A stretch of DNA of 64,000 nucleotides from Candidatus Nanohalarchaeota archaeon. Its GTDB lineage: Archaea; Nanohalarchaeota; Nanosalinia; Nanosalinales; Nanosalinaceae. The stretch lies in assembly GCA_022729235.1 (NCBI GenBank), contig JALDAJ010000001.1, forward strand, positions 416,001-480,000, read 5' to 3'. A program made the translations under genes and the position numbers. Positions within the stretch are counted from its first letter, which is position 1; each line of letters opens with the position of its first letter. Positions 1 through 64,000 of the stretch are shown piece after piece. The notes under the pieces were generated by a model. That model made no database searches, had not been told where the DNA came from, and saw only the letters and a program-made list of their open reading frames with translations.

Positions 1-2
1 TG

Positions 3-857
3 ACAGAGGACGACCCAGAGATACCGTATGAGGAGGCAAAGGAGTATGTTATCAAGGCTGTGAAACCTCTGGGAGAAGAGTACGTCAGCGCGATGAGAAA
101 CGGGCTTGAGTCCGGGTGGGTTGATGTCTACGAGAACAGGGGTAAGCGTTCCGGCGCGTACTCTGGCGGGGCATACGACACGAAGCCCTACATCCTGATG
201 AACTATCAGGACAACATCAGCTCGATGTATACCCTTGCGCACGAGCTTGGGCACTCGATGCATTCCTACTTTACAAATAAGAACCAGCCGTACATCTACA
301 GCGGTTACCCTATCTTCCTGGCGGAGGTTGCGAGCACGGTTAACGAAAGCTTACTGACGCAATACCTACTTGAGAACGTTGATAATCGCCGGATTAAAAG
401 AGCGGCGCTCAGCCATTCGCTGGAGAACTTCCGGTCCACTCTTTACCGGCAGACTATGTTCGCGGACTTCGAGCACCGGATTCACAGGAAGGTTGAGCAG
501 GGTGAGGCACTCACTTCTGATGGTCTCGACGAGACTTACATGGAGCTCAAGTCAGAGTTTTACGAACCTGCGGAGATTGATGACAGGATAGCGAGGGAGT
601 GGATGAGGATACCGCATTTCTACTACAACTACTACGTCTTCCAGTATTCCACAGGTGTCAGTGCGGCGACCACGCTCTCACAGCAGATAATTGAGAATTC
701 ATCTTGTGATTACCTGGAGTTCCTGAAGAGTGGTTCAAGCAAGTATCCGCTGGATACTCTCCAGGATGCAGGTGTGGACATGAGTTCGCCGGAACCGATA
801 GAGCAGGCGATTTCTGTCTACGCTGATCACCTTGAAAGAATGGAGAAACTCCTCTAG
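3..857 (+). CDS. pepF: Oligoendopeptidase F (M3B), 5' end outside window
   Basis: GKRSGAYS, HELGH zinc motif, AEVAS and W.RIPHFY motifs; frame open from position 3. Confidence 0.95.
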   Translation, partial: TEDDPEIPYEEAKEYVIKAVKPLGEEYVSAMRNGLESGWVDVYENRGKRSGAYSGGAYDTKPYILMNYQDNISSMYTLAHELGHSMHSYFTNKNQPYIYSGYPIFLAEVASTVNESLLTQYLLENVDNRRIKRAALSHSLENFRSTLYRQTMFADFEHRIHRKVEQGEALTSDGLDETYMELKSEFYEPAEIDDRIAREWMRIPHFYYNYYVFQYSTGVSAATTLSQQIIENSSCDYLEFLKSGSSKYPLDTLQDAGVDMSSPEPIEQAISVYADHLERMEKLL

Positions 858-1981
858 ACATCGAACTGCCATTCTCCGTCTTCCTGCACGGTCTCTCCAT
901 CGACTATTATCTTTCCGCCGTGCGGTGGTCTGAAGTCCTTGACGATGTCCCAGTGGATGCCTGACTGGTTCCGTTTCTCTTCCTCTCCCTCTGGTATACA
1001 CATCTCGTAGGCTCGTCCCAGTGCGAGGTGGATGCTGCCGCCGATTTTCTCGTCGAACAGTGTGTCCTTGACATTTCTAGTTATCTGGCGGTTGGTCCCG
1101 ATCCCGAATTCCCCGAGATAACGCGCGCCCTCATCAGTGTTAAGCATTTTCTCCAGGAACTCCTCGTTTTTCTCAGCGCTGAAGTCTACAACTTTCCCGT
1201 TTTCAAACTTGAGCCAGATACCGTTGACTTCATTACCGCTACTCATCGAGGGATAGGTAAACTTTACCTCGCCCTCTACCGACTCTTTGAGTGGCGCATA
1301 GAAGACTTCACCATCCGGCATATTTCTCTTTCCTACAGAGGATACCCCTTTCCTGCCTTCTATGCTGAACCTCAGGTCGGTGTCATCGCTCTTTATCCTG
1401 ACCTCTTCAGCGCTGTCGAAAACATCCTTGACTGTTTCATTTTTCTCCTCGAGTTCGTCCCAGTCCGTCCTGGTTACTGCTTCGAACACGAATTCTTCGA
1501 ACTCCTGTGTTGACATCCCGGCATTCTGCGCCATCGATGATGTCGGGTACCGTGTCGCGACCCATTTCTTCTCCAGTCTTTTCGACATCAGTTCCTCGGT
1601 CGCCTTTTTCCGTTTTGAGATTTTCTCCGGATTTATGTTTGCGAGTTCCTGCGTGTTCCCGGACCCTCCTAACCGGATATATGCGTCCATCTCTTCGATT
1701 TCCTTCATCTTTGCCTCTGAAACTGTTTCCAGCTGTTCCTCGGATGCGTGTTTCATCCAGTCATAGTCTGCACCACCAGTCCCCATCTGGGAGTCATAAA
1801 GTAGGTGTTCGTGAGGGAATCCGCCTTTCTTTATGATTTGCCGCCTGACTTCTTTGAACAAGGGCAGTGATTCTATTGATTTAGCGAGCAGGTAGACGTT
1901 GTCCCCCTTCTTGACTTCCGCTCCCCGCTCGACCAGTATACGGGCGAACTCCTTGATTCTCGGGTCTTCGGTAGTGTTCAT
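854..1981 (-). CDS. M29 family aminopeptidase (AmpS/AmpT type)
   Basis: NMPDGEVF, GEFGIGTN, LFDEK, HLALG and SGIHWD motifs. Confidence 0.92.
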   Translation of the reverse strand: MNTTEDPRIKEFARILVERGAEVKKGDNVYLLAKSIESLPLFKEVRRQIIKKGGFPHEHLLYDSQMGTGGADYDWMKHASEEQLETVSEAKMKEIEEMDAYIRLGGSGNTQELANINPEKISKRKKATEELMSKRLEKKWVATRYPTSSMAQNAGMSTQEFEEFVFEAVTRTDWDELEEKNETVKDVFDSAEEVRIKSDDTDLRFSIEGRKGVSSVGKRNMPDGEVFYAPLKESVEGEVKFTYPSMSSGNEVNGIWLKFENGKVVDFSAEKNEEFLEKMLNTDEGARYLGEFGIGTNRQITRNVKDTLFDEKIGGSIHLALGRAYEMCIPEGEEEKRNQSGIHWDIVKDFRPPHGGKIIVDGETVQEDGEWQFDV

Positions 1982-1985
1982 ATTA

Positions 1986-3476
1986 TCACAGGTCGTATAG
2001 TTCGCCGTATTTTTCCTCGATGTAGTCGAGGAACGGTTCTGCTGAAGGTTTTTGCCCAGTCACTTTTTCGACCAGTTCCGCGGTCTTGAACTTCTTACCG
2101 TGGATGTGTATGTTTTCCCGGAGCCATTCCTGTAGTTCCTCGAACTCTCCATTCGAGATTTTTTCATCGAGATCCGCGATTTCTTCCTCCGCTTCCCGGT
2201 ATATCTGTGCTGCGAGTACACTACCCAGTGAGTATGTCGGGAAGTATCCTATGCTCCCCCAGTACCAGTGGATATCCTGGAGTACGCCTTCTGCGTCACT
2301 TCCCGGGCGTATATCCAGCAGCTCCTCCATTTTATCATTCCATAAATCCGGCAGTTCTTCTACTTCGATCTCTCCGTTGACAAGCCTTCTCTCCAGCTCA
2401 AATCTGAGCGCAATGTGGAGGTGATAGCTGACCTCGTCGGCGTTGACTCTTATCATGTTCTCCGGGTCGACCTGGTTAACTGATTCATAGCACTCTTCCG
2501 CAGAGACCTCGTTGAAGCTGGGAAAATGTTCTTTCAGAGTCGGCAGGAACTGCTCCCAGAACGCCCTGGAGCGGGCGATATGGTTCTCCCATAGACGTGA
2601 CTGTGATTCATGTATCGAGAGGTCGCGTGCAGAGCCCAGGGGGTTGCCGTAGTTGTCCTGGTCAAGCCCGAGCTGGTACATGCCGTGCCCGAACTCGTGT
2701 ACGGTCGGCAGTATACTTTCTGCGAGGTTTTCCCCGTTGAACCTTGTCGTTATACGGCAGTCGAACTGGTTGCCGAGGGTGAACGGGTGTTCCGATACGT
2801 CTAGGCGCCCGCGTCTCCAGTCGAAGTTGAGTTTCTCGACGAGTTCCTCGTTGAGTTCTCTCTGCTTCTCTTCCGGGAAGTCTCCCTTGAAAGCTTCGGT
2901 ATCGACTTCTGCATCCGATTCTCTTATCTTTTCCAGTATTTCAGGCACTCTTTTCTCCAGTTTCTCCATTATCAGCACCATGGTTTCGAACTCTATGTAC
3001 GGCTCGTAGTCCCTGAAGAGGACGCGGTAGGGTTCTTCGTCAGGGTCTATCGCTTCGGCGTACCGGCGCTTCAGCTCTACAAGCTCTTCCAGGTGCGGTG
3101 CGACCATAGAGAAGTCGCTTTCTTCCCGTGCGTTCTTCCACTTTTCGACACATTCCGACTCCTTTTCCGAGATTTTCTCCAGCAGTTCAACAGGTATTTT
3201 CTTCTCTTTTTCGTGCTCTCTTTTGATTTCTCTCAGGACAGCATCCTGCTCTCCGGTGAGGTCCTGGTCTTCCAGTTCTTTGATAAGTTGTCCGAGTTCT
3301 TCGTCGCTGATAAGACGGTGTTTCAGCCGGGACATAACAGCTTTCTGTTTTGACCTTGCCTCTATCCCTCTTTCAGGCATCATTACTTCCTGGTCCCATG
3401 TAAGAATGCTGTCGATTTTGCCCAGGTTATCTACTTCTTCCACTTTCTCCATGAACTGCTCATATTCTGGAGTCAT
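1986..3476 (-). CDS. Carboxypeptidase M32 (Taq type)
   Basis: HPF, HEFGH, HESQSR, IRVNADE, QDIHW and YFPTY motifs. Confidence 0.95.
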   Translation of the reverse strand: MTPEYEQFMEKVEEVDNLGKIDSILTWDQEVMMPERGIEARSKQKAVMSRLKHRLISDEELGQLIKELEDQDLTGEQDAVLREIKREHEKEKKIPVELLEKISEKESECVEKWKNAREESDFSMVAPHLEELVELKRRYAEAIDPDEEPYRVLFRDYEPYIEFETMVLIMEKLEKRVPEILEKIRESDAEVDTEAFKGDFPEEKQRELNEELVEKLNFDWRRGRLDVSEHPFTLGNQFDCRITTRFNGENLAESILPTVHEFGHGMYQLGLDQDNYGNPLGSARDLSIHESQSRLWENHIARSRAFWEQFLPTLKEHFPSFNEVSAEECYESVNQVDPENMIRVNADEVSYHLHIALRFELERRLVNGEIEVEELPDLWNDKMEELLDIRPGSDAEGVLQDIHWYWGSIGYFPTYSLGSVLAAQIYREAEEEIADLDEKISNGEFEELQEWLRENIHIHGKKFKTAELVEKVTGQKPSAEPFLDYIEEKYGELYDL

Positions 3477-3508
3477 AGGTGAAGAAGTGGTAGTGAGATA
3501 CTAAACAG

Positions 3509-3844
3509 TTAGGTCTGGATTTCGTCCGCGATTATCTGTAGAGAGCCCTGGTATATGTCGACCCTTCCTTCTATCAGCAGTTCACCCCTGTCCGATTCCA
3601 GTTCGGAGTCGAAGTCAACCACCTGTATACTGCCGGTAGAGTCTTCTAACGTGATGAAAACGTGACCGTCTGATTCCGTGAAGCTTGTGATATCGCCTTC
3701 CACTTCGATCTGTTTCCCTGCCCAGGCTCTCTCAATCTCCCCTATCTCCACTTTTTCGGCTTCGAGGTAGAGTGTTGACAGGTACATAAGGGTCAGGCCG
3801 ATGACGGCAAAAAAGATGCTTGCCCGGTAAATCTCTTTTTTCAT
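3509..3844 (-). CDS. Membrane-anchored OB-fold protein
   Basis: N-terminal hydrophobic helix then V.G.I..., HVFITLEDSTGSI, G.V..YQG..QI OB pattern. Confidence 0.7.
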   Translation of the reverse strand: MKKEIYRASIFFAVIGLTLMYLSTLYLEAEKVEIGEIERAWAGKQIEVEGDITSFTESDGHVFITLEDSTGSIQVVDFDSELESDRGELLIEGRVDIYQGSLQIIADEIQT

Positions 3845-4377
3845 AGTTCTTTCTCGTGGATTATGTTGTACCGGGTGTTATTCCCGGTCACCTTGCTTTC
3901 AAACAACCTGGTTTTATCGATTTTCAGGTTGCCGAACTCGTGTTCGCTGAATTCCTCAAGGCTTTTCTGCAATTTTTTCTTCTTGCCGGGAGAGAGATTT
4001 TTTACACGCGCAAGTGTGATATGGGGTTTGAAGTCGTGGTTGTTGCTTGACTCGGTTCCGTGTCCAGAAACCTGGTGGTAAAGCCTGTGTATACTTTCTG
4101 ATTCTACCCCTGCCCATATCACACGTATGTAATCTTTTGAAGGGAAGACACCCAACCCTCTTATCTCAGCGGGGAAAGGCTGGACTGAGATACAATCCAT
4201 AGCCTCTTTTATCTCTCTAAGCTGTTCCGGGTTAACGTCCTCGAAGAACTGGAGTGTGATGTGCATCTTTTCTTTCGGGACCGTGTTAAATCCCAGGTCT
4301 ATCGAGTCCCGGACATGTTCCAGTTCCTTCAAGACTTCAGGTTCTTCTATATCGATTGCGGAGAAGACGCGCGCCAT
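3841..4377 (-). CDS. thpR: RNA 2',3'-cyclic phosphodiesterase (2H family)
   Basis: Two HITL motifs and RVIWAG; start moved to MARVF (ATG at 4377) because the longer ORF overlaps the divergent gene. Confidence 0.9.
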   Translation of the reverse strand: MARVFSAIDIEEPEVLKELEHVRDSIDLGFNTVPKEKMHITLQFFEDVNPEQLREIKEAMDCISVQPFPAEIRGLGVFPSKDYIRVIWAGVESESIHRLYHQVSGHGTESSNNHDFKPHITLARVKNLSPGKKKKLQKSLEEFSEHEFGNLKIDKTRLFESKVTGNNTRYNIIHEKEL

Positions 4378-4425
4378 ACAGTTTTTTATTGTTGTCATTC
4401 TCATAAATGCTATATAGGTGTCAAT

Positions 4426-4686
4426 ATGGCAAACAAGCCCAGGGCAAAAGAACTTGTAGGAAAGACAATAGTATCGGAAGAACACGGTAAAAAGTTTGGA
4501 GAGGTAGAAGACGTTTCATTCGTGGCTGATACCGGCGAACTCATGAACCTTCTCGTCACCGACACAACTCAGCATCTCGATGAAGTCAAGCTCCAGGAGG
4601 ACAAGAAAGGAAGACACATAGTACCTTTCTCCGCAGTCAGGAGCGTCGGGGACTTCGTGATCGTCTCCGAAGGCGACATAATGTGA
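4426..4686 (+). CDS. PRC-barrel domain protein (CdpB-like)
   Basis: LVGK.I...G...G.V.D......TG pattern and C-terminal VPFSAVRSVGDFVIV; ATG at 4426. Confidence 0.8.
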   Translation: MANKPRAKELVGKTIVSEEHGKKFGEVEDVSFVADTGELMNLLVTDTTQHLDEVKLQEDKKGRHIVPFSAVRSVGDFVIVSEGDIM

Positions 4687-4710
4687 GAATGCGTGAGAGA
4701 GGATAGAATT

Positions 4711-6198
4711 CTAAATCACCAGTAGGTAGTTCCAGAGAGGAACTTTGACTACTTTTCCATTCTCAACTTCTATTATTCCCGTCTGATTTTCTGTTATAAC
4801 TATCCCGAAATCTGATTCATTATGATCGTATAGGAATCTGTTCAATCCTCGCAAATCTTTCTTACGGATGCGATCTCTATACTTTACTTCTATTGGGACT
4901 GCTGAGCCTGAAACTTTTAGAACAAGGTCTACTTCGCCATTACTGTAGTCCCAGTAATATGTTCTCTCCTCTGAGTTAGTCAAGTTAAAGCAAAGTCTCT
5001 TAGAGTGATCTGCACATATTGATTCTACAATCAAACCTTCCTCGTCAGGTTTCAATTCATAGTCTCCGCCCAACGAACCGGATATCGCGTTCCTGAAACC
5101 AGGATCCCAGATATACGCTTTCTGTTTCTTCCTTTCTGAAGATGCCTTGCTACCCGAATAGAATTTTGTTCTGTGGATGAGATATGCTTCCTCAAGATAG
5201 CCCACATATTTGCCTGCTGTTGCTGGAGAGACACCTATAAAATCGGCTAGATTGCTTTCCACAAGTTTTTGGGCGGTGTTATCTGCAATAAATACCATTA
5301 TCTTCATCAATTTGCTAGGTTTGACATCGTAGATTTCTGAAGCATCTTTTTGTATCGCTTTTTCAGCATCATTCTCTAATTTCTCAGAAGCATAGTTTGG
5401 ATTAACTCCTTCTTCTACCTCTTTTTTGATTATTTTTGGAAATCCCCCTCTGTTTATGTATCTGCCCAGTTCCGATCTTATCTTAGGTTCATCTTGACTG
5501 AGAAATGAGTTATTTTTAGTAAATGCTTGATTAAGAGAGTCAGGGTTCTTTTCCTTGATTGACTTCTTAAAGGAGTTTTTCATTATGTGCTTGTTCTTGG
5601 ATAAGTTTACGCCTAGTTCTAGCTCTCCTATTTCAGATTTCATTCTGAGCGTTTCAGAGAATTTAAGAGGCAACATTTTTCTGTCGATTATTCTTCCTAG
5701 AAGTGACTCTGAACCTGCTGTTATCTTCGCACTTGAGGATCCTGTTATCGCAAATTTGATCTTATAATCTAGGTCATACCAAAACTTTAGACGTTCGGCC
5801 CAATCTTCAACTACTTGTATTTCATCTAGAAATATGTAAACCTCTTCTTCCAAATCTTCGAAACTCTTCTCAAGCACATAGTTTTGGTATATCTCTAAAA
5901 TATCCTCTATTGGCTCCTGTAGATAGCCTCTAAGATAAGGGTTATCTAGCTGAACAAAAAGTATTCTGTTAGGAGAGACTTCTTTGTCATGTATCAAGTC
6001 CTCTATGACTTGTTTTAGTATGGTGGTTTTCCCTACCCTTCTCGGACCTAGTAGGCCAGTTATCTCTTCCTCGTGTATTTGTTCTTTGAGGAAATAGTAG
6101 TGGCTCCTGTTATAGAATCTGCCTTCAAGGTTGACTCCTTGGCCTGACCACCAGGGATTACTTCTTCTCAGGTTAGACAAGATTTTATCTTCTTCCAT
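4711..6198 (-). CDS. AAA_14/DUF4143-type ATPase with C-terminal PD-(D/E)xK-like motif
   Basis: GPRRVGKT Walker A, IFLDEIQ Walker B, TGSS, GGFP, EVDLV...PIEVK; visibly AT-richer than its neighbours. Confidence 0.88.
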   Translation of the reverse strand: MEEDKILSNLRRSNPWWSGQGVNLEGRFYNRSHYYFLKEQIHEEEITGLLGPRRVGKTTILKQVIEDLIHDKEVSPNRILFVQLDNPYLRGYLQEPIEDILEIYQNYVLEKSFEDLEEEVYIFLDEIQVVEDWAERLKFWYDLDYKIKFAITGSSSAKITAGSESLLGRIIDRKMLPLKFSETLRMKSEIGELELGVNLSKNKHIMKNSFKKSIKEKNPDSLNQAFTKNNSFLSQDEPKIRSELGRYINRGGFPKIIKKEVEEGVNPNYASEKLENDAEKAIQKDASEIYDVKPSKLMKIMVFIADNTAQKLVESNLADFIGVSPATAGKYVGYLEEAYLIHRTKFYSGSKASSERKKQKAYIWDPGFRNAISGSLGGDYELKPDEEGLIVESICADHSKRLCFNLTNSEERTYYWDYSNGEVDLVLKVSGSAVPIEVKYRDRIRKKDLRGLNRFLYDHNESDFGIVITENQTGIIEVENGKVVKVPLWNYLLVI

Positions 6199-6271
6199 AA
6201 AGCAAACTAGTCTGCCACTTTTTTAAATCAATTCCAAAAACTAGTACGAGTAGTTGGAATTGATTTAAAAT

Positions 6272-7222
6272 CTAGGCGTCTATAATTCCTCTGTCTTTGA
6301 CCTTGAAGACTGCTTCTCCTTCCGGCATGTAAGGGCTGTCGACCAGTCTTGCTATTCTCTTGTCTTTCTTGCTCTTGCGGAGGTATACTCTTACCGCGGA
6401 GTTGTGCGCCACGATGTGGCCTCCGATCGCGCTGGTAGGGTCGCCAAACATCTGGTCCGGGTTTGCCATGACCTGGTTCGTCACGACTACCGCCGCGTTA
6501 TGAGCGTTCGCCAGCCTTAGAAGCGTGTTCATGTGTCTGTTTAGTTTCTGCTGCCGTTTAGCCAGTTCACCTCTTCCGACGTAGTCGGATCGGAACTGCG
6601 CTGTCAATGAGTCTACCACTATAAGCCCGATGTCTTCTCGCTGGCAGATGTCCTGTGCCTCGTCCGCTAGAAGCATCTGGTGGTCGCTGTTAAATGCGCG
6701 GGCGACGTGAATGTTTTCCAGTACTTCATCTGTTTCCAGGCTATCATGTCTTTCAACCATCTGCTCGATTCTTGATGGTATAAACGTGTCTTCGGTGTCG
6801 ATGAATACTACTCCTCGACCGAGACCACCCTCATCTTCGGTCAGCTGTACGTTGACGGAGAGCTGGTGCGCTATCTGTGTTTTGGCGCTCCCGTATTCTC
6901 CGTATAGCTCGGTTATCGCCTGTGTCTCTACTCCGCCGCCAAGGACTTCGTCAAATTCTTCAGAGCCTGTTGAAATCCTCTGCATGTCTTTCCGGAGTTC
7001 GTATTTGTCTTTTCCTGTCTCGAACCCTATGTCGAGCTCTTTTCTCGCCGCGGTGATGATCTTCTGAGCCTTGTTTTCTCCTAGGTCTGCGACTTCTCCG
7101 AGGTCTCCGGCACTCATCGTCGCTATTGACATTATATCGTCGTATCCTGCCTCTTTTAGCTTGTCTGCTGTCTTTTCTCCTACTCCTTTGAGGTCTTCAA
7201 GCTCCATATCGTCTTCTGACAC
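6272..7222 (-). CDS. radA: DNA repair and recombination protein RadA
   Basis: N-terminal HhH, GEYGSAKTQ Walker A, FRSDYVGRGELA.RQQ, GGHIVAH. Confidence 0.97.
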   Translation of the reverse strand: MSEDDMELEDLKGVGEKTADKLKEAGYDDIMSIATMSAGDLGEVADLGENKAQKIITAARKELDIGFETGKDKYELRKDMQRISTGSEEFDEVLGGGVETQAITELYGEYGSAKTQIAHQLSVNVQLTEDEGGLGRGVVFIDTEDTFIPSRIEQMVERHDSLETDEVLENIHVARAFNSDHQMLLADEAQDICQREDIGLIVVDSLTAQFRSDYVGRGELAKRQQKLNRHMNTLLRLANAHNAAVVVTNQVMANPDQMFGDPTSAIGGHIVAHNSAVRVYLRKSKKDKRIARLVDSPYMPEGEAVFKVKDRGIIDA

Positions 7223-7285
7223 TTGAAAATCACGCTCCTCGGGTTTCTGCTGTTTCGAAAACTTTCTGTGTTTTGTTCATGTTTT

Positions 7286-8284
7286 TTAAGCCTCCATAAT
7301 TTCCAGTAGGTCTTCTAGTTCTTGTTTTGCGTCTACATTTTTAACTTCGTTGGCTATGATTTCAAGCCTCCCGAAGTAATCGTTGTACCGTGTTCGACCC
7401 TCCAGCTCAAGTTCTTTTCCGAGCGCGCTCTCCGCTGCTTCCTCGACCGCGCTGGTGTCACCTTCCTCTTCTACTTCTTCGCCTATTTCAAGCAGTTCGC
7501 GGGCTAGGTCACGGAAGAATACCGCTCTCATGTTCGCTGTACCATCGTCAATCACGGCAGATACTGCGAGCGCCTTGTCTGGCGCCTTTACTTCCCCGTG
7601 ATCTTCGCATGTAAAGTCGCCGTCATCGTCTTCACGTACAGAGGTTCCGCATTCAGGACATCTGTTGTAGAACGGGTTGCTGGTGTACACGTTCACCACC
7701 ATCCCTTTTATCCTGTAAGATGCTCCTTCAGACTTGACCTCTCGCAGGTCTGCTTCCTGTGTTTCTGAAGTACCTGGTGATTCGACTTCCGGGACTTCAT
7801 CATCGTCCGCCATCTTGACCTGTGATTCATCGCCGAGCCTAAGTTCGGCGTTTTCTCTGTCATCTTCCACGGTGTAGGCGTTCTGTATCTCTATAGCATC
7901 TCCTTCATCTATCTTTTCCGCGATCTCCGTCTGCTCGTCCCAGAGTGTAACTCTTATGGTTCCGGTGTTGTCTCCGAGGACTATGTTCTGTACTTTTCCT
8001 TCATCTCCATCGTCTCGCGTAAACGTGTTCGCATCAAGTATGTTGGTGACGCGCGCCTTCAGATTCACGTTCCGCATCTCCGGTACGATGTTGTCTATGT
8101 CGAGGTCCTTGTCGGAGGCTTCTGATATCTCCACGCCTTCTTCCTTTGCAACAAGGTGTAGCGCTCCTTCTTCTGAGACAAGACCTGAGAATTCCTCCAT
8201 TTTTTCGTTTACTTTTTCCTCAAGTTCTTCCTTATCGAGCCCTGTTTCGTCTAGAATATTTTCCACTACTTTCTCTGAAACCAT
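7286..8284 (-). CDS. rpa: Replication protein A (OB folds plus zinc finger)
   Basis: GLVSEEGAL N-terminus, GDNTGTIRVTLW OB fold, CPEC...C..H zinc motif, DDGT. Confidence 0.88.
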   Translation of the reverse strand: MVSEKVVENILDETGLDKEELEEKVNEKMEEFSGLVSEEGALHLVAKEEGVEISEASDKDLDIDNIVPEMRNVNLKARVTNILDANTFTRDDGDEGKVQNIVLGDNTGTIRVTLWDEQTEIAEKIDEGDAIEIQNAYTVEDDRENAELRLGDESQVKMADDDEVPEVESPGTSETQEADLREVKSEGASYRIKGMVVNVYTSNPFYNRCPECGTSVREDDDGDFTCEDHGEVKAPDKALAVSAVIDDGTANMRAVFFRDLARELLEIGEEVEEEGDTSAVEEAAESALGKELELEGRTRYNDYFGRLEIIANEVKNVDAKQELEDLLEIMEA

Positions 8285-8330
8285 GGTAACCTCTTTGAAT
8301 CAAAAGCTTAAATCCCTTAAATCCAGGGCT

Positions 8331-8528
8331 TTACTTAAGTGCTTCCTTTATATCTTCAGCCCGGACAGTCTTCCTATCATCTTCCCTCGCTATCGCTATT
8401 GCTTCTTCTGCTACGTCTCCCGCGAACATTTCCAGGACCTCTCTAAGTTCCTCTGCACTCCCCTCCGAGACCCTTTTACCGCCTTCGTTCTTGATGAGCT
8501 CTTTCATCTTTGATATAGAGAATTCCAT
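8331..8528 (-). CDS. Archaeal histone, divergent acidic variant
   Basis: RVS..., RKTV.AEDI histone-fold motifs; 65 aa. Confidence 0.85.
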   Translation of the reverse strand: MEFSISKMKELIKNEGGKRVSEGSAEELREVLEMFAGDVAEEAIAIAREDDRKTVRAEDIKEALK

Positions 8529-8644
8529 TGTTCAACACCTAATACTTGTACCTGAATAATATAAACAAAATGGGGATAAAGGACTGGGATACTTGACTAT
8601 ATAGTTTAAAAAAATTATTAAGGCGCGCTAACCCAACCGGATGT

Positions 8645-8917
8645 ATGGGGGAGGATCTTGAGGAGTTTTTCCTTAATAGAAAGCCAGTAAAGATGATGAT
8701 AGCCCTACATCTCCAGGCTACTGATAACTATGTTTCAGCTATATCGCGTCACGTGGATGCTACGTATTCTCATACAGTGAAGACTCTGAAGAGGATGAAG
8801 GAGTCTGGACTGGTTAGGTTTGAGAAGAAGGGGCGAAAAAAAGAGATTTTCCTGACCGGTAAAGGGGAAGAAGTTGCTGAAAGTCTCCGAAAAACCCTTG
8901 AGACGCTGGAAGAGTAG
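8645..8917 (+). CDS. Winged-helix (MarR/ArsR-like) transcription regulator
   Basis: IS..VDATYSH....L..M...GLV....GR.K.I.LT.KG pattern. Confidence 0.8.
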   Translation: MGEDLEEFFLNRKPVKMMIALHLQATDNYVSAISRHVDATYSHTVKTLKRMKESGLVRFEKKGRKKEIFLTGKGEEVAESLRKTLETLEE

Positions 8918-8938
8918 GTTTTTAATCCGCTGAAATTT

Positions 8939-9841
8939 CTATTGATTTTTCTTCTGTACTCTATCTGGTTGCCGTTTCCTGTATGTGAACTGCAGATATG
9001 AAACGGCAGAGGCAAGCAGGAATGTCGCTCCCAGTAATTCGAGGCTTTCCTCCACAAGGAAATCTTTGAGCATGTATCTTACGTCCATCATGCCTACGCC
9101 TCTTTCCTCCTCCAACCGCTCTATGTTTTGATCTCCCTGTTCGTAAAGTGCTCTTAACTCTTCTCCGCCACCCATGGAGATTGTTGCTTCGTACAGGGTG
9201 TCGCCGATTTGCTGGTTGATGTCTGTAAGGTCTGCAGGTCCTGAGATGAAAACCGCTGTACCGTAGAAAAGAAATCCGCCTGCAACTAAAATCGCTGTGG
9301 TCCGGTTTTCAAGCGTCTTTCTGCCGTACTTGATCACGGCGAAGGCAGGGATAGCGGCTATGGCTCCGAAGTAAGCTGTTTCCAGGAGATTGAGAGTAGT
9401 CCAGTTTATCTGGTGGAGTAAGAGATCTCTCAGGATGAAGTGTCGGGGATTGAGCGCATCCTCTATCAGCATCAGAACTCCTGCGATAGCGAAGAGTAGC
9501 CAGAACCGGGCTTTGTCACTCTTACCCATCTTACGTAACCTGTGGTACAGGTATCCGCAGGTAGTAGCAAAAGCACCGAGGAATAGCCACTGGACGAGCT
9601 CTATAGGACCTCTCTCTTTGAAAAGGTAGTGCCATAGAACAGGTACTAGCTGATTTTGCACCGTGCTTCTTAGCCCGAGACTGTTCCTGATATCGACAAG
9701 GTAAATCGCGAGGTAGGAAAACAGGAGTATGCCTATACCTGTTCCGAGAACGTGATAATAACTTAGTTGAAAGGCGTCTGTGGTGTTCTCGGCGACTTCT
9801 TCTATGGAAGAGAGGAGGTCTCTTATCTTTTTTACCGGCAT
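8939..9841 (-). CDS. Multi-pass membrane protein of unknown function
   Basis: About 6 hydrophobic segments; EE.LEL.G motif near the C-terminus. Confidence 0.7.
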   Translation of the reverse strand: MPVKKIRDLLSSIEEVAENTTDAFQLSYYHVLGTGIGILLFSYLAIYLVDIRNSLGLRSTVQNQLVPVLWHYLFKERGPIELVQWLFLGAFATTCGYLYHRLRKMGKSDKARFWLLFAIAGVLMLIEDALNPRHFILRDLLLHQINWTTLNLLETAYFGAIAAIPAFAVIKYGRKTLENRTTAILVAGGFLFYGTAVFISGPADLTDINQQIGDTLYEATISMGGGEELRALYEQGDQNIERLEEERGVGMMDVRYMLKDFLVEESLELLGATFLLASAVSYLQFTYRKRQPDRVQKKNQ

Positions 9842-9900
9842 TTAAACTGGCTTTTGTAGCAATCCTTTTTCTAGTCTTGCCTTCAATCTTACTAAAATAA

Positions 9901-11298
9901 TTGGTGTCCCGAGGGGATTATACAGTGAGGAAAGAACTAACTGAGTTTCTGGAATCGGGCACCAAGATAGATCTGACCAGCGGGAAAATCGGGAAGCCGT
10001 TGTTAGTGCTTTCTCTACCGGTTATAATAACGAATCTTCTGCAGACAGCGTACAACATCATTGATGTTTTCTGGCTGGGTCGTGTAAGCACGGATGCCCT
10101 GGCAGCTGTAGGGTTTGTATTTCCTGTGATATTCCTGCTTATATCTCTAGGCATAGGACTTTCGATAGCCGGAAGCATACTGGTTGCGCAGAACGAGGGT
10201 AGAGGAGACGGTGAGAGAGTGGAAAAGGCTGCGTCCCAGACGATTCTTTATATATCAGTATTCTCGGTGTTTACCGGGCTAGTAGGTTATTTTCTGGCTG
10301 AAACCATCATCACATTTCTCGGCGCGGAAGAGAGTGTTATCCCTCTTGCGACAGGGTACCTTGAGATAATATCACTAGGGATGATCGCATATTTCGGGTT
10401 CTCTGTATTCAGTTCTCTTATGAGGGGTTATGGGGACACGGTTACGCCGATGCTGATAATGGGAGGGTCGGTTCTCCTGAACATGGTGCTAGATCCTCTA
10501 CTGATTTTCGGGTGGAGTGTATTTCCTGAGTTAGGGGTGGAAGGTGCAGCCCTCGCAACTCTTATCAGCAGAGGGTTAGGGTTCGCGGTGGGTCTGTATA
10601 TTCTATTTACAGGAGTTAAAGGTCTGAGTATTTCCCTGGAAAGAATGAAGCCGGATATTGATTTTGCAAGAAAGACTCTGTCGCTAGGTGTTCCGGCAAG
10701 CATAGAGATTATGACGCGCGCATTGTCTGTCAACGCCATCCTCTTTATCGTCGGCATGTTTGCCACACCGGTGGTCGCGGCGTATGGTATAGTTATCCGG
10801 ATATACTCTGCGGTCTATCTTCCAAGTATAGCAGTTTCAAGAGGTGTTGAGACGATGACCGGTCAGAACATAGGTGCCGAGAAACCTGTTAGAGCGATTG
10901 AGGCTAACAGAATAGCTGCCAGATATACCTTTGGAATCCTGACCTTTTTCGGTATTTTCTGCTTATTATTCGCCACCCCGGTTCTCGGATTGTTTTCTAG
11001 TGATCCGGAAGTAATAGGTATCGGGTCAGAGTTTCTGATGATACTGGGTGTTTCGTTCGGTTTTGTAGGGATTAAGAGCACATACAACGGAGGGTTAAGA
11101 GGTCTTGGTAAGACAGCTTCCGCTGCGTTAATAGCTATAGTCTCACTTTGGCTAGTCAGGATACCTTTCGCCTACTTCTCAATCAGCTTCCTTGGTGAAA
11201 CCGGTATCTGGATTGCCTTTGCGCTGTCTAACTTTACCGGCGCGACCCTTGCGTACCTGTGGTTCCAGGGTAAGGGAAAGAAACTAACAGGTAAGTAA
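9901..11298 (+). CDS. MATE family efflux transporter
   Basis: About 12 TM segments; G.GD..TP, LDPLLIFG and LGVEGAALAT motifs; start uncertain. Confidence 0.93.
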   Translation: MVSRGDYTVRKELTEFLESGTKIDLTSGKIGKPLLVLSLPVIITNLLQTAYNIIDVFWLGRVSTDALAAVGFVFPVIFLLISLGIGLSIAGSILVAQNEGRGDGERVEKAASQTILYISVFSVFTGLVGYFLAETIITFLGAEESVIPLATGYLEIISLGMIAYFGFSVFSSLMRGYGDTVTPMLIMGGSVLLNMVLDPLLIFGWSVFPELGVEGAALATLISRGLGFAVGLYILFTGVKGLSISLERMKPDIDFARKTLSLGVPASIEIMTRALSVNAILFIVGMFATPVVAAYGIVIRIYSAVYLPSIAVSRGVETMTGQNIGAEKPVRAIEANRIAARYTFGILTFFGIFCLLFATPVLGLFSSDPEVIGIGSEFLMILGVSFGFVGIKSTYNGGLRGLGKTASAALIAIVSLWLVRIPFAYFSISFLGETGIWIAFALSNFTGATLAYLWFQGKGKKLTGK

Positions 11299-11524
11299 CT
11301 CCTGTCCTCACCGCAGCTGTTTTACCACACTCTGGTTTTGGGTATCGATTTTCTGGGAGGCGTGAAATATCTCACATTACGTGTTGTTTGATTTAGACGA
11401 ACATTCAATGTTTTTTAAAGGCTATTGTTCTGACTCTCAGGTTAATCCATAATTGCCGAGTGTTTGCTTTGGACGAACAACCTGTGTAAAATGGTAAAAA
11501 GAAGCGCCAGCAAGCAGTTCCTGT

Positions 11525-11761
11525 ATGAGGATAACAAGGATTCAGGACGACGGCGAGCGGTTCATTATTTACGGCGACGGCAGACTCCTGGACAAGCTGA
11601 GCGAGGTCTTCGGCCAGATGGCTTTAGGGGTCTCGGTCACGGAGTCCGAGAGAGGCGTGGCTAATATCCTCTACACGGAGAACAACCGGGATATCGTACT
11701 GCGTGTTTTGAGGGAGCGCACTGAGGGCGAGATGGGTGTTGCTAATCGAGATTCGTCTTGA
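11525..11761 (+). CDS. Small hypothetical protein
   Basis: 78-aa ATG ORF with host-like GC3-rich codons inside an otherwise AT-rich gap. Confidence 0.55.
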   Translation: MRITRIQDDGERFIIYGDGRLLDKLSEVFGQMALGVSVTESERGVANILYTENNRDIVLRVLRERTEGEMGVANRDSS

Positions 11762-12389
11762 CTCGGTCGTATGAGTGTTCAAACTGATTAAACACTCGCT
11801 GCTCTGTGAGGTCGGAATCGAGACAGTTTCTGAAAACTCTCTGGCACAAACCTTCTTTATACAGATATAGGTAAAATGCGTTTCTCAGTATATCCTTCTT
11901 GCTTCGGCAAGGGTAAACGAACCAGATAGGGTATATAATAAAGAAGGTATATTTTCTCGACCCAGGGACGAGTTTCTCATTCACTCGGTTTCATTATACC
12001 TTCTTTGTTCTGGAGTTTTGGCAAAAAATCAAGTTATTTGGAAAAATTCTGGCTGTTTGAGATCTGAAACTCTTCTGGTTCTGGGAGGTTTGTGTTACTT
12101 TCCATGTCCAAGGTATCGGATTTTATTGTGAGATCGAGGTACTTCGCCTACCTTTATTGGAGGGTGCTTTTTGCTGTTGTTGAGAGTTCGTGAGTGTTCG
12201 TTTTTTATGAACTCTCGTTAGTATCTATTTTACTGGCTGATGGTTACAAAGGATTTAAAATGTGTTTGACTGTTCGTTATTTCCGAACTAATTGGTGTTC
12301 GATGTTTCTGAACAATCTTTGATGCATGAGAGTGTTAGAGGGGGGGGCAAGGAGGCTAGAATTAAAAACAGTGCGTTGCGAACTGCTTA

Positions 12390-13106
12390 ATGATGGAGGA
12401 GTACATAGAAAGCAGGATAGAGGATGCGGATAAGGATGATACCGCGCTGACTAATGATGTCTACTTCACGGACGAAGGTACTGTAATCAAGATATATCCG
12501 AAGTATCCTCTGACCAGTATATACGCGTCATTTGTGAATTTTCTGGGTTTCAAGTTCAGTTACTTGGACCGCGAGACCAGGATGAGGAACGAGGTCGAGG
12601 TGAAAGAAGGTATAAGAGACGCAGGACTGAATGCTCCTGAGATAGTTTACCGGGGCGAGAGTGCCATAGAGTTTGGGAGAGTTCCGGGGGTTTCGGGCCG
12701 CGAGTACCTGAACTCGTGCAGTGAGGAGGAAGCGCGGGAACTCGGTGTAAAGGTGGGTGAATTCCTACCCTGTCTTCACGAAAAAGATATCGCGTTGAGA
12801 GATCTCAAAATCACTAATCTACTGGTGGATGAAGACTCGGGAATCTACCTAATTGACCACGAGTACGCAAGCCTTGACGCAGGGAAGGTATTCAAGGGGA
12901 TTGATTACCTGACTCTTTTTTCAAGCGCCCGCCAGACGTCACGTTACAGCGAGTTCAGGGAAGGTTTTCTGGAGGAAAACGGTGTTGGCAGGATGATACT
13001 GTTCTTCAGTATTCTGACTTCCATTGGTCATGCTTTACTGCTTGAAAGGAGCTGGGACAGGTTTATGAAAAGCTTGGCGAGCGTCAGCTCTGACTTGAGA
13101 GGGTGA
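12390..13106 (+). CDS. Protein-kinase-like phosphotransferase (Bud32/Kdo/APH-like)
   Basis: VIK, LH...I..RDLKITNLL and LIDHE motifs. Confidence 0.75.
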   Translation: MMEEYIESRIEDADKDDTALTNDVYFTDEGTVIKIYPKYPLTSIYASFVNFLGFKFSYLDRETRMRNEVEVKEGIRDAGLNAPEIVYRGESAIEFGRVPGVSGREYLNSCSEEEARELGVKVGEFLPCLHEKDIALRDLKITNLLVDEDSGIYLIDHEYASLDAGKVFKGIDYLTLFSSARQTSRYSEFREGFLEENGVGRMILFFSILTSIGHALLLERSWDRFMKSLASVSSDLRG

Positions 13107-13109
13107 TGT

Positions 13110-13613
13110 ATGATTTTCGGACTAGAGTCTTTAACTTACGGACTTCTACTGGATCTCGGGCTCCCGTTCCTTGTGATAGTATTTTTGCTTGAGGGTGCGC
13201 TACTCGGCAAGCTTCTGCCCACTGACTTTATACTTCCTGCGGCGGTGGTGATCTACGCGACCCAGACTCAACACTACTTTTCGCTTATTGCGCTAACAGC
13301 GATATCGTCTACAGCTGGTCAGTACTGGCTTTTCAAGCAAATCGGCAAGAAGGATAAAGAGTCGGTCCTGAACCATCGGTACATCAAGGTTTCGGATGAC
13401 AAACTGGATAAAGCCGAGGAAAAGTTCCAGAAGCACGGATTGAAGGCGGTACTGGTGTCTAACATGGTGCCGGGTATAAGAGGTTTCCTGACTATCCCTG
13501 CCGCACTTAACAACTCTGACGCAATGAAGTTCACACTATTCTCTGCGACAGGGACGATGGTATACCACACTGTACTGGTGGGTGTAGGGATAGGCTTAAT
13601 CTCTATTTTCTAG
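13110..13613 (+). CDS. DedA family membrane protein
   Basis: EG.....LP.D, F.KHG...V......PG.R....PA motifs. Confidence 0.85.
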   Translation: MIFGLESLTYGLLLDLGLPFLVIVFLLEGALLGKLLPTDFILPAAVVIYATQTQHYFSLIALTAISSTAGQYWLFKQIGKKDKESVLNHRYIKVSDDKLDKAEEKFQKHGLKAVLVSNMVPGIRGFLTIPAALNNSDAMKFTLFSATGTMVYHTVLVGVGIGLISIF

Positions 13614-13987
13614 GCACTTCTCGCGAGTATCTCGATCTCGTAGCCTTCAGGATCTTTCACAAAGGCATAGTTGCCAGGACATTCTTCCGGCGGGCGATAG
13701 TCTTCGCCTCCTGCTTCAACAGCTTTGTCATAAGCTTCCTGCAGTGACTGACCTTCCTCGGTATGAATGGCGATGTGCCCAAATCCTTCACCTTTCTCGT
13801 AACCGTCGTCTTTACCGTGGTTGTAGGTGAGCTCGATTTCTGCGGTCTGGTCTTCGCTACCGAGGAAGTAGAGTGTGAACGTGTCCATCTCTTTCTTTTC
13901 TCGAAGTTCGAAGCCGAACGCCTTCTTGTAGAACTCGATCATCTTTTCCGGCGAACCTGTCCGGAGCATGGTGTGCGCAAGTTTCAT
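13610..13987 (-). CDS. gloA: Glyoxalase I / VOC family protein
   Basis: HTMLR, FY...FG, ELTYN, GFGHIA, FVKDPEGYEIE. Confidence 0.85.
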   Translation of the reverse strand: MKLAHTMLRTGSPEKMIEFYKKAFGFELREKKEMDTFTLYFLGSEDQTAEIELTYNHGKDDGYEKGEGFGHIAIHTEEGQSLQEAYDKAVEAGGEDYRPPEECPGNYAFVKDPEGYEIEILARSA

Positions 13988-14024
13988 GTCTGCTAGTTAC
14001 TTTTCCAGAAATTTAACTTGAATG

Positions 14025-14408
14025 CTACATCGTGGTTACGATCGCTTTCTCGACCTTGCTATTTGTCTGGAGGGCTTCCCAGAACTCCTTAACGCGGTTT
14101 GCATCTCCCTGGACGATGAATGTCTGAAGGCATTTGTGATTGTCGAGGTGGCTGTGCATACGTGTCTTGATGACTTCCTCATGCCTGTGCTCGATATCCG
14201 AGACCTCGTCTAGGTCTCCTTCTCCGTGTGTCGCGGTCACAACGCAGTCGACGGTCCCGCTGAGCTCGCTTATGCTTTTCTTCTCTTCTATGAAGCTCCT
14301 GATAGCCGACCTAACGACCTCGCTTCTCCCCGAAAAGCCGAGCTCTTTTTCTATCTCTTCCAACGTGTCAAGCAGGTTCTCGTTCAGTGAAACGCTTACT
14401 ACGGGCAT
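14025..14408 (-). CDS. NikR-like ribbon-helix-helix metalloregulator
   Basis: VVSVSL...RSEVVR RHH domain; H...H.H.....C metal ligands. Confidence 0.85.
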   Translation of the reverse strand: MPVVSVSLNENLLDTLEEIEKELGFSGRSEVVRSAIRSFIEEKKSISELSGTVDCVVTATHGEGDLDEVSDIEHRHEEVIKTRMHSHLDNHKCLQTFIVQGDANRVKEFWEALQTNSKVEKAIVTTM

Positions 14409-14488
14409 AATGAGGTTTATTAATTCTTAATAATTATATATCCTTCTACCTCTCCTATGCGTATAGTATTGGCGGTTTAGGTACTGAA

Positions 14489-14515
14489 TATTAAACAGGT
14501 ATATAAGTCTTAATA
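14489..14515. promoter_or_regulatory. Putative operator TATTAA-N15-TTAATA spanning the znuA TATA box
   Basis: Perfect 6-bp inverted half-sites around TATATAAG, between the divergent regulator and znuA. Confidence 0.5.
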
Positions 14516-14533
14516 ATTTCAGTCTAGATTGTT

Positions 14534-15640
14534 ATGAAAATAAACAACTATATCACGCCCTTAGAAAACAAGCACGTCTTTGCTGTAGCAGCACTGCTTC
14601 TAGTCGGTGCTGCCGTCGGTATCGGTACAACCCTAGACCAAGACGGTGGTGAAAGCGACGATTTACAGGTAGTAGCGACTTTCTACCCGCTGTATGACAT
14701 AGGGCAGAATATCGGGGGTGATGAAGCGTCTTTCTCGACCCTCGTATCGCCAGGAACGGATCCTCACAGCTTTGATCCTTCTCCAAGAGACATCCAGGGA
14801 CTCAAGGATGCAGATATTTTCGTGGCGACAGGAGCCGAGTTCGAGGAGTGGGAGAAAGACATGGTTGAAGAAGTTAGAGACGACGCTGTCATAGTCGACC
14901 CTTCAGAGAGAATCGACCTGGTTCTGGCGGACGAGACACCCGACCCCCATCATGATCACGGACATGACCACGACGGCGATGACCAGGAACATCATGAGGA
15001 CGAGCATCACGATGAAGAAGAACATCATGATGAGCATCACGATGACGAGCACCACGGTGAGGAAGATCATCACGATGAACATCATGAGGACGAGCACCAT
15101 GGTGAACATGACCACAGCCACGGGCGTTATGACCCTCACTACTGGCTTTCACCACAGAACGCTATAGTTATCGCGGAAGAGATCGGTAAAGCGCTACAGG
15201 AAGTAGATGAAGAAAACGCTGAGCACTACAGCGAGAACCTTGAAAACTACGTCGGCGAACTTGAAGCGCTCGACCAGGAGTACGAGGAACGGCTTTCCGA
15301 CTGTGAACAGGATACTATCCTGATAACGCACCCTGCGTTCGCCTACCTCGGACAGGACTACGGGTTTAAGCAGGTACCTGTCTCGGGAATCGGTCACCTG
15401 ACGGAGCCGTCGCCACACGAGCTCCAGGACCTGGTCCGCGAGGCTGAAGAGCACGGACTGGAGTATATCTTCTACGACCCAGTTACTGAGGCGGATGCCG
15501 CGGAGACTATAGCCAGCGAGATCGACGCAGAAACACTTCCTCTACACAGCGTTGAGGCGGTAGAGAACCCGGAACAGGAAACCTACCTGTCGCTGATGGA
15601 GAAAAATCTGGAGAACCTTGAAACAGCGCTAGAGTGCTGA
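14534..15640 (+). CDS. znuA: Zn/Mn ABC substrate-binding protein with long His/acidic loop
   Basis: VVATFYP, DPHSF.P, DPHYWLSP, H.AF.Y motifs; HHDE-type repeats. Confidence 0.92.
   Translation: MKINNYITPLENKHVFAVAALLLVGAAVGIGTTLDQDGGESDDLQVVATFYPLYDIGQNIGGDEASFSTLVSPGTDPHSFDPSPRDIQGLKDADIFVATGAEFEEWEKDMVEEVRDDAVIVDPSERIDLVLADETPDPHHDHGHDHDGDDQEHHEDEHHDEEEHHDEHHDDEHHGEEDHHDEHHEDEHHGEHDHSHGRYDPHYWLSPQNAIVIAEEIGKALQEVDEENAEHYSENLENYVGELEALDQEYEERLSDCEQDTILITHPAFAYLGQDYGFKQVPVSGIGHLTEPSPHELQDLVREAEEHGLEYIFYDPVTEADAAETIASEIDAETLPLHSVEAVENPEQETYLSLMEKNLENLETALEC
14950..15121 (+). repeat. Degenerate coding tandem repeat (HH[DE]-rich loop of ZnuA)
   Basis: Recurrent GA(G/A)CA(T/C)CA(T/C)GA units about every 12-18 nt. 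Confidence 0.8.
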
Positions 15641-16365
15641 TGCAGAAGGCTATCCGGGCTTCTTCTCTTTCTTTCTCCTACCAGAAAGGACGCCCGGTGC
15701 TTGAAGACATAGACTTCGAAGTAGAGAGCGGAGACTTTCTCGGGATAGTCGGTCCGAACGGTTCGGGCAAGACAACTCTTATGCGGATAATACTGGGGTT
15801 GGAGAAGCCGGATGAGGGAGATGTAGAGGTTCTCGGAAAAGGTGTCAGTACTTTTGACGCGTGGGATAGGATAGGCTACGTACCGCAGAAATACGAGAGA
15901 GAACAGCATTTCCCGGCGACAGTAGAGGAAGTCCTTGAACTGGAAAAGATCCCGGAAGAACCCGATTTCGGCAGAGAAGATATAATAGATATGCTGGACC
16001 TCGAGAGTCTCCTTGGTGACAAGTTCATAGAGCTCTCAGGGGGTCAGCAGCAGAGAGTCATGGTTGCGCTCGCCCTCATCAAGAACCCTGAGATACTGAT
16101 ACTCGACGAACCGAGCGTCGGAGTGGACATACAGGCGCAGGAGGAGTTCTACGAGTTCCTTGACAGGCTTAACAGGGAGCACGGGGTAACGGTTATACTG
16201 ATATCGCACGATGTTGGGATGATATCTGAACACACGGACAAGGTCATGCTATTGAATCGTTCCGTCTGCTGCCAGGGAGAGACGGAGGAGTTGCCTGAGC
16301 TGATGGAGATGGCGTATGACGACGAGTTCAAAGTTTTCCACCACATGGGAGGTCATAGCCACTGA
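15640..16365 (+). CDS. znuC: Metal ABC transporter ATPase
   Basis: GPNGSGKTT, LSGGQ, ILDEP; ATG overlaps the znuA stop. Confidence 0.92.
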   Translation: MQKAIRASSLSFSYQKGRPVLEDIDFEVESGDFLGIVGPNGSGKTTLMRIILGLEKPDEGDVEVLGKGVSTFDAWDRIGYVPQKYEREQHFPATVEEVLELEKIPEEPDFGREDIIDMLDLESLLGDKFIELSGGQQQRVMVALALIKNPEILILDEPSVGVDIQAQEEFYEFLDRLNREHGVTVILISHDVGMISEHTDKVMLLNRSVCCQGETEELPELMEMAYDDEFKVFHHMGGHSH

Positions 16366-17162
16366 TGATAGTCGAAATGCTGCAGACGGGTTTCATGCAG
16401 AGAGCGCTCCTCGCAGGGATGATGATAGCTGTAGTGACTTCTACTCTAGGGGTTTTCCTGGTCTTGAGAAAGCTGTCGCTTATAGGAGATGGTCTGGCGC
16501 ACGCATCCTTCGGCGGTATCGCCATAGGTCTCCTCGTAGGTGTGAATGCATACATCACAGGTCTCGTGGTGGCGGTCCTCGGGTCGGTGGGTATACACCG
16601 CCTCATGGAGAGAGCGAAGGCTTACGGCGACTCCGCGATAGCACTCATACTTTCCACGGGAATGGCAGTGGCGGTTGTGATAATAAGCTACGTGGACGGC
16701 TTCACAGTCGATATTTTTTCTTACCTCTTCGGAAGCATCCTCATGACATCTAGACTCGATTTAGCCATCATAGCTGTGGTCCTGGCTGCGACTGTTGCAT
16801 ATACCGTACTTTTCTACAGACAACTGGTCTACTACAGCTTCAACAGGGAACTGGCGCAGATGCAGACGAACAGCAGGATGTCGCAGGACATATTTATCGT
16901 GCTGATAGCTCTCGCCGTCGTGATATCGATAAGAGCGGTCGGGATTCTTCTTGTAACCGCACTTGTAGTTGTTCCGCCCTTGACTGCGCTACAGGTGGCT
17001 GAGTCGTTCAAACAGGCGCTCATCTACTCTGTCACGGTAGGCGTTACATCCATGGTTCTCGGTATAATGCTGGCATACGTGCTGGATCTGGCGCCCAGCG
17101 GGGTGATAGTCCTCGTGATGGTGGGCTTCTTCCTGCTGACCCAGATATACGAGCTGTCTTGA
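16365..17162 (+). CDS. znuB: Metal ABC transporter permease
   Basis: GD.LAH, YLFGSI, VGILLV motifs. Confidence 0.92.
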   Translation: MIVEMLQTGFMQRALLAGMMIAVVTSTLGVFLVLRKLSLIGDGLAHASFGGIAIGLLVGVNAYITGLVVAVLGSVGIHRLMERAKAYGDSAIALILSTGMAVAVVIISYVDGFTVDIFSYLFGSILMTSRLDLAIIAVVLAATVAYTVLFYRQLVYYSFNRELAQMQTNSRMSQDIFIVLIALAVVISIRAVGILLVTALVVVPPLTALQVAESFKQALIYSVTVGVTSMVLGIMLAYVLDLAPSGVIVLVMVGFFLLTQIYELS

Positions 17163-17169
17163 AGTCTTT

Positions 17170-17679
17170 CTATCGACCTCTCGATCTCTCTGCATTCATC
17201 AGTAATAGACTAATCACGTTAGCGAGGACCCCAATTAGGGCTATAAAAATTATTGTTGCCTTGACCGCGGCCCCTCCCATAGCAGCCCATCCTCCATTAG
17301 GAGGAAGCTCATAGTACAGAAGAAATATCAGCATAGAACCTAAAGCCGCGAATATAATAACTGAGGAAGACGCAAGATGCACTCCAAGATATCTCTTATC
17401 AAGTCTCTTCCAGTGCTCTGATATTTTTTCCCTATATTTGACAGCGATCGCTGCAGATATCAGTGAAAATGCGCCGACAATAGAACCTGTCAAAACAGGA
17501 TATTCTACTATCGCAAAAATAGGCACAAACAAGATCATCAGAGCAGCAAATCCAGGAACAACATAAAACGTCAATGCCTCTTCCGGAAGGATTACTTCAG
17601 AAACGATAACTGTAGGTAGAAGTATTAACAGTAGAATAAGAGCATTGAAGCCGAGGAAAAACAACCATTTCCTGTTCAT
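17170..17679 (-). CDS. Hypothetical membrane protein
   Basis: About 5 hydrophobic helices; AT-rich. Confidence 0.6.
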   Translation of the reverse strand: MNRKWLFFLGFNALILLLILLPTVIVSEVILPEEALTFYVVPGFAALMILFVPIFAIVEYPVLTGSIVGAFSLISAAIAVKYREKISEHWKRLDKRYLGVHLASSSVIIFAALGSMLIFLLYYELPPNGGWAAMGGAAVKATIIFIALIGVLANVISLLLMNAERSRGR

Positions 17680-17770
17680 TGCTGACTTACTTGGATTTCA
17701 ATCCCTTTATTTAAGTATCTAACCGCATCTATAAGCAGGTTTGATATACTATCTTTGTTAAGACTTCTCT

Positions 17771-18244
17771 ATGGCGGAAAACAAGCACCCGTTTGTAGAT
17801 GAGGCGGCGAGAAAGTCATCGACCATCGTGACCAAAAACTCTCTTGCAATCCCGGAGGATCGTGAAAAGTACAAGTTAAGTGACAGGGCGTGGAACTGGG
17901 AGAAGATAGTCGACCTGTTCTTCCCACAAGAGCAGTCGCCGAGAAGGAACAAGTACGCAAAGATATTCTTGAGAGAGCTGAAGCAGGAAGGTGAAATAGA
18001 CTCCGAGAAGCTGAACTCTTTCGATGAGTGGGGTCATGAGAAGGGTAAGAGCAACCTGAAGAACCATATATTGCCCAAGCTAAGGAGGCTAGGTATCATA
18101 CAGTATGAGTACCTTGAGTACCGCGACCGGAGTGAGGGCAAGCAGGGTCGCCAGAAGGTTATCAAGCCCGCAAGGTCATTTACCTCGATGCTGGACGCTA
18201 TAGCAAACGGCTGGGCTGCTTTCGAGTCCGCGGCATATGAATAA
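17771..18244 (+). CDS. Hypothetical protein, possible winged helix
   Basis: Host-like codon use; IL.KL.RLGII helix-wing pattern. Confidence 0.65.
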   Translation: MAENKHPFVDEAARKSSTIVTKNSLAIPEDREKYKLSDRAWNWEKIVDLFFPQEQSPRRNKYAKIFLRELKQEGEIDSEKLNSFDEWGHEKGKSNLKNHILPKLRRLGIIQYEYLEYRDRSEGKQGRQKVIKPARSFTSMLDAIANGWAAFESAAYE

Positions 18245-18249
18245 CTCGG

Positions 18250-18665
18250 TATGATTTTCCGGAATCCCTGGGAAAGCAGAACCTCTAGAGGGAGAGGTTT
18301 CTCTTCGCGGAGCCGCGATTTTACAGCGCTGTGGCTGTAACTATATTCGCTTCTGCGTGAAGTCCGGTCTCCATTCGAGTGTTGTCGTATTCGCGTGCTT
18401 CAAGTTCGGCTTCGAAGTCTCGTGTGTTGGCGTCGATTGTGGGCACCTTTTCTGGCTGTGAGTGTTGGATGTCATGATAGGTTCCGGGGACGGGCACCAC
18501 CTAGTAAGCAGTACCCGTCTTTAGAAAGTTCCACGGTGTAGAGGCGGCAGAAACTTTCCCTGTTTTTTGTTGTTTTTCGCGGTCGGCGCAACCAGCTCCT
18601 TGCGGAGCCAAGGCGTCATCCCACTTTACTCAGCCAGAATAAACTTAATATGGGAAGCCTTGGCC
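18250..18665 (-). ncRNA. Candidate structured RNA / structured leader
   Basis: Several stems (18489-18519, 18524-18558, GCAA-loop hairpin 18594-18609, 18607-18664) whose mismatches resolve as G-U on the minus strand. Confidence 0.5.
18321..18500 (-). CDS. Small acidic ORF (59 aa from GTG, or 38 aa from ATC at 18437)
   Basis: ...DANTRDFEAELEAREYDNTRMETGLHAEANIVTATAL*; halophile-like composition; below the ORF-track cutoff. Confidence 0.4.
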   Translation of the reverse strand: MVPVPGTYHDIQHSQPEKVPTIDANTRDFEAELEAREYDNTRMETGLHAEANIVTATAL

Positions 18666-18745
18666 TTGGTAGCGTTATAATTAGGTCTCACTAGATCCAC
18701 TGACACGTTTCCAGTAAGCCATTGATTAGATTGAGCCAAGACCAT
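18626..18745 (-). CDS. Putative leaderless 39-aa upstream ORF
   Basis: TTTAAA box about 26 nt upstream of ATG; MVLAQSNQWLTGNVSVDLVRPNYNATKAKASHIKFILAE*. Confidence 0.35.
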   Translation of the reverse strand: MVLAQSNQWLTGNVSVDLVRPNYNATKAKASHIKFILAE

Positions 18746-18786
18746 TTCTATGGAAACCTTGGACTTCGAGGTTTAAAAGGGTACTG

Positions 18787-19542
18787 CTACCTGTTCACGT
18801 GCGGTCTGTACACATCGTCCGCTAGACGGCTATGAACCTCTTCAAGCAACTGTTTAAGGTTTCTGGCGTCGTACTGGTTGTAGTGTACAAGTTTTTCTAG
18901 CGCGTTTTCATCCCCCTGTTTTTCGTAGCGCTTCCAGAGTCTTATCGCTTCTCTACCGTCAACGTCCTCCAGCTCTCGGTTGATACCGAGTCGTGTCTCG
19001 ACCTCTTTCAGACCGCCAGAAATACCGAGGCGCCGGCAGAGGTACATCAAATCGATGTGCGGTGTTTCGATGTCAAGACCGAAGTTCTGCTCCAGGAACG
19101 GCTGGTCGAAGCGTTTCCCGTTGAAGGAGACTAGAACGCTGGAGTTGAAGATTTCCTCCTCTAGTCTTTCCCGGGTCAGGTTCTTTCCCTGTACCAGGGT
19201 CGTGTCGTCCCCGCCACGATAGAAACTAACTGTTGTCACCTTGTTTTTCTTTGCATCAAGTCCTGTGGTCTCGATGTCGAAGAAGCAGGCGTTCTCCTGG
19301 AAGTTACTGTAGAGTCGCCAGAGCTCTTTTGAAGGCAGTTTATCGCCGAAGAAGACGGTGTTGCCGACCTCCAGGTTTTTCTGTGCGCGTTCGAGAAAGC
19401 CGCAGACTTTTTCATGCCGGGTTCCGTTGATAACTCCGCATCCATGGAAGTCGTCCCAGTGCGTTATTCCCTGTTTCCAGAGCTTTTTTTCTGTTTTCTT
19501 TCCTATACCTGGTGCCAGAATAAAGCTGTTTTCAAGACGCAT
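18787..19542 (-). CDS. RNase H-like (YprB / RNase_H_2) exonuclease
   Basis: FFDIETTG, FNGKRFD.P, HIDL, GGLK.VE, YN..D motifs. Confidence 0.88.
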   Translation of the reverse strand: MRLENSFILAPGIGKKTEKKLWKQGITHWDDFHGCGVINGTRHEKVCGFLERAQKNLEVGNTVFFGDKLPSKELWRLYSNFQENACFFDIETTGLDAKKNKVTTVSFYRGGDDTTLVQGKNLTRERLEEEIFNSSVLVSFNGKRFDQPFLEQNFGLDIETPHIDLMYLCRRLGISGGLKEVETRLGINRELEDVDGREAIRLWKRYEKQGDENALEKLVHYNQYDARNLKQLLEEVHSRLADDVYRPHVNR

Positions 19543-19583
19543 TTGATAATAGAAGAAAAGTGAGGAGAGAAATAAAAACCTGA

Positions 19584-19781
19584 TTACTGGGACGCCGAAA
19601 TGTCGTCCGCCTGAACGGTCTTTCTGCCGGCGTGTTCAGCAAATTCCTTGGCCTCTCGAGCCCTTTCCTCTGCATGCATCTCTAGCTCGTCCCTTAGCTC
19701 TTCAACAGCTCCTTCTGATACTCTTGAAGCTCCGGCCTGTTTAATGATTCTCTTTACTGGTGCAAGCGGTAGTTCTGCCAT
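19584..19781 (-). CDS. Archaeal histone (HMf-like, canonical)
   Basis: [10 protein letters not shown]..., RVS, HAGRKTV..DD; GGAGGTGA RBS upstream. Confidence 0.95.
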
Positions 19782-19951
19782 TATTTGGTCACCTCCTCTA
19801 TGATAAATGTTCTTTCAGTTATTAAAAGGCTTTTCGTTCCTTGATTGACTATAAATGAGTTAATAACGTATTTATTTGTGATAGAATATATGTGCTAGTC
19901 TCAAGGTTTGTAAGAACAGGTTCTAGGGTTCTATAACTTAAACACAGGGTT

Positions 19952-20608
19952 TTAGAGCTGTTTCATCTCGATATCAGCCTGGTCTTCAACCTCTGCTATG
20001 GCGTAGTAGCCATTCATAACTGGACCAGGATTTACGATATCAGTCCCGGCAAGTCTGTCGATTCCTCTTGACTCGTGTATGTGTCCTGTGAGGACGAAGC
20101 TAAAGTCTTTCTCTTCGATAAGCTCGCGGACCTCGGCGCTCCCAACGTGGTCACCGTCCACGACATCAAGTTCCGTGTCTTTCGGGGGCTGGTGGATGAC
20201 CGCTACTCTTGTATCTGAACTCATCCGCTGGTAGAGTGTTTCTACTGCGGTCTTTACCTCATCTCCTGAAGGCTCAAACGGGGTTCCGAAAGGAGTCATC
20301 CCGCCACCGAAACCTACCGCCTCGAAGGCTTCGAACGCGGCGATTTTCTTGTGCAGGTTCATCCTGTGATCCATCAGCTTCCTAACGCATACCTCTTCCG
20401 GATCCATGTTACCCGGTACCGCCTTGATGAGCTTGTCTTTAACGTCAAACGCCTCAAGTATCTCGTTCAGGTTGGACTTGTAATCGGAGAACTCGTTTGC
20501 ATCAGACAGGTCTCCGGCGCACAGCACCGCATCGAACTCCTCTTTCTCCAGTATTTTCTGCAGTTTGTCTACGTCGCCGTGGATGTCGGTAACCAGTAGA
20601 ACTCTCAT
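19952..20608 (-). CDS. Calcineurin-like metallophosphoesterase (Icc-related)
   Basis: DIHG, GDL, GNMD, H.PP and GHIHE motifs. Confidence 0.9.
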   Translation of the reverse strand: MRVLLVTDIHGDVDKLQKILEKEEFDAVLCAGDLSDANEFSDYKSNLNEILEAFDVKDKLIKAVPGNMDPEEVCVRKLMDHRMNLHKKIAAFEAFEAVGFGGGMTPFGTPFEPSGDEVKTAVETLYQRMSSDTRVAVIHQPPKDTELDVVDGDHVGSAEVRELIEEKDFSFVLTGHIHESRGIDRLAGTDIVNPGPVMNGYYAIAEVEDQADIEMKQL

Positions 20609-20638
20609 GTTACTCAAGTCCGTCTCGGAGAATAAAAG

Positions 20639-20845
20639 TTAATGGGAATAGTCTTGATCTTGCACATATTTCGTGAGAACTTCCGCGTGTCTATAACCTT
20701 CAGCCATCGTCTCTTCTACACGTTTATCATATCTTTCTTCCCAGATCTTCTGATTTATTTTTTCTGCTTCCTGTTCAAGAACTCTTCCGAAACCACCGCT
20801 ACCGTCTCCGCTTGCTCCTCCCATACGGCACTTCTTTTTCCCCAA
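20639..20845 (-). CDS. Small hypothetical protein
   Basis: Short charged ORF co-oriented with the phosphoesterase; start may be the internal Met. Confidence 0.4.
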   Translation of the reverse strand: MGKKKCRMGGASGDGSGGFGRVLEQEAEKINQKIWEERYDKRVEETMAEGYRHAEVLTKYVQDQDYSH

Positions 20846-20879
20846 TCTTTACTTAACTTTCGATGACCTGAGAGGGATT

Positions 20880-23800
20880 ATGAGCCTCGAAGTCCAGGTG
20901 GTTGACGCGGACTACATCATCGAGAACGGAGAAGTAGTTGTACGCTGTTTTGGCAAGACCGCGGACGGCGAAAATGTTCTCTTCCTCGACAGAAACTTCC
21001 AGCCGTACCTGTATGCAGTCCCTGCTGGGGATGTCGACATCGAAGATTTGAAGCAGGAGGTCGTAGAAACCGAGTTCGAGAACGAGGATGAGGAGCTGCC
21101 AGTCACGGAGGTAGATAGTCTGGAGATGCTGGACGGAGACGAGGAGATAGAAGTTCTCAAGATTTACTCAAGCATCCCGGCGAACATCCCGAAGCTGAAG
21201 GATGAGCTATGGGATTTACCAGAAGTTAAGGAGTGCCGAGAGTTTGACATCCCGTTCTACAAGCGCTACCTGATGGACCAAGGTATAAGACCGGGCGAAT
21301 GGATCTGTGTCCGGGGCGAGGAATCGGATTCCGGTGAGTTCGACCGTGTTATAGACGCGGACGGTATCGAAACAGGGGTCGAAAGGGACGGAGAGCCGGA
21401 CTGGTACACGCTCGCGTTTGACCTGGAGGTATACCAGGATGAGATAATAATGGCATCTTTCTACGCGGAAGACTTCGAAAAAGTACTGACAACGGAGGAA
21501 ATCGACAAAGAGTTTGTCGAGACCGTGGATGACGAGGAAGCCCTACTGGAGAGGTTCATAAAGATACTTGAAGAAAAAGACGTTGACATACTGACGGGCT
21601 ACAACACTGACGAGTTCGACTTCGATGTTCTAAGGAATCGGGCAGAGCATCACAATATCACACTGTCGCTCGGCAGAGACGGCGAACGCATGAAGTTCAA
21701 CAGGAGAGGTCGGTTCAAGGGTGCCCGACTAAAAGGTCGGATGCACCTTGACCTCTATCCATTCATATCACACGTGCTCGCACCGGGACTGGAGTCCGAG
21801 ACGCTCGACCTTGACTCGGTCGCTGAAGAAGTACTGGGGATGAAGAAGGACGACCTGTCGTGGGAGGAGATGAAGACTTCCTGGAGAGAAAAAGAGGATC
21901 TCGATGTCTTCGCGGATTACGCACTGAGGGACTCGGAACTCGCGTTCAAACTGGGAAGAGAGCTACTCCCACAGATAATAGAGCTCTCCCGAATCACAGG
22001 ACTGATACCGTTCGATGCCTGCCGTTTAACGTACGGTCAGCTGACGGAGAACTTCCTGATAAGGGAGGCGTACGAGAGAGAAATGCTCGCAGCCAACAGG
22101 CCTTCCCGCGATGAACGGGGCAAAAGACGGAGGCAGAACGCCTACGAGGGCGGATTCGTCTACACGCCCGAGGCCGGTCTACACGAGGATATCGGACTGT
22201 TCGACTTCAAGTCGCTGTACCCGACGGTCATGGTTTCCCACAACATCTCGCCTGACACATTGAACCTTGACGACTGCGGGGACAGGTTCACGCTTGAAGA
22301 GTTCGACTACAACTTCTGCCAGGACGAACAGGGCTTCTTCCCCGAACTGGTGGAGGGGCTGGTCGAGGACAGGTCACGTATAAAGGAAAAGATGAAGGAA
22401 TTAGAGGCAGGAAGCCAGGAGTACAAGTCGTTGGACAACAGGCAGAAGGCTGAAAAGATACTTGCAAACTCGTTCTACGGCTACCTTGGCTATAGCGGTG
22501 CGAGATGGTACTCCCGGGAATGCGCCGAGGCAACGACCTATTTAGGACGGGAGTACATCCAGGATACTATCGAGATCGCGGAGGATATGGGATTCGAGGT
22601 GGTCTACGGAGATAGTTTAGACTATTCTAGACAGATTGTCGTAAAAAATCCTCGAGGAGATATTGAGTTCATTGAAATAGGTGAATTTGTAGAGAAAACT
22701 GATAAACCGGAAACATATGAAACCATAGCTTGGGATGAAGAACGGGGTAAAGCCGTCTTTAAACCTGTGAAGAGAGCAATAGTGCATGACTATGAAGAGA
22801 GAATGCTTAGATTTGATACCAATCGAGGCAGAACCAAGGTAACGCCACAGCATTCAGTCTACAAATATGAAGATGGTGAAATTAAGCTGGCAGACGCAGA
22901 ACAATTAGAACAGGGAGATTGTCTCGTATCTTTATCAGCTCCACCTAAGACTAATGCAAGATACACTGCAGGCGATTTAATTGATCTCACAGATTTTGAC
23001 TATGGAGATTCCGAACTTAGAGCTTACTTAGATACTAGGGAGTTTCCAGCTGAGATAGGAGAATGCCCTTACTGCCAAGAAGAATACTACCTGTCTTCTC
23101 ATGTCTATAGTCAACATGCTGAGAGGAGGGTTGAATTAGAAGAAGCTACATCAGAATATTCATATATTGGATGTAAGAATGCAAAAGCAGGGAAGATACC
23201 GAGGTTTCTGGAGTTGACTCCCGAGTTTGCTTGGGTTCTAGGCTTCTACTGTGGCGACGGTTCGGCGTCTATTGGAGATAAACAAATGATTTCGTTTGGA
23301 GGCCAAGATAAAGAAAATATTCAGAGAGTCAAGGAGTTCTTCGACGGCATTTTGGAAGATGAATTAGTTATCATAGAGGATGTTGACCCTCGAACAGGCA
23401 ATAAGATGTACTACTACAGAGTTCAAAGGAAGTCCTTAGTAAAATTCTTTGTTAACGGTTTAGAGACAGGTATAGGGTGCTCTGGTAAGAAGGTTCCAAA
23501 TGTCATATTGAACGGTGATGAGGAACTAAAGAAGTCCTTTATAGAAGGTTACTTTGAGGCTGATGGGTCTAAAGAGAGGGTGCACGACTCCCGATATAAT
23601 TCTGAAAGTATGCGTTTCTCCAGCAAAAGTCCTTATCTGGCGAACCAAATCCAATATATTTTGAAGCAGCTGAAATTAGGAGAGAACAGATATGGAAGGA
23701 AGATAAATGATGTTTCGTATAAGTATCGTGATGATAAACCTGAGATTAAGTCAATAAGAAACACTGCGCCTAGGAAACCTGGGTTTGCAGAGCTTAACTT

Positions 23801-24599
23801 TACCCCTGCAAGAATTAGTCAGATAAAGGAAGTAGACCCCACTAAGGACAGAGTATATGATTTAGAGGTTAAGGGTGAACATAACTTTGTGGATGCAGAA
23901 GGACTTTTGCTAGTTCACAACACAGACTCCGTGTTCCTGAAGTCTGAAGGACTCAGGGATAAGATCGACAGCTTCCTGAAAGAGGTTAACGATGAACTGC
24001 CGGAGTTTATGCAGTTAGAGCTTGAAGGTGTCTTCAAACACGGGTTCTTCACCTCGACAGAGAGCGGTGAAGGTGCGAAGAAGAAGTACGCGCTTCTCGC
24101 GGAGGACGGAAGCATGAAGATAACAGGGTTCGAGCAGGTCCGGCGGGACTGGAGCCCTGTTGCAAAGCAGACGCAGAAAAAAGTGCTCCGGATGGTCCTA
24201 GAGGACGAGGTCAAGAAAGCTGTTGAAGAGGTCAAATCGACCGTGGAAGATTTACGCGACGGTAAAATCCCTGTGGAGGATTTGAGGATTTACACCACAT
24301 TAACGAAGAAGCCGGAGAACTACGAGTCCACCGCACCGCATGTCGAGGCGGCGAAAAAGGCTATCGAACGCGGGGAAGACATCAGCCCAGGTACGACCAT
24401 CGACTACGTGGTCACGAGAGGCTCCGGAACTATCTCATCCCGCGCGGAACTGGCGAAGTACGCGGAGGACTACGACCCGGATTACTATATCGAGAACCAG
24501 ATAGTGCCCGCGTCTCTACGCGCGCTGAAAGTGTTTGGCTACACCGCGGACCAGCTCAAGGGGGAAGGTAAGCAGAGCGGGCTGGATAGGTTCGGATGA
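20880..24599 (+). CDS. polB: Family B DNA polymerase containing an intein
   Basis: FDLE, YN.D.FD, DFKSLYP, K...NS.YGY, YGD/TDS and KKKY motifs. Confidence 0.97.
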   Translation: MSLEVQVVDADYIIENGEVVVRCFGKTADGENVLFLDRNFQPYLYAVPAGDVDIEDLKQEVVETEFENEDEELPVTEVDSLEMLDGDEEIEVLKIYSSIPANIPKLKDELWDLPEVKECREFDIPFYKRYLMDQGIRPGEWICVRGEESDSGEFDRVIDADGIETGVERDGEPDWYTLAFDLEVYQDEIIMASFYAEDFEKVLTTEEIDKEFVETVDDEEALLERFIKILEEKDVDILTGYNTDEFDFDVLRNRAEHHNITLSLGRDGERMKFNRRGRFKGARLKGRMHLDLYPFISHVLAPGLESETLDLDSVAEEVLGMKKDDLSWEEMKTSWREKEDLDVFADYALRDSELAFKLGRELLPQIIELSRITGLIPFDACRLTYGQLTENFLIREAYEREMLAANRPSRDERGKRRRQNAYEGGFVYTPEAGLHEDIGLFDFKSLYPTVMVSHNISPDTLNLDDCGDRFTLEEFDYNFCQDEQGFFPELVEGLVEDRSRIKEKMKELEAGSQEYKSLDNRQKAEKILANSFYGYLGYSGARWYSRECAEATTYLGREYIQDTIEIAEDMGFEVVYGDSLDYSRQIVVKNPRGDIEFIEIGEFVEKTDKPETYETIAWDEERGKAVFKPVKRAIVHDYEERMLRFDTNRGRTKVTPQHSVYKYEDGEIKLADAEQLEQGDCLVSLSAPPKTNARYTAGDLIDLTDFDYGDSELRAYLDTREFPAEIGECPYCQEEYYLSSHVYSQHAERRVELEEATSEYSYIGCKNAKAGKIPRFLELTPEFAWVLGFYCGDGSASIGDKQMISFGGQDKENIQRVKEFFDGILEDELVIIEDVDPRTGNKMYYYRVQRKSLVKFFVNGLETGIGCSGKKVPNVILNGDEELKKSFIEGYFEADGSKERVHDSRYNSESMRFSSKSPYLANQIQYILKQLKLGENRYGRKINDVSYKYRDDKPEIKSIRNTAPRKPGFAELNFTPARISQIKEVDPTKDRVYDLEVKGEHNFVDAEGLLLVHNTDSVFLKSEGLRDKIDSFLKEVNDELPEFMQLELEGVFKHGFFTSTESGEGAKKKYALLAEDGSMKITGFEQVRRDWSPVAKQTQKKVLRMVLEDEVKKAVEEVKSTVEDLRDGKIPVEDLRIYTTLTKKPENYESTAPHVEAAKKAIERGEDISPGTTIDYVVTRGSGTISSRAELAKYAEDYDPDYYIENQIVPASLRALKVFGYTADQLKGEGKQSGLDRFG
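22614..23921 (+). mobile_element. Intein with LAGLIDADG homing endonuclease (436 aa) in the YGD|TDS motif of PolB
   Basis: Starts at Ser after VYGD, block B VTPQH, LGFYCGDGS and IEGYFEADGS, ends VHN before T; AT-richer than the exteins. Confidence 0.95.
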
Positions 24600-24600
24600 A

Positions 24601-25260
24601 CTACTTGAAAATCTCTCCGGTTTCCATTGACCACAGTAGTAGGTCGAGTTCTTGCACACCTATCCCTGTTTCCTCCGACAGCTCTCTTATTTTTCTCTCC
24701 GCATCCATGTAGTCTTCTTTGCTAGTCGGCGTTTCCGGTGATTCAAGCATGCCGAGTTGGTGGAGCTTCTTGGAGATGTATGCGGAGACTATTGCAAACT
24801 CGTCCCCGTAACCGATATTGCGCAGGAAGTGCGATGCACCCTTCCATCCTATGCCCTGCAGATCACCTACCAGCTGCTCACGGACCCTTTCGAGGTCGTC
24901 AGGATCGATCCTGTCCATTAGTTTCAGGTCTCCCGAGGGATCGTTAAGCGTAGGCTGTGAGAGGTCTTCCCGGTTGTCGACGATGTAGCGCGCCTTGTTC
25001 TCCTCGTACTGGACGTTGTAGTTCCGCAGGACCTCTGCGATTTCTTCCCGCGAACCGTTTCTCAAAAGGCTGAGCTCTGCAAGCTTCTCGGTAGCCTCCC
25101 AGGACTTTTTCGCCTCGCTTCTAGAGGTCAAAAGCACGAAAACCAGCTCCTTGAACAGTCGCCAGTCGTCCGCATCACGCAACCCGCGGAACTCTTCCAG
25201 CCTATTCTCTGTAACCCCCTGTTTCTCGAGATACTCTTCTTGCAGTTCTTCCGGCTCCAT
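24601..25260 (-). CDS. ogg: Archaeal 8-oxoguanine N-glycosylase/DNA lyase homolog (Ogg2 type)
   Basis: LF.EL.F.LLT, G.G.K.ASHFLRN.G, LDL.LW...TG...K; start MEPEE at 25260. Confidence 0.85.
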   Translation of the reverse strand: MEPEELQEEYLEKQGVTENRLEEFRGLRDADDWRLFKELVFVLLTSRSEAKKSWEATEKLAELSLLRNGSREEIAEVLRNYNVQYEENKARYIVDNREDLSQPTLNDPSGDLKLMDRIDPDDLERVREQLVGDLQGIGWKGASHFLRNIGYGDEFAIVSAYISKKLHQLGMLESPETPTSKEDYMDAERKIRELSEETGIGVQELDLLLWSMETGEIFK

Positions 25261-25298
25261 AGAATTAGCTTGGTCGCCGAGTCTTATGTTCTGCAGGG

Positions 25299-26711
25299 TC
25301 AGGCGCTGTGTATCGACTCGTCCTTCGCATCCTCGCACGCCTCCTGGAAAGCTTCTGGAAAAGTCGGATGTGCGTGAATAGTGTTGATTATGTCATCGAG
25401 GTAGGCCTGCATCTCGAGAGCTAGTGTTGCCTCTGCGATTATATCTGAGGCACGGGGACCCACTATCTGCGTGCCGAGTAATTTTTCATCAGTTGATGCT
25501 ACTACACGTACGAACCCGGAGTCCTGGTTCGTTGTTAGTGCACGCCCTGAAGAAGAGAACGGGAATTTACCTGTCTTTATTTCGCTGAACTCTTCCTTTG
25601 CTTCTTCAGGGGTCATTCCTACCACCGCGATTTCTGGATCGGTGTAAATTACCTTTGGGATATAATGGTTGTCAAATGCTGCAGGCTCTCCTGCTATGAC
25701 TTCCGCCGCGACTTTACCTTCCCGGTACGCCTTGTGCGCCAGGAGAGGTTGTCCTGCACAGTCCCCAATCGCGTATATCCCGGGGTCAGAGGTCTCCATA
25801 GTCTCGTCTACTTCTACAAATCCCTTTTCATCTACCTCTACAGATGTGTTTTCTATATCGAGTTCTTCAAGCACGGGGTTGGGAGTTCTTCCTACCGCCA
25901 CCAGGACATAGTCTCCTTCAACTTCTATCTCTTCCCCGTCCTGTTCTGCGACCACTACAGCTTTTTCATTGCCATCTCTCAGTTCTTTCGCCTCCGCGTT
26001 CGTGTAGATTTCGTCCCCGTAGCAGGGAGATACTTCCCTTATCTCTTCCACGAGCGCCTCGTCGAAGTTAGGTAACACGCGTTCATGGGCTTCAAGTACT
26101 TTGACTGTTGATCCGAACTTGCAGAACTTTGTCACTGCCTCAAGACCTATGTAACCGCCGCCTATTACCACGAGTTCTTCCGGTACTTCATCCAGTTCAA
26201 GCAGCTCGCGGGAACTGATTACTTTTTCATGGTCGAACTCGAAGCCTTCCAGTTCTACGGGTTTAGAGCCGGTGGCTATTATCGCGTTTTCAAACTCTAT
26301 GTTTACTGCATCGTGTTCCTCTTCCACTCTTAATGTATTTGAGTCCTGGAAATGGGCGGTACCCTGGATAAATTCCACGCCATGCTGTTCCAGTAGCTGT
26401 TCGATACCGTGTGTTAATTTGGTCCGAGCCTCGCTTTTCCACTCCTGTATCTCCTGGAAATCGATTTCCAGGTTGTCAGTATGTATCCCGATTTCTGCCC
26501 AGTGCTTGATATTTTCCTGGAAACCAGCCGCGTGTATCAATGCCTTAGCCGGAATACAGCCGTGGTTGAGACATACTCCTCCTACTTTTTCCTTATCCAC
26601 GAGAACAACATCGTTCCCCTTCTGAGCAGCTCTCAACGCGGCGGCGTAACCTCCCGGACCCGCACCTATAACGACTACATCAGCACCTGTCGCGATATCA
26701 CCTACGACAAT
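25299..26711 (-). CDS. lpdA: Dihydrolipoamide dehydrogenase (E3); apparent ATT start
   Basis: VVGDIATG, GAGPGGY, GGVCLNHGC, HAHPT; the FAD-binding motif lies upstream of the track's start. Confidence 0.93.
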   Translation of the reverse strand: MVVGDIATGADVVVIGAGPGGYAAALRAAQKGNDVVLVDKEKVGGVCLNHGCIPAKALIHAAGFQENIKHWAEIGIHTDNLEIDFQEIQEWKSEARTKLTHGIEQLLEQHGVEFIQGTAHFQDSNTLRVEEEHDAVNIEFENAIIATGSKPVELEGFEFDHEKVISSRELLELDEVPEELVVIGGGYIGLEAVTKFCKFGSTVKVLEAHERVLPNFDEALVEEIREVSPCYGDEIYTNAEAKELRDGNEKAVVVAEQDGEEIEVEGDYVLVAVGRTPNPVLEELDIENTSVEVDEKGFVEVDETMETSDPGIYAIGDCAGQPLLAHKAYREGKVAAEVIAGEPAAFDNHYIPKVIYTDPEIAVVGMTPEEAKEEFSEIKTGKFPFSSSGRALTTNQDSGFVRVVASTDEKLLGTQIVGPRASDIIAEATLALEMQAYLDDIINTIHAHPTFPEAFQEACEDAKDESIHSA

Positions 26712-26721
26712 AATTCATCAC

Positions 26722-28203
26722 CTATATCTCCATCAGGAGTTCCCCGGGATCTTCGAGGTTTTCCACTACCGTGTTCATGAACCGTGCCGCGGTCGCTCCG
26801 TCGATTACGCGGTGGTCGTAGCTGAGCGATAGTTTTACAGTGTGTCTCGGGACTATTTCTCCGTCTACCACTTCCGCGGTCTCCGATATCTTGCCGATGC
26901 CGAGTATCGCAACCTGCGGAGGATTTATGATGGGTGTGAATGCGTCTCCTCCGATAACCCCGAGGTTTGTGATGGAGAACGTGCCGCCCTCCATCTCGTC
27001 TTTTGATATCTCGCCTTCGAGAGTCTTATCCACTTTCTCTCCTATACTCTGGGCAAGCTCCACTATAGTTCTATCATCGATACTATCTATTACCGGTATT
27101 CTCAGACCTCTCTCCGTGTCAACCGCTATATTGAAGTCGTAGTACTTCTTTCTCACAACCTCCTCGCTCTCCTCGTCGAGCTCAGCGTTCAGGTCGGGGT
27201 AATCCTTCAGTCCTACGAGAACAGCTTTCATTATGAAAGGCAGATAGGTAAGGTGTACATCGACTTCATCTTTCTTGTCCTCCCGTAGTTCCACGAGTTC
27301 AGTGATATCTACCTTCTCGATATGGGTTACGTGAGGAGCGGTGAATCGTGATTCCTCCATCTTCTCCGCAACGACTTTGTTCGATGGCGACATCTCCACC
27401 CGCTCGACCTCACCCCTCTCGGTGCTGGTGGTTTCGCCTTTCTCTTCATCTACGGACTTGGATGAGCCTCCAGATGCAGCTTCGAGGACATCTTCTCTAG
27501 TTATCTTTCCTCCTCTACCGCTTCCTTTAACTCCGGTCAGGTCGATACTTTTCTCCCGGGCGAGTTTTCTGACCGCAGGGGTTGCCTTGACATCCACGTT
27601 CGCCGGGGTCTCGGAAGTATCTCCTGTTCCAGTATCCTGTTCCGGCGAGGAGTCTTTCCTATCTTTTTCCGCATCTTTCGCGACCGTCTTATCTCCTGCC
27701 TCGGCATTAACGTCGTCTTCTGTTATTCTACCTCCTGGTCCGCTGCCGTTCACCCTGTCGAGGTCGACATTTTTCTCTTCCGCCAGTTTCCTCACCTTGG
27801 GAAGCGCCAAAACATCCCCGGAAGAGCTAGTGTTAGTATCATTTTCCGCATCAACCTCTTCTTCCCCTTCAACTTCGCTTTCTTTCTCTTCTTGCTGTTC
27901 TTCTCCAGCACTATCTCCGTCCCCTTCTACTTCCTCGTCGCCAGTACTCTCCGCATTATCACTTCCGCCACCGGCATCCATCACCATGATGACTTCCCCT
28001 ACGTCCACAGTGTCGCCCGGCTCTGCTCTCAGTTCTTTTATCGTCCCGTCTGCAGGCGCAGGAACATCCACAACTGCCTTGTCGGTCTCGACCTCTGCGA
28101 CGGTCTGGTCTTCCTCAACTTCTTCTCCCTCCTCTACCAGCCATTCTAGAAAGGTTCCTTCCGTGACTCCTTCTCCCGTGTCAGGTAGCTTGAACTTAAG
28201 CAT
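26722..28203 (-). CDS. pdhC: Dihydrolipoamide acyltransferase (E2), one lipoyl domain and two subunit-binding domains
   Basis: ETDKA lipoyl site, two P.VRKLA...G..G.IT repeats, DHRVIDGA. Confidence 0.93.
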   Translation of the reverse strand: MLKFKLPDTGEGVTEGTFLEWLVEEGEEVEEDQTVAEVETDKAVVDVPAPADGTIKELRAEPGDTVDVGEVIMVMDAGGGSDNAESTGDEEVEGDGDSAGEEQQEEKESEVEGEEEVDAENDTNTSSSGDVLALPKVRKLAEEKNVDLDRVNGSGPGGRITEDDVNAEAGDKTVAKDAEKDRKDSSPEQDTGTGDTSETPANVDVKATPAVRKLAREKSIDLTGVKGSGRGGKITREDVLEAASGGSSKSVDEEKGETTSTERGEVERVEMSPSNKVVAEKMEESRFTAPHVTHIEKVDITELVELREDKKDEVDVHLTYLPFIMKAVLVGLKDYPDLNAELDEESEEVVRKKYYDFNIAVDTERGLRIPVIDSIDDRTIVELAQSIGEKVDKTLEGEISKDEMEGGTFSITNLGVIGGDAFTPIINPPQVAILGIGKISETAEVVDGEIVPRHTVKLSLSYDHRVIDGATAARFMNTVVENLEDPGELLMEI

Positions 28204-28374
28204 ATCTACCGCCTATCGAGCTCACTGAGACTGTAGGAATATTTTATACCTGTATCTGACATACTCTTAGTTTTCCCTTCCTCTCCTAATTAAACTACCT
28301 CATATACTGTTGAGTAAAGACGGTTCACTATCTCTGCCACCACAACTAAAAATTTCGTAGTGCGAAGTTAAGAT

Positions 28375-29073
28375 ATGCCGGGGGAAAAAGTGTTAGTCGA
28401 ACGGGAATATCCTCTCATGGTTCTCCGCAAATATCGGCTTGATGAGCCTTTATCTACGGATTCAACTCGTGAAGAGTTAGAGCATCTTATAGCTGAGCAA
28501 GGTGATGGTAAAAGTCATACATGGGGGTATTTCCCGGAAATGAATCCTGATAAGGACAAGTACCCTGAATGTATTGATTTAGCCAAACAAATCGAGGAGG
28601 AAGTTCTGATGCCGCACAGTTTGAGTGATTCAATGAACTTACAGTTGGCATTTGTCCGTCTCGCCACAGATGAGCCGGAATCAGACTTTGGAGGTATGCA
28701 CATTGACGTGAATAGGGGTATCGGACATGAATGGCCGGACGCTATCGATTGGCAGAATCACCATATTATACGCACCTTGTTTAACGTCGGTGAATCTCCT
28801 CGCAACCTTGAGTTTGCTGATGTAACTGTCAAAGAACTACGGGAAGCGTACAATCAGGATGTGGCGCGTGACAAGTATGAACCGCTCGACCTCCCGGATA
28901 AAATACCAACACAGACGGTGGCAATCCCTCCTCTTGAACCTGATGCCATTCACTGTGTAGTGTTCATATCAAGTCTAATCCCGCATGCAGGCCGAACAAG
29001 CGGTTCAGGACATTTCCTAGTAAGTCATGGAGGCTACATATTGAACGAAAAAGTACCTACAGTTTTCCAGTAA
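28375..29073 (+). CDS. Hypothetical protein, possible 2OG-Fe(II) dioxygenase-like fold
   Basis: GMHID...PHAG (HxD...H) pattern; antisense to and inside the pdh operon; atypical codon use. Confidence 0.55.
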   Translation: MPGEKVLVEREYPLMVLRKYRLDEPLSTDSTREELEHLIAEQGDGKSHTWGYFPEMNPDKDKYPECIDLAKQIEEEVLMPHSLSDSMNLQLAFVRLATDEPESDFGGMHIDVNRGIGHEWPDAIDWQNHHIIRTLFNVGESPRNLEFADVTVKELREAYNQDVARDKYEPLDLPDKIPTQTVAIPPLEPDAIHCVVFISSLIPHAGRTSGSGHFLVSHGGYILNEKVPTVFQ

Positions 29074-29081
29074 TAACCTAT

Positions 29082-30047
29082 TCAGAACTTCAGGACGCTC
29101 TCAAGCCCGTTTACAGCTCTTTCGACGTTGGGCATGTAGTAGTCCTCAAGGGTGTAGAGCGGGTAAGGTACGTCCGGTGCGGTGACTCTTTCTACTGGCG
29201 CCTCCATCTTCAGTATGCTTTCCTCCTGGATGCGTGAAGCGATTTCTGCACCGAAACCTCCAGATTTCGGTGCCTCGTGGAGCACCATCGCTCTACCGGT
29301 TTTCTCCACGGATTCCGTAACTGTCTCGAAGTCGGTCGGGTAGATAGTCCTGAGGTCTATTATCTCAACGCTCGCATCTACTTCTTCCACGGCTTCTTCC
29401 GCGACAGGCACCATGGCTCCCCACGCGACCAGCGTCACGTCGTCACCTTCCTTCGCAACCCGGGCTTTCTCGAGTTCTACTTCTTTCTCCCTGTCGACTT
29501 CTTCCTTAAACGCCCTGTACGTTTTCTTCGGCTCAAGGAACACGACCGGGTCATCAAGCTGGATGGATTTTCTCAGCAGCGAGTAAGTGTCCTGCGGTGT
29601 ACTTGGTATAACGACGTGAAGCCCTTGCGAATGCGCGTAGAATGTTTCCGGGCTTTCCTGGTGGTGTTCCAGAGCGTTTATACCCCCGCCGTAAGGCGCC
29701 CTGACTGTTAACGGTGCTGTGTAGTCACCACGACTCCTTATCCTCATACGTGATGCGTGCTCCTTAATCTGGTAGAACGCCAGGTACGAGAACCCGGAAA
29801 ACTGCATCTCCACGACAGGTCGGAAGCCGTACATGCTCATTCCGATAGCGGTACCGGCGATACCGGACTCCGCGAGCGGTGAGGAAAAGCAACGTTTCTC
29901 TCCGAACTCTTCCTGTAACTCTTTCGTGGCGCGGAAAACCCCGCCGTCTTCTCCTACGTCCTCTCCGTACGCGATAACATTTTCATCCGCCTCCATCTCA
30001 TCGTGCAGCGCTGCGTTCACCGCTTCGATTATGTTCATTTTACTCAT
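29082..30047 (-). CDS. pdhB: 2-oxoacid (pyruvate) dehydrogenase E1 beta
   Basis: GEDVG..GGVFRAT, PLAE, E.QF, VFLEPK. Confidence 0.95.
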   Translation of the reverse strand: MSKMNIIEAVNAALHDEMEADENVIAYGEDVGEDGGVFRATKELQEEFGEKRCFSSPLAESGIAGTAIGMSMYGFRPVVEMQFSGFSYLAFYQIKEHASRMRIRSRGDYTAPLTVRAPYGGGINALEHHQESPETFYAHSQGLHVVIPSTPQDTYSLLRKSIQLDDPVVFLEPKKTYRAFKEEVDREKEVELEKARVAKEGDDVTLVAWGAMVPVAEEAVEEVDASVEIIDLRTIYPTDFETVTESVEKTGRAMVLHEAPKSGGFGAEIASRIQEESILKMEAPVERVTAPDVPYPLYTLEDYYMPNVERAVNGLESVLKF

Positions 30048-31095
30048 TTCCGACCACCTCTTCTCTCAGTTCTTCTTTTTCTTCTGCCAGTAGTTCCGGC
30101 ATCTCGCCGTAGACGTAGTCGAACAGTTCGTCGAACTCTGGGTCGTCCATCTCCAGTGCCTTGTTCGCCGCCTCGTCTATCTTCCCCTCAGCCTCTTCCT
30201 CGTAATCTTCCAGTTCATCGCTCCAGATACCTTTCTCTTCCAGGTATTCGCGGAAACGCTTGATTGGGTCGTTTTCCTTCCACTTCTCGACTTCTTCCTC
30301 GTCCCTGTAACGCGAGGAGTCGTCCGAGGTCGTGTGGTCCTCAAGCCTGTACGTCAGCGCCTCTACCAGTACAGGTTCGCCGTTTCGAGCCTTCTCCAGA
30401 GCCTCTCTCGTCGCTTTTATGACTGCCAAGATATCGTTTCCGTCTACCTGTAATCCTTCTATCCCGTACGCCAACGCTTTCTGTGCGATAGTTTCGGATT
30501 TAGTCTGTTTCTCCCTGGGCATGGATATGGCGTACTGGTTGTTCTGTACGAAGAAAACCGAGTGTGCTTCGTAGACTCCTGCGAAGTTCAATGCCTCGTG
30601 GAAGTCGCCCTCGCTGGTGCTTCCATCTCCTGTGAAGCCGATAACTGCGTTATCATCGTCCTTGAAGCTCATCGCCATCCCCAGTCCCGTGGTGTGCAGG
30701 TTCTGCGTCCCGACAGGTATCGCGACAGGTAAAGTATTGAGTTCGGCGAGACCTTTCTGGCCGTTGGCATCTCCCATCCATCTCTGGAATATCTTTTCCA
30801 GTGGCGCACCTCTCATTATGAAGGCTGCGGTCTCCCTGAAAGAGGGAACCATCCAGTCGTCGTCCTTGAGAGCGAACATGGCTCCGATCTGTGCTGCTTC
30901 CTGACCTTTATGAGGGGCATAAGTAGATATGTCGCCCCTGCGCTGGAGCGCGAACGCTTTCTCATCAAACTTCCGGGCGAGCACCATATTTTTGTAGAGC
31001 GTCTTGAGCGCTTCTTCATCCAGGTCGATGTCATCGCCTGCGTCCATTACCTCTACTTTCTCTATAGAACCGGTGTAAACTTCTTCCCGCGCCAT
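30040..31095 (-). CDS. pdhA: 2-oxoacid (pyruvate) dehydrogenase E1 alpha
   Basis: GQEA, GDGSTSEGDFHE...NN TPP motif, HTTSDD; start MAREE. Confidence 0.95.
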   Translation of the reverse strand: MAREEVYTGSIEKVEVMDAGDDIDLDEEALKTLYKNMVLARKFDEKAFALQRRGDISTYAPHKGQEAAQIGAMFALKDDDWMVPSFRETAAFIMRGAPLEKIFQRWMGDANGQKGLAELNTLPVAIPVGTQNLHTTGLGMAMSFKDDDNAVIGFTGDGSTSEGDFHEALNFAGVYEAHSVFFVQNNQYAISMPREKQTKSETIAQKALAYGIEGLQVDGNDILAVIKATREALEKARNGEPVLVEALTYRLEDHTTSDDSSRYRDEEEVEKWKENDPIKRFREYLEEKGIWSDELEDYEEEAEGKIDEAANKALEMDDPEFDELFDYVYGEMPELLAEEKEELREEVVGNE

Positions 31096-31194
31096 TATGT
31101 TTTGTAGAACTTGACGCTCGAATAAAAAGGGTGGTTTGCCACCGTCCAGTGGTCGGACCAACCTATTAATCCGAGAGAAAGGAAAACTTCCTAC

Positions 31195-33231
31195 ATGGAC
31201 CTCGAACCTCTTTTCTCACCCGAGAAAATAGCGGTGGTCGGCGCTTCCCGAGAGGAGGGAAAGACCGGTCACGAGGTTTTTGAGAACCTTCATCACGGTT
31301 TTGAAGGAGAAGTCGTCCCTGTCAACCCGAACGCAGAAACGGTTGAGGGGGAGGAGGCGCTCGATGAAGTACCGGAAGGGACTGATCTCGCTGTTGTAGT
31401 TGTTCCATCTAAAATAGTTCCGGACGTTCTCAGGGATGCCGGCGAGAAAGGAGTTGATGCTGCAATCGTTATCTCCGCAGGATTCTCGGAGACAGGTAAC
31501 GGTGAGCTGGAGGATGAGGTAAGAGGTATCGCAGAGCACGAGAACATAGCACTACTCGGACCGAACGTGCTAGGAATGATTAACACAGAGAACTCGATGA
31601 ACGCCTCTTTCGCCTCCAAGATGCCTGGGGAAGGCTCGATAAGTTTCATGTCGCAGAGCGGGGCGTTCTGCACTGCCATACTTGACTACGCGAAGGCGGA
31701 GCACATCGGCTTCCGCCATTTTGTGTCACTGGGTAACAAGGCGATGCTTAACGAGGTCGACCTTCTGGAGTACTGGAAGGATGATGATACGGATACGATA
31801 ATAGGGTACACGGAAGGTATCGACAATGGACGGGAGTTCCTGGAGACCGCGAGAGAGGTTTCGAAGGAGAAGCCTATCGTCATGGTTAAGTCGGGTAGGA
31901 GCGATGAAGGAGGGAAGGCAGCTAGTTCTCATACAGGGAGCATCGCGGGGAGCTACGAGGCTTATAACGCCGCTTTTAGACAGGCTGGTATAATCGAGGC
32001 GGAGTCCAACCGTGAACTGCTGGACTACGGTCGCGCATTGGCTTATCAGCCGCTCCCGGATGGGGAAAACGTGGCTGTTGTTACAAATGCCGGAGGTCCT
32101 GGTGTCATCACGACCGATGAGATAGCAGAGCACGGGCTTGAACTCGCGGAATTCTCGGACATCACCCGAGAAGAACTTGAAAGCTCTATGCCTGCCGAGG
32201 CAGCGCCCGAGAACCCGATGGATGTGATAGGAGATGCTGGACACGACCGCTACAGGGACGCACTGGATGCGGTTATGAAGGACGAGAATGTTGACGCGGT
32301 GGTCGTGATACTGACACCGCAGGCGAATACTGAGATAGAGAAGACTGCTAGAACAGTTGTCAAGGCGTCCGAGAAATATGACAAGCCAGTGATGGCTTCG
32401 TTCATGGGAGAGCAAGACGTTTCGAAAGGACTTGATATTCTTGAGAAGGGAGAGGTCCCCGATTTCCAAGACCCTGTGGACGCGGTTAAGGCTCTGGAGG
32501 CGATGAACGAGTATAGAGAATACCGTGAAGGCGAGAAAACCTATCCTGATATTGACTACGACAGAGAGAAGTCGGAAGACGCCGTCGGAGATCTGCCCGG
32601 ATTCGATGCTAGAAAGAGGCTTTTCGATGCCTATGGATTCACTCTACCGCTGACCGTGCTGGCGGATACACCAAAGGAAGTATCCGAAGCGTTCTCACGC
32701 GTGGGAGGTCCTGCCGTGATGAAGGTTGAATCTTCCGGTATACACCACAAGACCGACATGGACGGCGTAAGGACAGGGCTGGAGACAAAGGAGGAGGTCA
32801 AGCGTGCTTTCAACGAGATTTACGACAACGTGTACCACGATACCGGCGGTGGTGAAATCGATGGCATGCTGGTGCAGGAACAGCTCGATGGGCTGGAAGT
32901 AGCGGTTGGGATGAAACGCGACCCGCAGTTCGGTCCGATGGTGATGGTCGGTCTCGGCGGTATCTACATAGAAGCCTTGAACGATGTCTCCTTCGGCATC
33001 GCCCCTGTCAGCGAAGAGGAGGCGGAGCGGATGATCAAGGAGCTGCGCTCGCATGAATTATTCGAGGGCGTCCGCGGAGAGGAACACTCGCTGGAGCCAG
33101 TGAAAGACGCTATCATGAGACTCGGTGAACTAGCACTCAACCACGAGGAGATCCAGAGTATTGACATCAACCCGCTCATACTGAAGAAGGATAAAGCATA
33201 TGCGGCGGACGTTAAGGTTGATCTGGGCTAA
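31195..33231 (+). CDS. ADP-forming acetate-CoA ligase, fused alpha-beta
   Basis: GAS, GPN, SQSG, SHTG phospho-His, NP.D, HKTD, DINP. Confidence 0.92.
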   Translation: MDLEPLFSPEKIAVVGASREEGKTGHEVFENLHHGFEGEVVPVNPNAETVEGEEALDEVPEGTDLAVVVVPSKIVPDVLRDAGEKGVDAAIVISAGFSETGNGELEDEVRGIAEHENIALLGPNVLGMINTENSMNASFASKMPGEGSISFMSQSGAFCTAILDYAKAEHIGFRHFVSLGNKAMLNEVDLLEYWKDDDTDTIIGYTEGIDNGREFLETAREVSKEKPIVMVKSGRSDEGGKAASSHTGSIAGSYEAYNAAFRQAGIIEAESNRELLDYGRALAYQPLPDGENVAVVTNAGGPGVITTDEIAEHGLELAEFSDITREELESSMPAEAAPENPMDVIGDAGHDRYRDALDAVMKDENVDAVVVILTPQANTEIEKTARTVVKASEKYDKPVMASFMGEQDVSKGLDILEKGEVPDFQDPVDAVKALEAMNEYREYREGEKTYPDIDYDREKSEDAVGDLPGFDARKRLFDAYGFTLPLTVLADTPKEVSEAFSRVGGPAVMKVESSGIHHKTDMDGVRTGLETKEEVKRAFNEIYDNVYHDTGGGEIDGMLVQEQLDGLEVAVGMKRDPQFGPMVMVGLGGIYIEALNDVSFGIAPVSEEEAERMIKELRSHELFEGVRGEEHSLEPVKDAIMRLGELALNHEEIQSIDINPLILKKDKAYAADVKVDLG

Positions 33232-33281
33232 CTATATTCTGGAGGGAAGATTAAAATGGATTGTTTTGAATTGTTTTTCTG

Positions 33282-33491
33282 ATGGACGAGTCTCTTCGTG
33301 CGATCAATAGGCTGTCTCAGGAGGGAACCCGTATAGGAGATGATCCGGAACTTGCTGAACTACATATAAAGGCGTCTCGCCACTTTGGAGCTGCTACCAG
33401 GGAAAGTTACGATGGTGATAGGGACGTAGCGATTTACGAGATGGAACAGGTGGACAGAACCCTATCTCAACTTCGGGCGACCGTCGGATGA
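33282..33491 (+). CDS. Small hypothetical protein
   Basis: 69-aa acidic ATG ORF filling the gap. Confidence 0.45.
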   Translation: MDESLRAINRLSQEGTRIGDDPELAELHIKASRHFGAATRESYDGDRDVAIYEMEQVDRTLSQLRATVG

Positions 33492-33574
33492 AATCGGATT
33501 ACATAGGCTAGTTGTAATTCGTGTATACTGCTGGATGGAAAGGGTTTAACTGTTTTAACCCCGAGTATAGATTC

Positions 33575-34465
33575 ATGGACGAGGAAGCAAAGGAGAATTA
33601 TATCCGGGCTGGCGAGGTCATACAGGACGCGAGGCAGAAAGCGAGAGAGGTCTCGGAGCCCGGGACTAACGTGAAGGTTATCGCGGAAGAGGTAGAAGGT
33701 TTGATACGTGATGAGGGGCTTGAGACGGCTTTCCCTGTCAATATATCTATCAATGATGAGGCAGCGCACTACACGCCCGCGCCTGACGAAGACCGGGTTC
33801 TAAAGGAGGATGACGTACTGAAAATCGATATCGGCGCCCACAGCGAGGGCTACATCGCGGACACCGCGTTAACTGTTAATCCTTCTGGCAAGCACCAGGA
33901 AGTAATCGATACTGTAGAAGAGGTTCTTGCGTCCGCGTTGGAGTTCATTGAGCCAGGAATCACGATAGAGGAGTTCGGCTCGTACGTTGAGAAACAGGTG
34001 CCCCCGCAGTACAATGTTATCAGGAACCTGACCGGTCACTACCTTGGGCGTTATACCCAGCACGCGGGTGTTTCCATCCCGAACATAGACAACGCGAGTT
34101 CCCACGAGTTCCAGGAAGGTGATGCTGTCGCGATTGAGCCGTTTATCACGACTGGTGCGGGAAGTATCAAGGAGGGTAAGCCCGGCAATATCTACAAGCA
34201 GGAGAACGACAGGAACGTTAGAGGTCGGCACCAGAGAAAGCTCCTGGGCGAGATCAAAGACTTCAACGGTCTCCCGTTTACCTCCCGCTGGCTCTCCTCG
34301 TTTTCAGGGAGGGAGAAGATGGCGATGAAGAAGTTAATCGATGCGGGTGTTGTACACTCTTACCCGGTTCTCAATGAAGTCGACGGTGGCATCGTAGCAC
34401 AGGCTGAGCATACTGTTCTTGTAGGTGTCGATGACGGCGATAATATAGTTACGACGAGAAATTGA
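33575..34465 (+). CDS. map: Methionine aminopeptidase type II
   Basis: AFP, AAHY, DIG.H..G.IAD.A, NLTGH, EPF, Q.EHT; start MDEEA. Confidence 0.95.
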   Translation: MDEEAKENYIRAGEVIQDARQKAREVSEPGTNVKVIAEEVEGLIRDEGLETAFPVNISINDEAAHYTPAPDEDRVLKEDDVLKIDIGAHSEGYIADTALTVNPSGKHQEVIDTVEEVLASALEFIEPGITIEEFGSYVEKQVPPQYNVIRNLTGHYLGRYTQHAGVSIPNIDNASSHEFQEGDAVAIEPFITTGAGSIKEGKPGNIYKQENDRNVRGRHQRKLLGEIKDFNGLPFTSRWLSSFSGREKMAMKKLIDAGVVHSYPVLNEVDGGIVAQAEHTVLVGVDDGDNIVTTRN

Positions 34466-34982
34466 CTCTGCAAACCTCTCCGCTCTGCTCCAGGAGGTAG
34501 AAACTAGATGTCAGGAGTATGGCGAGGACGAACAGGTTTATCTCTATACCATTGAAGGGTAGGAGACCGATAGGTATTGATAATCCGACCAGAGTAACGG
34601 CGCCTGCAGTGCACGCGGCGCATGCAGGGGCAGCTCCTGCGACGACTACTCCTCCGAGAGAGCCTGCGGATCCTGTAGCTGGTGAGCTAGATAGTATGGT
34701 GTTGATGAGTACTGAGACGTTGACTCCTACCGCGACTGAAACTGCTGTTGCTAGCAGGAAAACGGGTGTAGATACTGTAGCGGGGAATCCGGCGACGAGT
34801 TCGTAAGTTATCACCAGGAAAGAGGAGAGATTGCCTGATATGAGTGTGCCTGTCAAAAGCGAGAGGTTTGGAAAGACTGCGTAGAGGCTGTAAGCTATGA
34901 GTCCTGAAATCCCTGTTAGGATGAGAAAAAATTCTTCTTTGTGGAGTTCTACTATTTTACCTGCGTTTTTTCTGTTGAACAT
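34449..34982 (-). CDS. Membrane protein with CxxC motif
   Basis: About 4 TM segments with APACAAC; start overlaps the stop of the DsbA-like gene. Confidence 0.7.
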   Translation of the reverse strand: MFNRKNAGKIVELHKEEFFLILTGISGLIAYSLYAVFPNLSLLTGTLISGNLSSFLVITYELVAGFPATVSTPVFLLATAVSVAVGVNVSVLINTILSSSPATGSAGSLGGVVVAGAAPACAACTAGAVTLVGLSIPIGLLPFNGIEINLFVLAILLTSSFYLLEQSGEVCRVNFSS

Positions 34983-35968
34983 CAGTTCAGCTGGTTCTCG
35001 ATTAACTGTCTGAAGGTTTCATACGACTGCGCCCCTCGTACCTCTTCCCCATTTACAAACACCCATGGTGTTGCTTCGACGCCCAGATTCTGGGCTTCCT
35101 CGAAATCCTGTTGCAGGATGGATTCGGTTCCACTGTTTTCAACACAACTATCGAACTCTTCTTGGTCTATACCCATAGGTTCAGCCCAACTTACTATTTC
35201 CTCCTGGTATGCCTGCGGGTTCTCCTGCTGTAGTGACCTCAGTTGTTCAAAGTTTTCAAAGTGATTGTACTTAAACAGCCAAAATGCTTCTGCAGACTGT
35301 TGAGCAACACACTCTGATGCTATCGCCGGCATTTCTCCCCCGACTACTGGGAAATGTTTGTAGAACATCTGTACCTGTCCGTCTTCAGCGTATTCTTCAA
35401 CTATCTGTGGGAAGGTCTCTGTGTTATGTCTGGCGCAGAACGGACAGAAGAAGTCTTCATAGGAAACTATCTGGACCTCTGCGTCAGGACTACCCAGGTA
35501 AGGTTGACCCTCAACATCTACAGTATCTCCGTTCCAGTCAAGCGTACCGCTGGCAGTACCGATTTCGGCATCGTAAGGTAGCTCAGAGGTGAAAGTTATC
35601 TCTCCGGTATCCGTCTCCTGGGTGCCGGCATCTTGACCTCCTGTGTCAGAGCCCTGCTGTGTTGGTGCTTGCTGGTCGCCCATGTCTCCTGATAACCGAT
35701 CCATAGCTGCGGGAGTATCTCCTATAAGAAGACCTCCGCTCAGTCCTACAAAAACTCCGAAGATAAAACATGTGGCTGCAATACTTTTTATACCCAGTTC
35801 GATACTGATCTCCTGTTGCCCGAAACTCTCTTCTTCCTGGCTTTCGGAATCTTCACCCTCCTGTTCTTCATCCATGTCAGGGTGTGACTGTGTCTGGTGA
35901 CTGCTTAAACCTCTCTTGGTATCAAATGTTCTCCCACAGAGATTGCACGGGAACTCTTCTTCGGACAT
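34982..35968 (-). CDS. DsbA-family thioredoxin with N-terminal C2H2 zinc finger and TM anchor
   Basis: CNLC...F.....L..H...H, TM helix, DFFCPFC, GV.ATP..FVNG. Confidence 0.88.
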   Translation of the reverse strand: MSEEEFPCNLCGRTFDTKRGLSSHQTQSHPDMDEEQEGEDSESQEEESFGQQEISIELGIKSIAATCFIFGVFVGLSGGLLIGDTPAAMDRLSGDMGDQQAPTQQGSDTGGQDAGTQETDTGEITFTSELPYDAEIGTASGTLDWNGDTVDVEGQPYLGSPDAEVQIVSYEDFFCPFCARHNTETFPQIVEEYAEDGQVQMFYKHFPVVGGEMPAIASECVAQQSAEAFWLFKYNHFENFEQLRSLQQENPQAYQEEIVSWAEPMGIDQEEFDSCVENSGTESILQQDFEEAQNLGVEATPWVFVNGEEVRGAQSYETFRQLIENQLN

Positions 35969-36039
35969 CAGTAGTCCTATTTTGATAGAGGATTCTTATA
36001 AGATATCGGTATCAGAGCCAGATAACTATCCTGGAGGAA

Positions 36040-38316
36040 TCAGGCGTAGTAGTCGGGCTGGTCCTCTTCTGGTTGTTCGATCTCTTCCATGCGCCGCATC
36101 ATCTGCTTGTAGTGCTCCCTGTTTTCATCGGTCGCTGTCGGTCGCACTTCTTCAAGAGCGTCCTCGAAGTCTTCCATCTTCACTTCGTCGCTTTCTGTAT
36201 CGCGCCGGAGTGCGAACATCCCTGCTTCCCTGCACACGGACTCGATATCCGATCCTACGTAACCGTCCGACATCCGTGCGAGCTTTTCAAGGTCGACCCC
36301 ATCTGCGAGCGGCATGTCGCCGGTGTGAACCTCATAGATTTTCTTCCTCCCCTCTATTTCAGGTACCTCGACCTCTAGCGAGCGGTCGATACGTCCTGGT
36401 CGTGTTATAGCAGGGTCGATCATGTCCGGTCGGTTAGTGGCTGCTATAACTGTTACGCCTTCAAGCGACTCGATTCCGTCCAGTTCAGTCAGGAGCTGGT
36501 TGACCACGCGGTCGCCTACACCAGAGTCTGTCCTGGAGCCTCTCCGGGTCGCGATGGAGTCGATTTCGTCGATGAATAGTATGCAGGGCGCGACCTGGCG
36601 GGCTTTTTTGAACACTTCTCTTACAGATTCTTCTGATTCTCCGACGTACTTTGACAGGAGTTCAGGACCGTTAATGGATATGAAGTTCGCATTAGCCTCG
36701 TTCGCGACTGCTTTCGCCAACAGTGTCTTACCTGTCCCGGGCATGCCGTAAAGCATTATGCCTTTTGGAACCTCGATGCCCATACGGTCAAACCGTTCCG
36801 GGTAGCGTTGCGGCCATTCAACCATCTCTCTCAACTGATCTTTTGCCTCGTCAAGACCTCCAACATCTTCCCACGTAACTTTCGGTATCTCGACCATGAC
36901 CTCTCTCATCGCGGACGGTTCTACCTGTCTTATACCTTCTATCATCGCATCCCTGTCCACGACCAGCTTCTCCATTACGTCGCTCGGAATCTCCTCGTCG
37001 AGGTCTATCTCCGGTAGTACATCTCTTAATACGGACATCGCTGCTTCTTTCGCGACCGCTTCAATATCTGCGCCGACGTAGCCGTGAGTCATCTCCGCGA
37101 GTTCGTCCAGGTCGACTTCGTCGGTTAAAGGCATGTTCCGGGTGTGGATCTGGAATACTTCTTTCCGACCTTTCTCGTTTGGAACCCCGATCTCGATTTC
37201 ACGGTCGAATCTTCCACCTCTTCTGAGGGCTTCATCTACCGCGTCTACCCTGTTGGTGGCGGCTATAACGATAACGTTTTCACGTTCTTCCAGTCCGTCC
37301 ATGAGTGAGAGTAACTGTGCGACGACTCTGCGCTCAACCTCTCCACCGACTTCGCTTCTCTTCGCGGCGATTGCGTCTATCTCGTCGATGAAGATGATGG
37401 CAGGCGCGTTCTCCTGTGCTTCCTCGAATTTTTCTCTTAACTGTTTCTCGGATTCTCCGTAGTATTTCGACATGATTTCCGGTCCGTTGATGGATAGGAA
37501 GGTCGCGTCGCTTTCGTTTGCGACTGCTTTCGCCAACAGTGTCTTACCGGTTCCCGGTGGACCGTGCAGTAAAACGCCTGATGGTGCGTCTATCCCGAGC
37601 TGCTGGAACACCTCTGGGTGCTTCAGCGGTAGTTCTATCATCTCCCGGACGTGCTGTATCTCCTGCTCCAGTCCACCTATGTCTTCGTAGGTGACCTCGG
37701 GGACGCGTACCTGCTGCTGTTCTTCGGGTTCGACGGACTGTTGACGCATCTCTATCTCCGTCTGTTCTGTAATCTTTACAGGTCCCTGTGGGGTGGTGTC
37801 GACAACGGTCAGCTTAGTCTCTGCCCCGAACCCCATCCGTAGGCTTTCTGTTTCCATGTCGAAGAAGTCGTCGAAAAGTGATTTGCGCCGATCTTTGCCA
37901 TCGGGGACTATTATATCGCCCTGCATAACTGCACGGTCTTTCAGGGCGCGCCTGAAGATGTTTGGGTCAGAAACCTGTATCATGACACCTTCTTCTGCGG
38001 GTGCCAGCGTGATCTTCTTTGCCTCCTTGAGTTCGGCGCGTTCTACATTCACTTTTTCGCCGAGGGATGTGCCGGCGTTTTTACGCATGTAGCCGTCTAT
38101 CCTCGCGATACCGAGCCCCTTGTCCGCAGGGTATGAGCGTGCGACTCTGCCGACTGTTTTCCGGTCACCCTGTATTATTACAGCGTCTCCTTCTGTAACG
38201 TTTAACTCTTCCATGACTTTGGAGTCGATTCTCACGATTCCTCTGCCGATGTCCTGCTGTGCGTTTGGAGGTACTTCGCCTACCCGTAGTCTTACGCTTT
38301 CGTCGTCTTCTGCCAT
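36040..38316 (-). CDS. cdc48: CDC48/VAT AAA+ ATPase
   Basis: N domain plus two AAA modules ([16 protein letters not shown]); C-terminal YYA. Confidence 0.97.
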
Positions 38317-38642
38317 TATACTTCACCTTTTATCTTGTCAAGTATGTTTTGATCCTCGATTATTACCGTGAATATGTGATAGGAGACCTTGTCTCCCCAC
38401 TTTGAAAAGTATTCCTCCACCCTGTCTATTGTTCGATCAGGAATTATAAACACCGAGTCATCTATCCGTACATTTGGTATCCTGTCGATAAGACCGTCCT
38501 TGTCGTACTCGTACTTCTTTCCATTTTTCTTTACGGTCTGCCTGTAGCCGAACAGTCCGCGGTAAAACTTGTTGCGCTCATATACTGACTCGAACTTTTC
38601 CCGCTCGGTGTTGTATGTCAGTAGGGAGGCTTCTTCCGGCAT
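38316..38642 (-). CDS. Hypothetical protein translationally coupled to cdc48
   Basis: Stop overlaps the cdc48 ATG; TTTAAA box upstream. Confidence 0.7.
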
Positions 38643-38734
38643 ACAGTTATTTTTGATGACAACATTTAAATCTGTTTTATGGACGTGAATAAAAATAGCC
38701 TTAGTTTTAATTTATCGGAAATAGTGTTTCACCT

Positions 38735-39208
38735 ATGAGAGATATAGAAGACGTGACGAACCTTGAAGCGGTAGCCCAGAGAGGTTTCGAGGAGCTGACT
38801 AGCATGGGCTCTCTATACCTGGTGCTGGTCTACGTGGTGACACTTGAGCTCATCGGAGAGAAAGTCACGGGGAGGCTACTCGCTACCGCCGCTGTCCTGA
38901 ACTCGGTCGTGGTTTTCGGCATCAAAATGATTGCTTCACGCCCGCGCCCCGAGGCGGGTGAAGTATTCCTGACATCCTCATTCCCGTCCGGTCACGCCGC
39001 GACAGCTTTCATGGCTGCCGCCGTCCTCGGTCACCGCTACCCGGAACTGCGATACTGGCTTCTCATTCTCGCATCGGTGGTAGGAGTCTCAAGACTCGTG
39101 ATCGGCGCACACTTTTTCGCGGATGTCGCCGTCGGGGCGCTTATAGGTTACACCATCGGACTGCTGACCACATGGAAACTGGAGCCGAGGCTGGAAAGTC
39201 AGGGATAA
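38735..39208 (+). CDS. PAP2 family membrane phosphatase
   Basis: K.....RP, SFPSGH, SR....AH...DV..G. Confidence 0.92.
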   Translation: MRDIEDVTNLEAVAQRGFEELTSMGSLYLVLVYVVTLELIGEKVTGRLLATAAVLNSVVVFGIKMIASRPRPEAGEVFLTSSFPSGHAATAFMAAAVLGHRYPELRYWLLILASVVGVSRLVIGAHFFADVAVGALIGYTIGLLTTWKLEPRLESQG

Positions 39209-39232
39209 AAGAATTCCATCAAAGTTCTTCAT

Positions 39233-39922
39233 GTGAAAGTAAAACGCCTATCCACAGGCTCGAAACCTATAGACTCGCTGCTGGGGGGTGGAATAGAGAG
39301 AGGAATTATCACTAATGTCTTCGGCGAGTCAGGCTCCGGAAAGACAAATGTCTGCGTCCAGGTAGCTGCCGAGGTCGCGATGGACGGCGGGAAAGTTGCC
39401 TATATCGATACAGAGAAAGGTTTCTCCGCTGAACGATTCGTACAGGTCGCGGACGAGGAGTCGCTTGAGAACGTTCACGTCATGGAGCCTACGACGTTCC
39501 AGGAGCAGGAAAAGGATATCAAGTCGCTCCCGGGACTTGTGGAAAAAGAAGATATCGACCTGATTGTTGTGGATTCTCTGGTCTCTCTTTACCGGCTGAA
39601 CACGAACGGGGAGAACGTTTCAGAGATCAACCAGGAACTGTCCCAGCAACTCTCTGTTCTTTCAAAGATTGCGAGACAGGAGGATATACCTGTGCTCGTG
39701 ACCAACCAGGTATACACAAATTTCGACGAGGATGAACTGGAGCTGGTAGGACGAGACGTTCCGCGTTACTGGTCGAAGTGCCTGCTCAAGCTCTCCTATG
39801 AGGACAAGAGCCTGCGGAAAATCGAGGTCGAGAAACACCGATCCCTCCCGGAAGGAAAGGCGCAGAGGTTCAAGATCGTGAACGATGGACTCAAGAAACC
39901 GGATAAGAAGGGACTGTTCTAA
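39233..39922 (+). CDS. radB: DNA repair protein RadB
   Basis: GESGSGKT, no N-terminal domain, C-terminal KHR motif. Confidence 0.93.
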   Translation: MKVKRLSTGSKPIDSLLGGGIERGIITNVFGESGSGKTNVCVQVAAEVAMDGGKVAYIDTEKGFSAERFVQVADEESLENVHVMEPTTFQEQEKDIKSLPGLVEKEDIDLIVVDSLVSLYRLNTNGENVSEINQELSQQLSVLSKIARQEDIPVLVTNQVYTNFDEDELELVGRDVPRYWSKCLLKLSYEDKSLRKIEVEKHRSLPEGKAQRFKIVNDGLKKPDKKGLF

Positions 39923-39972
39923 GATTATAGCCCTCAAGACTTATACAGGTGCCAGAGTACTTGGTTTCTATA

Positions 39973-41070
39973 ATGATTCGAGAGAGAGTGAAAGACATCC
40001 AGCTATCGATAAGAAAGATATCGAAAAAGGCGGAAGAGCAGGAGGACTGTATCCGTTTAGATATCGGACAGCCAAGCTTTGACACCCCGGAACACGTCAA
40101 AAAAGTTGCGAGGGAGGAGATGGACCGGTTCCAGGGTTACACCGCGGACAGAGGGATAGACGAACTGCGGGACGCTGTCGCCAGAGAGGAATCGGGGAAG
40201 AAAGGCATTGAGGCAGAACAGGAGAACATAATGATATCTGCCGGCGGGATGGAGGCGCTTTACTCCGTGTTCGCAACGGTTCTAGATCCGGAAGATAAGG
40301 CGGTCTTCAACGACCCGTGCTGGGGTCCCTACAAACTGATATCGGAAGTAAACGGGAACCGGTGGAGCCAGGTAGACTTCTTTGAAAACGGTGAGCTTAC
40401 GGATGAGGCCAGGAAGGAGATACGGGACGCGGAGCTGGTGCTCGTGAACACGCCTAACAACCCTACTGGGAAAGTACTGGAAAAGGAAGAGGCGAAGGAA
40501 ATCGCCGAGGTCGCAGAGGATAGCGATACTTTACTGGTCTCGGACGAGGTGTACCACCGACTGACTTACGGAGAGGAACACGTTTCTCCCGCCCGTTTTA
40601 CGGATGAATCTGTTATCATCGGGTCGATGTCGAAAAACCATGCGATGACCGGCTGGAGGGTCGGATGGGTGAACTCGTCACCGGACTATGTCGATAACTT
40701 CTCCAAGGCTTCCCGTGGAATGGTCGCGTGCCCGCCTGCTATAAGCCAGTTCGCGGCGGTCGAGGCGTTGAAAAACGACTCACACGTTGAAAAGATGAGA
40801 GGCGAGTACGGGGAGAGGCGCGACATATTAGTGCAAAAGATGAACGAACTCGGCTGGGAATTCGTCGAGCCTGAAGGAGCCATCTATGCCTTCCCGGACA
40901 TCGGCAGAGACTCCTGGGATTTCGCCCTGGAGATGGTGGAAAAAGGAGTTTCCATAGTCCCGGGTGAGCCTTTTGGACCTGGAAGCGATGAAAATGTCCG
41001 GATATGCTTCGGATCTGTCGAACAGCGCGATATAGAGAAGGCGTTTGACGTGCTTGAGGACGAGGTCTAG
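39973..41070 (+). CDS. PLP-dependent class I/II aminotransferase
   Basis: GQP.F, NNPTG, DEVY, SK..AMTGWRVG. Confidence 0.93.
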   Translation: MIRERVKDIQLSIRKISKKAEEQEDCIRLDIGQPSFDTPEHVKKVAREEMDRFQGYTADRGIDELRDAVAREESGKKGIEAEQENIMISAGGMEALYSVFATVLDPEDKAVFNDPCWGPYKLISEVNGNRWSQVDFFENGELTDEARKEIRDAELVLVNTPNNPTGKVLEKEEAKEIAEVAEDSDTLLVSDEVYHRLTYGEEHVSPARFTDESVIIGSMSKNHAMTGWRVGWVNSSPDYVDNFSKASRGMVACPPAISQFAAVEALKNDSHVEKMRGEYGERRDILVQKMNELGWEFVEPEGAIYAFPDIGRDSWDFALEMVEKGVSIVPGEPFGPGSDENVRICFGSVEQRDIEKAFDVLEDEV

Positions 41071-41108
41071 CGAATCCTTTATAAACTTCTTTTTATTAGT
41101 AGTCCAAC

Positions 41109-41304
41109 ATGCGCCGGATAACAACCTTTACGGGTATGCGGAAGGGTGGACGCTTTATCTCAACTAAAGGTGGACGCGTTCTGCAGCTCGACCTCCAGTA
41201 AAGCTAGTTCTGGCGCGGTTTCTGAACTCGACTTTTCTGAAGTAGCTCCAGCTACGCCATCATACATTATTATCCTGTTTATTATCCTGCTGTTCCTGCT
41301 GTAA
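41109..41304 (+). other. Small TM-peptide gene split by one base (30-aa ORF 41109-41201 plus 52-aa GTG ORF 41146-41304)
   Basis: TTTATAAA 23 nt upstream of ATG; removing one T from ACCTTTAC joins the frames into a 64-aa peptide ending YIIILFIILLFLL. Confidence 0.45.
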
Positions 41305-41441
41305 AAGGCGGAGCAGTGGTTCTCGCTTTTTGTCTCAAATTCTAGGGTGAACCACTCTATGACAAAACACAAACACAACACAACTACGCATTACCGCACC
41401 AAAAAACCTGAAAACACGGAAACAGATGCAGGAGAGCAACG

Positions 41442-41729
41442 ATGGTAGAACCAGATCACGATCCGAAGAGGGCGGGTCCCAGCCCCTCTGATTTAGGGTA
41501 CGAACCTGAAACCGCATCCGGACCTGTTTACCAGAACAGCGATGTAAGGAGCGAGCCGAGCCCCGCTTATGACAAAGTAATTTTCAGTTCTGGAGAAGAA
41601 GTAGGATCCTATCCCGAGGGGTCCTACCAGACATGGTCTCCGAGAGAAAAGGCAGAGTTTGATGTAGAAGACGCCCAAGCAGTGGGGCACTTCTTCTCGG
41701 AACAGACTCCTGGAGCCGCGGCTGACTAG
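41442..41729 (+). CDS. Acidic orphan protein
   Basis: GGAG RBS; acidic and Pro/Ser-rich. Confidence 0.65.
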   Translation: MVEPDHDPKRAGPSPSDLGYEPETASGPVYQNSDVRSEPSPAYDKVIFSSGEEVGSYPEGSYQTWSPREKAEFDVEDAQAVGHFFSEQTPGAAAD

Positions 41730-41741
41730 GAGGTGAAATAG

Positions 41742-42071
41742 GTGAACCAAGACAACAGAGTTCAGGGTGTATGGGAGTCCGGAAACAGTGCAGAAGTAGC
41801 CGTCGCAGAAGGATACACGGTTGGAGAGCTACACTCCGAGGCAAGCAGTTCGGAGTACGATGTCGTACCCAGAACTGATAGGTACGGAAACCTGGTGCTG
41901 GACGGATCGGATAAAGAGGTCAAAGGGTTTGTTGAGGATGTATTGGGCGACCAGGGCTCCGTGCTGGATTCGGAAGTAGCAGCTGACGGCGGTAGAAAGA
42001 GGCCTGACCCGGCGCGGAGCGATCCGCGTTACGACGTGGAGACACGGGAGCCGTACACCGGTGCGGACTAA
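41742..42071 (+). CDS. Acidic orphan protein with AADGG motif
   Basis: GGAGGTGA RBS, GTG start. Confidence 0.7.
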   Translation: MNQDNRVQGVWESGNSAEVAVAEGYTVGELHSEASSSEYDVVPRTDRYGNLVLDGSDKEVKGFVEDVLGDQGSVLDSEVAADGGRKRPDPARSDPRYDVETREPYTGAD

Positions 42072-44105
42072 CTACCAGTCGTCCTTGGTAGGGCAGTCAG
42101 GATCGATGCACATGTCGTAAGGCTTCCGCCCTTTCCTTATCACTTTTATTCTCGGCGTGTGGCATTCCTCGCATTCCTCGTCCAGGGACTCGATTTTCCC
42201 GTTCCGTGGTAGCGGATACGTGTTCTCGCAGTCAGGATAGTTGGAACAGCCGACGAAACGTCCGTTGTCAGTCTTTACTATCCTTAGAGTCCCGTCATCG
42301 CACTGGTCGCAAGGACCTAGCTGGCGCCGTCTTTCTCTTTCTGAGTCGATGGTCTCGACCAGTTCGGCGCCTATCTCTTTTTCTTCTTCCTTGAACTTGG
42401 CGAGCACCTCTCCAAGTTCGTCCCTGGCTTCTTCTATGACCTCTTCCGATGTCTCTTCCTCATCTCTTATCGACTCCATTTTCTCTTCGAACTCCCGTGT
42501 CAGTTCTTCTGAGAGGAGTTCGGGGCAGCGTTCCTCTAGGGTTTCTACTATTGCGAGCCCAAGTTCTGTAACCTCTATAGGGTTGTTGTCGATGTAGTTA
42601 CGGGAGTAAAGCCGGTCAACAGTGGCTGCACGCGTCGCCTTGGTTCCCAGGTTGCGTTTCTCCAGTTCGTTGACTATCGAGGACTGTGAGTATCTTCGGG
42701 GTGGCTGGGTCTCTTTCTCCATCAGCTCGAACTCTTCCACATCCAAAACTTGCCCGGTCTCCATCTCTGGCAGTTCCGCCTCCTCCACGTTGACGTACGG
42801 CTCGTAGAGGTCGAACCAGTTCCTCTCCAGCGTGATCTTTGATTTTGCTTTGAACTCGTGCCCGTTAACTTCCAGCGTGAACGTAAGTGTGCGCCTTTTC
42901 GCCGAGTCACCAAAGACTGCGAAGAACCGCTTGACTATAAGGTCGTATACCTGTCTCTGCTGTTTGGAAAGCGAGGAAGGGTGTTCACCTGTCGGGTAGA
43001 TAGCAGGGTGTGCGTCGTCTTTCTTCTTGCCCTGCCGCGGGTATATCTCGTCTTTATCAAGTACTTTTTCAGCGAGTTCCTCGTAGTCGTCCTGTTTCTT
43101 GAGCTTGCCGAGAAGTTTCTCGTAACCGAGTTTGGCAGGCAGTTTCTGTGACTCTGTCCTTGGATAGGATATCAGTCCCTGCTCGTAGAGTTCCTGGGCG
43201 AGGCTCTGGGTCTTCTTCGGCGAGATATTGAACTGTGAGGACGCCTCGCTCTGGAGCCCTGTCAGGTTGAAAGGTATAGGCGTTCCGTGCTTGTAGTCGT
43301 TCTTCTTGATGTTCGTGACCGCTGCAGTCTTTTCCCCTTCAACCTCTGCAAATACCTGTTCTGCGCGCGCCTCGTTCCATATACGGTCCTCCTCGTCCTC
43401 CCACTGCGCATCAAATTCACTGTGTCTCAGGTAAACCTCCCAGTAAGGGTCGGGCTCGAACTCCTGTATCGCACGCTCCTTGTCCGCCAGGACTTTTAGT
43501 GTCGGACCCTGCACGCGCCCGGTTGACAGGGTCTTGTATCGGTTGTTCTCCCTGACCGCCTGCATTAATGCCCTTGAAACGTTAATACCGTAGTAGAAGT
43601 CCAGCACGTGTCTTGTGAGCCCTGCCTGGGTCATCCCTTCGTCAAATGATTCCAGGTCGTCAAATGCATCCTGGAGATCGCCAGTTGTGAGAGTCGAGAA
43701 CTTCATCCTCTGGATACGTTCCTCGGGAGGGTCTGCGATGTGATGGATGACGTTGTAGCCTATGACCGATCCTTCAAGGTCGAAGTCGCACGCGTTGATG
43801 TAGCTGTCCGCCTTTTCTATCTGGTCTTTCAGGTTGTTGTAGTACTTCTTCACGTAGCCTGCGTCATCTGAGGTCTTGAATATAGGCGCCCATTCGACGT
43901 CGAAGACAGGGTACGTCCAGCCTTCGCTTGACTGCTCCAGGTTGAAGACGTGACCGACCGCGGGCGCGATGATTATCCTGCGTTCATCAGTCTCTATAAC
44001 ATAGTTCTTTACGCCACGGTTCTCCTTGATAGAATAGTCTCCCAGCGCCTGCGCTATTCTTGACGCGACCTTCGGCTTTTCACCAACCATCACCGTGGTT
44101 TCCAT
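42072..44105 (-). CDS. topA: DNA topoisomerase IA
   Basis: EKP, D.D.EG, GRVQ, SYPRT catalytic Tyr, C-terminal zinc ribbons. Confidence 0.96.
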   Translation of the reverse strand: METTVMVGEKPKVASRIAQALGDYSIKENRGVKNYVIETDERRIIIAPAVGHVFNLEQSSEGWTYPVFDVEWAPIFKTSDDAGYVKKYYNNLKDQIEKADSYINACDFDLEGSVIGYNVIHHIADPPEERIQRMKFSTLTTGDLQDAFDDLESFDEGMTQAGLTRHVLDFYYGINVSRALMQAVRENNRYKTLSTGRVQGPTLKVLADKERAIQEFEPDPYWEVYLRHSEFDAQWEDEEDRIWNEARAEQVFAEVEGEKTAAVTNIKKNDYKHGTPIPFNLTGLQSEASSQFNISPKKTQSLAQELYEQGLISYPRTESQKLPAKLGYEKLLGKLKKQDDYEELAEKVLDKDEIYPRQGKKKDDAHPAIYPTGEHPSSLSKQQRQVYDLIVKRFFAVFGDSAKRRTLTFTLEVNGHEFKAKSKITLERNWFDLYEPYVNVEEAELPEMETGQVLDVEEFELMEKETQPPRRYSQSSIVNELEKRNLGTKATRAATVDRLYSRNYIDNNPIEVTELGLAIVETLEERCPELLSEELTREFEEKMESIRDEEETSEEVIEEARDELGEVLAKFKEEEKEIGAELVETIDSERERRRQLGPCDQCDDGTLRIVKTDNGRFVGCSNYPDCENTYPLPRNGKIESLDEECEECHTPRIKVIRKGRKPYDMCIDPDCPTKDDW

Positions 44106-44213
44106 ATCCTTGACACTTGAGACCAAAGCTTAAAGATACTTCAGAGAACTCTCCTGTTTTACTACCTCCTGGTTACCAGAACCTTTATAAGCGCCGTTTA
44201 TAAGTGAAAAAGT

Positions 44214-44339
44214 ATGCAGTCGTCCACAACCTTACAGGACGCAGAAACTTCTGAAGCTTCAGGTACTGCGACTGCTGCTATATGGAGATACGCATTTATC
44301 CTGATTATTCTGCTAGCGGTATTTGTGCCGCTTCACTAG
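44214..44339 (+). CDS. Leaderless 41-aa single-TM small protein
   Basis: TTTATAA 23 nt upstream of ATG; MQSSTTLQDAETSEASGTATAAIWRYAFILIILLAVFVPLH*. Confidence 0.55.
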   Translation: MQSSTTLQDAETSEASGTATAAIWRYAFILIILLAVFVPLH

Positions 44340-44504
44340 TGCCTTTTTGCTTTTTCCAACTGGGGTGGCACAAACTGACGCGAGCTAAACAAGACCAAAA
44401 ACTGCGCTGTACTGCGTTTTTCTGTTCGTCTCCTGATTACAGGAGAACTACTGGTTTTTCATCAAAATCTGTAAATCAAACAAACAGAAAGGAGGTGAGA
44501 ACAA

Positions 44505-44699
44505 ATGGTAGGAAGAAATCCGAAGTATATACCTACAGTTCAGGAAAAGGATGACGAGTACGCCGACGCTGTAGAAGAAAGAGTTTACGAGCAATTCAAG
44601 AGACATCAGGAGGAAACCGATGAACGCTTCGACGTAGAAGCCGCGCTCGAAAGAGGAAGAGCAAACTCTGGAGTAGGAAGTACACATTTCGATTTTTAA
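44505..44699 (+). CDS. Small acidic orphan protein
   Basis: GGAGGTGA RBS; T-tracts follow the stop. Confidence 0.7.
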   Translation: MVGRNPKYIPTVQEKDDEYADAVEERVYEQFKRHQEETDERFDVEAALERGRANSGVGSTHFDF

Positions 44700-44771
44700 C
44701 AGCCAGGTACTCTTTTCCCACATATTTTTCTTTATTCTCTATAAAAAGAAAAGAGAAGTAGGGAGAACTGT

Positions 44772-45023
44772 CTAGGCAGCGGTCCTGTAGCCTCCGCTTA
44801 GTGCTCCTGCCAGGATGGATGCCGTGACGATAAGTGCGGCGGAAAGCACCACGAAGTCACCGCTCGGTGCGGCGGCTCCTGTGAACCCTGCCAGCCTGCT
44901 TCCCCAGTCAACCACGAAGACGGTGATGAAGAAGGAGATGATTCCCAGCAGGATGAGTACCACAAAGGCTACTGCGTTTTCTACAAGGTCGTTTAGGATT
45001 CTTGCGACGCTCATGGTTATCAC
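44772..45023 (-). CDS. Small two-TM membrane protein
   Basis: Two hydrophobic helices. Confidence 0.7.
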   Translation of the reverse strand: MITMSVARILNDLVENAVAFVVLILLGIISFFITVFVVDWGSRLAGFTGAAAPSGDFVVLSAALIVTASILAGALSGGYRTAA

Positions 45024-45089
45024 ACGCCAGGTAAATACTGCTCAGCCGTTATCAGTATTTGGATTGTTTAGTTTTCGGGAAACACAGAC

Positions 45090-46112
45090 TCAGATGTAGT
45101 CAGGCTTCTCGTGACCTATCTCTACTAGAGGGTCGAGCAGTCCTGGTTCTTCCCTGAAGCGTTCCCTGACGGGTTCGAACCTTTCAACCACGTCTTCCGC
45201 GACCGCGTTCTTCAGGTCCTGCGGGTGCAGGTCCTCTGACACGAAGTCTTCCTCCAGCTCTCCGTACTCGCTGTACTGGACGTCTCCGCCGTATTCTTCT
45301 GGTCTCTCAATTTCAAGGGCGCGGTCTGCGCCGAAAATGAAGTACTTCGCGATCTCAAGCACAGGGTTGTCCTCCGCCTCACCCTGCGGGCAGTAACCGC
45401 CCTGTATCACATCACGTATGTGCGAGGGATCGGCGTGCAGTGGGAACATGGTCTCTTTCTTGGACGACGACATCTTGTCGCCTGTCCCGCTTAGAGAGGC
45501 AAGCATCGGCCAGTGGAGACAGGTTGGTTTCCGGTGACCGAGCTTCGGCAGTTTCTCGCGGGCAAGCATGTGGATCTTTCTCTGGTCGATACCCGCGACC
45601 GCGAGGTCCAGGTCGAGGTATTCTATATCCAGCGCCTGCATCAAAGGGTAAATTATCTGGGAGATGTAAGGGTTGTCCTTGTCGCGGGCGACTTCCGCCA
45701 TCGACCTTGTTCCACGGTTGATAGTAGTTTCTTTAGCCATCTCCAGGATGTCGTGGAAGTACTCGGTCTTCTCCTGGAAACTTCTTCCTCGGGTGTACTC
45801 TGCATCCAGCCCCAGCGCTTCAAACGTCGCCTGCCAGTAGTCCATCATCGCCTCTATCCATTCCTCCCCGCCTTTCTTGTTGAGGTATGTGTGCAGGTCC
45901 GCCCAGAGGATGACCGGCTGGAAACCCGCTTTCTGCAGGTCGAGCATCTTCCTGACGGATATCCAGTGCCCGAGGTGTACAGGACCCGAGGTCTCGTACC
46001 CGACGTAGCACCTGGGCGTATCTTTTTCTTCAAGTATTTCATCCAGTTCTTCTTCCTGAACTATCTCCTCTGTGTTGCGCAGAACCAGCTCTTTACGTTC
46101 CTCGGTGTCCAT
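45090..46112 (-). CDS. tyrS: Tyrosine-tRNA ligase (archaeal)
   Basis: HLGH, YPLMQ.LD, DQRK.H, KMSSS. Confidence 0.96.
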   Translation of the reverse strand: MDTEERKELVLRNTEEIVQEEELDEILEEKDTPRCYVGYETSGPVHLGHWISVRKMLDLQKAGFQPVILWADLHTYLNKKGGEEWIEAMMDYWQATFEALGLDAEYTRGRSFQEKTEYFHDILEMAKETTINRGTRSMAEVARDKDNPYISQIIYPLMQALDIEYLDLDLAVAGIDQRKIHMLAREKLPKLGHRKPTCLHWPMLASLSGTGDKMSSSKKETMFPLHADPSHIRDVIQGGYCPQGEAEDNPVLEIAKYFIFGADRALEIERPEEYGGDVQYSEYGELEEDFVSEDLHPQDLKNAVAEDVVERFEPVRERFREEPGLLDPLVEIGHEKPDYI

Positions 46113-46163
46113 AACAGGTGAGAAGTAGGGTAGAAACGTTAAAACTGTTATTGGGAATCTCTG

Positions 46164-47042
46164 TCAAATCTCGAAGCCGTTAGAGATCAAGTTCTGGAGT
46201 CCTTCTATCCACTCCTCAAAACTGTCCCTCTTCTCATTTCTGTAGTTCCAATCGCCTGCTTTCGCACTCTGAATCACGGCCATTGCTCTGTAGCTTAAAG
46301 GCAGGTCCTTGAACTTCTCGTAATTTCTGTCTGATTCCTGACTGTATCCTCTGAGAAATGCTTCCGCTCTATCTCTGTCGCCGTCAGCTAAGCCTAGTGT
46401 TGCGTATGCGAGATCAAAGCGGAAGTCGCCTAGACGGGAGTCATCGAAGTCTATTGCTTTCACTTCTTCATTTTGAAGTATCAGGTTGTCTGGAGTGTAG
46501 TCGAGGTGAAGAACTGTGCTTTTAGGTTCTTCTGGTATGTTATTGAAGTCGATATTTTCTGCCGCTTTTTCCATTATTTCTGAGAAATGATTATTTTCCA
46601 CCGTGTCAAGTGAGTCTTCTAGCCATTCCTCTACGAAGTCTCTCCATTTCGAATGCGAACCTTTGAAATTTTGTTCTGGATCTGGTTTGCCGTATCTGGT
46701 GAAGTTAACAGAGTGAAGCTTTGCAAGGGTTCTTCCGGATTCTTCAATCGCTTTCTGGTATCTGTCCTCTCCTTTGAGCTGCGAAAGACACTCTCCTTTC
46801 AATCTCTCGAAAACTGCGTGTAGAGGGCCCTCCCCTTCATATTCAACTGAGGGAACCGGTGCTCCACCTCTCTTAAGTGTATCCATTAGGTAAAGACTTC
46901 TTCGGAAGCTTTCTTCGTATCTAGGAACTTGAAGGATGTAGTCTCCTACTATGAATGTTTCGTTCACTACTCCCTCTTCTACCTCTTCATATTCTACTGA
47001 ATCGGATTCAACCGCTTCAAGTAAGTTTTCAGGTTCAACCAT
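46164..47042 (-). CDS. APH/choline-kinase-like phosphotransferase
   Basis: LA.LH, HLDY.PDN, IDFD, D...DLA. Confidence 0.85.
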   Translation of the reverse strand: MVEPENLLEAVESDSVEYEEVEEGVVNETFIVGDYILQVPRYEESFRRSLYLMDTLKRGGAPVPSVEYEGEGPLHAVFERLKGECLSQLKGEDRYQKAIEESGRTLAKLHSVNFTRYGKPDPEQNFKGSHSKWRDFVEEWLEDSLDTVENNHFSEIMEKAAENIDFNNIPEEPKSTVLHLDYTPDNLILQNEEVKAIDFDDSRLGDFRFDLAYATLGLADGDRDRAEAFLRGYSQESDRNYEKFKDLPLSYRAMAVIQSAKAGDWNYRNEKRDSFEEWIEGLQNLISNGFEI

Positions 47043-47084
47043 ATGATGTTGTTATCGATATATAATAAAAAACTAATGGCAGGG

Positions 47085-48872
47085 TTACCGCGGCATAGGT
47101 TCCACGGGCGTCCTGTACCGGTCGTCCCGCTCCCGGGCGAGCTCAATACTGTCCACTCTGTTGTAGTCGAGATCTTTCTTCACGATGCGATCTCTCTCGA
47201 TGAAGTAAAGATTCTCACCAATGTGGAAAAGCTGGTTCGAGCTTGACTCAACCTCTACGAGCTCGATACCGCTGTCGCTGACCTCCACAAGCGGCGAGCT
47301 GCTACCTCTAACGGGCATCAATGTCTGGTTCTCAACGCCTACAGGATCTCCGAGTCGGTAGTACCTGCCCTCCAGTGTCTCGGAGTGCAGTTCTTCCAGG
47401 TCTGAGTCAAGGACTTTGATGTGCGACTCCAGGACTTCTTCGGCGGAGCGGTCGTCCGCCCGGATTTCAAGCTCCATCTCTTCAGTGACCTCTCCTTGCT
47501 CAATAACGGTCACTCGGTCGCCGTGGATCTGGAAGCTCCGGAGGTTACCTTCCCACTCCTCGACAGTTTCGAGATTCTGGTCAAGCTTCTCCAGCCCTTC
47601 CCGGGTCTCTAGCAGTACGCCGTCTCCAAGGGTCTCGATACTACTTATAATTCCGTCGAAGTCCTCATGGGTCTCCACGACTTCAAAGTCTTCCACGCGG
47701 TGGATGTCTCGTTCGCTTGTCCGGCTGATACCTCTTACCTCGGAGGTCGCTATAACCGAGTCCCCGGCATCTTCGATGTCTCTGATCTGTCCCTCGATTT
47801 CCAGGCTCTCACTCTCGAGTTCACTGTTGAACCTGAGGACGTGACTGGTCTCGTACTCTCTCATATTTCGCTCGTCCCAGTCCTCCATGTCTTGCTCAAG
47901 GGCGTCCATCACTTCTTCTCCTTCTCTCTCGACAAGATTCTCCATCGCTCTCTCGATTTCTATCTGCATACTCCTGTCGGAGATGTCGTAGCCCTTTAGT
48001 TCTTCTATCCTGTTCTTGAGTTCCTGGTCTGCGGTACTGGAGTCCAGGAGCATCTCTGCGACTACTTCTGATTCATCTATCCGGTCGGAGTAGGAAGCAT
48101 ATACCTCGTTAGGGGTCACTTCTATCTCCGTCCTCCAGTCAGCTGTGAACGCTGCTGTCTCCTCTATCTCGCCTGTTTTCGCGTCAACTTTCATTATGTT
48201 GTAGGTGTAGTCCGCGCTGGAGCCAGGATGGTAGTATACGCTGGAGCACGCGACTTCTACTCCTCTCGCGGGTCTTACAGGACACGGGGCTTCACTATCG
48301 ATACGCTCTCTGGTGACGACGGTCAGGGTGTCGCCTGAATATCTCACGGTTTCAAGTCGTGAATCGGTTTCAAGGCTCCATTCTTCTTCAAGACTGTTTT
48401 TGTGGTATGCGGTCACGTTACTGCCTACTGATATCACAAGATCTTCATGAAGCAGTAGTTCGCCGCCGATACTGGACTCGTTGAACTCTAGGTTAAGGTC
48501 GGTATCTACGATGTGGAGATGCTCGGGATAGCGCGAGCTGTAGTAAATGCTTTCGCCGTCTTCCACTACGTATTCCGGCTCAACTACATCGATCTCTTCA
48601 CCTTCAGCCTCGCTTACTGCGTATCTCTCTGATACCTCGGCGCTGAGTTCTTCGGTCTGGATAGTTTCGGTGGCAGAGTCTTGTGCGTAACCGGTGGTAG
48701 AAGAGTCCTCGTCACCTGATTCCAGGTAGCTCCTGAACTCTTCCTCCGACTCGAACGTATCAATATTATCGCCGTCGAATTCAAAGTCTCCGCCAGGGGA
48801 GTATAACAGGGTTAGACCGATAACCGCCACGAATGCGACGGAAAGAGTCGATGCAAGAACTTTTCTGTCCAT
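47085..48872 (-). CDS. Membrane-anchored/secreted beta-propeller-like protein
   Basis: N-terminal TM, F.SEEE...Y, E...V..DG..IY, beta-rich acidic body. Confidence 0.7.
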   Translation of the reverse strand: MDRKVLASTLSVAFVAVIGLTLLYSPGGDFEFDGDNIDTFESEEEFRSYLESGDEDSSTTGYAQDSATETIQTEELSAEVSERYAVSEAEGEEIDVVEPEYVVEDGESIYYSSRYPEHLHIVDTDLNLEFNESSIGGELLLHEDLVISVGSNVTAYHKNSLEEEWSLETDSRLETVRYSGDTLTVVTRERIDSEAPCPVRPARGVEVACSSVYYHPGSSADYTYNIMKVDAKTGEIEETAAFTADWRTEIEVTPNEVYASYSDRIDESEVVAEMLLDSSTADQELKNRIEELKGYDISDRSMQIEIERAMENLVEREGEEVMDALEQDMEDWDERNMREYETSHVLRFNSELESESLEIEGQIRDIEDAGDSVIATSEVRGISRTSERDIHRVEDFEVVETHEDFDGIISSIETLGDGVLLETREGLEKLDQNLETVEEWEGNLRSFQIHGDRVTVIEQGEVTEEMELEIRADDRSAEEVLESHIKVLDSDLEELHSETLEGRYYRLGDPVGVENQTLMPVRGSSSPLVEVSDSGIELVEVESSSNQLFHIGENLYFIERDRIVKKDLDYNRVDSIELARERDDRYRTPVEPMPR

Positions 48873-48981
48873 AACAATAACTTGTGTGTCTCACTTGCTT
48901 TTTAAATCAGGTCAATACGTTCGAGACAGGTCGAACGTAAAATAGCTCTCTAGCCAATCTGACAATAAGTAGTAGAGGCAT

Positions 48982-49122
48982 CTATACTAGAGGGGTATCA
49001 GGACTATTGTCATCATCCCACGGATTATCTGGTCTTTCAGTTTGAAAGCCGAGACCGTTGCTATAATCTATAATCACTGTATCCAGATTTGCGGGGTCTA
49101 GGTCTTCTTCGTAGTCTACCAT
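48982..49122 (-). CDS. Small acidic hypothetical protein (46 aa)
   Basis: MVDYEEDLDPANLDTVIIDYSNGLGFQTERPDNPWDDDNSPDTPLV*; below the track cutoff. Confidence 0.4.
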   Translation of the reverse strand: MVDYEEDLDPANLDTVIIDYSNGLGFQTERPDNPWDDDNSPDTPLV

Positions 49123-49149
49123 AGTATTGTCTCGATAATGTAGTAGGAT

Positions 49150-49686
49150 TTAAGTACTCTCCCTCGAAACGTCGACTACTTCCGCACTGGTAACATCTTC
49201 AAGTTCTCCGGGGTCGATAGTGACTCCTACTACCCGGGAGCCGGCGGCGGGCTTCACCTTTCTGTGCTCCAGTATGGATTCTTCCATGTAGACGGGTATC
49301 TCAAGGTCAAACGGGGATACTCCTCCTACGTGGTAGCCGGTTGCGTCTCGTACCTCATCGGGTTTTGCCATCCGTATATCGTTCTCGCCTGCGGCATCCC
49401 TGAGTTTCTCCTCGCTGACCCGGGCGTGACCGGGACATAGGACGGCTACAGGTTCGTCTCCGGCGATGAAGACCAGGGTCTTGACAATTTTCTCCTCGTC
49501 AACTCCGGTATTCTCCGCTGATTCTTCTACTGTTTCTGCCTTTGCGTGGATAACGAAATCGGCGTCCACGCAGTTCTCCTCGACATCGTTGATGGCGCGT
49601 TTGACGTTTTCCAGGTCGTCCCTCATGAAACCGATCCATTCCTCCAGCTCTTCCGGAGTCTGCTCGAAGTAGTTGTTCATAGCCAT
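49150..49686 (-). CDS. YbaK/EbsC aminoacyl-tRNA deacylase family
   Basis: IVKTL, TGY.VGGVSPF motifs. Confidence 0.9.
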   Translation of the reverse strand: MAMNNYFEQTPEELEEWIGFMRDDLENVKRAINDVEENCVDADFVIHAKAETVEESAENTGVDEEKIVKTLVFIAGDEPVAVLCPGHARVSEEKLRDAAGENDIRMAKPDEVRDATGYHVGGVSPFDLEIPVYMEESILEHRKVKPAAGSRVVGVTIDPGELEDVTSAEVVDVSREST

Positions 49687-49725
49687 CGATTCAATTGAAA
49701 ACTTTTGAAACCATAACTCTTCTCT

Positions 49726-50742
49726 ATGATAGAGATCGATGGCAGGAAGGGCGGAGGACAGATGCTACGTAGCTCGCTCGCGCTCTCCATGGTAACAGGT
49801 GAAGAGTTCAGGATTGAGAACATCAGAGGCTCCCGACCTAATCCTGGGCTGAAGAGACAGCACCTTGAGGCAGTGAAAGCGGCTGCAAAGCTCTGCAACG
49901 CTGATACCTCGGGAGTGAGAGACGGTTCGACAGAGATAGAGTTCTCGCCGGGCGAGTTAAACAGTGAAGGGTTCACGGTCAACATAGGGACAGCCGGAAG
50001 CGTCACCCTCCTGCTTGACACTGTTTTACCTGTAACCACACAGGTCAACAAAGATTTCCGGTTAGAGGTGAAGGGCGGGACTGACGTGAAGTGGTCTCCG
50101 ACGGTCTCCTACTACCGCGATGTCAAGATACCTCTACTGCAGGGTTTCGGAGCGGACGCGTCGCTTGACGTGGAAAGAACAGGTTTCTACCCGAAGGGAG
50201 GAGGGTGCGTGAAACTTGAGACATCACCGTTCTCCATGGACCCGCTGGATATAACGGCTAGAGGTGAGCTGGAGCGTTTCGAAGTATACTCAAAAGCGTC
50301 GGGAGACCTTGAACGGCAGGACGTGGCGGACCGACAGGCATCGGAAACGGCGAGAAAGCTGAAGAACTCTCATATATCGGTTCCTGTTGAGAAGAAGGTC
50401 GAGTACGCGGAAGCTGCCTCGACCGGCTCCTCACTCTGTTTAAAGGCAGTCTACGAGGACTCTATCGCGGGATTCGACGCGCTCGGTGAGAAAGGGAAGC
50501 GGGCGGAAAAGGTCGCGCATGACGTGGTTCAGGACTTCAAATCGTTCCATGCTTCTGATGCAGCGGTTGACCCATACATGGCTGACCAGGTGATAGTCTT
50601 CCTCGCGCTAGTGGGTGGAGAAGTAGCTATACCTGAAGCTACTGACCATGTACAGACATCTCTAGAGGTCGTGAGAAAGTTCGGGATGGATATTGAGGTC
50701 GAGTCAAGAGGAAAGGAGGCTGTTCTAGTCGGAGGCAGCTGA
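49726..50742 (+). CDS. rtcA: RNA 3'-terminal phosphate cyclase
   Basis: GGGQ.LR, R..PGL..QH, GFYPKGGG, DQ, H..T. Confidence 0.95.
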   Translation: MIEIDGRKGGGQMLRSSLALSMVTGEEFRIENIRGSRPNPGLKRQHLEAVKAAAKLCNADTSGVRDGSTEIEFSPGELNSEGFTVNIGTAGSVTLLLDTVLPVTTQVNKDFRLEVKGGTDVKWSPTVSYYRDVKIPLLQGFGADASLDVERTGFYPKGGGCVKLETSPFSMDPLDITARGELERFEVYSKASGDLERQDVADRQASETARKLKNSHISVPVEKKVEYAEAASTGSSLCLKAVYEDSIAGFDALGEKGKRAEKVAHDVVQDFKSFHASDAAVDPYMADQVIVFLALVGGEVAIPEATDHVQTSLEVVRKFGMDIEVESRGKEAVLVGGS

Positions 50743-51819
50743 CTCGTTTTCTTCCTGTATAGCTGCTTCGATTCTGTCCTGCATAGTCAGACCTTCTTCT
50801 TTCATCAAGACCTTCCATTCGGGTTCTGTGATCATCTCTTCGTTGTGAGGTACTCCCTGCTCTTCGAGAAGATCCTGGTCTACCCTTTCTACGCCTATAT
50901 CCTCTCCCTCAACGAGTTTCTGGGCTGCCTGCGTGAGCAGGGTGTTTGCCATATCTCTTTCAAATCTCAGGTGCTGGAACAGTTCGTCCTCATCAAAGTC
51001 AAATGACAGGATGTCGATATTATCTTCATCGAACGAGTTCACCTGGATGCTTGAACCGGGTATATCGGCGTCGGCGTGGGGCTCCATTTGGTAGTTGCCC
51101 TGTAAGGCGCCTCCGCTATTGACCACGGTATAGAATATCTGGCGAGGGAACTCGGTATGGGAGTGTGCGTGGCTTACCATGTCGAAAACGTTCTCGTCTT
51201 TAGAGGGGTACCCGAGCGGCTGCCTGATATCGCTGTCGCTTTCGAGGAGGTAGAACGGTCCGATATCGTGTTCCATGTAGTACTCCTCGTTGTCCCAGAA
51301 GTTCACCGTAAAAAAATCCTGCATGGCATCTTCATCTGTTCTTCGAGGATGGTGAGCGAACGCGATGTTGTGACCTTTTATGTTCGTCTGGAAACCGCCT
51401 TCCTCGATGCGCACGATATCGTACATATCTTCGATCTTATCTCTCTCCGAGTAATAGCCCTGGTCTTTCCTATCCTCGTCTCCCGGTATCATTACAACTT
51501 CGATATCTAGTTCACTGATTTCATCCAGGAAACCTTCTACTGCAGCTGTCCCGCCGGAGTCTCCTTTGTCACATATTAAATTGATATCGTACTGCTCGAT
51601 GTATGGTGTTATGTCCTCGGCCAGTTCACGTCCTGATTCACGAGTGTTTTTGTCGCCGTAAAGATGTGCGTCTGAGATGTTCAGAATGTTATAACGAGAG
51701 GATTCGTTGAAAAAGTCCGGTCTGTAGACTGGATCACCCGCTGTAAAAAGCTTTTCTTTACCCGGATCAATGAGGCTTCCATCTGTTCCGAACACTGACA
51801 GGAGCGATTGATACTCCAT
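50725..51819 (-). CDS. Divergent calcineurin-like metallophosphoesterase
   Basis: ISDAH, GD, PGDED, AHH and HAHSH motifs. Confidence 0.65.
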   Translation of the reverse strand: MEYQSLLSVFGTDGSLIDPGKEKLFTAGDPVYRPDFFNESSRYNILNISDAHLYGDKNTRESGRELAEDITPYIEQYDINLICDKGDSGGTAAVEGFLDEISELDIEVVMIPGDEDRKDQGYYSERDKIEDMYDIVRIEEGGFQTNIKGHNIAFAHHPRRTDEDAMQDFFTVNFWDNEEYYMEHDIGPFYLLESDSDIRQPLGYPSKDENVFDMVSHAHSHTEFPRQIFYTVVNSGGALQGNYQMEPHADADIPGSSIQVNSFDEDNIDILSFDFDEDELFQHLRFERDMANTLLTQAAQKLVEGEDIGVERVDQDLLEEQGVPHNEEMITEPEWKVLMKEEGLTMQDRIEAAIQEENESAASD

Positions 51820-51890
51820 CTATGTATGTACTGTAGTACAAGGGTTCAAGTAATTTCTGGATAAAGAAAAGAGGAGGGGTAAAGAGGTTT

Positions 51891-52310
51891 TTACTCGATA
51901 TCGATTTCTCTACTGTCGTCTTCTTCCTCTATTTCAGCAGTGACTGTGAGGACGCCGTCGCTGTACTCGGCGGTGATCGATTCCGGGTCGACCGTGGTAG
52001 GCCAGGGAACGGTCCGTCTGTAAGTCCTTCTAGCTCTTTCTCTCCTGAAGTATTTCTCGTTCTCCTCCTCAACTTCCTCAGAGCCTTCCGCAGCGATTTC
52101 GAGCGTGTCTTTGTCCGCTTTCAGGCTAAGGTTTTCTTTGTTAATACCAGGCAGGTCTGCCTTTACGATTATCTCGCCGTCGTCCTTGTGGACATCAACA
52201 GGGACGCCGCTGAGACCGGTAAGGTCTCTGCCCATGTCCTGGAACTCTTCGAAAATGTTTTGCATCCTGTCTGTAAGGTCGTCGAAAGGGTCTCGTCTCA
52301 TCCGTCTCAT
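51891..52310 (-). CDS. Small heat shock protein Hsp20
   Basis: VD......ADLPG, A.Y..GVL.V, C-terminal IDIE. Confidence 0.93.
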   Translation of the reverse strand: MRRMRRDPFDDLTDRMQNIFEEFQDMGRDLTGLSGVPVDVHKDDGEIIVKADLPGINKENLSLKADKDTLEIAAEGSEEVEEENEKYFRRERARRTYRRTVPWPTTVDPESITAEYSDGVLTVTAEIEEEDDSREIDIE

Positions 52311-52431
52311 TGTAAAATCACCATGGTTTTAATTACGTCGTTAAAAATTTATTTGTTTCTCTGAATTGAGGACCACTCCCTTTTCTTTGAACACCGTAAA
52401 TCTATTAAGCCTCCGTATTACAGGATATAAT

Positions 52432-52554
52432 ATGCCTGAGGCGCTCGGAAAGGATGAAAGCAAGGGATTCTCGATGAAGGATGTTGAGGATAGAGTTGAA
52501 AGAGATTTTGAAAATTTCAAGAAGGCTGTTAATCAGTACTTCTCTGAAAAGTAA
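52432..52554 (+). CDS. Small 40-aa hypothetical protein
   Basis: ATG downstream of ACCGTAAATC/TATTAAG promoter-like motif. Confidence 0.4.
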   Translation: MPEALGKDESKGFSMKDVEDRVERDFENFKKAVNQYFSEK

Positions 52555-52913
52555 CTTTTGATCTCTTCAGAGTTTTCTCTTAGTATCTCTAGCTGCCTTT
52601 TCTGGTAACTTCCTTTCTTTGGAACGGTTGTGTAGTAAAATACCGCTTCTTCTTCGGGCAAAACAATGCATAAGGCACGATACTCTGCGCTCATGGCGGA
52701 AAAGCGGATTTCGGCGATAGTTAATCTGTCTAAACTGATTATGTCTTGGAACCTCCTCCTTAAGCCAGCCATGTTCTGACTCCATCTGATCTGTCGTTCC
52801 TTATCTTTCAGGGATTTTTCCAGCCTATCCGATACGTGGTTAGAGAAGTCGTCTGAAGCGTTATCGATTTGTTCATCCGTCCAAACAAGGTCGAATCCCA
52901 TACATTTGCTCAT
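52533..52913 (-). CDS. Possible RelE/ParE-like protein
   Basis: EIR...EYR followed by hydrophobic strands; weak resemblance. Confidence 0.45.
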   Translation of the reverse strand: MSKCMGFDLVWTDEQIDNASDDFSNHVSDRLEKSLKDKERQIRWSQNMAGLRRRFQDIISLDRLTIAEIRFSAMSAEYRALCIVLPEEEAVFYYTTVPKKGSYQKRQLEILRENSEEIKSYFSEKY

Positions 52914-53012
52914 CTGAGTATGTTAATAATGCTTTCAGGTTTTATAGGTATTATATCCTGTTATATGGGCATGATATGCGATTTTAAATTATTAAAACGT
53001 TTGAAGACGGAT

Positions 53013-53210
53013 TTAACCGTTGCTTTCCTCGTTTTTGACCTGTTCCTTCAAAAATCTTAACTGGCCGTGTATCTCTTCCAGTATTTTTTCAGCGCGCTCC
53101 TGCTTATCCTGTAGAGTCCCTTTTGCGTCCTCGTCTTTCACTTCCTGGAAGTCGTGCTCCAGTTCTCCTATGTCGTCTTCCAGTTCGTCTATTACATCTT
53201 CCGGACCCAT
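53013..53210 (-). CDS. Small acidic coiled-coil protein
   Basis: Heptad-like acidic helix. Confidence 0.55.
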   Translation of the reverse strand: MGPEDVIDELEDDIGELEHDFQEVKDEDAKGTLQDKQERAEKILEEIHGQLRFLKEQVKNEESNG

Positions 53211-53246
53211 GAAAGCTTTTTCTACTGCCTTGTTTAAACCGTTTAT

Positions 53247-53456
53247 ATGCAGAGAGCCTCGGAGGTAAGAGAGAAAGCCCGCGAACTGGTGGAAAACGGT
53301 GGTCGCCCGTCCGCACTGAAGCTGTCGCAGGAGCTAGGTTTCACGGAAAGCGATATCCACCGCTGCCTCAACTTCCTGGAGCGGCAGGGCGAGGTCGAAA
53401 CGTATACACGGGAAGTATTCGGTCGTAAACACAGGATGGTCGGGGTTAAGAGGTAG
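53247..53456 (+). CDS. Small winged-helix protein
   Basis: LS.ELG.....IHR.L..LE..G.V pattern. Confidence 0.7.
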   Translation: MQRASEVREKARELVENGGRPSALKLSQELGFTESDIHRCLNFLERQGEVETYTREVFGRKHRMVGVKR

Positions 53457-53626
53457 AGCGAAAGCATTAGTTTCTGTACAATATATTCTATAATAGGACT
53501 AAAAGCTTCTAAAATGTTTTTAAGACTTATTTGACCTGTTTCTGTGGTTCAAAACTTTAGAAATTTCTTAAATGATGTTTTTGTAACTATATGGTGTAGA
53601 GATAGTTCCGGCTTTGAGGTGTTAAT

Positions 53627-53920
53627 TTGAAAGTAATAGATATCGAGGACAAGTTCGGCAACAGAATCTGTTTGACCAGGGAAAGATGGAATCACGCCTT
53701 GAAACACAAAATACCGAATTTAGATCATTTAGAATCCTGCCTGCAGAACCCGGTTGAGGTAAGAAAAAGTAAGTACGACGAGGATGCAAGACTTTACTAC
53801 AGGAAACTAGGTGGCGAATACGTCTGTGTTGTAGTCCAGATTGAAGATGGATTTATAATGACTGCATACACAACCGAAGGCATGAAGGAGGGTGAAACCG
53901 TATGGAAGCAGAAGAAATAA
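53627..53920 (+). CDS. Putative RNase toxin (BECR/RelE-like)
   Basis: LT.ERW.H...H, NP..V, YY, V.V.....FI.TAY; overlaps the DUF2283-like gene. Confidence 0.7.
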   Translation: MKVIDIEDKFGNRICLTRERWNHALKHKIPNLDHLESCLQNPVEVRKSKYDEDARLYYRKLGGEYVCVVVQIEDGFIMTAYTTEGMKEGETVWKQKK

Positions 53921-54132
53921 GATACGACCAGAAAGCTGATGTACTGTACATATGGGCGAAGAATCCTGAAGAAGTTGATCGCGTAACAAGCGAGGAAACA
54001 GGGGACGAGATTACAGTAGAAAAGGATGCTGAGACAGGAGAGGTAATAGGGGTAACGATAATGCACTTCAGCAAGAGAGATGACGCGATTGAAGGAATAA
54101 AAATTTCCGATACAGAGCTTTCACCTGCATAA
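53902..54132 (+). CDS. DUF2283-like putative antitoxin
   Basis: YD..ADVLYI and D..TGEVIG.TI motifs. Confidence 0.8.
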   Translation: MEAEEIRYDQKADVLYIWAKNPEEVDRVTSEETGDEITVEKDAETGEVIGVTIMHFSKRDDAIEGIKISDTELSPA

Positions 54133-54141
54133 CACGTTTTT

Positions 54142-54729
54142 TCATAGCAAAACTGTCTCTACCAGTGTAAAGATGAATCTGTTCCTGGCACCTGAGACTT
54201 CGTACTCTATGTTACCTTCCTCGACGTGTTTACCGACCTTGTCCCGCATCTCTACCGGACCCTCGATGTCGTCCATCATCATATCTTCTATAGCAACTAC
54301 GTGGATAGAGACCTGGATGTTCGGATCCTCAAGTTTTTCAGGGCTGATTTTAAGCTCCTCAAGGCTGTCATCAAGCTTTATAGAAGCCGACCTGTTCTCG
54401 GGCAGGAGTTTTTCGTTCAAGACTTCCCGGACAGCGTCTTTCTCCTCTCCCAGGTCGTCAAGTCCGTCCTCCTCTGCCAGGGCAGTCACGAACTCGTCGC
54501 TGAACTCTCCGTGTATCTGTATGTCAGCCCTTACTTCAGGTATGATCCGTTCTATAACAGCTACGAGGTAGCGGGCAGGTCCCGGCGCCTCGTCCAGCAA
54601 CTCTTCTTTAGCTTCCTCAAGGTCGATAACTTCTTCCTCTTCAAGAAAACCGTCGTCCTCACTGGGCTGGGCTGTGGCAAGACCTGTCGCCATTAGAAGG
54701 ATGACTGCGGAGACCAGAACTTTCCTCAT
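54142..54729 (-). CDS. Secreted acidic hypothetical protein
   Basis: Signal peptide MRKVLVSAVILLMATGLATA. Confidence 0.7.
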   Translation of the reverse strand: MRKVLVSAVILLMATGLATAQPSEDDGFLEEEEVIDLEEAKEELLDEAPGPARYLVAVIERIIPEVRADIQIHGEFSDEFVTALAEEDGLDDLGEEKDAVREVLNEKLLPENRSASIKLDDSLEELKISPEKLEDPNIQVSIHVVAIEDMMMDDIEGPVEMRDKVGKHVEEGNIEYEVSGARNRFIFTLVETVLL

Positions 54730-54836
54730 AAATTGAAACTCGTCGCTATACATAAAAAATAACTGATTACTTCTGTCGCGGAAAGACGGTTATGTTGCAG
54801 GTAACTGATTTAATCATTCACGACAAGTGTAATGTG

Positions 54837-55175
54837 ATGGCTGTCCAAGATGACAGGGACTCTGATGATTTTTCTGATATATCTATGCATCTAACTCGTT
54901 CACCGGTCTCTCGGGCACTCCCTTCTGCCGAGGGAACAGAGCTTATGGAGGCTAAGAATATGCTGGAGGAGAGGTTGAGAGAACAGCCTGGTGTTGCGAT
55001 GGGAGTCAGACATCAAACGGGTGAAAATTACAGGGGCATTAAGGTAGAGAGACATGGTGACGTTATAGTAGGTTACGCGAAAACTATGGGAGTTGATGTA
55101 GAACTTGGAGAATACGTATCGGGAGAATGGAAAATAGTAGGAGAGATAGATTACCGGTTAGTCGGTAACAGGTAA
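54837..55175 (+). CDS. Hypothetical protein
   Basis: Open frame filling the gap; start uncertain. Confidence 0.5.
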   Translation: MAVQDDRDSDDFSDISMHLTRSPVSRALPSAEGTELMEAKNMLEERLREQPGVAMGVRHQTGENYRGIKVERHGDVIVGYAKTMGVDVELGEYVSGEWKIVGEIDYRLVGNR

Positions 55176-55183
55176 AGTAACCA

Positions 55184-55507
55184 CTAACTCTCCACTTCGT
55201 TACCTGCTTCTTTCCAGCCCTCGGTACCGGGTTCGTAGTCGTAAACGTTCTCGAAACCAAGTTTCTCAAGTTTCTCAGCTGCTGTCGGTGAAGCCGTACA
55301 CATCTCGTCCTTGCAGTACACCACGATCTCCTGGTCCTCGTCAAACCTTTGTCTGGCTTCTACTGCGATACTCTCCAGCGGGATGTTGACCGCGCCGGGA
55401 AGGTGTTCTTCCTCGAAGTACTCCTCGTCAAGCACGTCGATAACCACGAGGTCTTCACTGTTTTCCATCTTATCCTCCAGCTCTCCAGTTGATATAGTAT
55501 TTACCAT
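55184..55507 (-). CDS. Rhodanese-like protein
   Basis: IDV...Y...HLPGA.NIP, VVYC, G...W. Confidence 0.9.
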   Translation of the reverse strand: MVNTISTGELEDKMENSEDLVVIDVLDEEYFEEEHLPGAVNIPLESIAVEARQRFDEDQEIVVYCKDEMCTASPTAAEKLEKLGFENVYDYEPGTEGWKEAGNEVES

Positions 55508-55603
55508 GTTCAATCACAGGGAGAAGTTGTGAACGCCTGAAGTTAAATCCTCCGGCATCTTCACTCCCATTTCTATAAAAGCAGGAATAAACTCAATCAC
55601 TGA

Positions 55604-55777
55604 TTATGGCTTACATTCAACTGTCTTATCCTGGGAGATATCTTCCTCAGACTCCTTGAACTGTTCTAATACATCCTGATCTTCCAAAGTGTCGATTGTA
55701 GAGACCATCCGTTCAAACTCCTGTCTCGGTATCTTCACGAACTTCCCTTCATCCTCAACGTTTACATCAACAGTCAT
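55604..55777 (-). CDS. Orphan RelB/YefM-like antitoxin (57 aa)
   Basis: IP..EFE.M..TI..L.D..V.EQ...SEEDI pattern; below the track cutoff. Confidence 0.55.
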   Translation of the reverse strand: MTVDVNVEDEGKFVKIPRQEFERMVSTIDTLEDQDVLEQFKESEEDISQDKTVECKP

Positions 55778-55880
55778 GAACAAAGAATTTCACCCGACAC
55801 ATAAGTGATTTACGGTAGTACAAGCTATTCCGGTTTCAACTCTGTTGTCTCATGTATCAACAGTAAACAAGGTACGGCTG

Positions 55881-56261
55881 CTATTCAACTATCTTCTTTA
55901 TCGTTTCAATAAATCTCAGTCCGTTCTCAAGATCTTCTCTGAAATCTCCGTGGTCAAAATTTACCTCCAGTTCGTAGTCTGCCATATCCCTCTTTTCCTG
56001 GAGTCTTTGAAGCAGTATCGCATCGTCTCTTTCAATCAATTCTTTTTCGTCAAAAAGCACCTGGAAGACCTGGGAGGCTGTTCCTCTATGTGTCTTCGGT
56101 TCCAATCCTTCTGCATGTAGAGCGGCTTTAGCAGAGTAAAATACCGCGTAGTAAAGCCGATTGTACAGGGGACGTACCGATACACCGGAGTCCTGCATCT
56201 TCTCAATATCCTCAACTGCTTCGTCTGTTAAATCCAGGAAATCACCGGGAGTCTCAGACAT
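55881..56261 (-). CDS. HEPN domain protein (Rx4Y type)
   Basis: YYA.F....A.L, KTH.G, R..ADY. Confidence 0.85.
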   Translation of the reverse strand: MSETPGDFLDLTDEAVEDIEKMQDSGVSVRPLYNRLYYAVFYSAKAALHAEGLEPKTHRGTASQVFQVLFDEKELIERDDAILLQRLQEKRDMADYELEVNFDHGDFREDLENGLRFIETIKKIVE

Positions 56262-56565
56262 ATACTTCACCGGTATTCTCTACTTCTCTGATGAATATAG
56301 TCTCTCTCTTGTCCTCAAACTCTTCTGAGGTCTTGATCAGTGGTACAATAAACACGCCGTAATCCACGCTGACATCAAATGCTAGGTCTCTCAAGACTTC
56401 TATCTGGCTCTCGTCTCCAACCACTGCGAATACATCGATGTCGGATTCTTCGGTCTGTTCGTCCCTGGCGACACTGCCGTAAAGTATCAGTTTCTCCAGC
56501 GAGTCACCAAGTTCTTCTTCTGCCTTTTCTGCAAGTTCTTCGAAAGCCTCTCTATGCCTCGACAT
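56254..56565 (-). CDS. Minimal nucleotidyltransferase (MNT) antitoxin
   Basis: LYGSVAR.....SDID. Confidence 0.9.
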   Translation of the reverse strand: MSRHREAFEELAEKAEEELGDSLEKLILYGSVARDEQTEESDIDVFAVVGDESQIEVLRDLAFDVSVDYGVFIVPLIKTSEEFEDKRETIFIREVENTGEVYV

Positions 56566-56673
56566 ATACCAGTGATTACGGCTTACAGAAATAAGTGATT
56601 TACGGTGGAGAAGAAATTTTTTCTCTGGAGAATAGAAAGAAGAAAAGAAAAGATGTAGAGAGGGCGTCAGCCC

Positions 56674-59178
56674 TTACTCTGTTGAGACAACGCTGTTCTG
56701 TCCGGTGTCGATTGTGACCTGTCCGACTCCAGCAACGTCTTCGCCAAGAAGTGTTCCTGCTTCAGCGTTCATGTTGGCGAGAGCGCTTGCAGCGTTCCGT
56801 GTGTCCTGACCGGAGTGTCCAGCTACGACAAGTGCGTCAGCATCGTCGCTGAAAGCACCTTCGATGTGCTGAACAATCGCCTGTCCTTCTGTGTACTCGT
56901 CGCCTGTCTGTGTCTGACCTTCTTGAGCCAGTTCATCGACAAGCGTGTTGACTGCAGGTCCTCCGACAAGAATCATGTTCTGATTCCTTTCGGCTGAACC
57001 AACGTCACTGTCCAGAAGACCAGAGTCAGGCCATCCAGCAGGTGTCGATGTAGTGACTGATCCTGCACCTTCAGCGGAAACCGATCCGCCTCTGTCCGTA
57101 ACTGCTACACCAGCAGAGGACTGAACTGCAGGCAGGTTGAGTGTGTACTCTCCTTCATCGTCACCGTCGTACTCGACGTACGAACCGAAGTCAGTGTAGT
57201 CAACTTCGACATCGTCGTCGCTCTCAAGCGTCTGGAGGTTCAGCTCTGTAACTGAGTAACCTGCTGAACCTTCTTCTGTGTAGTCGATGTCGTTGTCGAG
57301 CTCCAGGTCATGTTCATCTGATTCAGCTGATTCCTGTACTGGAGTGACTGTGAACCTGCTGTGTGCGTTGTCCGTGTTCTCAGGTTCGTGGACAATCGCT
57401 TTAGCTTCAGTTGTACCGTAATCGAAGTCCAGGTATGCTCCGTTCTCCAGCTCGAGTGCTGGTCCGTTAGCGTCCGTTGGACGCTGGCTTGGAGCATCCC
57501 ATGTCTCAAGTACGAACTCATCGTGTCCGTCCGTTACGTTGAAGACGTAGGTCTGACCGTTGATGATCTCTTCTACTGAAGTGTCGTCTGCATCAACTTC
57601 GATTTCTACTTCGTCGCCTGTGAAGAGGTTCTCAAGCTCGATTTCTCCGTCTTCTGTTGCTGCTCCGTTATCTACGTCTTCGTCAGACGTGATGTCGACT
57701 TCTGTGACTTCGTACATGTCGCTGAAGCCACCCTGGTCAGCGATGAACCTGGCACCTTCTGTCAGCGCTGTTTCGTCTTCGACGTTGACATAGTCACCGT
57801 CTTCGTGTGCTAGGGCGACATCAGTTTCGCCTTCACCTACTGCGAATTCGAGTGTTTCTGTGTTGCCGCTGGTGTCTGTGACTGTGAATTCTGCGAATTC
57901 GTCGTCGGTGGAGAATTCTACTTCTGCTGCGCCGTCTGCTGCGTCAGGGTTGAGTCCTCCGAAGTGTACTTCGATGTTGTCGAAGAAGCTGTGACTCCAG
58001 GATTCTCCTGCCCTGATCGCGTCGTCGGATTCGTCGTCGTCATCTTCCATTCCGACTGTGACTTCGATCGTCGAGATCTCTACTTCAGTTTCGTCTTCGC
58101 CGTCGAATTCGAACTCTTCCTCATCGTCGCCGTTGATAACGACTTCTGTTCCTTCAACGTCGTCTCCGTCAGCGTCCTGGATAGGTTCTCCGCTTTCTAG
58201 GTTGATCTCTTCACTTCCTACTGCGAAGATGATTTCTCCTGTGACGTCTAGGTCAGCATCGTCTGCGAAGAGCTCTCTTGCTCTTACTTCTGAGTCGGAG
58301 ACTCTGACTGTCTCGCCTTCTTCGATGGTCTCTCTGTCTCCGTCGACCCTGATCTGTGCTTCGCTGCTACCGACTACGAGGACTTCGAATGTGTGCTCGT
58401 TGCCGTCGACTGTGATTGTCTCTGAGTCACCTGTCTCTACGGAGAATCTTTCACTTGAACCGTAGAGTGTTAGTGCGTTCTCTTCGTCTGTCTGGTCGTC
58501 AGCGATTGTGAACGTTCTTCCGAACAGTTCGATGTCTTCGCCCTGTACGTCGTCGTCTGCGAAGTCGATTCCTGAACCGAAGACTGCTTCTACTGAGTAG
58601 AGTCCGCCGTTTTCAGCTTCTTCTACAGGTACGTGCAGCTGTGGGTCTTCTTCTTCGTCACTCATGTAGTCAGACTGTCCGAACTGGACTTGTGCATCTT
58701 CTTCTTCAGTTAACCTGTAGTAGTAGTCGATGTCTGTGTCGTCTCCTGCGTCGTCGACAAAGGTTGTTGTCTCCAGTGCGTTCAGGTCGTCTGATGTCAG
58801 TGTGTCTCTGACTGAAGCTACCTGGTCGTTCAGGAACAGGTTCTGGTTTGCTGTGGAGAGTGTAACTCCGTTGCTTGCTGCCCATGAGCCTGCTGCCCCT
58901 CCTACTGCTTCAGTTGTTTCTGTGTATGCGTGCTGGGATAGTGCTCCAGCGATGTCTACTGCGCCGACAACGTCGATGGTCTTTGCGTCGTCACCAACAA
59001 CGATATTTGTGTCGACTTCACCGTCGTCTACGAACGGTGCGGGATAGTCGCCAAGGTCTCCACTGGACCCGTCCTGAGCGGTTGCCATTGCGGCACCACC
59101 AACCATGGTGGCTCCCAGGAACAGTGCGGAACCGGCGACTGCTTTCGCCTTGTTAGATAATTTTGTGATGTTCTTCAT
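56674..59178 (-). CDS. S-layer protein (MJ0822 / S_layer_N + S_layer_C type)
   Basis: Signal peptide; YPAPFV, IVVG..A...DV..A.DIA N-terminal block; ILVGGP.VN and VAG....T C-terminal block; very acidic; strongly biased codons. Confidence 0.88.
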   Translation of the reverse strand: MKNITKLSNKAKAVAGSALFLGATMVGGAAMATAQDGSSGDLGDYPAPFVDDGEVDTNIVVGDDAKTIDVVGAVDIAGALSQHAYTETTEAVGGAAGSWAASNGVTLSTANQNLFLNDQVASVRDTLTSDDLNALETTTFVDDAGDDTDIDYYYRLTEEEDAQVQFGQSDYMSDEEEDPQLHVPVEEAENGGLYSVEAVFGSGIDFADDDVQGEDIELFGRTFTIADDQTDEENALTLYGSSERFSVETGDSETITVDGNEHTFEVLVVGSSEAQIRVDGDRETIEEGETVRVSDSEVRARELFADDADLDVTGEIIFAVGSEEINLESGEPIQDADGDDVEGTEVVINGDDEEEFEFDGEDETEVEISTIEVTVGMEDDDDESDDAIRAGESWSHSFFDNIEVHFGGLNPDAADGAAEVEFSTDDEFAEFTVTDTSGNTETLEFAVGEGETDVALAHEDGDYVNVEDETALTEGARFIADQGGFSDMYEVTEVDITSDEDVDNGAATEDGEIELENLFTGDEVEIEVDADDTSVEEIINGQTYVFNVTDGHDEFVLETWDAPSQRPTDANGPALELENGAYLDFDYGTTEAKAIVHEPENTDNAHSRFTVTPVQESAESDEHDLELDNDIDYTEEGSAGYSVTELNLQTLESDDDVEVDYTDFGSYVEYDGDDEGEYTLNLPAVQSSAGVAVTDRGGSVSAEGAGSVTTSTPAGWPDSGLLDSDVGSAERNQNMILVGGPAVNTLVDELAQEGQTQTGDEYTEGQAIVQHIEGAFSDDADALVVAGHSGQDTRNAASALANMNAEAGTLLGEDVAGVGQVTIDTGQNSVVSTE

Positions 59179-59437
59179 GTGTGATTCACCAATTTTTTAC
59201 GTGGTTTGTGTTCCACGTTTTCCCCGGGTACTTCGAACTTACCGCCCTCAGGGAACTTGAGGCGGTCTTTGAGACCGGATGTCGGCCAGTCTCGGGGCCG
59301 CGGGATCCCGATCCCAAAAAAGATTAGAACACGCGCGTGCACGCGTGTTGTGCATGTGGGAACTGGGTCGGGTCCCAGAGAGCCACTTCTGTAGTGGCTG
59401 TCCTTATCCAGCTTTAAGGTGTCCTCCCTTTATAAAT
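59179..59437 (-). promoter_or_regulatory. S-layer promoter and about 230-nt structured 5' leader
   Basis: TTTATAAA box at 59429-59436, about 7 hairpins, GGTGA RBS. Confidence 0.65.
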
Positions 59438-59822
59438 GTGTTGAAAAAGGGCGGTTTTAACCGTTCATGGAGCGGTTTAAAGCATTCTGAGACTGTTGTT
59501 TGACGTTTTGCAACGTTTAGGATGTCGCTTTCCCGAGATAGAAGCCTTAGAATCTCTTGATTTGTCTCAAAAAGCTCTTAGAGTAGTTCTTTTAGAAGAA
59601 GAATTTTGAGCCGTTGGATTCCTGTTTAAATCTCTTAAAGCACTTCTTTTTGGTTGAAACGTTTTTTTGAACGTTTATGAACTTTCTAACGCGTTCTCTC
59701 AGACAGGGTCTGTTCGGCTAAATCCGAACAAACCCGGGGTAGATTGTTTATAAAAGGTGTTTTCATGTGATGTGGTGGTTTCTGCCATAAGTTTTATCTG
59801 GTTTCAGGTGAATGGCTTTTGT

Positions 59823-60224
59823 ATGAGTGTTTGTGGAAAACTTGAGGGTTGTAAGGAACTGTTCGAAAGAGCTGGTGTGGAGGTCGCCTATCTTTTCGGT
59901 TCCTATGCAACGGGCAGACAGCATGAAGACAGTGATGTTGATGTAGGTGTTGTGTTCGGCGATCCCGGGAATGTTGATTTTAGCACTATTTCTGGTCTGG
60001 AGAAGGAGTTAAGTCAGGAACTTGACAAAGAGGTGGATGTCAGGGTCATGGACGGTGGTGACCCGCGTTTTGTCTATAATATCTTGAGAACGGGAGAGCC
60101 TGTGTTTATAGGTGATGAAGGATTGAGAAGAGGTTTTGAGCACAGGGTTATGAGGAAGTACCTGGACATGAAGCCTTTTTACGACGAGTACGATAGGTAT
60201 GTTGAGGAAAGGGTGACGGCATGA
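59823..60224 (+). CDS. mntA: MntA-type nucleotidyltransferase antitoxin
   Basis: YLFGS.A.G.....SDVD, VD. Confidence 0.88.
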   Translation: MSVCGKLEGCKELFERAGVEVAYLFGSYATGRQHEDSDVDVGVVFGDPGNVDFSTISGLEKELSQELDKEVDVRVMDGGDPRFVYNILRTGEPVFIGDEGLRRGFEHRVMRKYLDMKPFYDEYDRYVEERVTA

Positions 60225-60643
60225 AGGCGGATGAGGAGACTATCAGGCAGAGGATGGAGATTATAGCCGAGAATAAGGAGTATATTGAGAGTGTGAGAGA
60301 GTCTTTTGATCCGGAAAAAGCTGATTTTGAGTCTCTGCAGGCTGTGAAGCACTGTCTATTTGAGATTGCTGAGGCATGTATCGATATCTCCTCGCATATC
60401 ATCGCTTCGGAAGGTTTTGAAAGACCGGATGATTATTCAGGTCTTTTTCCTGTATTGGCGGAGAACGAAATTCTGGATGAAGAGCTTGCGCAGAGACTTG
60501 CTGAAATGGCTCGTTTCAGGAATTTCTTGATACATAGATACGGGGAGGTAGAGGGTCAGAGGTTGAAGCGGTTTATGGAAGATGATCTTGAGGATGTTTC
60601 CGTGTTCACGGAACAGGTTTATGATTATCTTGAAACCTCGTAA
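60221..60643 (+). CDS. hepT: HepT-type (DUF86) HEPN RNase toxin
   Basis: RNFLIHRY = Rx4HxY; ATGA overlap with mntA. Confidence 0.88.
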   Translation: MKADEETIRQRMEIIAENKEYIESVRESFDPEKADFESLQAVKHCLFEIAEACIDISSHIIASEGFERPDDYSGLFPVLAENEILDEELAQRLAEMARFRNFLIHRYGEVEGQRLKRFMEDDLEDVSVFTEQVYDYLETS

Positions 60644-60713
60644 CTGTGCTGTTATCTCACCGGATTCCAGTTGAGGATGATAGAATAGGGAAAAATAAAG
60701 GGTTCCTGCTCCT

Positions 60714-61109
60714 CTACTTGTCAACTCTTGGTGTTGGGATGGGTGGTAGGAGGTTGAGTGTGTCTGCTATCCCTACTGCCTGGGATAGGCATTTGCGGTA
60801 GAGGTCGTTCATGAGGGGTGCTTCTATTTTTTCAGGTAGTGACTGGTTCTCCTCCCATTCCTCCATTATCTCGTCGAGATGTCCTTTCCAGAGTACGTTG
60901 CCTTCGAAGTTTATGCTTGCCGCTGTTTTTCCGCCTGCGTTGTAGTTGACCTGGAAGATGAACTCTATTTTTGCCACTTTCTCGTCGAAAGCTGATACGG
61001 ATGCTTTCTCGATTTTCTCTATTTTCGGTGTGTACTGTACCTGGAGGTCGCCGGATGCGTTCCCGGATTTGGATGCTTCCAGTGACTCTATGTTGAATCC
61101 TACTATCAT
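60714..61109 (-). CDS. Hypothetical protein, possible SecB-like fold
   Basis: Beta-strand pattern then a helix and LPPIP.P C-terminus. Confidence 0.65.
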   Translation of the reverse strand: MIVGFNIESLEASKSGNASGDLQVQYTPKIEKIEKASVSAFDEKVAKIEFIFQVNYNAGGKTAASINFEGNVLWKGHLDEIMEEWEENQSLPEKIEAPLMNDLYRKCLSQAVGIADTLNLLPPIPTPRVDK

Positions 61110-61191
61110 GTTTCGGAATGTTGGGTTAAACTCTTTAACCGTTTCCCTCTTACCGGGGCTCTTTTATTGGTTTCTTGATAGAAAGTATAGT

Positions 61192-61710
61192 ATGGATATC
61201 CGTAGTAAAGTCGAGCAGTACGGTATGGTTGCAGTAGGTTTGATGGTAGGTTTTGGTTTCATGTTTGGTATCGTTTTCAGCTACGCCGGTATGATCGAAA
61301 CCGGTGGTGGAGGTCCTGGCGGGGATATAGATTTTGAAGGCGAGCTTCCGGCGGAGAACTATGTAGAGGGTTCATTCGGTCTAGGGCAGCAGGAACAGTT
61401 TGCTCTTACATCCCGGAACGATGTGGTCTTTGTTAATGCATACTACGAGAACGAGGAGCAGCTGGAAGAGATGAGATGGCTCGAGTCAGTTCCGGAAGAC
61501 TTTAACAACAGGGTCTACGTCCAGGTTACCGAGGCAGATTCCGGCTCGCCGCCAAACCTGCCGTTATCGGATTATCCTAGTATCGCTGTGCTGGGTTCCT
61601 CACAGGCATCTCCAGCGGTAGAGGTGGAGTCTGTTTCTAGAGAAGAAGTAGAGGCTGCGGTCTGTGATACCATGCGTGACATAAGTGACGTGGCTGCGAT
61701 GTGTGTTTGA
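61192..61710 (+). CDS. Membrane-anchored hypothetical protein
   Basis: N-terminal TM, acidic body, C-terminal C...C; start MDIRS. Confidence 0.7.
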   Translation: MDIRSKVEQYGMVAVGLMVGFGFMFGIVFSYAGMIETGGGGPGGDIDFEGELPAENYVEGSFGLGQQEQFALTSRNDVVFVNAYYENEEQLEEMRWLESVPEDFNNRVYVQVTEADSGSPPNLPLSDYPSIAVLGSSQASPAVEVESVSREEVEAAVCDTMRDISDVAAMCV

Positions 61711-61745
61711 TAAACTGTTTAATAGACAGTTGAGAACTTTTGTAT

Positions 61746-62504
61746 ATGGTTGATGAAGACCGGCTCGAAGAGTGGGTGCAGGAAAAGCTGGATGCAGGAG
61801 TTGACAGGGAGCGTATAAAGAAGAGCCTGGAGAACACCGGGCACGACCCCTCGCTGGTCGAAAAAGTCAGTTCTCCTTTTGATAGCGAGCCGGAGGGTGA
61901 GAAAGATGTTTTCCAGGGAGAAGATGACAGCTCAACTGTGGACGCAGATGAGTCCGACCCAGTTGAATCAGGTAGTGCTGCAGTTTCTGAGAATGAAGAA
62001 GGAGATTCCTCCAGGAGTCTCTCGATTCCCGGTTTTTCAGTTCCCAGCCTGCCTGTATTGCCTGCTGTTGTTATGCTGGTCATAGTTGCGGGTCTGGGGA
62101 CCTACTTGTTTGCTCCATCAGCGGATGATCTAGACCTTCCTGGTGTTTCATCAGTCCCGGATATAGATGTGCCCGAGGTGGATCTGCCAGGTCTTCCAGA
62201 TATTGGTCTGGATGGTATTTCTTCGACCGTTGAAGGTGCTGTTTCCGGGCAGGGATGTCCTGATGTTGGCGTGACTATAAGAGATGTGTACACCGATAAC
62301 GGGGAAACTGTTGCAGAGGTAATGGTGACTAGAAAAGTTGCGGAGGTAATCCTTGAGGTTTACGATAGCGGTGAGATGGTGGGCTCGGCGACAGGTGAGT
62401 TCGGGGGTACCGGCACTCTTACCGTTTCAGCGACCGGGGACGAAGTGGTTTTCAGTCCCGTTGATTGTCCAGGAGAGCCTGAAGATACTGAGAGAATCAG
62501 TTGA
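61746..62504 (+). CDS. Single-pass membrane hypothetical protein
   Basis: N-terminal G...E.IK..L...G helical motif, acidic linker, TM, Cys-bounded C-terminal domain. Confidence 0.7.
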   Translation: MVDEDRLEEWVQEKLDAGVDRERIKKSLENTGHDPSLVEKVSSPFDSEPEGEKDVFQGEDDSSTVDADESDPVESGSAAVSENEEGDSSRSLSIPGFSVPSLPVLPAVVMLVIVAGLGTYLFAPSADDLDLPGVSSVPDIDVPEVDLPGLPDIGLDGISSTVEGAVSGQGCPDVGVTIRDVYTDNGETVAEVMVTRKVAEVILEVYDSGEMVGSATGEFGGTGTLTVSATGDEVVFSPVDCPGEPEDTERIS

Positions 62505-64000
62505 ATGCTTTGGCAAAGTTCTGGTCGCCCTGTACTTCTTCGTACTCCTTCTCCAGGTTGTCGTCAGCGTTGTAATCCTCGTGGTACGAGGCTGATACTG
62601 CGCCTTTGTCACCTTCCAGGGTGATCGATGCCTGGTTGTCCTTCGCCAGTTTTCTCGCGATCTGAATCAGGAGACCGACGTTTTCCGTTGGCACCTCTTC
62701 CTTGAGGACGCGGTCCGTTATCCTTTCCCTTAGGTAGCCTTCCAGCGAGGCTTCAAGTGATTCCAGCTTTTTCTCGTTCTCTCTCCATGCATCGTACAGG
62801 GACTGGCAGCGTTTCACGAGAGTCCCGGTTTCTGTAACAGCGAGTTCAACTTCTTCATCCATGTAGTCCGCTAGCCTCTCCGCCTGGTTCTTTATCTCCC
62901 GGTTCTCACTCTTGAACCGTTTCACGGTATCCACGAGCTGTCCTGGTTCGACGGAGAAGGTGTTGCATAACTCTCTCTGTACCTCTCTTGCTGTCCCGCC
63001 TAGTATTCCCTCGTTTTTCTCTGTATTCATCAGGTCTGCGATTTCCTCTATCCTTTCCTCGATGTCCTCGAGGTATCGTTCCGCTGCGTCGCCAGCCTTG
63101 TACTCCAGTCTTATGACCCCATCCTGCACTTTGTTCGACCCGGTCATGACAAAGGTCTCTGCTTCACCTGTCCTTGAGAGGTGTGTTCCTCCACATGCTT
63201 CAGCGTCGACACCTTCTATCTCCACGATTCTAACCTCGTTGCCCGGTGGTGCGCCTCCCTGGTACAGTCTGAAGCCGTACTCCTGTTCCGCGTCCACCTT
63301 CTCAACTACTTTTTTCGTGATAGGTATGTCGCGCTCTATTATCTCGTTTACGTGCTCCTCTATCCTGTCGAGCTGTTCGCGTGAAAGCTTCTCGTAGTGT
63401 GTCACATCCAGGCGACCTTTCTCCACGGTCTTGTGTGCGCCCGCCTGCCAGATGTGTTCACCGAGCTCGCTTTTTGTAACTCCGTTCACTAGGTGTGTGG
63501 CGGAGTGGTGCTGCATCAGCTGTTTTCTCCTTTCCCAGTCTATCTTTCCTGCGACCTGGTCTCCTGTTTGTAAACCGTGCCCTGGGACGTGGTGTAGGAC
63601 AACCTCTCCCTGTTTCTGTACTTCAACGACTTCTTCTCCATCGATAAGTCCTTGATCCGGTTCCTGTCCCCCGCCTTCCGGGTAGAACACTGTCTGGTCG
63701 AGCACAACCCAGTCATCTCTTACCGCTACTACTTCCGCTTTCACTTCTCTCTTCTTCTCGTCATCGTAGTACAGTAGTTTTGTCCCGGGTACGTCTTCAA
63801 GGTCGAACTTCTTCTCTGCCTCCGCCACCATCTCGTTTTCCTCGGCTATCCTTGCGTAGAAGTCCTCGGGGACTGTAAATCCTCTTGATTCCATCATCTC
63901 AGGTGATACGCCGTGGGACTCGTAAAGCTCTATCATCTCCTCTATAGAAGGCTCTTCATCGAGAGAGGCGAGTTCCTCCCTTGCCCTCTCGCGGGCGTTC
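62497..64000 (-). CDS. alaS: Alanine-tRNA ligase, C-terminal part (5' end outside window)
   Basis: LYESHG..P, FYPEGGGQ..D.G, HSATH and CGGTH editing motifs. Confidence 0.93.
   Translation of the reverse strand, partial: NARERAREELASLDEEPSIEEMIELYESHGVSPEMMESRGFTVPEDFYARIAEENEMVAEAEKKFDLEDVPGTKLLYYDDEKKREVKAEVVAVRDDWVVLDQTVFYPEGGGQEPDQGLIDGEEVVEVQKQGEVVLHHVPGHGLQTGDQVAGKIDWERRKQLMQHHSATHLVNGVTKSELGEHIWQAGAHKTVEKGRLDVTHYEKLSREQLDRIEEHVNEIIERDIPITKKVVEKVDAEQEYGFRLYQGGAPPGNEVRIVEIEGVDAEACGGTHLSRTGEAETFVMTGSNKVQDGVIRLEYKAGDAAERYLEDIEERIEEIADLMNTEKNEGILGGTAREVQRELCNTFSVEPGQLVDTVKRFKSENREIKNQAERLADYMDEEVELAVTETGTLVKRCQSLYDAWRENEKKLESLEASLEGYLRERITDRVLKEEVPTENVGLLIQIARKLAKDNQASITLEGDKGAVSASYHEDYNADDNLEKEYEEVQGDQNFAKAFN

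Follow-up and report, generated by a model that had tools for sequence, protein, structure and literature searches.

Locus A, on the forward strand of a 64,000-nucleotide stretch of a Candidatus Nanohalarchaeota archaeon genome (the window), is on the evidence of its sequence a genuine locus and a member of a leader module that recurs among the Nanohaloarchaea. It seems fairly likely that locus A belongs to a nanohaloarchaeal family of amino-acid-specific leaders that are read by the ribosome, each downstream gene probably being switched on by a ribosome when its own amino acid is scarce. Our favored account of the module, which we hold with moderate confidence, is a +1 frameshift resembling that of bacterial prfB and triggered by a hungry sense codon.

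Results

A recurrent module in two reading frames

In each leader ORF1, opened by an ATG that is either leaderless or led by a Shine–Dalgarno (SD) sequence, crosses the 12-mer GGTGRAYGYKTT in a constant frame. The consensus of this motif is GGUGR-A-YGY-KUU, and directly 3' of it stands the sensor codon of ORF1. The exact 12-mer gave 49 matches in 27 of the 50 family genomes, against one for the reversed control, and 44 of the 49 sit in an ORF1/ORF2 layout. A relaxed motif gave 11 matches in this genome against none for the control and 58 against six in five other genomes; 14 of the 42 relaxed-motif sites in the test set are not modules, and most occurrences of the 12-mer in f4, a high-GC family, lie within ordinary genes, read as V-D-A-F. 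Within 100 nt, 42 of 44 modules have an ATG open to the 12-mer in frame 0, four have one in +1 and none has one in +2. The frame-0 ATG of the remaining two lies further upstream than 100 nt, and across ATG-to-motif distances of 3 to more than 100 nt the phase is always kept. Downstream of the motif the median number of open codons (n = 88) is 6 in frame 0, 37.5 in +1 (minimum 10) and 12.5 in +2, with ORF1 stopping 2 to 26 codons past the module.

All 120 counted modules, which span 13 amino acids, have A at motif position 6, and GUG is present in every one of them. With the first five letters left free we recovered GGTGG (85), GGTGA (5), GGGGG (1) and at most two of any other word, the canonical SD core GGAGG never being used; the 16S 3' end reads ...GATCACCTCCA. 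Two GGGGG variants lack the GUG and are weak witnesses, one having a second, normal module and the other preceding a disrupted ORF. Variation in the motif falls mostly on ORF2 third-codon positions, and the resulting changes are mild in ORF2 (D/N, A/V) and radical in ORF1 (G/E, R/C, V/F). Among 120 distinct modules, sensors that start with a purine (Gly, Ile, Lys, Thr, Val) have TTT as the P-site codon in 32 cases and GTT in none, and sensors that start with a pyrimidine have GTT in 58 and TTT in 30 (Fisher p = 1.5e-9 for the first 95 modules; the instances are related to each other, and both counts and p value overstate their independence). The 32 to 0 bias is expected if a slipped tRNA must keep at least two of its three pairs.

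The sensor codon matches the downstream gene

Wherever the downstream gene is specific to a single amino acid (39 cases), the sensor codon encodes that amino acid, with no mismatch. The matches cover 11 aminoacyl-tRNA ligase specificities together with IlvA, LeuA, TrpB, ProC and DapF, ligase genes being the commonest targets of the module. They comprise a first set of 17 (IlvA 3, ProRS 6, ProC, TrpB, TrpRS 3, TyrRS, HisRS and LeuA), four in this genome (ThrRS ACC, SerRS TCC, PheRS-alpha TTC and TrpRS TGG) and an out-of-sample set in which 18 of 18 agreed (SerRS 3, PheRS, TyrRS 3, GlyRS 4, ThrRS, ValRS 2, CysRS, LysRS 2 and DapF). Ile sensors stand before IlvA in three of three annotated cases.

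ORF2 closes in one of two ways: its stop falls on the main gene's start codon, or it finishes, as in locus A, with several codons for the sensed amino acid next to a hairpin, beyond which come an SD and the next ORF. In 23 leaders its stop lies −49 to +8 nt from the next start (10 of these at −4), the overlaps in this genome being ATGA (thrS), GTGA (pheS) and TGA-G-ATG (serS), and many module leaders have such an overlap with the main gene instead of a hairpin. Ligase leaders have a short ORF2 with no hydrophobic tail. ORF2 tails contain the sensed amino acid and are Ile-only, Leu-only or Val/Leu according to the sensor; in Trp-type leaders the tail is non-hydrophobic, with a single W adjoining the stop.

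The layout of locus A

Locus A opens with the promoter word CCTTTATAA (41076–41084; TATA element TTTATAA at 41078–41084), which has 14 copies in the whole genome and is therefore a generic promoter word. Its first T lies 31 nt from the ORF1 ATG, a geometry (29–34 nt) shared by about 24 of 44 module leaders. ORF1 (41109–41201, 30 aa, MRRITTFTGMRKGGRFISTKGGRVLQLDLQ) is a leaderless-type sensor ORF that crosses two modules, GGTGGACGCTTT with the sensor ATC (41145–41159; Ile, 41157–41159) and GGTGGACGCGTT with the sensor CTG (41169–41183; Leu, 41181–41183). ORF2 (41146–41304) runs in the +1 frame from a GTG at 41146 or 41170 and ends in an Ile/Leu codon run at 41266–41301, IIILFIILLFLL, followed by TAA (41302–41304). 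The first-pass annotation had assigned this hydrophobic tail to the leaderless ATG frame, which in fact stops at 41201 after 30 aa; the tail belongs to the +1 frame. Because the sensors of locus A are one for Ile and one for Leu, IIILFIILLFLL is, judged from its coding, a regulatory codon run despite its resemblance to a transmembrane helix. Ten of ten syntenic relatives retain the ORF2 frame, with lengths varying from 28 to 51 aa.

The ORF2 stop lies inside the loop of a hairpin with arms at 41287–41296 and 41310–41319 and a U-rich tract at 41320–41336 (41287–41336 overall). Covariation, suggested earlier as a check on this stem, bears it out: alignment A3 has 85% of its cells paired and compensatory change at 4 of the 10 pairs, and none of 500 shuffles reached the covariation score, although pairing slid by ±3 also scores high (65–73%) because of the CTG repeats. 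The U-tract is weak among relatives (TTCTCGTTTCT). The A/C-rich linker that had been described downstream is present, but it holds a conserved SD-like AGGGTGA (41344–41350) and ORF3 (41359–41448, 29 aa, MTKHKHNTTTHYRTKKPENT...), whose stop overlaps the ORF4 ATG. This SD and ORF3 region (41344–41448) is the best conserved DNA of the locus, with about 79% identity across genera (41269–41417 is likewise about 79% conserved in other genera), and nine of nine relatives have the SD, the ATG and an ORF3 of 24–27 aa that stops on or adjoining the ORF4 start. The first reading of the region had missed ORF3, as it had the two overlapping frames, the conserved 12-mer and the sensor codon.

ORF4 (41442–41729, 95 aa) and ORF5 (41742–42071, 109 aa), occupying 41442–42071, are acidic and have no family match in NCBIfam or Pfam. 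ORF4 contains 1.1% Leu and 1.1% Ile, and the median L+I of proteins behind BCAA-type leaders is 0.076, compared with 0.142 in a proxy proteome. Locus A matched none of the Rfam families (the T-box among them), and its whole-leader fold is not unusual (z = −1.62).

Loci B and C

Locus B (44182–44699, forward strand) starts with the same promoter word (44182–44190, TATA at 44184–44190), and the features said to unite it with locus A are there on reading the sequence. In both, an ATG follows the word (24 nt on in A, at 41109, and 23 nt on in B, at 44214) and leads into ACAACCTT(T)AC; a hydrophobic C-terminal stretch precedes a stop codon in a hairpin loop; and a U-rich tract, an A/C-rich spacer, an SD and an acidic ORF come after. 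Locus B has a single leaderless ORF (44214–44339, 41 aa, tail AFILIILLAVFVPLH) with its TAG (44337–44339) in the loop between arms 44322–44329 and 44367–44374, then an SD (44490–44498) and an acidic ORF of 64 aa (44505–44699). The 12-mer module is absent, and the whole-leader fold is not unusual (z = −2.16). In four relatives, leaders upstream of topA that are syntenic with locus B have Val(+Leu) modules, and from its sequence locus B may be a fused derivative of a module leader. This synteny is what now suggests the proposed pair of related copies flanking topA; similarity is not shown, the best blastn match among A, B and C being 14 nt (E = 0.41) and the peptides giving E = 0.24, neither significant.

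Locus C (18321–18778, reverse strand) had been taken for a third copy and proved to be a different object. Its parts are a promoter, about 330 nt of structured RNA and a small ORF that is conserved (...IDANTRDFE...VTATAL), and by its covariation (15 of 62 predicted pairs with compensatory changes) is a structured RNA with a small ORF, unrelated to the module leaders. It has no Rfam match, and the SRP RNA and RNase P RNA of this genome are found at other places. Conservation in relatives, the other check proposed for these loci, held for the ORF2 frame of A and for C (44 of 50 family genomes) and failed for B, with no DNA homologue among 49.

Discussion

In the model that we propose, the 12-mer would act as a prfB-like +1 frameshift site, with GGUGR serving as an internal SD-like element and KUU, 4 nt further on, as the P-site codon; SD spacing at the initiation sites of module leaders is 6–7 nt. 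A shortage of charged tRNA able to read the sensor codon would leave the A site empty, and the P-site tRNA (tRNA-Val GAC on GUU or tRNA-Phe GAA on UUU, genes for both being present) would slip by +1, placing the ribosome in ORF2. In “coupled” leaders the ribosome would then end on the main start codon and reinitiate there. Where the leader is instead an “attenuator,” as at locus A (Ile ATC, Leu CUG), a second stall on the Ile/Leu run, on the 5' arm of the hairpin, would keep the hairpin open, resulting in expression of ORF3 and of the coupled, Leu/Ile-poor ORF4 and ORF5. When the amino acid is ample, ORF1 would terminate and the downstream genes would stay low. Among the observations that speak against a frameshift are the lack of any GGAGG core in the motif, the loss of one of three pairs by tRNA-Val after the slip and the invariant GUG, which fits a start codon equally well.

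The last of these leads to the main rival, which we consider possible but doubtful. It retains amino-acid sensing and has ORF2 entered by initiation or termination–reinitiation at the GUG, ORF1 being a regulatory upstream ORF in which a pause at the sensor codon alters access to that GUG. Such entry would fit the presence of GUG in all 120 modules, the placing of motif variation largely at ORF2 third-codon positions with mild changes in that frame and the ORF1 stop soon after (median 6 codons), which favors reinitiation. It would also fit the AbrB-family genes, which have the 12-mer in their own leaders in at least five genomes and whose ORF2s, if begun at GUG, start about five residues before the domain, a normal N-terminus. 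However, when KUU occupies its P site a paused ribosome sits over the GUG, which lies 8 nt upstream, and starvation would therefore shut off the ligase and biosynthesis genes; leaders of the attenuator type would stay off whether the amino acid was scarce or ample. Moreover, no SD lies at a usable spacing to the GUG, ORF1 stops 2 to 26 codons away are loose for reinitiation and the two GGGGG variants do without it, while the link between P-site codon and sensor base (32 versus 0) and the exclusivity of frame 0 over +2 are left unexplained.

It is very improbable that the leaders are T-box-like RNAs bound directly by uncharged tRNA, with ORF1 untranslated, the UGGA of the motif pairing with the tRNA 3' end and the sensor codon with the anticodon. 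T-box riboswitches of Firmicutes and Actinobacteria do govern the same classes of gene (ligases and amino-acid biosynthesis or transport) through one matching “specifier” codon per leader, and the 12-mer appears to resemble the conserved T-box sequence GGGUGGNACCGCG. However, no Stem I or antiterminator was found, and Rfam gave no match, to the T-box or any other family, for locus A or for ten ligase leaders (E ≤ 1). The sensor codon, just 7 nt from UGGA, lies in a translated frame whose ATG never leaves the phase of the motif, motif position 6 holds an A in 120 of 120 modules across 13 amino acids and does not change with the tRNA, and a search for a common RNA partner of the motif found none.

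We give even less credence to the earlier suggestion of type I toxin-like membrane peptides or of arrest peptides of the SecM/MifM type that would sense membrane insertion. The ORF2 tail of locus A and the ORF of locus B do resemble single transmembrane helices, and the ORF2 frame is conserved. Against this, tail composition changes with the sensed amino acid, down to a single Trp in non-hydrophobic tails, ligase leaders lack a hydrophobic tail altogether, the genes downstream encode ligases and biosynthesis enzymes rather than secretion factors, and no conserved arrest motif was seen. Least credible is that the 12-mer (near-palindrome GGACGCGTTC) serves a transcription factor, such as an AbrB-type protein, as its DNA operator, for although the core ACGCGT is palindromic and AbrB-family genes carry the motif, an operator cannot count triplets over an ATG distance of 3 to more than 100 nt or dictate the adjacent codon in 39 of 39 cases, and CGTTTT and CGCTTT, both common variants, are no longer palindromic.

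The frameshift reading finds its closest parallel in the +1 frameshift autoregulation of bacterial RF2 (prfB), with its site AGGGGG-UAU-CUU-UGA. Both have an internal SD-like element a few nucleotides upstream of a P-site codon able to re-pair in +1, a slowly decoded A-site codon, a zero frame that ends at once and a product in the +1 frame, and in both shifting would gauge the availability of whatever factor decodes the A-site codon. Unlike prfB, the module has as its A-site codon a sense codon that varies by leader (13 amino acids), would report charged tRNA and would act through coupling to a separate downstream gene or second-tier leader peptide; its host is an archaeon, and its frameshifting is deduced from sequence. 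To our knowledge, archaea have no RF2.

Ribosome-mediated attenuation of bacterial amino-acid operons (trpL, leuL, ilvL, hisL, pheL, thrL) offers a second likeness, with a short translated leader rich in codons for the regulated amino acid, a hairpin and U-rich tract adjoining the leader stop and biosynthesis genes downstream (here IlvA, LeuA, TrpB, ProC and DapF). The module differs in being archaeal, in its two overlapping frames, 12-mer gate and single sensor codon, in having ligase genes as its commonest targets and in the many leaders with a stop/start overlap and no hairpin. Termination–reinitiation coupling at overlapping stop and start codons occurs in bacteria and haloarchaea, and is matched here in the overlap of the ORF2 stop with the main start (ATGA, GTGA) and of the ORF3 stop with the start of ORF4. 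Unlike plain coupling, the upstream frame of the module appears conditional, reached only from ORF1. The earlier idea of an undescribed archaeal leader-peptide or attenuation system pointed in the right direction, with Ile/Leu codons, a hairpin at the stop and coupled ORFs at locus A, and gains further backing from the same module before ligase and biosynthesis genes, with its 39 of 39 codon matches.

In its remarks on “hungry codons,” a 2016 review held that no natural starvation-specific trans-frame synthesis of this kind was known (PMC5009743). An amino-acid-sensing frameshift leader in the Nanohaloarchaea would be a form of control not described in archaea.

Results

Loci A (41076-42071, plus strand) and B (44182-44699, plus strand) flank topA, and several of the features attributed to them in the first-pass annotation can be read in the sequence. 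The promoter word CCTTTATAA occupies 41076-84 in A and 44182-90 in B, an ATG follows after 24 and 23 nt respectively, and ACAACCTT(T)AC lies downstream in both. In each locus the C-terminal stretch is hydrophobic and the stop codon falls within a hairpin loop, and there is a U-rich tract, a spacer rich in A and C, a Shine-Dalgarno (SD) sequence and an acidic ORF. The proposal that these two loci and locus C (18321-18778, minus strand) are related copies did not hold up, with blastn and blastp finding no significant DNA or protein similarity among them, and CCTTTATAA is a generic promoter word occurring 14 times across the 1.03-Mb genome. The single small peptide with a hydrophobic tail described for locus A has to be divided in two: the tail exists, but in a different frame from the ATG. 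ORF1, the ATG-led frame (41109-41201), stops after 30 aa, while the tail belongs to ORF2, an overlapping +1 frame running from 41146 or 41170 to 41304. The whole-leader folds of A and B are unremarkable, no Rfam match reached gathering score anywhere in the window, and a tRNA scan of the window returned no tRNA gene.

For comparison, topA loci were gathered from 29 relatives. The downstream ORF4 and ORF5 of locus A and the ORFs of locus B were not found at the relatives' topA loci, and when ORF4, ORF5, the B ORF and the peptides were searched by tblastn against 30 topA loci, only self matches and weak noise came back. The stretch 41269-41417 is around 79% identical in other genera, and a DNA search of a 70-genome phylum sample recovered it from 14, each in the same family as the window. 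A single layout recurs at ten syntenic loci: a TATA element about 30 nt 5' of the ATG is followed by a short ORF1 ending in ...GGRVL plus 2-6 residues, and by a +1-frame ORF2 of 28-51 aa that begins within a conserved 15-mer and is open in 10/10. The ORF2 stop lies inside a hairpin loop followed by a pyrimidine tract, beyond which ORF3, with an SD, an ATG and 24-29 aa, overlaps the start of a variable acidic ORF4. ORF3 begins in the most conserved DNA of locus A. It is encoded by A/C-rich DNA (41359-41448) and has a Thr/Asn/His-rich start, MTTHNY...KP.E, also seen at loci L033, L036 and L040; the IlvA proteins behind Ile leaders have an N-terminal extension with the same start, and no other part of these leaders is as conserved as the DNA that encodes it.

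The recurrent element of these leaders is a module comprising a conserved 12-mer, GGUGR-A-YGY-KUU, and the next ORF1 codon, here called the sensor, with KUU as the proposed P-site codon. Locus A holds two, with an Ile sensor (ATC, 41157-59) and a Leu sensor (CTG, 41181-83). Its ORF2 ends in SYIIILFIILLFLL, an Ile/Leu run that matches both sensors, so that the supposed transmembrane helix of locus A is better read as a regulatory codon run. In G001, a genome of the same genus, an Ile plus Leu double module of the locus A type lies about 3 kb past topA (C14:16029-16082, minus strand); the initial 1.5-kb topA flanks were too short to include it.

The exact 12-mer, GGTGGACGCGTT, has 49 matches in 27 of 50 family genomes compared with one for a reversed control, 44 of them in the ORF1/ORF2 layout and five inside ordinary genes; in the high-GC family f4 it falls mostly within long ORFs, where it encodes V-D-A-F. 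An 18-mer version searched over 185,579 species returned 24 matches, seven in records titled Nanohaloarchaea, Ca. Nanohalobium or uncultured archaeon and the remainder in scattered bacteria, roughly as many as chance would produce. A relaxed motif, GGTGRAYGYKTT, defined by orthologues of a single GNAT-domain gene that were collected through protein similarity, matched 11 times in the window's own genome (control 0) and 58 times in five others (control 6), although in this census of 70 genomes with regex-defined motifs the instances are mutually related and the counts overstate their independence. The ORF1 and ORF2 peptides of different leaders resemble one another only in the residues that the module encodes. 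Folding around the 12-mer gave no common RNA structure, GGUGG being predicted as paired with no consistent partner.

On sequence evidence, the ORF1 codon directly after the 12-mer specifies the amino acid of the downstream gene. The window's own genome has ACC before thrS, TCC before serS, TTC before pheS-alpha and TGG upstream of trpS. At the first-gathered loci NCBIfam named 29 of 68 downstream proteins, 17 of which are specific to one amino acid, and the sensor matches in 17/17: IlvA (three, Ile), ProRS (six) and ProC (Pro), TrpB and TrpRS (three) (Trp), TyrRS, HisRS and LeuA. An out-of-sample test took the 42 relaxed-motif sites of the five other genomes, of which 14 were not modules and 28 module rows represented 26 leaders. 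These have 24 downstream proteins, 18 of them amino-acid-specific, and the sensor again matches in every case (SerRS three, PheRS, TyrRS three, GlyRS four, ThrRS, ValRS two, CysRS, LysRS two, and DapF). Taken over all sets, 39/39 sensors match; the genes fall into 16 families, and the amino acids sensed number 13.

Modules also stand before genes of other kinds. His (CAC) or Tyr (TAC) modules accompany small AbrB-family genes, at C1:884571 and C1:968181 in the window's genome (G000) and at loci L054, L079, L112 and L218. The His-type AbrB genes overlap the start of a 250-290-aa protein that belongs to no known family and has an N-terminus like ..GVP.KGRN..; a guess that this is HisG was not confirmed by NCBIfam. 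Trp leaders, in many cases as a tandem pair, stand before an operon that encodes a GNAT-domain protein (Pfam E=6.7e-6), an ArgE/DapE-family M20 deacylase and, depending on the genome, TrpRS (trpS). Leu-sensor leaders precede a class I glutamine amidotransferase and an uncharacterised protein of ~470 aa (loci L056, L065 and L131-L147 for the two kinds together).

An ATG open to the motif lies in frame 0 within 100 nt in 42/44 modules, the other two ATGs being further 5', compared with 4/44 in frame +1 and 0/44 in frame +2. The distance from ATG to motif ranges from 3 to >100 nt, and the ATG is preceded by a TATA element at 29-34 nt or an SD-like word at 7-14 nt. From this phasing of ATG and motif we infer that ORF1 is translated; as only translation counts triplets, it is very unlikely that the motif acts as a DNA operator or in untranslated RNA.

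Beyond the motif, the median open length is 6 codons for ORF1, 37.5 (minimum 10) for the +1 frame and 12.5 for the +2 frame, which is unused (n=88). In 23 "coupled" leaders the ORF2 stop lies -49 to +8 nt from the next start, ten of them at -4, and stop and start overlap as ATGA at thrS and GTGA at pheS in the window's genome. In 36 "attenuator-like" leaders ORF2 stops 30 nt or more ahead of the next start and has the sensed amino acid in its tail, the peptide closing with ...SIISIIAIIG in Ile leaders of ilvA, LLLLLALLLLL in Leu leaders, ...HVLVL in Val+Leu leaders and ...NFSW in Trp leaders. The locus A hairpin around the ORF2 stop pairs in 85% of cells, with pairing also at 65-73% at slides of +/-3 owing to CTG periodicity; 4/10 pairs show a compensatory change, and the covariation score was reached by 0/500 shuffles. 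The U-tract after this hairpin is T5 in the window's genome and only TTCTCGTTTCT in relatives. Ligase leaders, those preceding aminoacyl-tRNA ligase genes, have no hairpin.

ORF4 and ORF5 belong to no NCBIfam or Pfam family, and ORF4 contains 1.1% Leu and 1.1% Ile. Proteins behind branched-chain amino-acid sensor leaders have a median L+I of 0.076 (n=25, including two miscalled ORFs) compared with 0.142 in a proxy proteome. Such a composition fits synthesis during Leu/Ile shortage, although acidic disordered proteins are poor in both residues anyway.

ORF2 is probably entered by a +1 frameshift of the prfB type. With the first five motif letters left free, GGTGG occurred 85 times, GGTGA five times, GGGGG once and all others at most twice; of 91 true modules, 90 carry GGTGG or GGTGA. 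The 16S 3' end reads ...GATCACCTCCA, a putative match to GGUGR, and GGUGR also corresponds to the 3' half of the module leaders' own SD (GGAGGUGA). The spacer between this SD-like element and KUU is 4 nt, compared with 6-7 nt from GGTGA to start codons in the same leaders. Among 120 distinct modules, those with a purine-starting sensor (Gly, Ile, Lys, Thr, Val) have TTT as P-site codon in 32 cases and GTT in none, whereas those with a pyrimidine-starting sensor have GTT in 58 and TTT in 30; one non-module chance site reads GTT followed by G. Genes for tRNA-Val(GAC) and tRNA-Phe(GAA) are both in the genome. After a +1 slip, tRNA-Phe(GAA) on UUU would retain 2-3 pairs whatever the next base, while tRNA-Val(GAC) on GUU would retain two pairs only where the next base is C or U. 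This apparent re-pairing rule, linking the P-site codon to the first sensor base, is the strongest single argument for a frameshift. A search through the 35 predicted tRNAs turned up no quadruplet-decoding or otherwise odd species; 20 of the 35 genes contain introns.

The main alternative, that ORF2 is initiated at the GUG of the 12-mer, seems rather unlikely to us. It would account for the invariance of that GUG and for the pattern of motif variation, and the N-termini of the AbrB proteins would then be normal. However, it predicts the wrong polarity of control, and accounts neither for the re-pairing rule nor for the restriction to frame 0. Two Trp-sensor leaders precede trpS at C1:622053-623900 of G000 (locus L153), the second of which, GGGGGATGTTTT, has no GUG. 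The frame behind it is broken near a G6 run, which could reflect either decay of a GNAT-type gene or a fault in the assembly; this GGGGG variant was dropped as a decisive GUG-less case because of that broken ORF.

Under the frameshift model, ample amino acid would let ORF1 terminate and the hairpin form. Under scarcity, the ribosome would shift frame, reach the codon run on the 5' arm of the hairpin and stall there. This two-tier design is coherent only if starvation triggers ORF2 translation.

Locus B contains no module, has no homologue in 49 family genomes, and its ORF belongs to no NCBIfam or Pfam family. At the same site 5' of topA, four relatives have leaders with Val(+Leu) modules, in which the ORF2 tail is V/L-rich and an ORF3 and an ORF4 are present. 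By eye, the ORF4 N-terminus of one of these (G018) resembles that of the B ORF, at only ~8/14 residues, while tblastn against the syntenic-leader ORFs returned nothing. Locus B reads ...CAG GAC GCA..., which looks like CAG-GGTG-GACGC minus GGTG, and we infer that with these four bases gone ORF1 and ORF2 would become one frame, the single leaderless ORF of B with its I/L-rich tail. An 83-aa membrane-like ORF lies between B and tyrS (44772-45023, minus strand) and has conserved counterparts next to topA in several relatives, both as DNA and in translation (blastn, tblastx; L003-L006).

Locus C, counted in the first-pass annotation as a third copy of the cassette, lacks the module and is a separate finding. 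It is a structured RNA of ~330 nt conserved in 44/50 family genomes, with a fold that covaries (62 pairs, 15 with compensatory changes) and a complementary triple, GCCUUGGC / CCAAGGCCAAGGC / GCCUUGGC. A small conserved ORF 3' of the RNA (...IDANTRDFE...VTATAL, then stop) varies in a synonymous-looking manner and starts with ATC in most genomes and ATG in two. Locus C matches no Rfam family, E-value mode giving only a chance CRISPR-DR match (E=5.5), and was rejected as SRP or RNase P RNA since both sit elsewhere in the genome. The RNase P RNA candidate, at C1:267694-268099 of G000, scored 50.1 bits against a gathering score of 84, yet spanned the full model.

Discussion

Our results suggest that the module combines features of leader-peptide attenuation with a proposed frameshift of the prfB kind. 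As at prfB, a putative SD-like element matching the 16S end lies nearer the P-site codon than at initiation sites, the P-site codon could re-pair in the +1 frame, and the zero frame ends early while the +1 frame is long and apparently functional. As in leader-peptide attenuation, a short and presumably translated ORF lies upstream of the regulated gene and carries codons for the regulated amino acid, in the sensors (39/39) and in ORF2 tails rich in the sensed residue. T-boxes and leader-peptide attenuators are bacterial, and the regulon served by the module is the one that falls to T-boxes in Firmicutes. A T-box itself was rejected, the Rfam T-box model having no match at E<=10 in 41000-41500 and the leaders of ten ligase loci yielding no Rfam match at E<=1. 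In the motif, UGG (or UGA) is followed by A in all 120 modules, across 13 amino acids, so there is no variation at the UGGN position to compare with the tRNA discriminator.

The earlier suggestion of an arrest peptide of the SecM/MifM kind is not borne out, as the downstream genes encode ligases, biosynthesis enzymes or acidic proteins without a family, and a conserved arrest sequence combined with a downstream secretion or insertion factor was not found. A type I toxin or membrane peptide fares no better: tail composition tracks the sensor, and Trp-type and ligase leaders have no hydrophobic tail. The motif as a 16S rRNA antisense was discarded, with no site at <=5 mismatches.

The reading that we favour, with moderate confidence in the whole, is that starvation for one amino acid causes a +1 frameshift cassette to translate or unmask the gene that would relieve it, the sensor being a sense codon in the A site, and that this cassette is universal and portable across nanohaloarchaeal ligase and amino-acid biosynthesis genes. 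If so, no "hungry-codon" frameshift switch would have been known in nature before it, and Archaea would gain their first known leader control specific to an amino acid. In function it would parallel T-boxes and attenuators, with a prfB-like site as its basis. We found no prior description in open-access papers and preprints. On trans-frame products made at hungry codons specifically in starvation, a 2016 recoding review states that "no examples are known"; should the frameshift step hold, the module would supply the natural starvation-triggered example described there as absent (PMC5009743).

The leader is defined by sequence, is codon-programmable and stands before at least 16 ligase and amino-acid biosynthesis gene families, which leads to the sharp prediction that exchanging one codon should exchange the sensed amino acid. 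It may also provide a compact part for synthetic amino-acid sensors, and it carries a warning for annotation, in that hydrophobic "small proteins" here would be regulatory codon runs. How archaea match the expression of ligases and amino-acid biosynthesis to amino-acid supply is, to our knowledge, largely unknown. In the host-dependent nano-archaea studied here, the module would mark the ORF4 and ORF5 types, the GNAT protein, the M20 deacylase, the class I amidotransferase and the AbrB regulators as genes that respond to a named amino acid.
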